Assembly (NCBI GenBank): GCA_964388035.1
Contig: CAYLZE010000035.1
Span: 1-44,663, forward strand
Direction of reading: 5' to 3'
From: an uncultured archaeon
GTDB lineage: Archaea > Asgardarchaeota > Lokiarchaeia > Sigyniarchaeales > SOKP01
DNA: 44,663 nucleotides
In this document: one piece after another, positions 1-44,663 of the stretch
How the letters are laid out: the number at the start of each line of letters is the position of its first letter
How positions within the stretch are numbered: position 1 is the first letter of the stretch
Notes under the pieces: model-generated
Databases searched by the model: none
What the model was told of the DNA's origin: nothing
The model's input: the letters and a program-made list of their open reading frames with translations, nothing else
Made by a program: the position numbers and the translations under genes

Positions 1-86
1 TAAAAGCGCCAGAAATAATAGAAGAAGAAACAATACCTTTCACACAAAAGTTCAAGAATATTTTTTCAAGAAAAAAGAAACAATGA
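1..86 (+). CDS. 3' end of a CDS entering from the left edge (..KAPEIIEEETIPFTQKFKNIFSRKKKQ*)
   Basis: Open frame from position 3 to TGA at 84-86, followed by an AT-rich intergenic region. Confidence 0.5.
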   Translation, partial: KAPEIIEEETIPFTQKFKNIFSRKKKQ

Positions 87-499
87 CCTAAAAAGTAATC
101 TAATAATACAATCTAATTGGTTAATTAATCATATAGATTTTAGATATTCAAGTTATCTTTTCATTTTTTTCGATTTTTTTTTTAAAAATGATGTGTTAAA
201 CTTATATTAGGAAGATTGGGAAAGAATTGATTAGAATTTTTGGGAGGTATATTACCTAAGAGATGAATGTAACGAGTATCAGATTGACGTCTCTGAAGAA
301 TTTTCGCAAGGAACCACATTTTGCTCAAAAAATTCTCCAAACCAATAATTATAACCATCAATTTCAACATGCTCGAGTAATTTCTTAGAAGCATTAACAT
401 GGATGCTGGATTGCTCTCTACCAATATAAATGGAAACTTTATCCGTTGCTGTTACTTAAGAGGAGCAGTATTAGACCTTTCACGAGTATTCCTTTTAAT

Positions 500-2035
500 T
501 CATGTACCGGCAATTCTTTTAGGATATTTAGTCTGCGCGTCGAGACTTTCATGTAATAATTTATCCAGTAGTTCAAATCGTTTCTCTCTAAAATTCGGAT
601 TGTGCCATAAATTATTTAGCTCGTGAAGATCATTTTTTCTGTCATAAATGTCTCCAAAGTTTGGCTTCGAAGCATATACCGTCAATTTATAATCTTCCGT
701 TACCAAATGCCTTAATCTTGACTCAAGCGGGCCAATCTCTTCATCATTCTCAATGAAGCAACAATCTCTCACTTTCACGTTGGGATCTTTTAAGATGGGT
801 GTAATGTCTTGCCCCTGCAAATCTATATCATGATGTCTTTCATTAATGTTTAAAAGACTCAAGAGTGTTTTGGCATAATCAACTGAACTTACCAAAGAAT
901 CCGAAATATTCCCTGCTTTAGTTAATCCCGGAACTTTCCATATTAAGGGGAGTTGCAATACACCATTATAAGGACATGGTCCTTTGAATAAAAGCCCGTG
1001 ATCTCCCATTAAATCACCATGATCGCTCGAAAAAATCACGATGGTATTATCAGCCATGCCTAACTTTTCTAACGTGGCTAAGATTTCTCCGATGCAATGA
1101 TCAACATATGCAATCGATGCATACGTTAATGCCGTTATTTTTTTAACTTCCTCTTCCGTAGATTCTCTTATAAATGCTTTTTTAAAAGGTGGATTTTCCA
1201 GATGATATCCTAAAAATTCATGATCCCGAATGTTTTTTATATCATCGAAACTGGCAGGAAGTTCAATATCTTCTGGCTTGTACATCTCTTGGTACTTGAC
1301 GGGAGGCCATATGGGATAATGAGGGTCGGGGAAGGAACAATGTAAATAAAAAGGTTTATCTCCATGAATGCTGTTGGCATGTTTTTCTAAAAATGAGATT
1401 GTTCGCTCTTTAACATAAGTAGTACTATAACATTCTTCTGGAATGGGATCGCAATAAAGGCTAAAGAGATAATCATAATTGAGGCATCTTTTCTTGACAT
1501 CTTCCGCGACGGACGGCGATTTTTCTTCTAACCATTCGGTATAATGTCCCGAGCAAATACTTCCATTTCCATTAATTACTTCTACGTCCTCATACCCATA
1601 ATACGGCATGGGAAATTTGTCTCTCACGGGATCTTTTCGCCCCTTCGGGCTCGCCCAACTAGCAAGGCTTTCCGCAGAGATACTTTTTTGCTTGAATGGA
1701 GCCAGCCAGAATTGGTGATGGATTTTTCCAATAGCTGCGGTATGCCATCCTCTCTTGCTTAATGTCTTGGGAATGGTAGCAATATCCTTTCTTAAATTAA
1801 TACCATTACTCCGGACGCCATGTACATTAGGATAAACTCCTGTTACCAAAGTTGCTCTATTAGGCATGCAGATGGGATTGGTGCAGAAATAATTGGTGAA
1901 TCGCGCGCCCTCTGCAGCCAATTTATCTAAATTAGGCGTTTTTAATATCGGATTTCCATAACAACCTAAATGATCTTGCCTCTGGGCATCGGTCATGATG
2001 AATAAAACATTCATTTTATCACTCAATATCATCAA
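500..2035 (-). CDS. Sulfatase (formylglycine-dependent, arylsulfatase/choline-sulfatase-like)
   Basis: NVLFIMTDAQR, CMPNRA (CxPxR), GKIH, SDHGD motifs. Confidence 0.93.
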   Translation of the reverse strand: MMILSDKMNVLFIMTDAQRQDHLGCYGNPILKTPNLDKLAAEGARFTNYFCTNPICMPNRATLVTGVYPNVHGVRSNGINLRKDIATIPKTLSKRGWHTAAIGKIHHQFWLAPFKQKSISAESLASWASPKGRKDPVRDKFPMPYYGYEDVEVINGNGSICSGHYTEWLEEKSPSVAEDVKKRCLNYDYLFSLYCDPIPEECYSTTYVKERTISFLEKHANSIHGDKPFYLHCSFPDPHYPIWPPVKYQEMYKPEDIELPASFDDIKNIRDHEFLGYHLENPPFKKAFIRESTEEEVKKITALTYASIAYVDHCIGEILATLEKLGMADNTIVIFSSDHGDLMGDHGLLFKGPCPYNGVLQLPLIWKVPGLTKAGNISDSLVSSVDYAKTLLSLLNINERHHDIDLQGQDITPILKDPNVKVRDCCFIENDEEIGPLESRLRHLVTEDYKLTVYASKPNFGDIYDRKNDLHELNNLWHNPNFREKRFELLDKLLHESLDAQTKYPKRIAGT

Positions 2036-2194
2036 ATCCTTCTACTTTTTTATATAATGGAATGAATTATTCTTTTAAATGGTTAATTGTTCATACCGAT
2101 TGAATTTACTTCTTTCGAGAGATCATTACAAATAAAAAAAAATATAAAATAAAAAGAATAAATTTAGATTTCTAAAGAATATTCAATTGCCAAA

Positions 2195-3598
2195 TTAAAG
2201 TTTCAGCTGCTCCAGCTTTTCTCTTATAGATGCTTTTTTCTCTGGGGTAATATCATACAGCTTCCAGAAGATAAGGACTCCAATGAGCATGAGGATCATG
2301 GGTACCAGAGCAACTTGAAGCCTGACTCCTAATATAGCTAAAGGAGTTTGAGTTGCAGAGCCGGGTTCAAAGCCTGTTAAAGTATGGATGAAAAAGAACG
2401 TGCCAGCTTGTACAATAATGGCTAATCGGCCAAAAAATGTTCTAACACCCATATAAATTCCCTCTTGCCTTATATTGTTCCGTATAGCCGCCTCATCCAC
2501 GACATCTCCAAGTACTGGTAACATGAATACCCAAAATCCAATGGAACCTATCGCCCAGAGAGCCACGGAAATCATTACCGTTGCTATCGTGCTTACAAAT
2601 AAGAAGGGAATGGACAAGACTACAAGTAGAACACCTCCAATCAAGAACATCACCTTATTATTGTTTATCTTACCCGCAATTTTAGACCAGAATGGAATGG
2701 ATAACAAGCCCACGATGATGTAACCAATCAAAATTAACGATTCAGTCTCGGCTTCTTCATGAAGGATGAATCGTACGACGTAGGGAATACTTCCGGTCAT
2801 GAGCAATGACATGGATTGATAAAAGGTAAAAATAGCTATATATGCCAGAAATGATTTTTGCTTGATAACACTTTTCAAAATTTTAAAAAAACTTACGCGC
2901 TCTTTTTGTGCATCCACTTCCACGGCTCGTTGCTTCATCTCCTCAGTTTCTCGAACTCCCGGCAAGGTTAACAATAAAAATCCAAAACCCATGAATGCCA
3001 CGACAATTGACATGACGACAAATGATGATCTATCTCCATAGGTAATAATTAAAGGGGGAATGACGCCCCCAAGCACGGTTCCTGTAAGCCCCAATCCAAC
3101 GGCAAAACTGGATTGTTTAATTCTCTGTTTATCGGAACGGAATTTATCCGGTATCAAGGCGTTGAAGTTAGGGTCATAGATGGAAAACAAGGTGTCATAT
3201 ACGCAGAGGAAAATTAATAAATATAAAAAGAGAGGCAAAGCGCCCGTTAATGGATCTACGTCTGGAGCTATAAATAGAAGTATGAAGCAAAAACTCCAAG
3301 GGAGGCCTCCTCCGATAATCCACAAGAATCTCTTTCCATACTTTTTCCAGAATCGATTTGGTCGATCCGCCAAGTATCCTGCTAGGGGGTCGTTAAACAT
3401 GTTCCATACCGTGTATAAAACTAATGCTAAAGAGATAAAACCAGTAGCGAGTCCGATTTCATTTTCATAATAATCAAAGACTCGAATACCAAATGCGGAT
3501 AAGAGAAACTCAATCAGCATTTGGCCACATCCCACGGATGCATACGTCCATAAACGATAATCTTTCTTGACAGAAGGTTCTTTTTGTTGTTCATTCAT
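2195..3598 (-). CDS. MFS transporter, GPH/MelB-like glycoside:cation symporter
   Basis: About 12 TM segments; WNMFNDPLAGYLADR, GKR and DVVDE..R.EGIY motifs. Confidence 0.9.
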   Translation of the reverse strand: MNEQQKEPSVKKDYRLWTYASVGCGQMLIEFLLSAFGIRVFDYYENEIGLATGFISLALVLYTVWNMFNDPLAGYLADRPNRFWKKYGKRFLWIIGGGLPWSFCFILLFIAPDVDPLTGALPLFLYLLIFLCVYDTLFSIYDPNFNALIPDKFRSDKQRIKQSSFAVGLGLTGTVLGGVIPPLIITYGDRSSFVVMSIVVAFMGFGFLLLTLPGVRETEEMKQRAVEVDAQKERVSFFKILKSVIKQKSFLAYIAIFTFYQSMSLLMTGSIPYVVRFILHEEAETESLILIGYIIVGLLSIPFWSKIAGKINNNKVMFLIGGVLLVVLSIPFLFVSTIATVMISVALWAIGSIGFWVFMLPVLGDVVDEAAIRNNIRQEGIYMGVRTFFGRLAIIVQAGTFFFIHTLTGFEPGSATQTPLAILGVRLQVALVPMILMLIGVLIFWKLYDITPEKKASIREKLEQLKL

Positions 3599-4022
3599 TT
3601 TTATTCAAATTCTTAGTATATGTTAATTATGATTTTTGTTTTAATTCTTTAAATTCCTTTCGATTCTATTTATATACACAATTAATTTTTAACACAACGT
3701 TGGAACATTTCAATTATTAATTAGAAATCTACTTTCATTATCATTTCTCTCTAATTTAAGTAGGATAAAATAATGAAATCGGCGTATTAATAAATATAAA
3801 TAATCAAATGCACTAAATTCTAAATAGGTACATTCTAAGCAATAAAGGTTCATTTTCAAAGAAGTGGTAAGAGAAAAGGAATACCAAGAAGATTAAGATG
3901 TAAAAATAGGAGGTAAAAAAGGAGTCTATTAAATAGATCTTGTGGAGGAATGCTGTATTATGGAAAATATATTGATGGAAATCATGAAAGGAGATTGCAA
4001 TTGGGTTCTATTATCTAATAGA

Positions 4023-4733
4023 TTAAATAATAAAAATATATACAATTGCCATTAAAAAGATATCATTTATTACGTGTACTATAATTGCTGAATATAAGGA
4101 TCTTGTCATTTGTGTTATAAATCCATAGAAAAAACCTTCTATAAATACCCATATTAACATGGGTAATAGAATAAAATAATTTATTTCAATCGTTAAAAAG
4201 TAGGTAACATGGATTAAAGCAAACATAGAAGATTGAATCAGATTTGCAATTGATGGATCTACTTTTATTTCAAATGATTTTATAACTGGTCCTCGGAAAA
4301 ATAAATCCTCGAATAGAGGTAATGTTCCAAATCCTACTACTGCAATAGGAAAATACATCCATTTATTCTCAGTAGTTACAACCCCATATTGTTGTTGCGA
4401 TTGTGCTATGGTTAAAAAGAAATTCAGATTTGTATATCCGACAAGAAAATATTGGATTATATAGAAAAGTATCGTTATGCTTAATATAATTAAAAGAATT
4501 AATGGCAAATATCGCTTTTTTTCAATTTTCTTTAAATATATTTCATGCCAATGTTCTTTCTTATTGACCCCTATTGAAAATATAACATATAAAAACATGC
4601 CTATTATAGTGATTAAAATTAAATGAAAAAGGATCGCCATCAGTTGAAACGTAAAACAAATAATGAAAAAAATCAAGGATATCATGTAATTTTCATATGT
4701 TTTTCTATTCCTTATTGATTCTATCATGCTCAT
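4023..4733 (-). CDS. CPBP/Abi (CAAX protease-like) intramembrane metalloprotease
   Basis: FEDLFFRG, FALIH, HVIND motifs; hydrophobic. Confidence 0.8.
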   Translation of the reverse strand: MSMIESIRNRKTYENYMISLIFFIICFTFQLMAILFHLILITIIGMFLYVIFSIGVNKKEHWHEIYLKKIEKKRYLPLILLIILSITILFYIIQYFLVGYTNLNFFLTIAQSQQQYGVVTTENKWMYFPIAVVGFGTLPLFEDLFFRGPVIKSFEIKVDPSIANLIQSSMFALIHVTYFLTIEINYFILLPMLIWVFIEGFFYGFITQMTRSLYSAIIVHVINDIFLMAIVYIFII

Positions 4734-4856
4734 TGTTTTTCTATTATATCTGAAATTTTTTATAATTTAAAAAGCAAAGCTTTAGTTTAGAAAAAGAATG
4801 CAAATAAATAATAGGATTAGAAAATGTTTGAAAAGAAGCGGTAATTTTTAATTCTA

Positions 4857-5771
4857 TTATTCTTTCAGTAATTTTTCCGAATAATATTCCACTAATAGGT
4901 TCATGATTAATTCTCCCAATTCCTTCACGGGTTTTACTCTACCCTTATCTAATTTTCGAAGTGATTTGAGACAATCCCATAATCCGTGAGTATCAGTATC
5001 TTCGGTGCCAATAGAATCCGTGTATTTGCCTCCCGCCAGTAGAAAGCCTCCTAATCCTCCTATGGGAGGCCATTTAGCTAATGCGCCTTCAAAATCTTTT
5101 TCTAATTCTTGGTTCATGATTTTCAACTTTTCTTCATCCAAAACACCTAAAGCCGCTCCATTTGAATGTTCAAAATGACCCGCATGCCCTGCGGTCGTTA
5201 ATATAGTCACGAGTTGTCGTTTAATTTTACTTGGTTTTTCTCCTTCTTTAGCAATTTTGGTAGATAAAAGATCTAATTCATTTAATATTCGTTCCATGTT
5301 TTCATCCGCCAAATTTTCTTCAGGAGCAATCATAATTTCATCCAAATTGAGAGTTGTTTTCAATTCTTCAGCATAATTTGCCAACGGGTCATTTCCGCCA
5401 TGACCCGAAAAGATAAACACGCGGGATGCGGGCAACCCCATTTCCTTATAGATGTTAATGTGATATTGCAAGAAATCTTTTAACTTTTCGACCAACTTTT
5501 CCACGGGAATGATTCGAGGTGCCCAATCCGTTGCGATGGAAGGAAAATTATCCGTTCCCCAAGGGATGTGAGCACAATATCGGGATCCCGTCTTACATGA
5601 GATGAGATGTGCAACTCGTTGGGAAAATAAATCGTCAATGTTCCTGGGAAGTGCATATCCATGCCCTTCTTCGGGATTTCCAATCGAAAAGATAAGCCAT
5701 TTCCCTTCATTTTTGCCAAAAGGACCCCAATCGTCCATTTTGCCTTTTAAGGAAATATTTTTTTGAGCCAT
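4857..5771 (-). CDS. Creatininase-family amidohydrolase (ArfB-like deformylase)
   Basis: GNPEEGHGYALP..IDD, SGHGGN, GHAGHFE metal-binding motifs. Confidence 0.75.
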   Translation of the reverse strand: MAQKNISLKGKMDDWGPFGKNEGKWLIFSIGNPEEGHGYALPRNIDDLFSQRVAHLISCKTGSRYCAHIPWGTDNFPSIATDWAPRIIPVEKLVEKLKDFLQYHINIYKEMGLPASRVFIFSGHGGNDPLANYAEELKTTLNLDEIMIAPEENLADENMERILNELDLLSTKIAKEGEKPSKIKRQLVTILTTAGHAGHFEHSNGAALGVLDEEKLKIMNQELEKDFEGALAKWPPIGGLGGFLLAGGKYTDSIGTEDTDTHGLWDCLKSLRKLDKGRVKPVKELGELIMNLLVEYYSEKLLKE

Positions 5772-5928
5772 GAAGAAAAGTTGTAAGGATTAAATTAAAA
5801 TTTTTTCTAATCTAAAATTCCGATTGAGAACTTTTGCTCTAAGGATTAAAAATTAAAGATATTTCACATTCTTTTCATTTAGCATTATTAAAAGAATAAA
5901 AGAATTCAACAAGAGGAAAACAAGTAAA

Positions 5929-7167
5929 ATGCCCGGACCTGGAATGGAACTTATTGGAGAGGAAGAAAAAAAAGAGATCATGGAAGTTTTAGACTCCGGA
6001 TATTTATATCGGTATGGTGATCTCTCCGATCCTAAATTTAAGGCAAAAGTATGGAACTTAGAGAAAGAATTTGCCGCTAAAATGAACTCAAAATATGCTT
6101 TAGCGGTCAGTTCAGGAACCACCGCACTTTTAGATTCCCTTTGGGCTTTAGGCATAGGCCCCGGAGATGAAGTCATCGTGCCCGGTTATACCTTTATTGC
6201 AAGCATCACGTCAATTATTTTTGCTAAAGCAGTTCCCATTTTAGCAGAAGTGGATGAAAGCTTGACTTTAGATCCCGTAGATGTGGAGAATAAAATCACC
6301 CCCCGTACCAAAGCGATCATGCTGGTACACATGTTGGGAAACACCGGCAACATTGAAGCGTTCACGAGTCTTTGCAAGAAAAAAAACGTCTTGCTTTTAG
6401 AAGATTGTGCACAAGCAGCAGGTGCGTCATATAAAGGAAAATCGGTAGGAACATTTGGCAAAATGGGTGCTTTTAGCTTGAATGTGTATAAAACGATTAC
6501 GGCGGGAGATGGAGGAATGGTTATCACGGATGATGAGGAATTATATAAGAGAGCGTTTGCCATTCACGATCAAGGACATCTTCCTCTAAGGCAAGGCGTT
6601 GAACAAGGTAAAAGAACCATCCTCGGATTAAACTTTCGGATGAATGAATTGACTGCCGCAGTGGCACTTGCTCAATTAAGAAAGTTGGACGCCATAAAAA
6701 AGAAACTCCACCAGAATAAAGCAATTTTAAAAGAAGAGTTGTCGGATATAGAGGAAATAACCTTTCGAAAATTATATGATGAGGAAGGAGAGGTAGGCAC
6801 GTTATTGACTTTTTTCATGCCCACTAATAAGAGTGCAGAAAAGCTAGCAAGTGCAATCGGCACCACGACAATCGCCAAGTCGGGGTGGCACGTGTACAAT
6901 AACATGGAACATTTTCTAGGAAAAATGACGATCACTAAAGAAGGCTGTCCCTTTAATTGCCCGTTGTATAAGGGGGGAGAGGTAAAATATTCTAAAGGAA
7001 TGCTTCCTCGCACTGATGAATTGGTGCAAAGAGGAATAAATATCAGCATCGGTGTAGTGGATAGGGGACTTGGTTCTGCATATGGAATAAATATTGCGAG
7101 TAGCACGGAAGAAATCAAAGAAGTCGCAAATAATTTAAAGAAAGAGATCAAAAATTCTCTGAAATGA
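5929..7167 (+). CDS. DegT/DnrJ/EryC1/StrS-family PLP-dependent aminotransferase
   Basis: SSGTTAL, GPGDEVIVP, EDCAQA, FSLNVYKTIT.GDGG (PLP Lys), GLNFRM. Confidence 0.93.
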   Translation: MPGPGMELIGEEEKKEIMEVLDSGYLYRYGDLSDPKFKAKVWNLEKEFAAKMNSKYALAVSSGTTALLDSLWALGIGPGDEVIVPGYTFIASITSIIFAKAVPILAEVDESLTLDPVDVENKITPRTKAIMLVHMLGNTGNIEAFTSLCKKKNVLLLEDCAQAAGASYKGKSVGTFGKMGAFSLNVYKTITAGDGGMVITDDEELYKRAFAIHDQGHLPLRQGVEQGKRTILGLNFRMNELTAAVALAQLRKLDAIKKKLHQNKAILKEELSDIEEITFRKLYDEEGEVGTLLTFFMPTNKSAEKLASAIGTTTIAKSGWHVYNNMEHFLGKMTITKEGCPFNCPLYKGGEVKYSKGMLPRTDELVQRGINISIGVVDRGLGSAYGINIASSTEEIKEVANNLKKEIKNSLK

Positions 7168-7483
7168 TTAAAAATCAAAATAAGCTCAATGCTTTATTTT
7201 TTTTGAAATTGAAAGCTTTAGAAATTTTAATTTTGAGGAAAATTTCTTCAGGAGCCATGAAGGTTGGTTGGAAATTAAACTATTTTTTATCTATCTTCTA
7301 ATTCTAAGTATCCTAACAGCATTTTCAAATCAATCCTTAGATACTACATTTTAAAGAATAAAAATTGAAAATCTTTTATATTTAATATCAATAAATACCC
7401 AATATTTAGCTTTTACAATTCCTTTATTTAATTGTGAGAGAAGATTAAAAAAGTTAAATAAGTTAAATGAAATGAAATATTAC

Positions 7484-7600
7484 CAAAAGTAAAATTAGAT
7501 TATTAGATTATTAAATTTGAATAGAATTAAATAACGAAAAATATTATTCAAAAGTAAAATTAGATTATTAAATTTAAATAGAATTAAATAACGAAAAATA
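7484..7600 (+). repeat. Imperfect tandem duplication (about 52-60 bp) directly upstream of the Rag-like GTPase
   Basis: caaaagtaaaattagat[tattagat]tattaaattt(g/a)aatagaattaaataacgaaaaata at 7484-7543 and 7549-7600. Confidence 0.85.
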
Positions 7601-7610
7601 GGAAATCATC

Positions 7611-8519
7611 ATGAAAATCAGTTTGGTCGGCCTTGGAGGCTGCGGGAAGACAAGCTTGTATTCTGTTGCTTTTGCAGAGAAAAACCCAGAGGACACTAAG
7701 TCTTTAAGCCCCACGATTCTGTACGAGACCCGGAGGCACCCCTTCCTTGGTTTACAAGTTGGAATATTTGACTTTGGTGGGCAAGAGCAATACCGGAAAG
7801 AATACATGGAAAATCCCGAAGTATTTCGGGGCACGGATATTCTCATTCCCATTGTCGATCTCCACGATCCCAAATCATACGAGCAAGCAAAAGAATATTT
7901 TGAAGGATTATTAAAAATTTATCGGGAAAATAATGAAAAACCAAAAGTCTTTCTTTTTTTGCATAAATTTGATTCGAAAGACTATCAGAAAGAGCTCTTA
8001 GATAGCAACGTGAAGAAGGCAAAAGAAATTCTCTTAGATGTATTCAAGGGATATGATTTCGATTTCAAATTAACTAGTATTTATGACCAAGACAAATTGG
8101 GCAAAATCTTTCGAGATATCTTAATCTCATCATATGAAGAATTGAAGACTCACGTGGAAAAGGCAGAACAGCAACTCAAGGATATCAATGCGAAAGTGAT
8201 CATCACGGACATTTCGGGCAATGTAATCAGTCATAACGTGCAAGGAGTTAGTAGTGGCTTGACATTGAGAGGAGATTTAAGAGATTTCATCAATGCTTGC
8301 AACACGGTAAGGGAAAACATTTTCATGTCCGATTCTGGGGAATTTAAGGGTCGAAATGAAGAAGGTAAGAATATTGAGCTTTATATCTTTAAATATATAT
8401 TATCAGTCATCATCATGAAACCAGCAGAGATAGATATGGATTCTCTAGATAAAATTAATACTCTTTTAAACGACATGAAGCTCTTTGCTGATCTAATTAT
8501 ATCCGCGCACACGGATTAA
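7611..8519 (+). CDS. Rag/Gtr-like small GTPase with C-terminal roadblock/longin-like domain
   Basis: GLGGCGKTS (G1), DTKSLSPT (G2), DFGGQ (G3), HKFD (Rag-type G4), TSIY (G5); about 120-aa alpha/beta C-terminal domain. Confidence 0.85.
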   Translation: MKISLVGLGGCGKTSLYSVAFAEKNPEDTKSLSPTILYETRRHPFLGLQVGIFDFGGQEQYRKEYMENPEVFRGTDILIPIVDLHDPKSYEQAKEYFEGLLKIYRENNEKPKVFLFLHKFDSKDYQKELLDSNVKKAKEILLDVFKGYDFDFKLTSIYDQDKLGKIFRDILISSYEELKTHVEKAEQQLKDINAKVIITDISGNVISHNVQGVSSGLTLRGDLRDFINACNTVRENIFMSDSGEFKGRNEEGKNIELYIFKYILSVIIMKPAEIDMDSLDKINTLLNDMKLFADLIISAHTD

Positions 8520-8791
8520 CCACTTAAATTCTTATTTTTTTACCATTTTTCATTTTGTTTTAAATAAGTTTTCTTGACAGTTTTAAATTAGATATTCTAT
8601 CTGATTTCTCAGTGAACGTGGTTGGAATTTTATTGTTGCTTGATACAATGCAAATGCAAATAAACTACACGCTAAAATTGAAATGAATGAAGTTCAAATA
8701 ACCAAGTGGAAATTAGGATGCCTATGCGGCTAGGTGGAATTTATATAATATAATTCATCTAAAATTATTTAATTTAATACTAGAAAGAAGA

Positions 8792-9277
8792 ATGTATATG
8801 ATTAACAACCCTATAGATTTAATGTTTGTAATTACGGCGGTTCTTTTTAATTGTTTCATAATTTGTCTTTTTATCACCTTCAAAAAGGAGAATTTGAAGC
8901 TTAGAAAGCTTTTTGGAGCGCTCTGGATTTCCTTAATCGTTCCAATTGTTATAGCCTTCATATTCTACTTGCTTTGGGAACGGAGTCTCAGTATAATTAT
9001 ATCCATGGTTTTTATCCTCTCGTATTATCTCGTAGAGATATTACTTGATTATGTATTTAAATACGATTTTCGGAGCAACTGGAAGACCCATGTTCCGTAT
9101 ATCATTTTAGAATATATAGCACTGTTTAGCTTCCTAATTATTGCATTTTCCATTGATGTGCTTTGGGGATGGATTGTGTCCATTACTTTCTGGGGCATAA
9201 TAGTAGCGTTGATATATCTTTATGCCGGTAAAAAACCAAAAAAGGATAAGGACGAAGTAACTATCCAAGCAATCTAG
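8792..9277 (+). CDS. Hypothetical membrane protein (about 5 TM)
   Basis: 161-aa hydrophobic ORF with a basic C-terminal tail. Confidence 0.7.
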   Translation: MYMINNPIDLMFVITAVLFNCFIICLFITFKKENLKLRKLFGALWISLIVPIVIAFIFYLLWERSLSIIISMVFILSYYLVEILLDYVFKYDFRSNWKTHVPYIILEYIALFSFLIIAFSIDVLWGWIVSITFWGIIVALIYLYAGKKPKKDKDEVTIQAI

Positions 9278-9314
9278 AATTCTTTTTTAACGTATCAAAA
9301 AAAAGTATTAATTC

Positions 9315-10037
9315 TTATAGAAGTGCCATTAGATCTTCTAGGGTTCCTTCATAATTAGGTTTAGGTGTTGTTGCTTCTAATTTGTGTTTAGAATTCTGAA
9401 TATAATAAGTCATAATTCCTATCTTGGCTGCGACCATGTCTTTATTTTCATCCCCCACCATCAAACATTCACGGGCTTCTCTTCCAATATCGTTCAAGAT
9501 TTGTTGAAAGTACAATAAATTAGGTTTGGTGGCTTTCATGTTTTCATAGGAAGTAATTAGGCGATAATTAAAATCCGCAACTCCAGCCCATTCCATTCTC
9601 TGGATAATTCCTGTTAAGGGTAAGATAGGAGTAGTGGCAAGAACTAATTCATATCCTTGTTTAGATGCCCATTGCACTGCTTTTTGAGCTTCTGGCTTAA
9701 GTATTGTAAATTGCTTTAATTTAGGAAAGTCTTCTTCATAGAATCTATCAAAAATTGGTTCTAGTTCTTGCCGCTCATGTCCTTCTATGGGGAAAAAAGC
9801 TTCGGCATATACTTTTTCATTAGTTTCCTTCCCATCATTTTCCTCCACTTTTTTAGATGCCAGCATGAGTTTTGCTACAAATTTTGAGGGTTTAATGAGA
9901 TGGGAAATTCTTTTTGATAGTAATTTAATATACTCTGGAATAAAATTGTCCTTTAACTCAATCAAGGTCCCATCTAAATCAAAAAAAATTACTTTTATCC
10001 CTTTTCGCGTCATTAAATTCATAATATAAAATAACAC
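9315..10037 (-). CDS. HAD-superfamily hydrolase (true start probably ATG at 10022 or 10013)
   Basis: FFDLDGTL, LATT, KP, MVGD..D motifs. Confidence 0.9.
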   Translation of the reverse strand: MLFYIMNLMTRKGIKVIFFDLDGTLIELKDNFIPEYIKLLSKRISHLIKPSKFVAKLMLASKKVEENDGKETNEKVYAEAFFPIEGHERQELEPIFDRFYEEDFPKLKQFTILKPEAQKAVQWASKQGYELVLATTPILPLTGIIQRMEWAGVADFNYRLITSYENMKATKPNLLYFQQILNDIGREARECLMVGDENKDMVAAKIGIMTYYIQNSKHKLEATTPKPNYEGTLEDLMALL

Positions 10038-10198
10038 CCATATCTTCTTCAGAATAATGAATGAATTGAGATAATGTTGAAAAAGAAAAAAGTTATGCCA
10101 TTATTTCATTTTTTACAAATTTTTATAACTTAATGTATTGAACGTGGGAACAATAAAGAGTAAATAAATACAAGGATATTTTATTAGATATTTTTAAA

Positions 10199-11449
10199 TT
10201 ATAAATATTCTTTCTTCACTTTCGATCTTAACGCAAAAATGACGATAAGAATTCCCAAAATAATGAAAACGACGCTTAAATCCCATTCTGCGAGATACCC
10301 TATTATGGGAAAAATAATGATTCTTATTAAAACTTTGATAGTGTTTATTACATTTAAGGTGGTTGCTCTATTTTCAACATTAATCTGGCTATTAATTCCA
10401 TTCGAAAAGATTATGTATCGTGTTAATCCAAACCCAAAAATAATTACTATTAAAAGGCAAATGAATATCGGATTGAGAAAGGTAAAGCCAATAAGAATGT
10501 AGGCAATACCCGGAATAATCGTGTTAATAGTAAGCATATTTTTCCTATTTTTTATTAAATTAAATGATTTTGGTAAAAAATTTAAGAAGAGAATTTGAAT
10601 AACGTTCAATGCTGAACTTATAAAACCAAAATAAATGAGAGGAACACTTAATTGATATAAATAAAATTGATATGTATATAATAGTATGAAAATTAGCGTT
10701 TCAATTATTGTCATGTCATAAACTAAAACTCTCAAAATTTTATTAGATTTGAATTCATTAAATCCCATTTTAATAGTGTTGAAGAAATTTATCTTTTTTT
10801 TCACTTGAATTCTCTCAGGTTCATGAAATGATATTGAAATTACGGTGCCAATAACATATGGAAAAATCATTAAACAAATAAGTGAATGTAGTGAAAAATA
10901 AAACACTATGAAGGTTCCTAATGGTGCAGAACCAGCCATGGCAATTAAAAATAAAACGTTAGTTCTGGCAAAATATTTTGAATACTCTTTCTCTCTACCA
11001 ATTTTTTTCAATGAATCAAATAAAATAGCTTCATTAGACCCTGCAATAAATGCTTCTGATAATCCGAATACTGTCTCCCCCATTAGGAATAAGATAATTG
11101 ACGGGTTATTTAAATATATCAACATCGTGCTTGTGCTCAAAACACCTGATAAAAACAAAGAAGCTTTTCTACTAACATGATCAGAAAATGCACCGCAGGG
11201 AATTTCAAATAGAACAATAATTAATCCATAATAACTCTGGAAAAACATGAATTCAAAAAAAGAAAGATGCCCCCAAATTATATAAAATGGGACAATGACA
11301 CCCGAAAGTAAATAAAAACCCATGAAGAAATTATAAAAATAAATTTTGAAAATGTTCCTCTTAAAGCTTTTTTCATTCTCAATTTTTTTTTTTCTCCTTA
11401 TTTGAATAGTTTTTACATAAATTTTTTCCAAACCAAGCATTAACATCAC
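10199..11449 (-). CDS. MFS transporter (start uncertain; possibly ATT at 11383)
   Basis: FEIPCGAFSDHVSRK, G.NEAILFDS and RAT motifs; about 12 TM. Confidence 0.85.
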   Translation of the reverse strand: MMLMLGLEKIYVKTIQIRRKKKIENEKSFKRNIFKIYFYNFFMGFYLLSGVIVPFYIIWGHLSFFEFMFFQSYYGLIIVLFEIPCGAFSDHVSRKASLFLSGVLSTSTMLIYLNNPSIILFLMGETVFGLSEAFIAGSNEAILFDSLKKIGREKEYSKYFARTNVLFLIAMAGSAPLGTFIVFYFSLHSLICLMIFPYVIGTVISISFHEPERIQVKKKINFFNTIKMGFNEFKSNKILRVLVYDMTIIETLIFILLYTYQFYLYQLSVPLIYFGFISSALNVIQILFLNFLPKSFNLIKNRKNMLTINTIIPGIAYILIGFTFLNPIFICLLIVIIFGFGLTRYIIFSNGINSQINVENRATTLNVINTIKVLIRIIIFPIIGYLAEWDLSVVFIILGILIVIFALRSKVKKEYL

Positions 11450-12214
11450 GTTTCCTCATGAATAATTAAAAATGTAAACTGAATTAACTATTAATAAAAA
11501 ATAGTAATTTAGAACTAAATGATGAGCAATGAATACAAAAGTAATTATTCAAAATCGAAGTAGAGCAGAGAGTTGGCTAATTCATATATTTTAAAATAAT
11601 ATATGAATAAATCAATTAATGAAACTAATGTTTTAATTTCTATAATGAACTTAATGTAACACAGAATTCATTTAGTGGAAGAGCCATTATATATCTGGCT
11701 ATAAGAGAGGTTGCAAAAAAATCATCTCAATATGACGTATCGATTTATTGTAAGCTCTCATGTGAAATGCATGACCATTCACGAGATATTTACCACCGAT
11801 GTATTTCATTTTAAACATAAAATTATTCATCTCCCATACAATAAATCATATAATCTAATAGAAGAAATATGGATTTATAAAGTTTTTCTTTCTGCGCCAT
11901 TAATTATTTATAAAATAAAATCTCCAATTGTATTATCTATAAATAATTAACATCTTCATGGTTTCATTAAAATATATGTACCTTATCCATTTAATATTGT
12001 CTAATTCAACTATAGTATACTTAAGTATTGATCAAGATAAAAAGGATTTTGAAAATGAGTCCAGCAGAAAAATTTTATGAGAAGGACTTATTTTATGAAA
12101 TTAAAATCATTTTTAGGAGAGAATTAAATCTATTTAGTTAAAACCTCAATTTTTTTTTTCTCTTCATAAACCTTTAATTCGAAGAAATTCTGTTTAAGTA
12201 ATATAACAGTTGAT

Positions 12215-12232
12215 AGATAACGATTGTTATCT
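12215..12232. promoter_or_regulatory. Palindromic operator AGATAAC-gatt-GTTATCT upstream of the TetR gene
   Basis: Perfect 7-bp inverted repeat with 4-nt spacer; a degenerate site lies at 12201-12215; the motif recurs twice before the next gene. Confidence 0.75.
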
Positions 12233-12271
12233 TCAGAATGAAATTATAATAAGGAAATAAGTGAGATTAAA

Positions 12272-12859
12272 ATACCCCCTAAAATAAAATTTACTCGAGA
12301 AGATGTATTAAAAGCTTCCTTGAAAATAGTGAGCGAAAAAGGCTTAAATCAGATCACAGCCAGACGGGTAGCTACAGAATTGAAATCTTCTGTTGCACCA
12401 ATATATAGTTATTTCGAGTCTATTGAGGATCTCATTGACTCTGTTATCACATATGGGCAGGAAAAGATATTTGAATCCTGTAAAAAGAATTATACCAAAA
12501 GTAAAATTTTAAATCTTGGTCTAGGTTTGGTGTATTTTGCCCGGAATAATAAAAATCTATATCGTACTATCTTCATGGAGGGTGATCAATTTAATAGAGT
12601 TTTGAAGAATTTATTAGAATTGTCTCAAAATGAACTAAAAAAAGATGAGAGATTCAAGGAAATGTCTGAGGAAATAATAAAAGAAATAGTTTTCAAATTG
12701 TGGATATTCGTTCATGGATTTGCATCTTTAATTTGTACAGGCTTAATAGAAAATACTTCGAATGAGGATTTAATTGCTCAGTTAAACGAATTTGGTGATA
12801 TCATTATCAATCATGCCTTTAAAAAAGAAAGTAAGGAATATATATCTATTAATCCATAA
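12272..12859 (+). CDS. TetR/AcrR-family transcriptional regulator; N-terminus extends to ATA at 12272 (IPPKIKFTREDVLKAS...)
   Basis: HTH G...ITARRVATELKSSVAPIYSYF; C-terminal WIFVHG; the in-frame upstream sequence matches the typical MPPK..FTRE start. Confidence 0.88.
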   Translation: MPPKIKFTREDVLKASLKIVSEKGLNQITARRVATELKSSVAPIYSYFESIEDLIDSVITYGQEKIFESCKKNYTKSKILNLGLGLVYFARNNKNLYRTIFMEGDQFNRVLKNLLELSQNELKKDERFKEMSEEIIKEIVFKLWIFVHGFASLICTGLIENTSNEDLIAQLNEFGDIIINHAFKKESKEYISINP

Positions 12860-12871
12860 TAAAATGTTTAA

Positions 12872-12917
12872 ATATAACGAATGTTATATAATATATATAA
12901 TATAACGATTGTTATCT
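12872..12917. promoter_or_regulatory. Two operator copies, ATATAAC-gaat-GTTATAT (12872-12889) and ATATAAC-gatt-GTTATCT (12900-12917), flanking a TATA-like AT tract
   Basis: Same ATAAC-N4-GTTAT core as the site at 12215-12232. Confidence 0.75.
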
Positions 12918-12926
12918 TACAAGTTG

Positions 12927-13796
12927 ATGAAAATGAACACATCATTTCAGAAGAACGGGAATCAAGAAATTAGTCAAAAGGCTTATCCATTTCAGGATCA
13001 TCCCGTAATGTTGTTTCTAGTTATAACTTTTCTAATAGGATTTCTATTTATATTCATTGCGTTGTTTACGGGGTTATTTGTATTTGCTTATGTAGCGGCA
13101 GCTAGTTCATCTTTATCCGGCATATTAACAGCTACTATTACAAGGGGAAAAGAGGGCTTAAAGGATCTATTAGGAGAATTTAAAAACTGGCAAAGCAAAT
13201 TCATTTATTACCTTTTTGCATTTTTCTTCCCTTTAATAACGCTCATCATTGGAAACGGCATTATTCTTCTGCTTGGAGCTCCTTTTAGTTTTCCCGGGAT
13301 AGGGGTCTGGATTTCATTTTTGCCTACTTTTCTTTTAATAACCCTTCAAGCGGGATTAGGAGAAGAAATCGGGTGGAGAGGATATTTAACTCCAAAATTA
13401 AGTGAGAAATATAGTTATTTGATATCCTCCTTATTAGTTGGGATAGTTTGGGCATTATGGCACCTTCCCTTATATTTTATTCCTGGATTTGTGCAAAATA
13501 CCATGGTGCTAGCATTTGGATTTTTAATGACGTTCATACTCTATTCAAGCTTTATAATTTGCTCAGCTGTTATAATCTCTTGGTTATTTTTTAATTCGAA
13601 TAATAACCTCTGGTTACCCGTGATAATCCATGGAGCTCTTAACACGTATAATGCACTCTTTATTCTGACTTTTGACTCTCCCTTATATTCAAGTATCATA
13701 TGGATAATTTCTGGAATCTTAATAATAATTCTGTGCGATTCTAAATTTAAAAGACGGAAATTTTCCAAAAATAAAGTTAGCAAGAAAGAAAGTTGA
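12927..13796 (+). CDS. CPBP/Abi intramembrane metalloprotease (start ATG 12927 or 12933, because TTG 12909 lies inside the operator)
   Basis: GEEIGWRGY, WALWHLP, HGALN motifs. Confidence 0.9.
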   Translation: MKMNTSFQKNGNQEISQKAYPFQDHPVMLFLVITFLIGFLFIFIALFTGLFVFAYVAAASSSLSGILTATITRGKEGLKDLLGEFKNWQSKFIYYLFAFFFPLITLIIGNGIILLLGAPFSFPGIGVWISFLPTFLLITLQAGLGEEIGWRGYLTPKLSEKYSYLISSLLVGIVWALWHLPLYFIPGFVQNTMVLAFGFLMTFILYSSFIICSAVIISWLFFNSNNNLWLPVIIHGALNTYNALFILTFDSPLYSSIIWIISGILIIILCDSKFKRRKFSKNKVSKKES

Positions 13797-14148
13797 GCTT
13801 TAAAATCGCCAAAAATCTTTTTTTATTTTAGAATTTGAAATATTACTTAGCATGTGGTTGAAAAATAACTGTCTTAACCAAACCATTTTTTACATTATTA
13901 GAAAGTGATAAGATGAGTATTGAAATAGAGATAAGAAATTAAGTATTTATTGAAACAAATGGGTGTCAATGTTAAGAAAACAATTGGTCTTTTTCTCATG
14001 AATGATCTTAACTCGATAAATTGTTAAAACTTTATTTAGTAATGATGAAATCCATGATTTTCCTTAGGATTATAAAAAATATTAATAAATTCTAAGGTGT
14101 TATTAATATTATAGAAAAGATCATAAAAACTTTCGCTAAAAGAAAATC

Positions 14149-15369
14149 ATGAGATTAAGTCTTACGGATTTAAATGAGGGAGTGGTATATCTCGGAAATA
14201 AATTAACAATTAAGTCCACGTTTGAATTTGATGAGGGTACCTCGATTCTTTGGAGTGGCGTGCGGCTAATCACCAATCCCCCTTGTGCTAAGGAATTACA
14301 AGTTGCAAAAGAAGAAATCTTTTCTATGGGAAATTTTGAGCCTGGAACCTATATTCGTGAAAAGTCTATTCTTATCAAACAAACGGTCGTACCTACGATT
14401 AAAATGCGCGATTTGAGATACATGATTCAACTCTTGCTTAGAAAAGACAATCCCATTAATCCCGATCAAGATTTAATCATTAAACGAGAAAAAGAAATTA
14501 GCATAAGAACTAATGAAGCAAAAAAATTAGTTAAGAAACCAAATCCCCTCTCCTTTTCGATTTCAGGTTTAAACATTGACTTAGCCAAAGATGTCTTTAA
14601 ACCAGGAGAAACTATTAAAATTAATTATTCTTCGGATCAGTTAAAAGAGATCGAAGTTCGCCTTCTCCAAAGGGCTAATTTAGTATGTTTTTGTGAACCA
14701 TACGGGAAAAGTTGTACAAAAGTAGAAGAATTGCCTCCTGCTATAGCGGGAGATGTGTTAAAAAAAGCAGAAACTGAAAAGGGCTTTTTATTAATGAAAG
14801 TTCCGGAGATTGCAGAACCTTCTCATAATTATCTATGGGAACCGGAAGAGAAAGAATATTGGGGATTCAAATATGGAGACTATTCCGAATGGTCTCTTTC
14901 GGTAATCGGTACCAAGCATCCAGAATATGGAAGAGATAAAATTCGATTTGACGTTCCCATTACTGTGGTTTCCCAACCGATTTCCGAAAAAGATTTGGGA
15001 GAAAATTTGTTTTCCAGTGAAGAAAAAAGTACTCCTTCGCTATTTGGAGATCTTTCTTCGAAATTTCAGAAACGATTTCAAATGCTTTCGATTGATTCCT
15101 TTCAAGGGGAAAATTCCGGCATGTACCGTTATAAGATAAAATTAAAAAATATTTCCAATCAAGAACTGGAAGGCGTGACGGTGAAATTAACGGGATTGCA
15201 GGAAGGCCTTTTTGAAACCTCTTCTAGTCTCATGGGCTATAGTTCATGGAAAAAAGAAGAAGAAAAAGAAATATTCTATGAAACGAAGCAAAACGTATCC
15301 GCAATCATTTCTATTATTGAGGACAATTCTCAACAAAGTATAAGGATACAAACACCCATTGCTTTTTAA
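14149..15369 (+). CDS. Arrestin-fold-like protein (two beta-sandwiches) with an extra C-terminal Ig-like domain
   Basis: FEPGTY...VVPT...LRYMIQLLL resembles Arrestin_N; LAKDVFKPGETIKI...IEVRLLQ resembles Arrestin_C; recognised by motif only. Confidence 0.55.
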   Translation: MRLSLTDLNEGVVYLGNKLTIKSTFEFDEGTSILWSGVRLITNPPCAKELQVAKEEIFSMGNFEPGTYIREKSILIKQTVVPTIKMRDLRYMIQLLLRKDNPINPDQDLIIKREKEISIRTNEAKKLVKKPNPLSFSISGLNIDLAKDVFKPGETIKINYSSDQLKEIEVRLLQRANLVCFCEPYGKSCTKVEELPPAIAGDVLKKAETEKGFLLMKVPEIAEPSHNYLWEPEEKEYWGFKYGDYSEWSLSVIGTKHPEYGRDKIRFDVPITVVSQPISEKDLGENLFSSEEKSTPSLFGDLSSKFQKRFQMLSIDSFQGENSGMYRYKIKLKNISNQELEGVTVKLTGLQEGLFETSSSLMGYSSWKKEEEKEIFYETKQNVSAIISIIEDNSQQSIRIQTPIAF

Positions 15370-15371
15370 AG

Positions 15372-16346
15372 CTATTTTTCATTCGCCGCCTTTCGCAGGG
15401 TTTCAAAAGTGCCATGCCCTCCTTTTCGCCCATCTAATTCAAAACTGCCGAAAGATTGAATCAGAATGGATTCATTGCCTTCATCATCTTTGAAAGGGAG
15501 AGGAATTATTTGTCCTGCTTTCGCGATTAATTCATGACGCTCATTATTATTATCGATTATGATAAGGTTGGAACTGACCGGATATACTCCATCCTTGCGG
15601 AATTTTTGATCAACAATTTCTATTTCTTTTATGGGGATATTATTACCGTTCTTATACAAGAAGCCTCCTGAGCTTATCCTTCCGTCATCAGTAACTATGG
15701 CGGCAGGATTAATCGCTAGATTCTTATCAAACCAAATCACGTAATAAAGCCAATTTCCCACGCCCGTCCAATCACGCACTCCATAGGTGTGGTCTCTCTG
15801 TCCCATGGCATTTATTATTGAATAAACCTTCCCATCAATCTCAATTTCTCCGTTAATTTCTGCGATTTGCTCCCAATGTTTATCACCTGCTTTTTTACCA
15901 ATCTCCAAGGATTCTGGAGTCATGAAGGTGCTATACTCGTACGTCTCGTTGATGGCTTGAAAATCCAAGTTCATGCTTACGTGATAATTGGAACGAGGAA
16001 TGGATGGATCTTCGCGCACTCTAAGAAGATCTTCGCTGCTTTTAACAAAAACCATTTTCCCTTCAAATGTATATTTCCAATGCCCGTCCGAGAGATTATC
16101 ATGACGCATTTTCCCAACGCATAAGGATTCGGAATAATCTTTTATTCGCTTTAATTGAAAGTGTGCCGCTCCCGAACCATCGGGTAGGAAGAAAAATAAG
16201 AAAGTCATGCCTTCCGATTTATTGGGTTTAAAACCAATGCGAGACATCCCACCTAATTCTTGATCCTTGCTATAGAATGCAAGATAATAGGATTCATTCC
16301 ATTCCGTGTGATTTGTGCATAGTTGCTGATGAGTTAAGGGTTCCAT
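15372..16346 (-). CDS. Conserved hypothetical beta-barrel protein (AttH/tocopherol-cyclase-like fold suspected)
   Basis: WNESYY, HWEQ...G.I, GQRDHTYGVRDW motifs. Confidence 0.6.
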   Translation of the reverse strand: MEPLTHQQLCTNHTEWNESYYLAFYSKDQELGGMSRIGFKPNKSEGMTFLFFFLPDGSGAAHFQLKRIKDYSESLCVGKMRHDNLSDGHWKYTFEGKMVFVKSSEDLLRVREDPSIPRSNYHVSMNLDFQAINETYEYSTFMTPESLEIGKKAGDKHWEQIAEINGEIEIDGKVYSIINAMGQRDHTYGVRDWTGVGNWLYYVIWFDKNLAINPAAIVTDDGRISSGGFLYKNGNNIPIKEIEIVDQKFRKDGVYPVSSNLIIIDNNNERHELIAKAGQIIPLPFKDDEGNESILIQSFGSFELDGRKGGHGTFETLRKAANEK

Positions 16347-16448
16347 TTTAACATTTTCACCAACATAGTAGAAAATACTTTTTTCTTCAGTTCAATTTCA
16401 GTTCAAATTGATATGCTTGAGAAAAAGGATAATTTTATAAAAAGTATA

Positions 16449-19190
16449 CTATTTAGAAATTTTCACCACACCATCATACCCATTTAATGATACCTGCTGT
16501 CCCGATTTAAAAATATTACATGCATTTGTAATGTTTGTGACAGCGGGAATGCCATACTCTCGAGAGACTACTGCCCCATGGGATAGGACTCCTCCTGTTT
16601 CCGTAATTAATCCTCCTATTTTCGAAAAAACGGGCGTCCAGCCCGGATCGGTACGAGGAACCACCAAAATTTCACCCTTTTTAATCAGGGATATTTGATC
16701 GATATCGTGTAATACCCGTATTATGCCTTTTACAAGACCTTGGCTGGCAGGAATCCCCTGGAAATAATTGCTATTATAATCAAACTGAAGTATGTCATCA
16801 AATTCCCGGGAACCTAATAAAAATTTAGGCGGAAGAATGTTTTCGTTCCGCTTGAACTCTTGGTATCTTAGTTTAATTTTTGAGGAAAGTTCTTTCAGTT
16901 GATCTTCATTTAATTTTCCCTCGGCCAGGCGATTTATTTCTCTTTTCCAAAAAAAGAAGATTTCCTCTGCTCCTTCAATCACGTTTTGGTCTTTAAGCAT
17001 GTTCCCAATGACCAAATAGACGTTTCTACTTCTTGATATCCATCGATCCAGGTTAAACCTCTGATTCTCACGGAAAATAATGTACCTACGGCTAAAGTTT
17101 AAAATAATTGATAAAACTTTCCACTTTAAGAATCCAAGCTTCTGGGAGCGGATTTTTGCTTCAATATATTTCTCTACCAAGTGCTTTTTGCTTAAATTCC
17201 TCCTCTTGAGATTTTCAAGATCCTCCCATTCCTCCGTACTAAGAGATTTTAAAATATCAAATAAACTCGTCATGGGAGGTTCTTTCCATCGAGGATAATA
17301 AACTTCTCTCGTGAATCCCCGATCTCCGTAGTTATCTAAGAAATCTTGGAATTTTACTAGAAAAGTTTCATAGGAAGCATCTTTTTTCGATTGAAGTATA
17401 GAATATATAGATTCTGAAGGATTTTCTTGTATTATTGTTTTAACTTTAGGATTCGAATTGATAAAAGAGGCCAATTCATGAACCTTCTCATTTGTTTCGG
17501 TTAACTTGTTATTCAACCCCGAAACTAATACCGGATAATATTTTTGGCAATCTTCTTTATCAAGAAATCGGGTTAAAAGATATTGAACCAGCAGGTTCAT
17601 GCCTATATTATGAACGGGAATTCCATAACGCACCAATCTATAATGGGAAATCATCACTTGATCCAATTCATTTGCTAGATCCAATAAAGCGGAAATATTA
17701 TTCTCTTCTTTCAATGCCTCTAACTTCTGATCAAAGGAGACACAATATGGAACGAACACTTCACGCGTCCACTTTTCATATACATCATCTGTCTTGGTCA
17801 TGGATCCATCAGGATCATGAACCATTACACGCAGTTCTGCAACAATGCGCGGAATTGCATGAAAAGGGAGAGCTTTGATAGTCTCTTTTCCAAAGGAACC
17901 TGCCCCTTCTGGGAAATAATTAAGCAGATCTTCATTGCGCATCATGGAAGGAATCTCATTTTCAACTTTATTTTTCAATACTTTTAAATTGAAGTACACG
18001 TGAGCATTGAACAATTTTAGGAGATTAGGATCCATCTTTTTATACCCCATGATGCTATTAAGTTCCATGTTAACTACTTTTGTCAATTGATCGCCTAAGA
18101 GCTCGAAATAGAGGGGAGTCACATTATCATTCCAATAATCATCAGAATATCCCCTGCTCCAGATAATTTCCTCAGAAGGAGCTTTAGCTTTCAGGATGGT
18201 GATTGGTCTTGATTGTAAAGGAATGAAATGCTCAGACTCATCCATGGCCCATTCAATATCCTGTGGAACTCCTTTAAAAATCCGTTCAATTTGAGTGCCC
18301 ATCTTCGCGAGAGTAATCAATTGATGATCGGAAAGAGAGGAGGACTTGCATTGTTGTTCGGAAAGTGGAGTAGCGTCCGTGCCATATTCATTTGAATCCT
18401 TTCTTGGAAATAATGCTATGGATTTGCTTCCAATTCTCTTATTTAAAATTTTAAAGGATCCATTAGACTTTTTTTGCTCTTTAAGAAGAATATATTGATC
18501 AGGGGAGCATTTTCCCGAAACAATGGATTCTCCCAAGCCAAAATTAGATTCAATTAATATTTCTCTTTTATCAAACGTGACTGGATTCACGGTAAAGAGT
18601 AATCCCGCACATTTTGCAGGCACCATGACCTGCACGATAACGGCAAGTTTTACTTTTTCTTGAAGAATATGATTATTATGACGATAAATGATTGCTCGAC
18701 TCGTCCATAAGGAAGCATAGCATTTAATCACGTGCTCCAGAACTTGGTTTGAGGATTTTAAATTCAAATAAGTGTCATATTGTCCAGCAAAAGAAGCTTG
18801 GGGCAAGTCCTCTGCGGTTGCTGAGGATCTCACGGCTACATTTTTTAAACCAAGAGATTGATATTCTTGCTTTATTTGCTGCTCAATCTCGGGAGGAATT
18901 ACTCCCTCCTTGAAAGCGTTTCGAATTGTCTTAGCATTCTTATTTAAAGATTCGGGATCTTCATAATTGATTTCCGATAACGATTTCTGAATTATTCCTA
19001 CAAGATTATTAACCTTGAGAAATTCCTCGTAGGCATTCGTGGTAACGACAAATCCTTCGGGAATATGAAAGCCATTGTTTAATAAGATAGATAAGTTAGC
19101 GGCTTTACTTCCTACAATTTTTATAGCATGGGAAGAAATTTGAGAAAAATTAATGATCAAAATTTGAGTATCAGACATGAGAAAATACAA
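16449..19190 (-). CDS. PEP-synthase/rifampicin-phosphotransferase-like dikinase (ATP-grasp domain, central substrate domain, C-terminal swivel His domain); start probably ATG 19178
   Basis: VGSKAANL, AVRSSATAEDL..ASFAGQYDT, DIEWA, LQSRPIT, TDPGWT, GGVLSHGAVVSREYGIPAV. Confidence 0.9.
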   Translation of the reverse strand: MYFLMSDTQILIINFSQISSHAIKIVGSKAANLSILLNNGFHIPEGFVVTTNAYEEFLKVNNLVGIIQKSLSEINYEDPESLNKNAKTIRNAFKEGVIPPEIEQQIKQEYQSLGLKNVAVRSSATAEDLPQASFAGQYDTYLNLKSSNQVLEHVIKCYASLWTSRAIIYRHNNHILQEKVKLAVIVQVMVPAKCAGLLFTVNPVTFDKREILIESNFGLGESIVSGKCSPDQYILLKEQKKSNGSFKILNKRIGSKSIALFPRKDSNEYGTDATPLSEQQCKSSSLSDHQLITLAKMGTQIERIFKGVPQDIEWAMDESEHFIPLQSRPITILKAKAPSEEIIWSRGYSDDYWNDNVTPLYFELLGDQLTKVVNMELNSIMGYKKMDPNLLKLFNAHVYFNLKVLKNKVENEIPSMMRNEDLLNYFPEGAGSFGKETIKALPFHAIPRIVAELRVMVHDPDGSMTKTDDVYEKWTREVFVPYCVSFDQKLEALKEENNISALLDLANELDQVMISHYRLVRYGIPVHNIGMNLLVQYLLTRFLDKEDCQKYYPVLVSGLNNKLTETNEKVHELASFINSNPKVKTIIQENPSESIYSILQSKKDASYETFLVKFQDFLDNYGDRGFTREVYYPRWKEPPMTSLFDILKSLSTEEWEDLENLKRRNLSKKHLVEKYIEAKIRSQKLGFLKWKVLSIILNFSRRYIIFRENQRFNLDRWISRSRNVYLVIGNMLKDQNVIEGAEEIFFFWKREINRLAEGKLNEDQLKELSSKIKLRYQEFKRNENILPPKFLLGSREFDDILQFDYNSNYFQGIPASQGLVKGIIRVLHDIDQISLIKKGEILVVPRTDPGWTPVFSKIGGLITETGGVLSHGAVVSREYGIPAVTNITNACNIFKSGQQVSLNGYDGVVKISK

Positions 19191-19309
19191 AATAATAATT
19201 AATGCATTAGATATTAATTCTCTTTTTTCTTTAAAAAGATTATAATTTCTTTAAGAAACAGCTTAATTTAATGGCAGTTACCCTTAAAAATACTTTTAAA
19301 TCTTCCGTT

Positions 19310-19786
19310 TTACCAACAACTAGGATCAAAAAATTCCTTATACTTTTGTATCCACGGACAAATCGAATATTTTGAATAATCCTCCGTTATTTCCTCTCCG
19401 GGTTGGATGTCTCTCAAGGCTACTGAACAAAAACCGTTTTCATCTTCCGAAGCACCGGAAGTTGCATTAAGAGAATGATTCACGTATCTTGAATCGTCCA
19501 AGCAAAAGATTAATGCATCGAGATCCCTCTCATAATACGAGTAGGTTAGCAAGCTTTGAATATAATTTTTCATTAAAGGTGACTTGCACGAAGCGTCAAG
19601 GGTTAAGAATTGCTCTTTTTGCATGATTAATACATCTTGCGGACGGGCGTGCCACCAAATCGTGCCTTTAGAGATTACCCTTTTTGCAAATAATCCTAAT
19701 CCGTGAATGGTACTTTCTCTCACTTCCGCATAATTCTCAATGGGATTAATTGAGGAAAGATTATAAGGAATTTCTTGGGATGTCAT
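19310..19786 (-). CDS. SET-domain protein (putative lysine methyltransferase)
   Basis: IHGLGLFA, RYVNHS, ALRDIQPGEEITEDY. Confidence 0.9.
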   Translation of the reverse strand: MTSQEIPYNLSSINPIENYAEVRESTIHGLGLFAKRVISKGTIWWHARPQDVLIMQKEQFLTLDASCKSPLMKNYIQSLLTYSYYERDLDALIFCLDDSRYVNHSLNATSGASEDENGFCSVALRDIQPGEEITEDYSKYSICPWIQKYKEFFDPSCW

Positions 19787-19943
19787 TTATTGTTTGTGAA
19801 GCATAAAACCTATTCATATATTGAATATGAGTAATAAAATACCTTAATAAGGTTTCTATTCAAAATTTCCTTGAGCATTCCCTACCGAAAATGATTTATT
19901 GCTAAATAAAAAAGTTTTTTTGAATAATTACTGTATAAAAACT

Positions 19944-22292
19944 ATGCTTTCAAGAAGAGTATTAGAAAAGAATAATAGAAAGGAACTCGAATCTAAAAAT
20001 GTAATACGAAAGACGATAACTAATGTCGAATTTATGAAAAAGCAAGGAAATTCATTCTTTTTCAAGGCACCAATCCTTTCGGAAGTATTTCAAGGAAGCT
20101 TGTTTGGAGGGGAAGATTTATCCAAGGAAACGGGAAAGACAGGAGGAGAGAGGGCTTTAGAAGCAATTGTGAGTGTAGAAATCATTACCGATACGATTAT
20201 CCGCATCCGTTATAATGAAGGGCTTGTTCTTAAAGAAAATAATACTCGAATGGTCGCAGGAACTTTTAACGGTCCCTCAAAGCTTGATTTTATAGAAAAC
20301 AAATTAAATTTAACAATCTTTACAAATTATCTGAAGATCGATATTGATTTCAGACCTTTTTATATAAAAATCTCCGATCTCCAGAAAAGTAAAGCATGCG
20401 GTATTAGTGGCCCTGAAAAGAATAAATATAATAATTGGGATGCATTTAATACCGGAATTTGTCGACTTTTAGAAAACAATTTGCCTTTAGGAGTAGAATG
20501 CTTTGATCTACATCCTCACGAAGCAATATATGGATTTGGAGAAAAATTCACGAACCTCAATAAGGTTGGACAAATCATAGATTTATACATGAGTGGATCA
20601 TGGGGTGTCACCACCCCTCGCAGTTATAAGAATGTACCCTTTTTCGTCAGCACCAAGGGATATGGGGTGTTTTTTAACCATTCAAGCGCCATGACCTGTT
20701 GGGTGGGAAGCATGAGTTCTGCTGATATTCAAGTTGCGGTGGAAGATGATTTTCTGGATTATTACGTGATTACGGGCACGATTATGGACATTCTTTCCCA
20801 ATATACGGATATTACCGGAAAAGGAGTGCTTCCTCCAAAATGGACCTTTGGATACTGGCAGAGCAAAATTTCTTATTCTTCAGCAAAAGAAACGATCAAT
20901 ATCGCAAAAAGGTTCCGTAAAGCGGGAATTCCTTGCGATGTAATTCATCTTGACACGTTTTGGTTCAAAGAAGATTGGTATTGCGATCTCGAGATGGACA
21001 AGGGACGATTTCCCGATCCGAAGGGGTATTTTGAAGAATTAAAAAAGTTAGGTTTCAAAGTATCTTTATGGCAGCTTCCCTACATCCCGGAAGGATCCCA
21101 ATATTTTGAAGAACTCAAAGCTGTCGAAGGTTTCGTGAAAAATCAAGCAGGGGAAATTTATGATGTGGGATTATGCAATACTCCCGGCTTCAAGGGAAGA
21201 GTTGGATGCATCGATTTTACCAATCCAGATGCAGTAAAGGTTTATAAAAGATGGATAGGAAGACTCTTTCAATTGGGTGCTGCGGTAATCAAGTCTGACT
21301 TTGGAGAACAAGCCCCTATTGATGGGGTGTATCATGATGGAACACCAGGATATCAAATGCATAATTTATATCCTCTTTTATATAATAAGGCTCTTGCAGA
21401 GATCACAAAAGAGATGACGGGAGAGATATGTGCATGGTCGCGATCTGGTTGGGCGGGAAATCAACGATATCCCGTTCATTGGGGAGGGGATAGCTGTTCA
21501 AATTGGCATAACTTTATCCCTCAAATTGAAGGGGGATTATCTTTAGGTTTATCAGGGTATCAATTTTGGAGCCAGGATATAGGAGGGTTCTTGGGATTTC
21601 CCAAGGATGACCTCCTAATTCGCTGGATGCAAGCAGGTCTGTTCCATTCTCATAGCCGCATTCACGGAACGGGGCGACGCGAAATTTATAAATTCCCTTC
21701 TGACGTGGCTAATATTTGCATAAGTTACATTAAGCTACGCTATAAATTAATTCCATATATCTATGGGTCAGCAATTGAATGCGTTGAAAAATCACTCCCA
21801 ATGACAAGGGCATTGGTAATAGAATATCAAGACGATCCCACCACGTGGAATATCGGTGATGAATTCTTGTTTGGCGCTTCCTTATTGGTGGCGCCCATCG
21901 CAGATGAATCAAATAAACGGGACGTCTATCTTCCCGAGGGAACGTGGACGGATTGGTGGACAAATGAACGCATTGGTGGAAACCAATGGATAAAAATTAA
22001 AGCCGATATAGATAAGCTGCCCCTTTATGTTCGCGAAGGGAGCATTATTCCCATGTCTCCGATCATGAATTACATGAATGAAGTTGAAGTAAAGGAAATT
22101 GTATTAAAAATTTCGCTGTTTGAGAAAAACGGAAAATCTACTTTTATAGTGCCCATCAATGAGGAAAAAGTTTTAGTGGAATATACCGCTGTAAATGGAA
22201 AACATGAACTAAAAATAAGTAAGACGGACGTGTCTTTTAAAATCGATGCATTAGATAAGGATGTGGGATTAATCGCGGTTCTTAAAGAATAG
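19944..22292 (+). CDS. Glycoside hydrolase family 31, YicI-like alpha-xylosidase/alpha-glucosidase (ORF track start 19899; ATG 19944 preferred)
   Basis: YGFGE, YKNVPF, IHLD..W, KSDFGE (nucleophile), WGGD, DIGGF, HSRIHG. Confidence 0.92.
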   Translation: MLSRRVLEKNNRKELESKNVIRKTITNVEFMKKQGNSFFFKAPILSEVFQGSLFGGEDLSKETGKTGGERALEAIVSVEIITDTIIRIRYNEGLVLKENNTRMVAGTFNGPSKLDFIENKLNLTIFTNYLKIDIDFRPFYIKISDLQKSKACGISGPEKNKYNNWDAFNTGICRLLENNLPLGVECFDLHPHEAIYGFGEKFTNLNKVGQIIDLYMSGSWGVTTPRSYKNVPFFVSTKGYGVFFNHSSAMTCWVGSMSSADIQVAVEDDFLDYYVITGTIMDILSQYTDITGKGVLPPKWTFGYWQSKISYSSAKETINIAKRFRKAGIPCDVIHLDTFWFKEDWYCDLEMDKGRFPDPKGYFEELKKLGFKVSLWQLPYIPEGSQYFEELKAVEGFVKNQAGEIYDVGLCNTPGFKGRVGCIDFTNPDAVKVYKRWIGRLFQLGAAVIKSDFGEQAPIDGVYHDGTPGYQMHNLYPLLYNKALAEITKEMTGEICAWSRSGWAGNQRYPVHWGGDSCSNWHNFIPQIEGGLSLGLSGYQFWSQDIGGFLGFPKDDLLIRWMQAGLFHSHSRIHGTGRREIYKFPSDVANICISYIKLRYKLIPYIYGSAIECVEKSLPMTRALVIEYQDDPTTWNIGDEFLFGASLLVAPIADESNKRDVYLPEGTWTDWWTNERIGGNQWIKIKADIDKLPLYVREGSIIPMSPIMNYMNEVEVKEIVLKISLFEKNGKSTFIVPINEEKVLVEYTAVNGKHELKISKTDVSFKIDALDKDVGLIAVLKE

Positions 22293-22604
22293 AAAATTAA
22301 AAAGAATTCAAAAATTTTCAAATAAGAGATTAACTAGATGGAAGCATATTTGAGTAAGTCAAGGAGTTAAAGGAAGAAAATTGTCCATACGTTCTGCATA
22401 AAAATATGGAAAACCCTTAAAAATTTAAGAACAGTTCCGTGGTTAATACAATCCAAAATATAACTTGAAATTTTAATCCTATTTTTACCTTTATTTATTC
22501 CTTGGAACAATCGAAAGAATTAATTAGAATAGTAGGAAAATAAAGTATTTAATAATTGGCTTTTGGACCATAAGGAAAATAAATGGAAATTCAATACAGA
22601 TCAA

Positions 22605-22814
22605 ATGAAGTTAAGGTTGGATGAAAATCTTATTAATGAATGCGAAGAATTAGCTGAAAAGCAGAACTTGGATCGTTCTTCTTTAATAAAAAAAGTATTG
22701 ATTGAAGGATTATAAAAAGAACGACGGAATAATGCAATGCAGAAGGGTTTCTTAAAACAGCTATTAATAGAAAAGATCGCTGAAATCGCAAAAATATCCC
22801 AAAGCTATCAATAG
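22605..22814 (+). pseudogene. Decayed ribbon-helix-helix/UPF0175-like antitoxin gene
   Basis: MKLRLDENLINECEELAEKQNLDRSSLIKKVLIEGL*KERRNNAMQKG...IEKIAEIAKIS with in-frame TAA at 22713-22715. Confidence 0.55.
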
Positions 22815-23078
22815 AAAATATCCCTTATCCCATATCCCATTTATCCCCAATGGTTATTGGTTATGATTCTCTTCAAATGAAATCATTTGAATTTAGCTTA
22901 ATATAACTTCTTATTATATTGATATTTAAAAAATATAAATTAATTGTAAGATAAGAATGTAAAATTAATTAGATTGTCTAATTTATCAAATAAAAAATTA
23001 ATCTTGGTAATTACTTATTCTGTATTGAATCACATGTGTTTCTGATGAAATTTAGAAAGAAATTATCTTACATTCACC

Positions 23079-23894
23079 CTAAAGAACTTTTTTTTGAAGA
23101 ATCAAGATATTACCATGGGCGAGATAGGGATTCTTAATGTATTTAACCCAAAAGTAGTTGAAACCAAGTATTAGCTTCTTAGGTAATGGAGATGAGAAAT
23201 ATATGAATAGCGTTGTGAAATGGTGTGCGAGACATTTCTTAAGAAGCAATCCCTTATCCCTAAAACTTTCAATCAACCAAGCAATATTTGCTGTTCTTGT
23301 TAATACCAATCCCGCGGATGTATTTTCCCAATAGTTTATTCCTGCTTGGGTTTTTTCGATATTCTTTCTATCTTTTCTTAGAATTCGTTTAAAGATCTGA
23401 ACAATTAATGTTTGAAGGGAACGTGTATTGTTTTCCATGATAATTAACATTCCTTTTGGTTTCAAGACACGAACAAGTTCTTGCATTGCTTTATCTAAAT
23501 CGGATATATGCATTAATACACCCCAACATAAAATGTAGCTGAAAGTCTCATTTCCAAATGAAAGAGAAAGAATGTTTTCATGTTGAATGTTAATCTTGTT
23601 CTCTAATCCCCTAGTTTTTACATTAAATTCCGCTACTTTTAATGCAAACTCAGAAAAATCAATTGCTTGAACGATAAATCCGCGTTCAACAAGTCGAATG
23701 AAATTAGAACCAACTCCACATCCTGCATCTAAAATAATAGAGTTTTTGGGGGCATTCATTTCTCTTGTAATGGTGTCAAAAACATGTTTTAAAATTTTAC
23801 CATTTTCAGCAACTCCAAATGCTTCTAACCATTGTTGGTGAATATCTGGTTTAGCTAACGTTTCCTTCAATAATTTTGATTTAAAATCACTCAT
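23079..23894 (-). CDS. Class I SAM-dependent methyltransferase
   Basis: ILDAGCGVG, AIDFS, GVLMHI, RVLKPKG. Confidence 0.9.
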   Translation of the reverse strand: MSDFKSKLLKETLAKPDIHQQWLEAFGVAENGKILKHVFDTITREMNAPKNSIILDAGCGVGSNFIRLVERGFIVQAIDFSEFALKVAEFNVKTRGLENKINIQHENILSLSFGNETFSYILCWGVLMHISDLDKAMQELVRVLKPKGMLIIMENNTRSLQTLIVQIFKRILRKDRKNIEKTQAGINYWENTSAGLVLTRTANIAWLIESFRDKGLLLKKCLAHHFTTLFIYFSSPLPKKLILGFNYFWVKYIKNPYLAHGNILILQKKVL

Positions 23895-24095
23895 GATTTA
23901 AGATTTAAATATTTCATTAATTTTAAAATATTTTGGATAAACATTAGATGAAAAGACTTTAAAGGAAGATGCAAGAAGAGTTCTAAAAGAAATTAAGCAT
24001 TGTATCTCATTGCAATTCATTTTTTCTTTATTTTTAACGAGGGCATTTTCCTTCATGTATTTAATTCTTGTAAAAGCATGCGTGCCACATTTAAA

Positions 24096-24627
24096 ATGGG
24101 TCTCTGCCATCGAGTGTGTTGAAAAATCTCTCCCAATGACAAGAGCATTGGTAATAGAATATCAAAAGGATTCCAGTACGTAGAATATCAGGGATGATTA
24201 TCTGATTGGCGCTTCCTCATTAGTGGCGCCCATTATGGATCATTCAAATAAACGCGACATCTATCTTCCTGAAGGAATGGGGACGGATTGGTGGACAAAT
24301 GATCACATTGAGGGAAATCAAGGGATAAAAGTATATTCGGATCTTAACAAGCTACCCCTTCATGTTCGCCAAGGAAGTATCATTCCCATGGGTCCTGTCA
24401 TGAATTACATTGATGAAATTAAAGGAAAGGAAATTGTGGTAAAAATATCGCTTTATGAGAAAAATGGAAAATCTACTTTTTTCGTACCCATCAATGAAGA
24501 AAGAGTTTTAATAAAATATGCTGCTTTAAATCGAAAATATGAACTAAAAGTAAGTAAAACGGAGGGGGATTTTAAAATCGATGCGTTCGGTAAGGATACG
24601 GGATTACTCACAGTTATCAATGAATAA
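24096..24627 (+). pseudogene. Truncated, diverged copy of the GH31 3' end (about 21762-22292)
   Basis: SAIECVEKSLPMTRALVIEYQ..ST*NI...VAPI... is colinear with the GH31 C-terminus; TGG to TAG at 24181-24183; no 5' part. Confidence 0.85.
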
Positions 24628-24701
24628 AGAAATAAAATAGATTCATGATCCTTCAAAAAAGAGAATAAGTGAAAAGAAGTATTTTTCAATAAGAGAGAAA
24701 A

Positions 24702-25388
24702 TTAAATGAAGTATGTTATCCATAACAATAAGGAAAGCCCCTGAAGATTTAAGAGCAGTTCTGTAGTTAATAAGATCCAAAATAAAGCCTGGAATTTTAA
24801 CCCTATTTTTGGTTTCAATTGTTCCTTGAAACTCCAAAAAGGTTTGATAAGGACAGATGCACTTTTATTAGCTTTTTTTAGGAAAAAGATAATGAGGGTT
24901 AGAATAAGGGATGTTAACATTCCAATGATAATAGGTGCTCCTAACGCAAAGACCATGACAGAATAATTGGACCCAAGAATGTTAATTTCATTTAAATTCA
25001 CGACGTTCAAGTAAAATTCAAATAAAAACAAGAAGAAGCCAGTAACCATGCCAAAAATAATTAATTTCTTGAGATTTAATTCCGAAATGACTATGAAAAT
25101 TACGAGTTCTACGGCTAAAATAGAAGTTAATACAATCGAGGCAAGATGGATTGCGATGTTTCCATTTCCGTTTATTACTAACAATATTAGCTTAATATTG
25201 GTATCCATGAATATTAAAGAAAAAACCATGAAAGGAATGTAAAAAGAGACACGGAATCCAGTGAGAAACCAATGCTTTTGATACTTTTCCAGCCCCTTGA
25301 ATTCATGGAGAAAGATGAGGCCCGATAATATCAAGCATTGTACTATCCAAGCAATGATAATCGTCGTTATATTTGGAATCCAATACAA
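24702..25388 (-). CDS. Hypothetical membrane protein (about 6 TM)
   Basis: Hydrophobic 228-aa ORF 24 bp downstream of the phosphoesterase, same strand. Confidence 0.7.
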   Translation of the reverse strand: MYWIPNITTIIIAWIVQCLILSGLIFLHEFKGLEKYQKHWFLTGFRVSFYIPFMVFSLIFMDTNIKLILLVINGNGNIAIHLASIVLTSILAVELVIFIVISELNLKKLIIFGMVTGFFLFLFEFYLNVVNLNEINILGSNYSVMVFALGAPIIIGMLTSLILTLIIFFLKKANKSASVLIKPFWSFKEQLKPKIGLKFQALFWILLTTELLLNLQGLSLLLWITYFI

Positions 25389-25412
25389 TATGAATCACTC
25401 TTTTTTCTTAAT

Positions 25413-26690
25413 TCATTCCATTAAAATAGCATTACTTCCAATTTGTGTTAATGAACAATGATCCATTACATCATTCTCGGCAGAATAAGTAATGATATTG
25501 ATCTTATTTGATTGCACTGTAAATTTAGTATAAGAAGGCCCCATGGCAAAGCATTTCGTGTACTCTGAGGTGCGGAAATAATTAGAACCGAACTGTTGCC
25601 CACCTCCTCCGCCTAAGCAGATATAAGTGTGCCCATTATATAAAAATCTCTCGTAATGATGGTGATGCCCGTATAAGACTAAAGAAACATTATATTTTTC
25701 TACAATCGGAATGATGCGAGCGAGTAACCTATCATTATCATCTTCGGCGCTGAATAGTTGCCTGTGAAACATTAGGATTCTGAATGTTTTATCCTGTCCC
25801 TTTTCAAGGGTCTTATTGAGCCATAAATCATGCTGGATATTTCTTAATTGCGATGGATCTTCGTCAGAGGCCGTGGAAATTTCACCGACCACGAATAAGG
25901 TATTTCCCCAATCAAAACTATAATAGAATCTATCCGGACTATGCGTAATTCCAAAATATTGTTTATAATAAGTTATCCTCTCCGCCGCTTCATCTTCAGG
26001 GTAATACCCATCGTGATTACCGATACAAGGAACGAAGGGATATTTATCCATGTAAGCAGATGCTTCAAAGAAAAACTGATTCCAATCGGGCTTATAATCC
26101 CAATCTTGACAAAGATCACCCACATCAGCCACGAAACTGATATCTTCTTGTCCAGCTATTGCTTTACAGATGCGCTCGTGCCATCCGATTCCAACGATTT
26201 GCTGGGAATCGGAATAAGATATGAACTGAAAATTTTCATTCGTTTTTGGAGCGGTTTTGAAAGAAAACATGGAACTTCGATAAATTATGGTTTCTGTTTC
26301 TGAGCCAACCCGATAAAAATATTTTGTATTTGGTTTTAATCCGGTAAGCAAGACCCGATGAATAAACGTCTCATCTTGATTAGCTTTTTTCAAATCAAGA
26401 GATCCTTCAAGAGCACCATACCATACTACTGAATTCTCTAATGCGGTGGTCTCCCAAGTAATTATTGCCTCAGTGCTGGGGTTCCTCCCCGAAAATTGCA
26501 CGAAAGGACTTTTTTCATCAGGATATACATGTTGAATAAGAAACATCGAGCCGAAGAAAATGAGAATCGGACTGAATACTAAAATGCTGAAGAAGATTGC
26601 TTTTAAAAATGGTTTAAAATTCTTTCTTGATAGGATGCCTTTCCAATCTATTGAAGTCTTTTCTTCACTCGCCGAATTCAAGTTGCTCAT
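25413..26690 (-). CDS. Purple-acid-phosphatase-like metallophosphoesterase with N-terminal TM and FN3-like domain
   Basis: H.V.LTGLKPNTKYFYRVG, SDSQ, VGDL, GNHD, GHHHHYER. Confidence 0.9.
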   Translation of the reverse strand: MSNLNSASEEKTSIDWKGILSRKNFKPFLKAIFFSILVFSPILIFFGSMFLIQHVYPDEKSPFVQFSGRNPSTEAIITWETTALENSVVWYGALEGSLDLKKANQDETFIHRVLLTGLKPNTKYFYRVGSETETIIYRSSMFSFKTAPKTNENFQFISYSDSQQIVGIGWHERICKAIAGQEDISFVADVGDLCQDWDYKPDWNQFFFEASAYMDKYPFVPCIGNHDGYYPEDEAAERITYYKQYFGITHSPDRFYYSFDWGNTLFVVGEISTASDEDPSQLRNIQHDLWLNKTLEKGQDKTFRILMFHRQLFSAEDDNDRLLARIIPIVEKYNVSLVLYGHHHHYERFLYNGHTYICLGGGGGQQFGSNYFRTSEYTKCFAMGPSYTKFTVQSNKINIITYSAENDVMDHCSLTQIGSNAILME

Positions 26691-26986
26691 GAGCTCTATT
26701 CGAACTTCTTGATGCCAAGATTTAATTTATCCTTAATGAATATTAATTGAATCGCTATATTAATATACTTAACTTTTTTTCGGTGCCCATATCTAATTAT
26801 AAATTAAATCTTGATATTGAAATTACATTAAAAAGTTTGAAAAACGCTCTATCTTTCAGTAGAAAGTTAATCTAATTCACTTAATACGTTTGAGCGTAGG
26901 AACGAAAATAAAGATTTATTATATCTTGCACTTTCTTGACTCATCTTAAAAGCGAGAGACAATTTTGAAGTTAAAAAAAGAGAGTT

Positions 26987-27583
26987 TTAATGAGAAAGCG
27001 CCGAAACTACGGTGGTATTATAGACTCCCGTGAAAATTAATCGTAAAATATCTTCAAAAGAAGAGAGAATCCCTTCTCCGTTTAATGCAATAGTCTCCCT
27101 AACAGAGATGTTTTTATATTTTTTATATTCAATTTCGTCTAAAAACTGGTCCACTTCGAATTTATCTTGCAAATCTTGCTTGTTAAAAGCGATGACTTTA
27201 GGTAATTTAATGAATGCTTCTCCAAAATATGTGACAAGTTCTCTCCATGAAATGATATTCCGTTTATATGCACTACGCTGCGAATCTACTACAAAAATTA
27301 TGCCATCCAATGCTTTCATGGTAATGGGACGCGTAATTAAATAAAAATCTTGTCCCGTGGTACTATACACGTGTAATTTTAAAAGCCAATTAGTATTTTG
27401 AAACTCAATGATTCCATAATCGAAAAATAACGTCCTGCGAACGGTATTTTCTATGCTTAAAACGTCCTCATCCTTTCCGAAATGATTAAAAACAGCTTTT
27501 AAGGATGTAGTCTTTCCCGACATTGCCGGACCAAAATACACGATTTTTACGCTAATTACTTTTTCTAAAGGTTCGAGTATCAT
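26987..27583 (-). CDS. MglA-like small GTPase
   Basis: KIVYFGPAMSGKTT, RTLFFDY, TTGQDFY, FVVDS, NKQD. Confidence 0.88.
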   Translation of the reverse strand: MILEPLEKVISVKIVYFGPAMSGKTTSLKAVFNHFGKDEDVLSIENTVRRTLFFDYGIIEFQNTNWLLKLHVYSTTGQDFYLITRPITMKALDGIIFVVDSQRSAYKRNIISWRELVTYFGEAFIKLPKVIAFNKQDLQDKFEVDQFLDEIEYKKYKNISVRETIALNGEGILSSFEDILRLIFTGVYNTTVVSALSH

Positions 27584-27723
27584 GAATAACTATTTTTTTT
27601 AATTATTTGCTATGATTTTCTACTCACATATAAAAAATACGAGGTTTTTTTTAAAAGTAGAAAAAATAAACCTATCGTAAAAAATAAATTAACTTATAAT
27701 TCTTAAGATTTACATGTTTTAGA

Positions 27724-28107
27724 TTAAAGGAACTTCAATAAATTTCCTTCAATCACGCAGGAAAGTTTGCCTCTTAATATTAATAGCTCGATTTCTCTTC
27801 TTAACAGAGAGGGATCCAGGTCGAATTCTTCACTCTCTTGTACAAATTGAGCTAGTTCCTCGAAGGAGACTGAATTTCCCGATTGGGAGAAGTGATCGAG
27901 GAGTTTGGACAACATGGCTTGATTTTGTAGGGAACGGGTATTCGAATCTAATTGATAGAGTTTATGGGTTAAACTATAATCAAAATCGCCCTTGCGCTCG
28001 ATTTCTTTTAATTCTTCGATTATTTTCAAGGCTTCTTTGTAATTTTCTTCCCCCATTAAATCTTGCACATCAGCTAATCGTTTAATAAAGGTTTCTACAT
28101 CGTTCAT
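27724..28107 (-). CDS. Hypothetical protein, helical N-terminus plus winged-helix/PCI-like C-terminus
   Basis: SVSFEELAQ...REIELLILRGKLSCVIEGNLL resembles the end of a PCI/winged-helix domain. Confidence 0.55.
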   Translation of the reverse strand: MNDVETFIKRLADVQDLMGEENYKEALKIIEELKEIERKGDFDYSLTHKLYQLDSNTRSLQNQAMLSKLLDHFSQSGNSVSFEELAQFVQESEEFDLDPSLLRREIELLILRGKLSCVIEGNLLKFL

Positions 28108-28324
28108 GGTAATTTAAAAATTTTATACTTATTGATTCTACAATAAGATAATTAAGATAATATCTTTTCCTTCATATATCATGAAGTTTTAATTTATTAG
28201 TTTCTCATGAGGTATCCTTTTGGGAATTAAATAAATTAAATAATTATTCATGAATTAAAATGGAATCATTTTAATACTTCAGTCATTTATCTTTATTAGG
28301 ATAAAACATTAAAAGTGATGGTAA

Positions 28325-28552
28325 ATGGTAGATAAAGAAAAAGTTAAGCAAGTAATCGACAAGATACGTCCGCAACTCCAAATGGATGGAGGAGATGTAG
28401 AGCTTGTCGAGATAACGGATGATGGAACGGTTAAAGTGCGACTTCAAGGTCATTGCGCGGGCTGTGCATATGCTGAAGAGACTTTAAAACTCGGTATTGA
28501 AAGAGCAATAAAACAATTCGTGCCCACGGTAAAGGAAGTTATTAATGTATAA
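28325..28552 (+). CDS. NifU/NfuA C-terminal domain Fe-S carrier
   Basis: IRPQLQMDGGDVEL...VRLQGHCAGC. Confidence 0.92.
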   Translation: MVDKEKVKQVIDKIRPQLQMDGGDVELVEITDDGTVKVRLQGHCAGCAYAEETLKLGIERAIKQFVPTVKEVINV

Positions 28553-28597
28553 ATAAAATAATATTTTTTGTCTTTAGCTAATTTTTTTACTCTTTAT

Positions 28598-30127
28598 TTA
28601 TAATTCTGCGATAAAGAGCGGGGGAATGCAGAAATATGCAATGGAGCAATCATCTCCTTTCATGTTTTTAGTTAATTTTATGGCATCATCTAAACTTTCC
28701 GCTGAAAGATATCCAAAAATATCGATCGCTTCATCATTTTTGGCACCTGCAACAATTATCTTCCCAACATTCAAGAGACCTAAGATACCCCAGTAATATA
28801 TTATTGGAGCATGGGTGCCATGATAGGCAAATTGGTTTTTATACAAATTTAAATAGTTCGAATTAGTAAGGAAAGATTGTTCTATAGATTTTAAATTAAA
28901 AATGTCAGGTCTTTTTGGAAGGATATTCTTATAAAAATCCAAATATGAAGGATGTTGCTTTGTATCGAATTTTTCATTTGCTGGATTCGAGATGATCAAG
29001 ATGCCATCTTTTTTGAGAGGTGGTGTTCCGTTATACATGTTATAGAGATATCCACAAGTGAGGGCGTGAAGCAAGAGGGGATTTAATGAAGATCCTACAT
29101 TATAGGGAGAAACGTTAGGGACTCCGTATATAATGGCATCGTATTGATGTTTTATGGGGACATTTAATTGTTGCTTGAGTAGTTCCAAGGATCTAACATG
29201 AGCTTGTTCGATGTCTCCAGCAAATACTCCAATTAATTCATAACCTGCTTTCATTTTCTTGCGCGTGTAGGATTTAAGAAATTTAGGCATCATTTTTAAC
29301 ACTTTAAGCGCAATTTTTTGCCCTCCTGCTGAAATTTTTCCCGAATTCTTGATTGGGCTATAAATTTTTTCGAACAACCCGCTATAAAAATGATTATTGA
29401 GCACCATTTCAATAGTAAAGACTCGAATCTTATCTTTAATCGTCCTGCCCATCTCCCAAATCATCTGATGTAATCCCGAAGCTTTGGGATCCATGTAGGA
29501 GCCTTGCTTTAAAACGCTGGGCGAGTGATGAGGAATTATAGTCTTGAAGCTCCCTAACCCAACGATAATGGACTTCCATCCTCCATTCAAGGGGGTGAAG
29601 GTGATGTTTAAATAAATGATGAGGTCCGCTTCTGCTGCAATTCTATTAATTTCGATTTCTTCTCCCGTTTTAAGGTGTCCTAAAGTGATGAGATTATTTT
29701 TATCGCTTGCATCGTGGTTAAAGATTTGATTTTGGAAAGTGCGATAGACTTTTTTGCCTAAAATGTTGCGTAATTCTTTAGGCTTGCATTTTCTATGTAA
29801 TCCCGTCGCGCAGATAAAAATGAGATTTTCTTTCTTGATCCCTAATCCTAAAAGTTTTTCAATGATAACTTCTGCCGCCAATGATCGTACCTCTTGTTTC
29901 ATTAAGGGTAAGGGAATGCTCACATCGTCAAAACATATGGCAATCCTTGATGAAGGTTCAATTAAATCCTCTAATGGGGGAGAATCTATGGGATTATCAA
30001 TGGCTTCTTTTATTTTCTGATTATTCTTGCTAATCGGGATGATCGGATCCTTAGCATGGTAAATATCCACTTCATTTGGAAACGTATAAAGGAATGCATC
30101 ATCTCCATAAAAGATTATTTCCCTCAA
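28598..30127 (-). CDS. LarA-superfamily (lactate racemase-like) protein
   Basis: AIDNPIDSPPL, ATGLHR, NHDA, GGWKS; SD-like GGGAGG before the TTG start. Confidence 0.75.
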   Translation of the reverse strand: MREIIFYGDDAFLYTFPNEVDIYHAKDPIIPISKNNQKIKEAIDNPIDSPPLEDLIEPSSRIAICFDDVSIPLPLMKQEVRSLAAEVIIEKLLGLGIKKENLIFICATGLHRKCKPKELRNILGKKVYRTFQNQIFNHDASDKNNLITLGHLKTGEEIEINRIAAEADLIIYLNITFTPLNGGWKSIIVGLGSFKTIIPHHSPSVLKQGSYMDPKASGLHQMIWEMGRTIKDKIRVFTIEMVLNNHFYSGLFEKIYSPIKNSGKISAGGQKIALKVLKMMPKFLKSYTRKKMKAGYELIGVFAGDIEQAHVRSLELLKQQLNVPIKHQYDAIIYGVPNVSPYNVGSSLNPLLLHALTCGYLYNMYNGTPPLKKDGILIISNPANEKFDTKQHPSYLDFYKNILPKRPDIFNLKSIEQSFLTNSNYLNLYKNQFAYHGTHAPIIYYWGILGLLNVGKIIVAGAKNDEAIDIFGYLSAESLDDAIKLTKNMKGDDCSIAYFCIPPLFIAEL

Positions 30128-30252
30128 CTCGTTCCTCCCTTTTTCATTTAATAGTTATAATTTTCCTTAGAACTTTTACACCTTTATAATAAAGTTAAAA
30201 ACTTAAAAAAACTTTTTTTAAATTAATTAGTGTAATTACTTGTTACTAAATC

Positions 30253-31473
30253 ATGACAGAACAACAAAAACAAGAAAAAAAAACCAAGAAAAAGCCAACT
30301 AAGAAGAGTCAATCTCAGATTCTTCAAGAATCCTTAGGTTTACCGCCGGAAGCTATCAAATCTATTGAAGAAAAGCTGTTTCTCGCACGATTTACGGATT
30401 ATTTTTCAGAGAATGCCATGGATTTCATTTATAAAGACAAGCAACTTGATGGATATAAGAATGATTTAACCCAGCGCATAAATGCATTAGGAGAACAACG
30501 AGAAGAAGATAAATTAATTAAAAAAAGTTTTGAAAGTAAGCATATTATTGAAACCCTCTATAGGTTAAAGGGAAATGCAGAAGCTTTAGCAAGACAAAAT
30601 CGAATCACTCAACCTTTTGATAAGAAAATGAGAAAGTATAGTTTAGCAACCACGATTCCCATGTTTGGTCTATTAATTATTCTCACTTTTCTAAATACTG
30701 GTAGTAATTTTTATTTCATTCTTTTTCCCCTTCTCTGTGTATTTTGTCTGGTTCCTCAAATAATAAGAGGAAGAATCATGAAGCAATGGTTTCAATTCAA
30801 GGAAGCTCATCAAAATGAGTTCTACACGCAGAATAGGGGAGATTTAATGATCTTAAAGGGATTCACATCCGATGTTCTTGGGAACATCCGCTCTAGCTTG
30901 CTAGAGATGAAAATTCCCCTGCAATTAATCAAATTCGTGTTATATAGTAGAGATTATGAAAACGTGACCATGATCACGCAGAAACGAATCAAAGGGGGAG
31001 GTATCCAGTATTTTTTCCATTTTGAATATCCCGAAGGTATGGAACCTTTTCCCATTCCCGAAGCATTAAAGCAGCAAGCCTTACCAGTAAGAAGCCCAGA
31101 AAAAGCCGAAAAAAACTTCATTGCTCTCACGGAAATGAAAGGTACAGCGGGAGTCATTCAATCCTTTGTTCCCACGTTAAAGGATAATAAGGCGGATAAA
31201 ATCAATGAAATCTTAAATAACTCGGAATTCCGAAAACCTACAAAAACATTCAAGGAAATCATTCCAAACTATTCGGAAAGTTTAGCAATTTACTGTAAAT
31301 GCGGTGAAATTGCAAGAATTGAAGACGTGCATGTTGGAAGCTGGAAGAATCAATTTGATTTTTATTTATTTGAAGCCGAGAGTTGTAATTGTGGCGAAAA
31401 AGTATATGCTCTTTCGCTAATGGATGAGAATGAACGAGTACCGGATGAGTTTAAGGACATTTTTAAGGACTAA
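30253..31473 (+). CDS. Hypothetical protein with a central TM hairpin and C-terminal CxC...CxC
   Basis: 406-aa ORF; two TM helices; YCKCG and SCNCG. Confidence 0.7.
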   Translation: MTEQQKQEKKTKKKPTKKSQSQILQESLGLPPEAIKSIEEKLFLARFTDYFSENAMDFIYKDKQLDGYKNDLTQRINALGEQREEDKLIKKSFESKHIIETLYRLKGNAEALARQNRITQPFDKKMRKYSLATTIPMFGLLIILTFLNTGSNFYFILFPLLCVFCLVPQIIRGRIMKQWFQFKEAHQNEFYTQNRGDLMILKGFTSDVLGNIRSSLLEMKIPLQLIKFVLYSRDYENVTMITQKRIKGGGIQYFFHFEYPEGMEPFPIPEALKQQALPVRSPEKAEKNFIALTEMKGTAGVIQSFVPTLKDNKADKINEILNNSEFRKPTKTFKEIIPNYSESLAIYCKCGEIARIEDVHVGSWKNQFDFYLFEAESCNCGEKVYALSLMDENERVPDEFKDIFKD

Positions 31474-31475
31474 AA

Positions 31476-32834
31476 TTATACCTCTTTATTTCTTTTTATT
31501 TTTGAGTAATAGTCATATAATAATTTGTATCCTCGCACGGCCCTTTCTACTTCATTTTCGAACACGGGAATTTTCAATTCTGAAGCGGTTTTTAGCACTC
31601 TTTTGGAACCTTCTCGTTCTGCTTGAATAAGAATGACTATAATAGGTTTTTTGGGAAAAGTTTGTTGGATTTTTTGGAAGATTCCAAAATCAAATTCAAT
31701 TTCGAGGAAAAATTCCAAAGCCAGAATCAATCCATCCACATTATTATCACTTAATAAGGTATTTGCTGATGTATTATAGATGCCGCATATTTTTACCCCA
31801 ACAAATTTCTCGGGAGGCCAATAATCAACGGGATTACCGTAGGCACAAGTGCTTCCTCCAATTTTATTTAAGATGATTGCTTGCGATTCTTCATTTGGGC
31901 GTGCTATAGATAATCTTTGTTCTCTCATCTCCTTTACTATTAAATAAATTGCCCCAGAAGAAGGACCAATGATGCCTAGCTTTGTACCTTGGGGTTCGGG
32001 ACACCAGAGAAATATCTTAGCAATATCAAAAAGCTCGATATAATTTTTCACAGGAATAGCTCCCAAATCATTTAATGCTTGTTCTCTTTTATCATCCTTC
32101 CCAACATAAAAGTAAAGTACTGGTTTAATTGGGATGATTTTTTCAACCGCATCAATTAAAGTATCTGAAATTTCTCTTAAAAAAAGTGATATTACTTTCG
32201 TGCTATCATCTTCTAAAAGATATTCTAAGAAATCGGACTCATCCACATGAAATCCTTTCCCCACATGGATTACCTTAGAAATAGGTATTCTTTGAGAGGG
32301 CATCCACCAGCCTAAAGCGCCTGCTAAACCTCCTGATTGTGCAATAAAACTCAAGCCCTCTTCAATATCTTTATTTGCTTTCATGATATGTTGTCTTACT
32401 GGTATCATTGAAGTCGTGAAATTATCAATAAAATTAATGATCCCAATCATGGAAGGACCGAGATAAGTAATTCCATGCTGTTCACAGATCTTATTTAATC
32501 TTGAAATGAATTCAGTATCATTTATTCCCGTTTTTAGTTCTGACTGAATGGTGATATATTTAACACCAAATTGACCCAATTCCTCAACTACTTCGAGGAT
32601 ATTACTCCCTAAGACGATAACAGCAAGTTCTGGAATTTCAGGAAGTTCATTAAATGAATGATAAGATTTTAACCCCAATATTTCAGATGCGTTTGGATTG
32701 ACAATGTATAATCTTCCCTTGTAAAAAATTTCTAAGAGATTTTTTACAATGGTAAAACTGAACGTATATGCTTGTCTGGATACCCCTACGATAAGGACGC
32801 TATTAGGATTAAAAAATGGTCGGAGATTTTTCAC
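31476..32834 (-). CDS. CoA-binding protein, ADP-forming acyl-CoA synthetase alpha-subunit homologue
   Basis: FFNPNSVLIVGVS, VNP, LGPSMIG, IAQSGG, GNPVD; phospho-His loop not seen. Confidence 0.8.
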   Translation of the reverse strand: MKNLRPFFNPNSVLIVGVSRQAYTFSFTIVKNLLEIFYKGRLYIVNPNASEILGLKSYHSFNELPEIPELAVIVLGSNILEVVEELGQFGVKYITIQSELKTGINDTEFISRLNKICEQHGITYLGPSMIGIINFIDNFTTSMIPVRQHIMKANKDIEEGLSFIAQSGGLAGALGWWMPSQRIPISKVIHVGKGFHVDESDFLEYLLEDDSTKVISLFLREISDTLIDAVEKIIPIKPVLYFYVGKDDKREQALNDLGAIPVKNYIELFDIAKIFLWCPEPQGTKLGIIGPSSGAIYLIVKEMREQRLSIARPNEESQAIILNKIGGSTCAYGNPVDYWPPEKFVGVKICGIYNTSANTLLSDNNVDGLILALEFFLEIEFDFGIFQKIQQTFPKKPIIVILIQAEREGSKRVLKTASELKIPVFENEVERAVRGYKLLYDYYSKIKRNKEV

Positions 32835-32984
32835 AATTCATTCATGTTGGAAATTAATTCTTACTCTATAAATTTAAAAGAACTTCATCTTTTAAAAGTA
32901 TATTTTTCGAAGAAGAAAATAGAACGTTTCTTCTCTTCTATTTTTAAAGAGAAAAACCCTAAATGAATAATTTGCCACAATTTC

Positions 32985-34052
32985 TTATAAATGATTCATA
33001 ATAAAGGGATAGAGTTTTTCACCATAAAAACGATGCCCATCGGGTTGCACATCCATTAGAAAATTGTTCGGGAATCCACTTTCTGCATAAGCACTCTTAA
33101 TCAAGGGAATTGCAATTTTAGTCCCTTCATACGGAAAGATATTATCTTTTAGACCAATGGTTGCAGCGAGAGGACGAGGGGCTAAAGAAGCATATACATC
33201 ATGTAGTTCAATAAATTTAGCTAAATCCGAGCTGTAGTTGCAACCACAGTGATACATAGCTAATATCGAATGTTTCCACGTTCCAAAGTATCCCGATACT
33301 CCGCAGACTTTTATCCTTGGTTCTAGATAGGTAGAAAATAATGAGAGCGTGCCGCCCCCAGAATGCCCAGTGATGCCAATTCTTTTAGGATCTACTTCCT
33401 TTCTTGTTTCTAAATAATTTAAGAACCCTTTAATTTCTGTAATTCGGAGTCCGAGCATGTCTAATCCTAGAAATCTCAGCCAATTGGATCGTTGACCTTC
33501 GTCTTGCATAAATAGCAAAAATTTATTTCTAAACTTCTCTCTTTCCCCGCTACCTATCCAATCCGGAGATAACGTGATTATTCCCTTTTTGGCTAGTTCA
33601 ATCCCAAAATATTCCTTATTCTTAGATCTTTTTAATCCAACAGAATTCATCATGCTTATATCATGCCCGTGGATGGTTATTATAGCGGGTGCTCGGGCGG
33701 GTAAGTCTTTAGGGATGCATAAAATGGCGGGTGCTCGTAGATTAGGTAAAGTCATGAGAGAGAGCTTAATAAATTGGATTCCTTGAGCTTCAGCTTGTCC
33801 ATGAATTTCAACTTTCTGCTCGTTGAGAGGTAAGGGTGGCAAGACATTTATTTTTCTTGCTATGAGATCTTGAACTTGCTTTTTCCATTCATTAAAGGAC
33901 ATTTCTGATGGTTTCATGGCATAACTCAATTCGGGAGGATGCTCTTGAATCCATTTTTCTACAAATGGTTTTAAGGAAAAGTTGGAATCTTTTCTTTTAA
34001 GGGAAATTCGTCCCAATTTCTTTTTCACGTGGGATAATTTAAAAGACGGCAT
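32985..34052 (-). CDS. Alpha/beta hydrolase (dienelactone hydrolase/acetyl xylan esterase-like)
   Basis: PAIITIHGH, GHSGGG nucleophile elbow, APRP, D.IFP, GH. Confidence 0.88.
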   Translation of the reverse strand: MPSFKLSHVKKKLGRISLKRKDSNFSLKPFVEKWIQEHPPELSYAMKPSEMSFNEWKKQVQDLIARKINVLPPLPLNEQKVEIHGQAEAQGIQFIKLSLMTLPNLRAPAILCIPKDLPARAPAIITIHGHDISMMNSVGLKRSKNKEYFGIELAKKGIITLSPDWIGSGEREKFRNKFLLFMQDEGQRSNWLRFLGLDMLGLRITEIKGFLNYLETRKEVDPKRIGITGHSGGGTLSLFSTYLEPRIKVCGVSGYFGTWKHSILAMYHCGCNYSSDLAKFIELHDVYASLAPRPLAATIGLKDNIFPYEGTKIAIPLIKSAYAESGFPNNFLMDVQPDGHRFYGEKLYPFIMNHL

Positions 34053-34283
34053 GATATATTTTATAAAGGTTGATTAGTAGCATAAAATACCATGTAGATT
34101 AATTAAGCAACCCTAAATAAAGAATTTATTTTAATAAATGAAAAATCGGGCACAATATCCCATTCATTCATTTATATCTATATGAAATCCTGCTACATTT
34201 AAAACCTTATAATATGAAAAGAACAAAATGTTCTTAATAGAATGTAAGATAAATTTAAAGAGATTTAAAAAATTAGACTAACC

Positions 34284-34968
34284 TTACGTTTCAACGGTTT
34301 CAATAGATGGTTTTTCTAAATCAATAGTATAAATGGGGATTTCCTTTCTCTCTGTCGCATCATATAGGGGTAATCCCGATCTCTTTAGGTATTCGGGTTC
34401 CTTATATTTAAGAAGAACTACTTGACAATCACACGGGATTTTCATTTTTGCTACTCTTAGCCTGTCTCTAACGATCGGAAGGCTTTTTAAATACGTTCCT
34501 ATGTCCAATACCACCGATCCCGCCTTAACTCTCGCGCAAACCCCTGAAGGCCTTCCAAACGAGTTTCTCATTCCCGTTTGAACTCTGTCTGCACCTGCAA
34601 ATGCTAACATGCGGTTTTCTCGTATTTTTTGGAAGGGTTTTGAACGTATTCTTAATCGGAAATTTTGGTTTCCTAACTTTTTCTGAAGAATGCTGTTAAT
34701 GGTGACCCGTATTGCCTCTAATGCATTTGATGAGATTTGTACGTTCTTATTAACTTTTAGCCCAACTACTACTTCCCACTCTTCCCAAGGGATATCTTTA
34801 TTTCCTCCCCAGTATCTTGTAATCTTACTCTGAGTACCCCCTCTCGCATATTCACGCTTATGGTTTGCGCTCCTTTTGTGTTGATAGGGGCGTCTTGTCC
34901 ATCTCGCATATTGCCTCAAAAAGAGAGCAAAAATTTGCGTAGCAATGCCATGGACGGCGATGTGCCAT
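34284..34968 (-). CDS. rpl10e: 50S ribosomal protein uL16 (L10e), two exons join(34934..34968, 34284..34902); predicted 217 aa starting MAHRRPWHCYAKWTRRPY
   Basis: QISSNALEAIR, IRENRMLAFAGADRVQTGMRNSFGRP, AKMKIP; the RP..CY N-terminal motif is in a different frame from the body unless 31 nt are removed. Confidence 0.92.
34903..34933 (-). other. Candidate 31-nt bulge-helix-bulge intron in uL16 mRNA
   Basis: mRNA CUA-CGCA-AA^U-UUUUGCUCUC-UUUUU-GAGGCAAUA-UGCG-AG^A-UGG: 4-bp helix CGCA/UGCG, 3-nt bulges AAU and AGA; canonical cuts restore the frame. Confidence 0.8.
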
Positions 34969-35444
34969 ATTCAAGAAACCTCTTAATTTAGTGATAACTT
35001 ATATTATATAATTTATTTAAGATGTGCAGAAAAATAAGTTAAAATTAAAAAATTTTTCCATTTTAATGAATAATTTGAACCATAGCAATTAACAAATTGG
35101 TTTTATTTATTTATATATTCTCTATCATTTATATGATTTTCAAATTTAATTAACTCCTCAATTTTCTTAAAATTTCTTCTTTTCGTAGCATATTAATAAT
35201 AATCAGATATGGAAGCTTATTTCTTATCTGAATACCATTAGCCCATTAATTTCAATAAGAGAAAAATTGTGTAAAAGGTAATATTATAATAGGAATGAAA
35301 AGCTTCATTATGATAAATAATTGATTTTGATTATCTATCTTAATAAAATAATAGATAACATTATAATTTCTAAGAGGTTTCTTTTCTTAGAAGCCAATCG
35401 AATAATTCTTAAATAGTTATGTATAAAAGCTAATATTTATTACC

Positions 35445-36590
35445 ATGAAGAACTCAATCAACCTTCAATCGTTATTAGAAAAAAAGTCAGCCCTGCTTTG
35501 CAAGGGATTATATTTAGATCCCAATCTCATTAATTACTATCGGAAGCAAGGAATTAATTTAGAGTACGGCAGGAAAGGGGGTGCGGGACCACTTGGAGGG
35601 AGGTATTTCTTATTCAAAGACAGCACGTTGGTTAATACCGTTTTATGGGATGCAAGGGAACAATCGAACCTTGTATTAAAAGAAAAAGTGGGCGATTATT
35701 TCCAAGTTGTTGATAATGAAAGTGGGAATACCTTTTGTGAATTAGAACTGGTGGAAAATCCTAATTTTTATGATCTTAAAACAAGTGACGGAATTGAGAT
35801 GAAAAAAATAGCTCTTGTTCATGGTGTTGATTGTTTGGCGACGACCGTTTATCAAAAGTGCATATATTGGGCTTGTGGAGAAGCTTGTAAATTTTGCGGG
35901 ATTCAGCTTTCGCTTGATTATGATACAACTATTGAGGAAAAGATGCCCAACCAATTATCCGAGGTAATGAATGCGGCAATCAAGGAAAACAGATGTTCTC
36001 ACATGACGTTAACTAGCGGAACGACTGCAGAAAAAGGAAAAGGAGTTTTTAGATACCTGGAAATTCTTAAGAAATTGAAGAAAGATCATCCTAACATACC
36101 CCTTCATGTTCAAATTGAACCCTTAAAAAATTTAACTTACTTGGATGAATTAAAACATGCAGGTGCTGACACGATTGGAATCCATGTTGAAATTTTAGAT
36201 GAAACGATGAGAAAAGAGTTTACACCAGGAAAGGCACGCATTCCTTTCGAAAGGTTTGAAACCAATTGGAAACATGCAGTGGAGGTTTTTGGTAAGAACC
36301 AGGTTGAAACCTTCATTCTAGCAGGATTCGATGCTCTAAGCGATGCGTTTATTTCTAAATTAGAACACATTATTTCACTGGGCGTGATTCCTTTTATCAC
36401 CCCCCTGCGGCCGGTTCCATCGCAAGAGTCAATCATTCCACCCATAAATAAAGAAACTCTATTAAAGAGCTATCAAATTGCGGGAAAATTATTACGAAAA
36501 TATAACGTTAATCCCTTAGAACATAAAGCGGGTTGCGTGAGATGCGGAGGATGCTCAGCCATAAAAGAGGCGTATAAAGCTGCAATTTAG
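35445..36590 (+). CDS. Radical SAM protein (MSMEG_0568-like)
   Basis: ALVHGVDCLATTVYQKCIYW..GEACKFCGI (extended Cys motif); C-terminal AGCVRCGGCS. Confidence 0.85.
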   Translation: MKNSINLQSLLEKKSALLCKGLYLDPNLINYYRKQGINLEYGRKGGAGPLGGRYFLFKDSTLVNTVLWDAREQSNLVLKEKVGDYFQVVDNESGNTFCELELVENPNFYDLKTSDGIEMKKIALVHGVDCLATTVYQKCIYWACGEACKFCGIQLSLDYDTTIEEKMPNQLSEVMNAAIKENRCSHMTLTSGTTAEKGKGVFRYLEILKKLKKDHPNIPLHVQIEPLKNLTYLDELKHAGADTIGIHVEILDETMRKEFTPGKARIPFERFETNWKHAVEVFGKNQVETFILAGFDALSDAFISKLEHIISLGVIPFITPLRPVPSQESIIPPINKETLLKSYQIAGKLLRKYNVNPLEHKAGCVRCGGCSAIKEAYKAAI

Positions 36591-36746
36591 CATCCTTGTT
36601 TAAGATTGCTCGTGCATGTCTTAACGCCTTAACTTTTATCAAAATATAAATTGAGTTATTCCTTCTACTGAAAGAAAGGGCATGGAAAATTTTGGAATTA
36701 TAACTTTTTGTTCAATAACTGATTGCAAATGCCTTAATTGATGAGG

Positions 36747-37691
36747 TTAAGAGGTCAGCGATCCATATCCTTGATGAAAATTAATGATTTCTTGGGTTTT
36801 TAAAGAAAAATCAAATTGATTATATAATGTTCTCTTATTTATCATGGTTTCTAAGAAAAAAAATTGGATTGATAGAACCCTATCATTTCTGAGAAAGAGG
36901 GGGAAGAGAGTCCATTTAGAAAAGTAATAATCCTTATTTACTATTGCTTTTCCTATTTCAAAGAGCTTCTTTTCTTTAGGAGTTAATGAGGTAGTATAGT
37001 TGATTATCTTTTTACTTTTAGAAAAATGAGACTTTTTTATTATGACACTGGAAATTCCATTATCCGATATGGTTTGTTCAAAAATATAATACATGAAGGG
37101 GAGAACGCCTGGAAAATATTTTTGATTAGGATTAAGACGAGTTGATATTCCTATTTTAGTGGTAATTCGATAAAGGTAATATACAATAAAAAAAGTGGCA
37201 TAAAATGTATTGAAGGCTCTTACAATGAGAGGAGTTGATGAATAAAAAAATAATAGAAAATATACGATGAGATATATCATGGAATTAATCATGGTAAACA
37301 TGCTTCCCGCTTTTTCAACATAAAAACTTCTTTCTCTTTTGGAAAGAGGATATAAAAAAGGAATTTTCGTGGTAGTAAGCAAGTCCATGCTCACATGAAG
37401 GCTATAGAAAATTATGGCAACCATCCAACTGATGAAAAAAGGATGATGGGTTAAAATAGAAAATATTCCACCTCCGATAAGAGACGCAATTATTCCTATC
37501 ACGAATGAGTGAGATCCACCCCGATGTTCAAGATAGTTTGACTTGAATTTTCTCCTCAAGGGGAATAAAAATATATCCAAATCCGGAAGGACAGAAAAAA
37601 AAATCGCAAGAAATAAGTAATCAAACGTGACATCCCTCATGAAAATCGTATATAGGAGCGCTCCAAAAACCAAATGAGTTAAGAAATCCAT
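36747..37691 (-). CDS. Membrane-bound metal-dependent hydrolase (YdjM-like)
   Basis: MDFLTH, LPDLD, HRGGSHS, HVSMD. Confidence 0.85.
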   Translation of the reverse strand: MDFLTHLVFGALLYTIFMRDVTFDYLFLAIFFSVLPDLDIFLFPLRRKFKSNYLEHRGGSHSFVIGIIASLIGGGIFSILTHHPFFISWMVAIIFYSLHVSMDLLTTTKIPFLYPLSKRERSFYVEKAGSMFTMINSMIYLIVYFLLFFYSSTPLIVRAFNTFYATFFIVYYLYRITTKIGISTRLNPNQKYFPGVLPFMYYIFEQTISDNGISSVIIKKSHFSKSKKIINYTTSLTPKEKKLFEIGKAIVNKDYYFSKWTLFPLFLRNDRVLSIQFFFLETMINKRTLYNQFDFSLKTQEIINFHQGYGSLTS

Positions 37692-38071
37692 TATCTGGTT
37701 ATAATATTTTTAATTCATTAATGATATCAATAAAATCATGGAAACTTCAAGAAGTTTGTGTGTATAAATTAATAAGTGTTTCCATCAAAATGTTATAATT
37801 TTATTAGAAACGAGTATATATAATTACACTTGTAATAATCCATAAAAGGGATTGAGCTTTTAATATGGTGCTAAATTCAAATTACTAGAAAATCATCGTG
37901 TAACTACGATATAATTAATCATTTTTTTTCTTAGATGATATTTGCAGCCAATTGTATTAATTGGTCTATCTGTTTTAAAAAATCTTTAAAAAGAATAATT
38001 CTATCTTTTACTTGAGAAATTTATTATAACATTACGTTATTTAATGGATTACGAATTTTAAAGATAGGTTC

Positions 38072-39421
38072 ATGAAGAACATGAATATTCTATTTATCCT
38101 TTCGGATCAACAGAGATTTGATACTTGTGGTTGTTATGGACAGAATTTGGATGTCACTCCCAATCTTGATAAATTAGCGAGCAAGGGCGTGCTATTTTCC
38201 AATGCTTTTACGTGTCAGCCAGTTTGCGGTCCCGCGCGGTCTTGCATTCAAACCGGGCGCTATGCCACTGAAACAGGGTGTTACATAAATGGAATGGCAT
38301 TACCCTCCGAATACCGCACCATCGCTCATTATTTCTCAGAAAAGAAATATGATGTGGGATATATTGGTAAGTGGCACCTTGCTAGCACTATATTTCGTTC
38401 TAAAGACATATCTCGAGAAAAAGCAGATTATACAATTCTCCCCATTCCTCCAGAACGTAGAGGGGGTTATAAGGATTTTTGGCTTGCTTCCGATCTACTG
38501 GAATTTACCTCTCATTCTAATAAAGGGCATTTATTTGACGCGGACATGAATAAGGTGGAGTTTGAAGGATATCGGGTGGATTGCTTGACGGATTTTGCTT
38601 TGCAATTTTTACATCAAAGGAGCCAGAGTAAACCCCTCTTTTTATTCATCTCATATCTCGAACCGCATCAACAAAATGATCATGATCAATTTGAGGGTCC
38701 TCCTGGAAGTAAGGAAAGATTTCGGAATTATAAAGTCCCCGAAGATTTGGTGGGGCTAGAGGGTGATTGGGAAGAACAGTTTCCGGATTATTTAGGATCT
38801 TGTAATAGCATCGATCAGAATGTAGGAAGGCTCCATGATACTTTAGGAGAATTAGGAATGTTGGACAATACAATCATATTCTACACGAGTGATCATGCAT
38901 GTCATTTTAAGACCAGAAATTGGGAATATAAACGATCTTGCCACGATTCTTCCATCCACGTCCCATTGATTATTGCAGGTCCGGGATTTCAAGGAGGGAA
39001 AAAGATAACCGAGTTGGCAAGTCTGATTGATATTGCTCCCACGTTATTAAAAGCCGGAAAGATTAAGATTCCTACTTACATGAAAGGCATGCCCCTGCAG
39101 GATTTATTAAATGGCGGAAAAACGGAGTGGAGGAAGGAAGTTTTCGTTCAAATCAGTGAAACTCAAGTAGGAAGGTCTATTCGAACGAAAAAATGGAAAT
39201 ATTCCGTTAAAGCTCCTAATAAAAATGGGTTTCGCTATTCAAGAAGCAATCTCTACGAGGAAGATTTTCTATATGATTTAGAATCGGATTCTCATGAAAG
39301 AAATAATTTAGTTTCCGATCCTGACTATACTTCTACGAGAGAAATGTTGAAAGAGCTTCTCTTGAAGCAAATGGCACGAGCGGGAGAGACCATTCCTAAA
39401 ATAATTCCTAAATCGAGTTGA
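38072..39421 (+). CDS. Sulfatase (formylglycine-dependent)
   Basis: ILFILSDQQR, CGPARS, GKWHL, SDH motifs. Confidence 0.93.
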   Translation: MKNMNILFILSDQQRFDTCGCYGQNLDVTPNLDKLASKGVLFSNAFTCQPVCGPARSCIQTGRYATETGCYINGMALPSEYRTIAHYFSEKKYDVGYIGKWHLASTIFRSKDISREKADYTILPIPPERRGGYKDFWLASDLLEFTSHSNKGHLFDADMNKVEFEGYRVDCLTDFALQFLHQRSQSKPLFLFISYLEPHQQNDHDQFEGPPGSKERFRNYKVPEDLVGLEGDWEEQFPDYLGSCNSIDQNVGRLHDTLGELGMLDNTIIFYTSDHACHFKTRNWEYKRSCHDSSIHVPLIIAGPGFQGGKKITELASLIDIAPTLLKAGKIKIPTYMKGMPLQDLLNGGKTEWRKEVFVQISETQVGRSIRTKKWKYSVKAPNKNGFRYSRSNLYEEDFLYDLESDSHERNNLVSDPDYTSTREMLKELLLKQMARAGETIPKIIPKSS

Positions 39422-39594
39422 CCATTATTATTGCTAGAATTCTTATTTTAAACCTCCCTTTTCTTAAAGATAATTTTCTTTCGAAGGTATTTGCCAAAAG
39501 AAGCCAGATTTTTGTTAGATTATAAATATTAGAAAAAAATTAATATAATTAAATCATTTTTTAACTTGTAATTAATTCAGGGAAGTGCTTATTA

Positions 39595-41265
39595 ATGACC
39601 GAATTTTCTGGAAAAAAATTAAAAAACTTAGAAGAAGCCAAGACCGAATGGGAAGCAAAATCCCAAAACGAGAAAGAAGAAAGAAAAAGATTTAAGAATC
39701 TCTCAAACATCGAAATTGAACGCTTATATACTCCCCTTCATATTAAGGATTTTGATTACATGGAAAAACTGGGTTTTCCAGGACAATATCCTTTTACAAG
39801 AGGAGCATATCCAACCATGTATCGGGGAAGATTATGGACCATGCGGCAATTTGCGGGGTTTGGTACTGCAGAGCAAACCAATCAGCGCTATAAATTTTTA
39901 CTGGAGTATGGTCAGACGGGTTTGAGTGTAGCATTCAGTCTTCACACGATTTACGGAATCGAAGCAACCGATGAGAGAGCTTTGGGTGAAATAGGAAAGG
40001 AGGGGGTCTCTATTGACACTTTAAAAGACATGGAACAATTGTTTAATGGCATTGATTTGTCAAAAATTTCAACGTCCATGACTATTAATGGTCCTGCTTC
40101 CATTTTATTAGCACTTTATATTGCTGTGGGAGAGAAACAAGGACATTCTCCCAATGAATTGCGTGGTACCATTCAGAATGATATTTTAAAAGAATATATT
40201 GCTCAAAAATCCTGGATTTTTCCTCCAGAACCTTCCATGCGATTAATTGTGGATACCATTGAATATTGCACGAAGTATGTTCCTCAATGGTATACCATAT
40301 CCATTAGCGGATATCATATCAGAGAGGCAGGAGCAACAGCCATTCAAGAACTTGCTTTTACCCTGGCAGATGGATTCGCGTATGTTGAAGCTGCAATGAA
40401 AAGAGGATTAGATGTGGATGATTTTGCCCCAAGATTATCCTTCTTTTTTAATTCCCACAATAATTTCTTCGAGGAAATTTGCAAGTTTAGAGCAGCCCGT
40501 AGAATTTGGGCTAAAAGAATGAAAGAAAAATATGGGGCAAAAAATCCGGAATCAATGAGACTACGTTTTCACACGCAAACCGCAGGAGTCTCCCTAGCCG
40601 CTCAAGAACCTGAAAATAATATTGCTCGAGTCACTATTCAAGGATTAGCAGCAGTTTTAGGAGGCACTCAATCCTTGCATACTAATTCCTTTGACGAGGC
40701 ACTTTGCTTGCCTACAGAAAAGGCAGCTAAAATTGCGCTTAGAACCCAACAAATTATCGCCCATGAATCTGGTGTAATCGATACTGTTGATCCCTTAGCC
40801 GGTTCTTATTATGTAGAATGGTTGACAAATAAAATGGAAGAAGGAGCGGAGGAATATTTCAAAAAAATTGAACAATTGGGAGGAGTTATCCCTGCAATTA
40901 AAGCTAATTTCTTCCAAAAAGAAATTGCAAATGCGTCTTACCGTTATCAGCAAGAAATCGAAAATCAAGAGCACATTATAGTAGGAGTAAATCAATTTCA
41001 ACAAAAAGAACCGTGTTCCATTCCCTTATTAACAATTGATGAAAAGGTAGCCAAACAACAAGTTGAAAACTTGGAAATAATCAAAACCATGAGAAATGAA
41101 GAAGAAGCGAAGAAATATTTGATGGAGTTGAAAAAAGCTGCAGAAGGAACGGATAATTTAATGCCCTTTATATTGAAAGCCGTTAAAGCGTATGTTTCAA
41201 TAGGAGAAATAATTAATGTCTTGAAAGAAGTATTCGGAACGTATCGAGAAGATTCTGTCTTTTAA
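39595..41265 (+). CDS. B12-dependent acyl-CoA mutase large subunit (methylmalonyl-CoA mutase family, isobutyryl-CoA-mutase-like residues)
   Basis: FPGQYPFTRG, WTMRQFAGFG, QNDILKEYIAQ, SISGYHIREAG, GGTQSLHTNSFDEA. Confidence 0.93.
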   Translation: MTEFSGKKLKNLEEAKTEWEAKSQNEKEERKRFKNLSNIEIERLYTPLHIKDFDYMEKLGFPGQYPFTRGAYPTMYRGRLWTMRQFAGFGTAEQTNQRYKFLLEYGQTGLSVAFSLHTIYGIEATDERALGEIGKEGVSIDTLKDMEQLFNGIDLSKISTSMTINGPASILLALYIAVGEKQGHSPNELRGTIQNDILKEYIAQKSWIFPPEPSMRLIVDTIEYCTKYVPQWYTISISGYHIREAGATAIQELAFTLADGFAYVEAAMKRGLDVDDFAPRLSFFFNSHNNFFEEICKFRAARRIWAKRMKEKYGAKNPESMRLRFHTQTAGVSLAAQEPENNIARVTIQGLAAVLGGTQSLHTNSFDEALCLPTEKAAKIALRTQQIIAHESGVIDTVDPLAGSYYVEWLTNKMEEGAEEYFKKIEQLGGVIPAIKANFFQKEIANASYRYQQEIENQEHIIVGVNQFQQKEPCSIPLLTIDEKVAKQQVENLEIIKTMRNEEEAKKYLMELKKAAEGTDNLMPFILKAVKAYVSIGEIINVLKEVFGTYREDSVF

Positions 41266-41480
41266 CCATTGTTCAGGAAGAGTGCTTGGGAAAAAGTTCG
41301 AACTCATTCTTCTCTTGATATTTTGTATTTTTCTTTAGCTTTCTTGAATTTAGAAAACATTTTCATTGCCATTCCTTTTTCGCCCTTACTCAGCATGCAC
41401 TTTTGATAAAATTATAAACGATTGCTTTCTTTACTTATTTATTAATATTTTCATTACCAAATCATTTCTTTTAGCAAAAA

Positions 41481-41873
41481 ATGAAGAGATTAAAAGTTTT
41501 AGTGTGCAAACCAGGGCTTGATGGGCACGATCGAGGCGCCAAGGTGATTGCGCGTGCCTTACGAGATGCCGGAATGGAAGTAATCTACACGGGCCTTCAT
41601 CAAACTCCCGATGATATCGTCAACACCGTGATTCAAGAGGATCCGGACGCGGTTTTACTTAGCATTTTATCAGGAGCTCATAAAGCATTATGTCCCGTCA
41701 TCATGCAAAAGTTAAAGGAACATGGAATTGATGATATTCTGGTCAGTGTCGGCGGAATCATTCCCGAAGAAGATAAACCATTTTTAGAAGAACACGGTTT
41801 AAAAGGTTTTTACGGGCCGGGGACGCCACTCAAGGACATCGTAGAATTTGTGCAAAAGAACGTAAAAAGATAA
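41481..41873 (+). CDS. Cobalamin-binding small subunit of acyl-CoA mutase
   Basis: KPGLDGHDRG (DxHxxG), SILSGAH, GGIIP. Confidence 0.95.
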   Translation: MKRLKVLVCKPGLDGHDRGAKVIARALRDAGMEVIYTGLHQTPDDIVNTVIQEDPDAVLLSILSGAHKALCPVIMQKLKEHGIDDILVSVGGIIPEEDKPFLEEHGLKGFYGPGTPLKDIVEFVQKNVKR

Positions 41874-41880
41874 AAATAAC

Positions 41881-42885
41881 ATGGATTACATGGAATTGGT
41901 TAATAATTTAATAAGTGGAGATGCTCGTTCTGCTGCTCGATTAATCACGTTAGTAGAAAATGATATTCATCTCGCAGAGAAAGTAATTAATTCAATATAC
42001 GATAAAACGGGAAAAGCTTACATCCTGGGAATAACAGGTGCTCCGGGAAGTGGCAAAAGCACGTTTATTTCCACGCTTACCAAGCAATTCGTTGTTTTAG
42101 GGAAAAAAATCGGAATAATTTGCGTGGATCCCTCCTCTCCCTTAAGCGGGGGAGCGTTATTAGGGGATAGAATACGGATGAAAGACAATTTTTCTGTTAA
42201 AAATGTTTTCATTCGAAGCATGGCAAATCGCGGTCAATTGGGAGGCTTAGCTCGTGCTACGGAAGACGCGATTAAAATCTTGGATGTCTATGGATGCGAT
42301 ATCATAATTATTGAAACTGTAGGGGTGGGACAATCTGAAGTAGATATCTTTCGATCCGCAGAAACCATCATCGTGCTGCTGATGCCTGAATCGGGAGATG
42401 GCATACAAGTGATAAAAGCTGGTATCATGGAAATAACGGATATTTTTTGCATCAATAAAATGGATTTGCCCGGCGCAGATAGAAAGGTAGCAGAAATCCA
42501 ACAAATGCTAGAAATGAGCTTGAAGTATAAAGACAATAAAAAAAATGATGAAGAAAAGGATCAAGCGACATCGGTACAAAATCAATGGATTCCCGAAATT
42601 GTAAAAGTTAATTCTCTTACGGGAGAAAATTTCGAAGATTTAATGAAAATAATAGTAAAACATCGCAATTTTTTGGAAGAAACGGGATTAATTAAAGAAT
42701 ACCTTGAACGTAGAATAAAGAGCGAGACCACGCAAATTGTAAAATACAAACTCACAAAAAAAATAGAAGAGCTCCTTGAAAGTAACGAAAAAGTGGACGA
42801 TTACTTGAATAAAGTCGTAAATAAATCCTTAGACCCTTATTCCATGGCTAATAGAATCATTAAACTTCTTGGAATCGATTTTTAA
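41881..42885 (+). CDS. meaB: MeaB/ArgK mutase-associated GTPase chaperone
   Basis: GITGAPGSGKST, DPSSP.SGGALLGDRIRM, ETVGVGQSE, NKMD. Confidence 0.93.
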   Translation: MDYMELVNNLISGDARSAARLITLVENDIHLAEKVINSIYDKTGKAYILGITGAPGSGKSTFISTLTKQFVVLGKKIGIICVDPSSPLSGGALLGDRIRMKDNFSVKNVFIRSMANRGQLGGLARATEDAIKILDVYGCDIIIIETVGVGQSEVDIFRSAETIIVLLMPESGDGIQVIKAGIMEITDIFCINKMDLPGADRKVAEIQQMLEMSLKYKDNKKNDEEKDQATSVQNQWIPEIVKVNSLTGENFEDLMKIIVKHRNFLEETGLIKEYLERRIKSETTQIVKYKLTKKIEELLESNEKVDDYLNKVVNKSLDPYSMANRIIKLLGIDF

Positions 42886-42967
42886 TAAGCATTCCAGGCA
42901 TATTATCTTAATTATCTTTTTCTAAGAAATTAGAATTTGGTACGATTCATGAGAGGGGAACAATAAA

Positions 42968-43741
42968 ATTAACGAAGATTATATCATTATAGCGGGAGGG
43001 GGAAAGTTTGGAGAAAAAGCAGTTCAATTCGCAAAAAAGGGTGCGTATAAGACCATTATCATAGATAACGATCCAGAATGCCATGCTGCCCACCTTGCCT
43101 CCTTGAAAGTACGCATGTTAAGCGAGTTAGCTTCAGAATTAGGACACTTTAAGGAGGGGGAAATAATATTTCTAAATTCGGACATCTCCACCATTATTCC
43201 ATTATTAGAAAAAATGACTCCAAAATTAATCATACCCGTCGTTCCCGTACACTTGCTCTTGGTTATTATACACGATTTGCTGGAAAAAAAGTCCATCAAA
43301 TTAATACCGGATACTATTCTAACTAATAATTTCGAGAAAATAATGAACCCTGAATTACTCCTTGGAGCATACAAAGAGGAAGGAGTTATTTATCTTTCTC
43401 ACGCCCGAGCAAATGAGGTTTGTCCCGACAACTGTTGGGGGCCTCCTAATTATTGCCCGCATTTTAAACGTGAAAAATCAATTACCATCACTCGCTATCT
43501 CAAGGATCTTTTCCAAGTAGAGGGTGTATTTAAAGCAGATAAAAATGACAATTCCCTTTTTTTTATTATTGTAGAGAGCGAGCAGTTAATGCCAGGACTG
43601 GGAGGAATATCAGGAGAAGAAATTCAGAACATGTTAAGCACGCTGGAAAAAAACGTTAATGAAATCAAAGCTGGGAGTCATTTTGTTATTGCAACCTCTT
43701 GCAATTGCCATGGAGTGATTCACTTCATGAAAGTAGCATGA
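42968..43741 (+). CDS. NAD(P)-binding Rossmann-domain protein with Cys-rich motifs; N-terminus extends upstream of the ORF-track start (probable ATT at 42968)
   Basis: In-frame upstream INEDYIIIAGGGKFGEKA...IIIDND (GxGxxG); CPDNC..P..CP; ATSCNCHG. Confidence 0.7.
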   Translation: MNEDYIIIAGGGKFGEKAVQFAKKGAYKTIIIDNDPECHAAHLASLKVRMLSELASELGHFKEGEIIFLNSDISTIIPLLEKMTPKLIIPVVPVHLLLVIIHDLLEKKSIKLIPDTILTNNFEKIMNPELLLGAYKEEGVIYLSHARANEVCPDNCWGPPNYCPHFKREKSITITRYLKDLFQVEGVFKADKNDNSLFFIIVESEQLMPGLGGISGEEIQNMLSTLEKNVNEIKAGSHFVIATSCNCHGVIHFMKVA

Positions 43742-43800
43742 AAGAAAATAAAGTTATACCATTCTGAATAATTAAAAAGTATAATTTTTGTTAATTTTAG

Positions 43801-44247
43801 CTAGGATTTTTCGAATAAGGCGATTCTAAGATCATACTGTTTTGGGCTATTAGGACAATTTAATTCACAACAAGCCGGAAGATATGAATAAACCTCAAAG
43901 CGATTAGAAGGCACTAATAAATACATCAAAGAGTGAATGGAAGAACACGATTTATTTATCTGTTCTAAAGGTCCATCGCACATGAATTTCTTATGTTCTT
44001 GTTTATTTACGAAGAGACATAATCCTTCTTTAGGATAGAACCCAAATAAGTATTGGAATTGGGGAATGACAGGGTATTTTTTGGTTTCAACTTTTTTTTG
44101 ATATTCAACAGTAATATTGTTAAAAGAAAGAGTAAATTCCAGGGCCTTGAAAGAATCATTATTTTTATCTTCTGCCGAAATATCATGCAGGATAAAATCT
44201 CGAGAAACTGCCTTGTTAATTAGACTCTCTAATTCTTTATGGATCAT
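43801..44247 (-). CDS. Hypothetical protein, Cys-containing
   Basis: 148-aa ORF whose start overlaps the upstream stop (ATGA). Confidence 0.6.
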   Translation of the reverse strand: MIHKELESLINKAVSRDFILHDISAEDKNNDSFKALEFTLSFNNITVEYQKKVETKKYPVIPQFQYLFGFYPKEGLCLFVNKQEHKKFMCDGPLEQINKSCSSIHSLMYLLVPSNRFEVYSYLPACCELNCPNSPKQYDLRIALFEKS

Positions 44248-44558
44248 TTATCTTTATTTTTTGTTCTTTCTTTTTTCTTTTCTTTTTTGTTTTCTTCTTT
44301 CTTTTTTTGCTTCTTGGGATCTATCCATTCTGAGAAAATTTCTTCAATTAAAAGATCTTTTTCATTTCCGCACTTCGGGCATTTTTCCTCAGAAATTTTC
44401 TTAAAAGTATAATCTCCTTTCTTGAATTCTCGGGTATATTTCTCATGACATTTCCCACATCTTACTATTGTATTTACTCGCTCATAAAACCGATCTTTTC
44501 TTTCAAATTGGTCTATTCCGATATCCGGAATAGGAGGCAGCTGGGGTTCTTCAGACAT
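44244..44558 (-). CDS. Small zinc-ribbon protein
   Basis: CGKC...REFKKGDYTFK...CPKCG; Lys-rich tail. Confidence 0.75.
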   Translation of the reverse strand: MSEEPQLPPIPDIGIDQFERKDRFYERVNTIVRCGKCHEKYTREFKKGDYTFKKISEEKCPKCGNEKDLLIEEIFSEWIDPKKQKKKEENKKEKKKERTKNKDK

Positions 44559-44663
44559 CTTATATATTAATACCTTTTTTAATAGTGTTATTTAATATAT
44601 ATTCTTTATTAATAAAATTGATTATTAGGATATAATCTTAACCTTTATGACTTAAAATCCCTG

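What the first reader, a model, noticed from the sequence alone, without database searches (positions are those of the whole stretch)
34903..34933. Candidate tRNA-type (bulge-helix-bulge) intron interrupting the ribosomal protein uL16 gene of a probable Asgard archaeon
Seen in sequence: ATG 34968 gives MAHRRPWHCYA, the typical uL16 RP..CY N-terminus, but the frame continues NFCSLFEAICEMDKTPLSTQKERKP* and is out of frame with the conserved body. The intervening RNA folds as exon helix (CUA/UGG, extendable by UUG/CAA), central 4-bp helix CGCA/UGCG, two 3-nt bulges (AAU, AGA), and an intron hairpin (UUGC/GCAA, CUC/GAG, U5 loop). Cutting after the second nucleotide of each bulge removes exactly 31 nt and creates an AAA codon, giving MAHRRPWHCYA-K-WTRRPY in frame. 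Established: BHB motifs are cut by the archaeal splicing endonuclease EndA and ligated by RtcB; mRNA introns of this type are rare and best known from crenarchaeal cbf5. Inference: an essential ribosomal protein here depends on endonuclease-mediated mRNA splicing, and gene callers hide this by choosing TTG 34919.
Basis: partly seen in the sequence, partly recalled or inferred. Interest (0 to 1): 0.95.

Follow-up and report, generated by a model that had tools for sequence, protein, structure and literature searches.

The report
tRNA-type intron splits Asgard uL16 gene
The only gene for the essential ribosomal protein uL16 in this Asgard (Lokiarchaeia-type) archaeon is broken by a 31-base insert shaped like a tRNA intron, so its messenger RNA very probably has to be cut and rejoined by the tRNA-splicing enzymes; the papers I could search confirm this inside an archaeal coding sequence for only one gene, cbf5.

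Summary
Confirmed. A 31-nt insert (34933-34903, minus strand) separates the invariant uL16 N-terminus from the body of the only uL16 match in this genome. 112 family genomes read through without it, and a second sample's contig carries it unchanged. It forms a bulge-helix-bulge whose standard cuts restore the frame (shuffle P=0.002). A relative (JAGXNQ010000035.1) has an unrelated, stop-containing 30-nt BHB insert 11 nt downstream: an independent gain. A motif-free comparison with one relative found 15 ORF-breaking inserts of 30-39 nt in the two genomes. Thirteen pass a strict BHB test, against 0 of 13 ordinary in-frame inserts. This genome's dnaG intron is shared by 19 genomes (29-43 nt) with compensatory central-helix pairs. 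Two EndA subunits and RtcB are present. Best reading (0.9): EndA/RtcB splice the uL16 mRNA. No RNA run was listed, so splicing is inferred, not seen. Synonymous take-off and landing codons leave ribosomal hopping open at this locus alone. In print I found only cbf5 and one Haloferax 5' UTR intron. This scan noted the same class earlier on other DNA, including other genes of this genome; I found no earlier uL16 case.

The parts
34934..34968 (-). uL16 exon 1 (35 nt: MAHRRPWHCYA plus the first two bases of the Lys codon)
   Evidence: A2, R5, P6, W7, C9 and Y10 are each found in 80-81 of 82 family orthologues and are kept here
34903..34933 (-). 31-nt BHB intron (predicted)
   Evidence: absent from 112 family genomes; BHB score 17.0, shuffle P=0.002; identical in a contig from a second sample
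34284..34902 (-). uL16 exon 2, to the stop codon
   Evidence: PF00252 E 2e-24; NF003239 above its cut-off; 76 of 79 near-invariant columns kept over the whole spliced protein
34936..34939 (-). central helix, exon strand (CGCA)
   Evidence: pairs with 34908-34905; pair probability 0.93-0.99 in a 56-nt fold, about 0.32 in a 190-nt context
34933..34935 (-). 5' bulge AAU; predicted cut between 34934 and 34933
   Evidence: sequence; EndA cut rule (second/third bulge residue) as stated in PMC2738675
34909..34932 (-). intron hairpin (U-A, U.U, 4 bp, bulged U, 3 bp, U5 loop)
34905..34908 (-). central helix, intron strand (UGCG)
34902..34904 (-). 3' bulge AGA; predicted cut between 34903 and 34902
   Evidence: sequence
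34899..34901 (-). exon helix, 3' strand UGG (pairs with CUA 34942-34940)
   Evidence: pair probability about 0.6 in the 56-nt fold
34978..34982 (-). Shine-Dalgarno site GAGGT, 9 nt before ATG 34968
   Evidence: duplex with this genome's own 16S 3' end: -7.0 kcal/mol, against +1.3 for TTG 34919
34858..34860 (-). premature stop reached by the unspliced message (36-aa peptide)
35004..35011 (-). TATA-like box (TTATATAA), possible archaeal promoter
   Evidence: read from the sequence; inference only, not tested

Best explanation
The insert is a tRNA-type (BHB) intron in the uL16 mRNA. Shown: the insert, its geometry, restoration of the frame at the BHB cuts, the single gene match, and the presence of the enzymes. 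Inferred: (1) the 5' end of the transcript folds so that the last exon-1 bases pair with the intron's 3' end; (2) the two-subunit EndA cuts after the second base of each 3-nt bulge; (3) RtcB joins the exons into an AAA Lys codon and the 31-nt intron is released, possibly as a circle; (4) the spliced mRNA gives the 217-aa uL16, while unspliced mRNA gives only a 36-aa peptide. The intron was gained on this genome's own branch, because its sister genome lacks it. It is one of at least 12 such introns in protein genes of this genome. It is most likely tolerated because it is spliced efficiently, rather than kept for a regulatory purpose.
For: 112 family genomes are contiguous across the site. One uL16 match in a 96.7% complete genome. 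No sign of decay: 76 of 79 near-invariant columns kept, dN about 0.17 with dS saturated. BHB shuffle P=0.002. Independent uL16 insert in G134 = JAGXNQ010000035.1 (contig name gives coverage 103): 30 nt, in-frame TAA, central helix GUAG/CUAU, and its BHB cut gives the consensus WSRRP, P=0.0015; the tree needs two gains. Census: 13 of 15 ORF-breaking 30-39 nt inserts pass the strict BHB test, against 0 of 13 in-frame inserts of 21 nt or more and 3.3% of random coding windows. The dnaG intron of this genome occurs at the same site in 19 genomes, with lengths 29-43 nt in all three frames; all 76 central-helix cells pair, and the wobble position co-varies (C-G 9, A-U 7, U-G 2, G-U 1... G-C 1). The EndA catalytic subunit is closest to Aeropyrum EndA and keeps the Lys44-equivalent of the broad-specificity loop (PMC3241643). 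A second, non-catalytic-looking subunit and RtcB are present.
Against: No spliced RNA or peptide has been seen. No relative shares this particular intron, so there is no covariation for it. In a 190-nt context the central helix has only about 0.32 predicted pairing probability, and the exact BHB is 2.6 kcal/mol above the local minimum-energy fold. Synonymous take-off and landing codons flank this insert. The BHB score is my own heuristic, and the 15-insert set was cut by length after I had seen the list.
Confidence: 0.9

Rival explanations
1. Translational bypassing: the ribosome hops 31 nt from TAC/GCA to the synonymous TAT/GCG past a hairpin, giving ...HCYARW without any RNA splicing.
For: At this locus the take-off and landing codons are synonymous (Tyr/Tyr, Ala/Ala), and the YAR product fits the G080 orthologue slightly better than YAK.
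Against: Only 2 of 15 inserts have identical and 3 of 15 synonymous take-off/landing codons. In dnaG the exon and intron ends co-vary by complementarity (19 of 19), not by identity (9 of 19). Lys is the family consensus at position 12 (51 of 82; Arg 4 of 82). The duplication is expected from a near-palindromic central helix.
Confidence: 0.03
2. A +1 frameshift or transcriptional slippage on a U/T run gives a continuous protein with a 10-residue insert in the N-terminal hook.
For: Two T runs lie in the insert, and losing one base restores the frame.
Against: No orthologue has an in-frame, stop-free insert there. The A_AAU_UUU heptamer would shift -1, into a stop. Slippage cannot explain the stop-containing 30-nt inserts in G134 uL16 and in 7 other genes of this genome.
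Confidence: 0.02
3. Translation starts at TTG 34919 (MRQYARW...), and a shortened uL16 without the RPWxC motif is used; the old start is a relic.
For: An open 211-aa frame exists and keeps the YAxW motif.
Against: TTG has no Shine-Dalgarno site (+1.3 against -7.0 kcal/mol). All six invariant exon-1 residues are kept. Point mutants in the yeast uL16 N-terminal hook impair 60S biogenesis (PMC2577338).
Confidence: 0.02
4. The insert is an assembly artefact, or the copy is a recent pseudogene with a functional copy missing from the bin.
For: The genome is a draft (96.7% complete, 7.3% contamination). The confirming contig has low depth and comes from the same year and habitat.
Against: A second sample has the identical sequence. 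A random insert would form this BHB in about 0.2% of shuffles. The gene shows no decay and there is no second copy.
Confidence: 0.03

Closest known systems
cbf5 pre-mRNA intron of Crenarchaeota (Desulfurococcales, Sulfolobales; Watanabe 2002; Yokobori 2009, PMC2738675)
   Same: Short intron (16-44 nt there, 31 nt here) inside a coding sequence; BHB at the exon-intron borders; cuts between the second and third bulge residues; hetero-oligomeric EndA; the unspliced message cannot make the protein.
   Different: cbf5 is one old intron in one gene, with splicing shown by cDNA. This is a branch-specific gain in a ribosomal protein gene of an Asgard archaeon, with a second independent gain 11 nt away in a relative, among at least 12 such introns in one genome. 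Splicing is not yet shown here.
HVO_1309 5' UTR intron of Haloferax volcanii (Schwarz 2020, PMC7714728)
   Same: BHB intron in an mRNA, cut by EndA and recovered as a circle.
   Different: 46 nt and in the UTR, so translation does not depend on frame restoration. That paper names cbf5 as the only other mRNA case.
Asgard tRNA introns (Goswami 2026, bioRxiv 10.64898/2026.10.13.758758) and this genome's own tRNA introns
   Same: Same motif, similar length (about 23-41 nt in my refolding), repeated recent gains, two-subunit EndA.
   Different: Those interrupt tRNAs; the paper never mentions mRNA. No tRNA intron or other sequence in this genome resembles the uL16 insert.
Translational bypass elements (phage T4 gene 60; byps of Magnusiomyces mitochondria)
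   Same: Short hairpin-containing coding gap.
   Different: These need matching take-off and landing codons, which 12 of 15 inserts lack; the inserts show complementarity to the exon instead. The properties of these elements are from my own knowledge; I only listed, and did not read, the papers.

Membership tests
Archaeal BHB (EndA-dependent) mRNA intron, cbf5 type | 4-bp central helix with two 3-nt bulges on opposite strands | tested here: met
   CGCA/UGCG with AAU and AGA; shuffle P=0.002
Archaeal BHB (EndA-dependent) mRNA intron, cbf5 type | flanking exon and intron helices | tested here: met
   3-bp exon helix; intron helix with a U.U mismatch at the second position
Archaeal BHB (EndA-dependent) mRNA intron, cbf5 type | cuts after the second bulge base restore a conserved reading frame | tested here: met
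   217-aa ORF collinear with the orthologues, with consensus Lys at the junction
Archaeal BHB (EndA-dependent) mRNA intron, cbf5 type | host encodes a hetero-oligomeric EndA with catalytic Tyr/His/Lys and a broad-specificity loop, plus an RNA ligase | tested here: met
   two PF01974 genes; one aligns with Aeropyrum EndA including the Lys44 equivalent, the other lacks the His; RtcB E 9e-166. Sequence only, no activity.
Archaeal BHB (EndA-dependent) mRNA intron, cbf5 type | structure conserved by covariation among orthologous introns | tested here: inconclusive
   no relative shares the uL16 intron; covariation is shown for the dnaG intron of the same genome
Archaeal BHB (EndA-dependent) mRNA intron, cbf5 type | spliced mRNA or excised intron observed; cleavage by EndA | not testable with these tools
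   needs RNA from this organism or an in vitro assay
uL16/L10e | Ribosomal_L16 domain and RP..CY N-terminus | tested here: met
   PF00252, NF003239 above its cut-off; the N-terminus is present only after removal of the insert
Translational bypass element | matching take-off and landing codons | tested here: inconclusive
   synonymous but not identical at this locus; not met in 12 of 15 inserts of the class
Group I/II self-splicing intron or other Rfam RNA | ribozyme core | tested here: not met
   31 nt is too short; no Rfam match in the window

The most novel reading that the evidence does not exclude
Splicing of protein-coding mRNA by the tRNA endonuclease and RtcB is a routine, genome-wide step of gene expression in Lokiarchaeia. 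At least a dozen genes per genome can need it (here uL16, DnaG, TFE-alpha, NadE, actin; EF-2, PurA and RNase HII in a relative), and new introns are still being gained in essential genes. A narrower extra, that the uL16 5' end is hit repeatedly because splicing regulates uL16 supply, is not excluded but weak (about 0.07).
Probability: 0.8. Interest if true: 0.9.

Novelty: new variant of a known kind. Interest (0 to 1): 0.78.

Why it matters
In the papers I could search, splicing inside an archaeal coding sequence is confirmed for one gene only. If this holds, an essential ribosomal protein, and many other core genes, of the closest prokaryotic relatives of eukaryotes are made from spliced mRNA, by the same endonuclease/RtcB chemistry that eukaryotes keep for tRNA (and RtcB for XBP1 mRNA; own knowledge). 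The two independent, branch-specific gains in uL16 give datable events for the open question of how BHB introns arrive. In practice, gene callers truncate or drop such genes, which biases Asgard marker-gene and gene-content analyses. The uL16 case is easy to test: ribosomal protein mRNAs are usually abundant, and the junction peptide (YAK, YAR, a 10-aa insert, or an MRQY start) separates all four mechanisms.

Tried and rejected
No RNA holder was listed for this stretch; this is no evidence either way. The exact TTG-start protein is not on record. The metagenome scan gave 8 loci, none with the insert. No donor for the insert was found in the genome within 7 mismatches. No further uL16 inserts: 3' part in 82 genomes, 12 genomes of a second family, other order- and class-level loci. 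MFE z-scores are uninformative. dS is saturated, so no dN/dS ratio could be computed. The -1 slippery heptamer leads to a stop and was rejected. The sigma-70 promoter scan does not suit archaea and was at background. The first, loose census was dominated by false alignments upstream of start codons and was replaced by a flank-identity filter. The census cannot see introns shared by both genomes and covers only genes with a relative in G080, so its counts are lower bounds. A hot spot at the uL16 5' end is only hinted at by two events. Literature searches found no paper on Asgard mRNA introns, but the library lacks most subscription journals, and PMC2738675 notes that introns in other archaeal protein genes had been predicted without confirmation.

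Full report
OBSERVATION. On the minus strand ATG 34968 reads MAHRRPWHCYA and then leaves the uL16 frame, ending at TAA 34860-34858. The conserved body is in the frame that an ORF finder opens at TTG 34919 (PF00252; NF003239). Removing 34933-34903 gives a 217-aa protein reading ...HCYAKWTRRP. Folding energy alone is unremarkable (z -0.8 to -1.8). The BHB geometry is not: P=0.002 against shuffles of the insert, allowing any of 17 cut positions, and 0.04% of random coding windows score as high. A contig from a second salt-marsh sample spans the site without differences. One caution: the insert is flanked by TAC GCA and TAT GCG, so several neighbouring excisions also restore the frame, and only the BHB selects the Lys product.

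THE GENE IS NEEDED AND EXON 1 IS USED. The genome (96.7% complete) has one uL16 match. Of 117 family genomes with a match, 112 read through the N-terminal region without an insert. Three are uninformative (an N gap or contig ends), one is this genome, and one has a different insert. Relatives are labelled Promethearchaeota/Promethearchaeia in the public records, which places the window in the Lokiarchaeia-type Asgard archaea. Six exon-1 residues are nearly invariant in 82 orthologues and all are kept; 76 of 79 near-invariant columns are kept overall; Lys is the consensus at the junction. The Shine-Dalgarno site pairs with this genome's 16S end at ATG 34968 (-7.0 kcal/mol) and not at TTG 34919 (+1.3). 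In yeast, point mutants in the uL16 N-terminal hook impair large-subunit biogenesis (PMC2577338).

A SECOND, INDEPENDENT uL16 INTRON. G134 (JAGXNQ010000035.1) has a 30-nt insert with an in-frame TAA, 11 nt downstream of our site and unrelated in sequence. Its best BHB (central helix GUAG/CUAU, 6-bp intron helix) cuts so as to give the consensus WSRRP, P=0.0015. On a 91-sequence tree the two carriers are separated by well-supported branches and their closest relatives lack inserts, so two gains are needed. No inserts were found in the 3' part of the gene in 82 genomes or in a second family.

THE CLASS IN THIS GENOME. I fetched a whole relative (G080, 2.27 Mb) and aligned its proteins to this genome, and the reverse, allowing DNA inserts without reference to any motif (1448 and 1617 genes). 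Clean internal ORF-breaking inserts cluster at 30-39 nt: ten in this genome and five in G080. In this genome they lie in uL16, DnaG, TFE-alpha, NadE, AMP phosphorylase, an LsrF-type aldolase, an FGGY kinase, an acyl-CoA dehydrogenase, an NAD-dependent epimerase and one gene of unknown family. In G080 they include EF-2, RNase HII and, by its motif, PurA. Thirteen of the 15 pass a strict BHB test, against 0 of 13 in-frame, stop-free inserts of 21 nt or more and 3.3% of random coding windows. Every BHB cut restores the reference protein. A looser pass adds two introns in the actin gene, so at least 12 in this genome. The dnaG site looks split in roughly 33 of 58 family genomes. In the 19 that I read at this site the intron is 29-43 nt long, in all three frames, and all 76 central-helix cells pair; the third base of the exon Gly codon co-varies with its intron partner. 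Kin are not independent, but free length change with compensatory pairing is what a spliced intron predicts, and neither a pseudogene nor frameshifting does.

MACHINERY. Two EndA-family genes and RtcB are present. One subunit matches Aeropyrum EndA best (E 1e-35) and has the catalytic Tyr, His and Lys and the loop Lys equivalent to Lys44, which gives broad substrate range in that enzyme (PMC3241643). The other lacks the His and is probably structural. Many tRNA genes carry introns of similar size.

MECHANISM AND RIVALS. Most likely (0.9), EndA cuts the folded 5' end of the mRNA at both bulges and RtcB joins the exons; unspliced mRNA yields only a 36-aa peptide. The cleavage and ligation steps are inferred. 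Ribosomal hopping (0.03) is possible at this locus because the flanking codons are synonymous, but it fails for 12 of 15 inserts and for the dnaG covariation. Slippage (0.02) would put ten residues into an invariant region and cannot handle stop-containing inserts. A downstream start (0.02) lacks a ribosome-binding site. Artefact or pseudogene (0.03) is opposed. A regulatory role for the uL16 intron is speculative: it is confined to one branch, and two events do not establish a hot spot. The origin of the insert is unexplained; no donor exists in the genome.

COMPARISON WITH WHAT IS KNOWN. It works like the crenarchaeal cbf5 intron (16-44 nt, same cut rule; PMC2738675) and meets every sequence-level feature that could be tested, but RNA proof is missing. 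A 2020 study lists cbf5 as the only earlier mRNA case and adds a Haloferax 5' UTR intron (PMC7714728). A 2026 preprint documents repeated BHB intron gain in Asgard tRNAs but does not mention mRNA. My searches found no paper on Asgard mRNA introns, within the library's limits. This scan has noted the same class before, in other genomes and in other genes of this genome; these are unchecked AI notes, I consulted them only after my own census, and they are not counted as evidence. I found no earlier uL16 case.

VERDICT. Real feature, first reading supported; a new variant of a known kind. Interest 0.78.

Noticed in passing
L228 / L042 (JAGXNQ010000035.1), about nt 47-76 of the uL16 coding sequence: Independent 30-nt BHB insert with an in-frame TAA in uL16, 11 nt downstream of the window's site.
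   Followed up: yes
G000 C5:43881 and C5:43947 (+): The actin gene has two BHB inserts (33 and 31 nt) near its 3' end that share the internal word CGAAAGAGAT, which hints at a common origin; the first is in frame without a stop.
   Followed up: partly
G000 C50:290, C23:37074, C45:19136, C32:9853, C63:5704, C149:3790, C4:56314, C5:29421, C8:91044: Further 30-39 nt BHB-type inserts in DnaG, TFE-alpha, NadE, AMP phosphorylase, an LsrF-type aldolase, an FGGY kinase, an acyl-CoA dehydrogenase, an epimerase and an unknown gene. Weaker candidates at C89:18588 and C19:12296.
   Followed up: partly
G080 C1:1382056, 292032, 2145571, 1097293, 879172: BHB-type inserts in EF-2, probable PurA, RNase HII (inside the DEAGRG motif), a small zinc-ribbon protein and an unidentified ORF.
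   Followed up: partly
L260 (G155 dnaG): A different 31-nt BHB insert seven codons upstream of the shared dnaG intron site: another independent gain.
   Followed up: partly
L008, L019, L032 and others: About 10 of 82 uL16 orthologues have an Ile codon (ATA or ATC) at the start position behind a good Shine-Dalgarno site, suggesting non-canonical initiation in this family.
   Followed up: no
L024 (G008:C54): A 100-N assembly gap lies exactly over the uL16 start, so an insert there cannot be excluded.
   Followed up: no
L043 (G074:C75:23781-24056): A second, truncated uL16 copy (open frame 101 aa); G136 has two full copies. Contamination or duplication.
   Followed up: no
G000 C7:54735-54839: ARAGORN calls a tRNA-Pyl (cta) with a 32-nt intron; the intron has a good BHB, but the anticodon call may be wrong because intron placement shifts it. 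Only 22 tRNA genes were called in all, so many multiply interrupted tRNAs are probably missed.
   Followed up: no
L206, L176, L180, L190, L196 and similar: Public records labelled Nanopelagicaceae, Thorarchaeota, Hermodarchaeota, Odinarchaeota or Hodarchaeota carry uL16 that falls inside this Lokiarchaeia family: probably mislabelled or mis-binned records.
   Followed up: no
window 34284-34400: uL16 has a C-terminal tail of about 40 residues beyond the 172-position archaeal models, giving a eukaryote-like length (217 aa); shared by the family.
   Followed up: no

What the first reader, a model, noticed from the sequence alone, without database searches (positions are those of the whole stretch)
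34284..34968. Possible splicing-gated control of ribosome biogenesis, and more hidden BHB mRNA introns in this genome
The unspliced message encodes only a 36-aa peptide, so splicing would work as an on/off switch placed 35 nt after the start codon. Established: uL16 is loaded late in large-subunit maturation, and eukaryotic XBP1/HAC1 mRNAs use non-spliceosomal introns joined by tRNA ligases. Inference: uL16 output may be coupled to tRNA/rRNA-processing capacity or autoregulated, and other apparently N-truncated genes of this lineage may hide similar introns.
Basis: inference. Interest (0 to 1): 0.75.

Follow-up and report, generated by a model that had tools for sequence, protein, structure and literature searches.

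The report
tRNA-type mini-intron in Asgard uL16 gene
The only gene found for ribosomal protein uL16 in this Loki-type Asgard archaeon is broken by a 31-base insert shaped like a tRNA intron, one of about 20 such inserts I found scattered over unrelated genes of this genome, so the cell very probably splices many mRNAs, but nothing points to a dedicated switch for ribosome building.

Summary
Observation confirmed. A 31-nt insert (34933-34903, minus strand), 35 nt after the ATG, breaks the single-copy uL16 gene. Unspliced it gives 36 aa; cut at the canonical bulge-helix-bulge (BHB) sites it gives 217 aa collinear with relatives. A separately assembled contig carries it unchanged. A two-subunit EndA and RtcB are present. 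The prediction of more hidden introns holds: comparison with relatives, blind to the motif, found 17 inserts of 30-39 nt in 1.5 Mb (lokiactin twice, E2, NadE, CdhA, thiolase and others), and a motif scan added 3. The regulatory reading is not supported. 112 family genomes, including the congener, have an uninterrupted uL16. One other genome has a different intron 11 nt away. Host genes share no function, and most of these introns also truncate the protein if unspliced. Best reading: recently gained, EndA-removable introns tolerated because they are spliced. No RNA run was listed, so splicing is inferred here. In the papers I could search, only cbf5 has such an intron in a coding sequence. This scan has already noted the same phenomenon in many other Asgard genomes, in some cases with RNA support that I did not check.

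The parts
34934..34968 (-). uL16 exon 1 (35 nt; M1-A11 plus 2 nt of K12)
   Evidence: matches the family N-terminus MAH[RK]RPWxCY
34903..34933 (-). 31-nt BHB intron, phase 2, frame-shifting
   Evidence: spanned by contig in run X2
34284..34902 (-). uL16 exon 2 to the stop codon (spliced product 217 aa)
   Evidence: 76% identical to congener G001
34936..34939 (-). central helix, 5' strand (CGCA, exon)
34933..34935 (-). bulge 1 (AAU); predicted cut between 34934 and 34933
   Evidence: BHB rule (PMC2738675)
34909..34932 (-). intron hairpin (h'); holds an in-frame TTG at 34919 used by the public gene call
34905..34908 (-). central helix, 3' strand (UGCG, intron)
34902..34904 (-). bulge 2 (AGA); predicted cut between 34903 and 34902
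   Evidence: BHB rule
34899..34901 (-). outer helix h, 3' strand (UGG), pairing with CUA at 34940-34942
34858..34968 (-). 36-aa reading frame of the unspliced message
34978..34982 (-). Shine-Dalgarno-like GAGGT, 10-14 nt before the ATG
   Evidence: sequence; function inferred
35004..35011 (-). TATA-like TTATATAA, 36-43 nt before the ATG
   Evidence: sequence; function inferred

Best explanation
The insert is a real archaeal endonuclease-type intron in an mRNA. The transcript folds locally into a BHB; the (alpha-beta)2 splicing endonuclease EndA cuts after the second base of each bulge, and RtcB joins the exons, giving a normal 217-aa uL16. It is one of at least 17-20 similar 29-39-nt introns in unrelated genes of this genome. 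The three checked across relatives (uL16, lokiactin, nadE) are private to this lineage, gained after its split from the one congener held. They persist because a broad-specificity EndA removes them, much as proposed for Asgard tRNA introns, and are most likely spliced constitutively, with no uL16-specific control. Shown: insert, frame break, BHB geometry, enzymes present, other introns, lack of conservation. Inferred: cleavage and ligation in the cell, constitutive splicing, near-neutrality. Unknown: how the introns arrive.
For: Frame restoration and BHB. Motif-blind alignment of relatives' proteins to 1.50 Mb of G000: well-supported disruptive inserts cluster at 30-32 nt (one 39), whereas ordinary in-frame indels are mostly 9-21 nt without hairpins, and only 2 small frameshifts were seen. 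16 of 16 pass a relaxed BHB test against 0.67 expected from shuffled inserts (criterion set after seeing them). EndA has two paralogues; the catalytic one keeps the Tyr/His/Lys positions, carries the insert loop seen in the best PDB match 3p1z, and RtcB is present. uL16 is single-copy, with no other lesion and ordinary divergence. Relative G017 has 9 such inserts of its own at other sites in 1.13 Mb; congener G001 has none in 0.33 Mb. The lokiactin and nadE introns were not seen in about 20 and 12 relatives.
Against: No spliced read for this gene. Equilibrium folding gives the cleavable form a low weight (3-11% relaxed, under 3% strict, depending on the window), and a competing fold pairs into bulge 2; the other introns score similarly, 0.4-81%. 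An in-frame TTG inside the intron could give a 211-aa product without splicing. The two independent uL16 introns lie only 11 nt apart near the 5' end, and the set is mildly skewed to the first fifth of genes (7 of 17, p=0.04, post hoc).
Confidence: 0.72

Rival explanations
1. One reading: the intron is spliced and serves as a regulated switch that ties uL16 output to EndA/RtcB capacity or to free uL16.
For: The unspliced message is non-productive. A near-isoenergetic non-cleavable fold exists. An independent uL16 intron sits 11 nt away in G123. G017 has two inserts in what reads as uL11. A negative-regulator role was proposed, not shown, for cbf5 (PMC2738675).
Against: Absent from 112 family genomes and the congener. 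No enrichment in ribosomal-protein genes. Two uL16 introns in about 114 genes fit the measured densities (P=0.12-0.20). Truncation and weak folding are shared by the whole set.
Confidence: 0.12
2. No splicing is needed: translation starts at the TTG inside the insert (34919) and gives a 211-aa uL16 that lacks the first eight or nine residues.
For: The TTG is in frame and the insert's end re-creates Y-A-R before W. TTG and ATA starts occur in uL16 of relatives.
Against: It loses RRPWxCY, conserved across the family and aligned to RRPARCY in eukaryotes. Exon 1 is intact and has the SD-like site; the TTG has none and lies in the hairpin. It cannot explain internal inserts in nadE, E2, actin and others.
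Confidence: 0.06
3. The ribosome hops over the hairpin (translational bypass) from Tyr-Ala codons TAC GCA to the synonymous TAT GCG 31 nt downstream.
For: Such synonymous codons exist, and several deletion placements give the same protein.
Against: The similarity follows from the GC palindrome in the central helix. No stop or rare codon follows the take-off site. The whole set has exact 3-4-3 geometry with A-rich bulges, which a hop does not need.
Confidence: 0.03
4. Assembly artefact, or a dead gene.
For: Metagenome-assembled genome with 7% contamination; the insert was seen in no other species.
Against: A separately assembled contig is identical. It is the only copy found of an essential gene and otherwise intact. 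Many inserts of the same size and shape occur, with almost no ordinary frameshifts.
Confidence: 0.04

Closest known systems
cbf5 pre-mRNA intron of Desulfurococcales/Sulfolobales (Watanabe 2002; Yokobori 2009, PMC2738675)
   Same: Short BHB intron inside a conserved coding motif, cut sites after the second bulge base, host with a hetero-oligomeric EndA.
   Different: cbf5 is one gene with one ancient, conserved position and cDNA support. Here there are about 20 introns in unrelated genes, lineage-specific where checked, in another phylum, without RNA data.
BHB intron in the 5' UTR of Haloferax HVO_1309 (PMC7714728)
   Same: An mRNA that is an EndA substrate.
   Different: It lies outside the coding sequence and is a single case.
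Asgard tRNA introns (bioRxiv 10.64898/2026.10.13.758758)
   Same: Short, repeatedly and recently gained, sit at BHB-compatible sites, two-subunit EndA background, route of arrival unknown.
   Different: They are in tRNA genes (median 22-23 nt); that paper's text has no mention of mRNA (0 hits).
Eukaryotic HAC1/XBP1 unconventional splicing
   Same: Non-spliceosomal, frame-shifting short intron (XBP1) joined by a tRNA ligase.
   Different: Cut by stress-activated IRE1 at stem-loops, conserved position and proven regulation (own knowledge); none of these is shown here.

Membership tests
Archaeal EndA-type (BHB) intron | 4-bp central helix with two 3-nt bulges on opposite strands at the exon-intron junctions | tested here: met
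   CGCA/UGCG, bulges AAU and AGA; 0.4-0.7% in shuffles
Archaeal EndA-type (BHB) intron | Flanking helices h and h' (canonical hBHBh') | tested here: met
   h 3 bp; h' 6 of 7 pairs with one mismatch next to the bulge
Archaeal EndA-type (BHB) intron | Cuts after bulge base 2 restore the conserved product | tested here: met
   217 aa, CYAKW as in L034 and G123
Archaeal EndA-type (BHB) intron | Host encodes EndA and an RNA ligase | tested here: met
   two PF01974 genes, one PF01139 gene
Archaeal EndA-type (BHB) intron | BHB is the favoured fold of the precursor | tested here: inconclusive
   central helix 27-72% probable, fully cleavable form 0-11% by ViennaRNA
Archaeal EndA-type (BHB) intron | Spliced RNA or cleavage by EndA observed | not testable with these tools
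   no RNA holder listed
Regulatory (HAC1/XBP1-like) intron switch | Conserved intron position across relatives | tested here: not met
   absent in 112 family genomes; a different site in G123
Regulatory (HAC1/XBP1-like) intron switch | Condition-dependent splicing | not testable with these tools
   no expression data
Mobile element or homing intron | Copies elsewhere in the genome or an encoded endonuclease | tested here: not met
   no second copy within 7 mismatches; 27-45% similarity to the other introns; 31 nt holds no ORF
uL16/L10e ribosomal protein | Homology to solved uL16 chains | tested here: met
   congener orthologue (76% identical) hits eukaryotic uL16 at E about 1e-31

The most novel reading that the evidence does not exclude
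EndA/RtcB splicing is rate-limiting for this intron-laden transcriptome and has been co-opted as regulation. The 5'-end uL16 introns, gained independently 11 nt apart in two genera, would then let free uL16 or the load of tRNA/rRNA processing set uL16 output: a pre-spliceosomal, splicing-gated control in a close relative of eukaryotes.
Probability: 0.1. Interest if true: 0.88.

Novelty: new variant of a known kind. Interest (0 to 1): 0.64.

Why it matters
The papers I could search document endonuclease-type splicing of an archaeal coding sequence for one gene only (cbf5). If the reading here is right, a Loki-type Asgard archaeon must splice messages for core genes (uL16, lokiactin, a ubiquitin E2, NadE), and its relatives have gained different introns elsewhere. 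Intron gain in mRNA would then be ongoing in a lineage close to eukaryotes, without a spliceosome, which bears on how intron-rich genomes arise. In practice, gene callers truncate or split these genes (the public call here lacks the N-terminus), which affects Asgard annotation and marker-gene phylogenies.

Tried and rejected
No RNA holder listed; this is not evidence either way. Runs X1, X9 and X11 did not cover the site. Pattern scans for a uL16 N-terminus with 4-34 extra bases found nothing in GTDB or JGI metagenomes (own genome left out; the pattern matches 16 of the 38 uL16 loci held). Motif-first genome scans were not discriminating: 282,016 loose motifs, 510 and 2,699 candidates, and their control runs timed out, so only three candidates that restore textbook motifs were kept. 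Self-paralogue comparison only re-found three introns. N- and C-terminal calls were noisy; inserts of 9, 11, 16 and 77 nt at gene ends and antisense duplicates were discarded. An excess of in-frame stops in introns of 3n length was not significant (10 of 12 against 7.6, p=0.12). Five genomes without a uL16 match also lack the Pfam family; this is probably assembly gaps.

Full report
1. Observation. On the minus strand, the ATG at 34968 reads MAHRRPWHCYA and then runs out of frame to a stop after 36 aa; the body of uL16 lies in another frame. Removing 34933..34903 (31 nt) gives a 217-aa protein. Several neighbouring placements give nearly the same protein, but the one fixed by the BHB rule gives Lys12, as in the closest intronless relative L034 and in G123. 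The structure is a canonical hBHBh': CUA/UGG, CGCA/UGCG, bulges AAU and AGA, and an inner hairpin with 6 of 7 pairs. Shuffled inserts reach this class in 0.7% of trials within the ambiguity window. A Logan contig from salt-marsh run X2 spans the site with no difference; the assembler differs, but the sample may not be independent. One uL16 gene was found in the genome. The public gene call is the truncated 211-aa product from a TTG inside the intron.

2. Organism and machinery. The lokiactin of a same-family genome clusters with proteins labelled Promethearchaeota/Lokiarchaeota, and the order includes single-contig genomes of 4.4 and 6.0 Mb, which I take from memory to match the cultured Loki archaea. 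The genome has two EndA paralogues and one RtcB. The catalytic paralogue matches PDB 3p1z best (E 1e-35), keeps the Tyr, His and Lys positions and shares its insert loop; that 3p1z is the broad-specificity Aeropyrum enzyme is my own knowledge. ARAGORN calls many tRNA introns, most of 23-36 nt.

3. Conservation. Of 134 other genomes in the family, 118 have a match. 112 are uninterrupted from the start, including the only congener; five are partial (three at contig ends, one masked by N, G095 unchecked); and G123, another genus, has a different 30-nt insert with an in-frame stop and a relaxed BHB at nt 46 instead of nt 35. Other families of the order show no such break where the N-terminus could be read. 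The intron is therefore a recent, private gain. Two uL16 introns among about 114 genes fit the measured densities (P 0.12-0.20), although their closeness to each other is unexplained.

4. Other introns in this genome. I aligned proteins from 2.75 Mb of three relatives to the genome without using the motif, covering 1.50 Mb. Well-supported inserts that break the frame or carry a stop: C47- 27911 (30 nt, molybdopterin-binding/CinA-like), C63+ 5704 (30, LsrF-type aldolase), C199+ 1791 (31, CdhA-like), C35- 34933 (31, uL16), C10- 43644 (31, CCG-domain Fe-S protein), C38+ 34333 (30, ubiquitin E2), C65+ 26311 (30, thiolase), C32- 9854 (30, AMP-phosphorylase-like), C45+ 19136 (30, NadE), C5- 29417 (30, epimerase), C66+ 9415 (32), C1+ 39352 (30), C4+ 56313 (31, acyl-CoA dehydrogenase), C8- 91045 (39). 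In frame without a stop: C5+ 43890 (33, lokiactin) and C10+ 71610 (33, FAD-linked oxidase). A second lokiactin insert (31 nt, C5+ 43948) restores the C-terminal VIHRCF. Families come from Pfam or, for CdhA, AMP phosphorylase, NadE and LsrF, from my reading of the sequence. All 16 tested pass a relaxed BHB test against 0.67 expected (the test was set after seeing them). Ordinary in-frame indels are mostly 9-21 nt without hairpins, and only two small frameshifts occur. Motif scans add three that restore textbook motifs: a zinc alcohol dehydrogenase (C50+ 19070, 29 nt), an FGGY kinase (C149- 3790, 30) and a second acyl-CoA dehydrogenase (37). The density is about 11 per Mb of compared coding DNA, so a few tens genome-wide is plausible (inference). 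The introns are unrelated in sequence. In the reverse comparison G017 has 9 inserts of its own in 1.13 Mb, one in LsrF at another position, and G001 has none in 0.33 Mb. The lokiactin and nadE introns were not seen in the sampled relatives.

5. Mechanism. Most likely EndA cuts both bulges and RtcB ligates, as established for archaeal tRNA, rRNA and cbf5 introns (PMC2738675, PMC7714728). This step is inferred, because no RNA run was listed. Equilibrium folding gives the cleavable form only a few percent for uL16 and for most of the others; this weakens the structural argument a little but does not single out uL16. The pattern of many private introns of near-constant length, in conserved motifs of unrelated genes, parallels what bioRxiv 10.64898/2026.10.13.758758 reports for Asgard tRNA introns: repeated recent gains retained where the motif forms, with the route of arrival unknown.

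6. The regulatory claim. For it: the unspliced message is non-productive, a competing fold exists, a second uL16 intron lies nearby in another genus, and the set has a mild 5' skew (7 of 17 in the first fifth, p 0.04, post hoc). Against it: no conservation of position; about 18 genes of the main ribosomal-protein cluster are uninterrupted; one ribosomal-protein intron is unremarkable against 0.3 expected (assuming about 55 genes); and 14 of 16 introns also break the product if unspliced. Late loading of uL16 is documented for yeast (PMC10068337), not here. Dependence on EndA follows for any such intron; that it is used as control is unshown. I put a uL16-specific switch at about 0.1.

7. Novelty. 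In the searchable literature, only cbf5 carries such an intron in a coding sequence, with one further case in a 5' UTR; Yokobori 2009 notes that others were predicted but not confirmed. The library lacks most subscription papers. The scan's own notes report the same phenomenon in many other Asgard genomes, some with spliced RNA contigs; I did not check those. Verdict: a real intron with high probability, a new variant of a known kind, many more in this genome, regulation unsupported. Interest 0.64.

Noticed in passing
L162 (G123:C173), about 1306-1277 minus: Independent 30-nt BHB-like intron with an in-frame TAA in uL16 of another genus, 11 nt downstream of the position in this genome.
   Followed up: yes
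L176 (G000:C5:43890-43978, +): Lokiactin carries two inserts (33 and 31 nt) around a 25-nt micro-exon; not seen in about 20 relatives.
   Followed up: yes
L168 (G000:C38:34333, +): The ubiquitin-conjugating E2 gene has a 30-nt stop-carrying intron in the PPY motif.
   Followed up: partly
L134, L137, L085, L077, L141, L182 (G017): Nine inserts of 28-36 nt in G017, including two in what reads as uL11, two in an acetyl-CoA synthetase-like gene and one in LsrF at a different codon from G000.
   Followed up: partly
L008, L035 and L007, uL16 start: uL16 appears to start with ATA in two relatives and with TTG in a third.
   Followed up: no
L163 (G060:C75:23781-24056): A second, truncated uL16 copy (residues 1-92) beside a full-length one on another contig.
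   Followed up: no
G095:C211:40185-40535; G031:C51:6676-7176: uL16 matches that begin late (residue 91; residue 34); contig end or a further intron, not checked.
   Followed up: no
G000:C89:18588 minus; G000:C27:45152 plus: A 28-nt hairpin insert with a partial BHB that would join two coding segments, and a 21-nt stop-carrying insert relative to a paralogue; both unverified.
   Followed up: no
intron set: Central helices are 58% G+C against 40% for the host genes; nearly all introns start with A or T and have A as the second-last base.
   Followed up: partly
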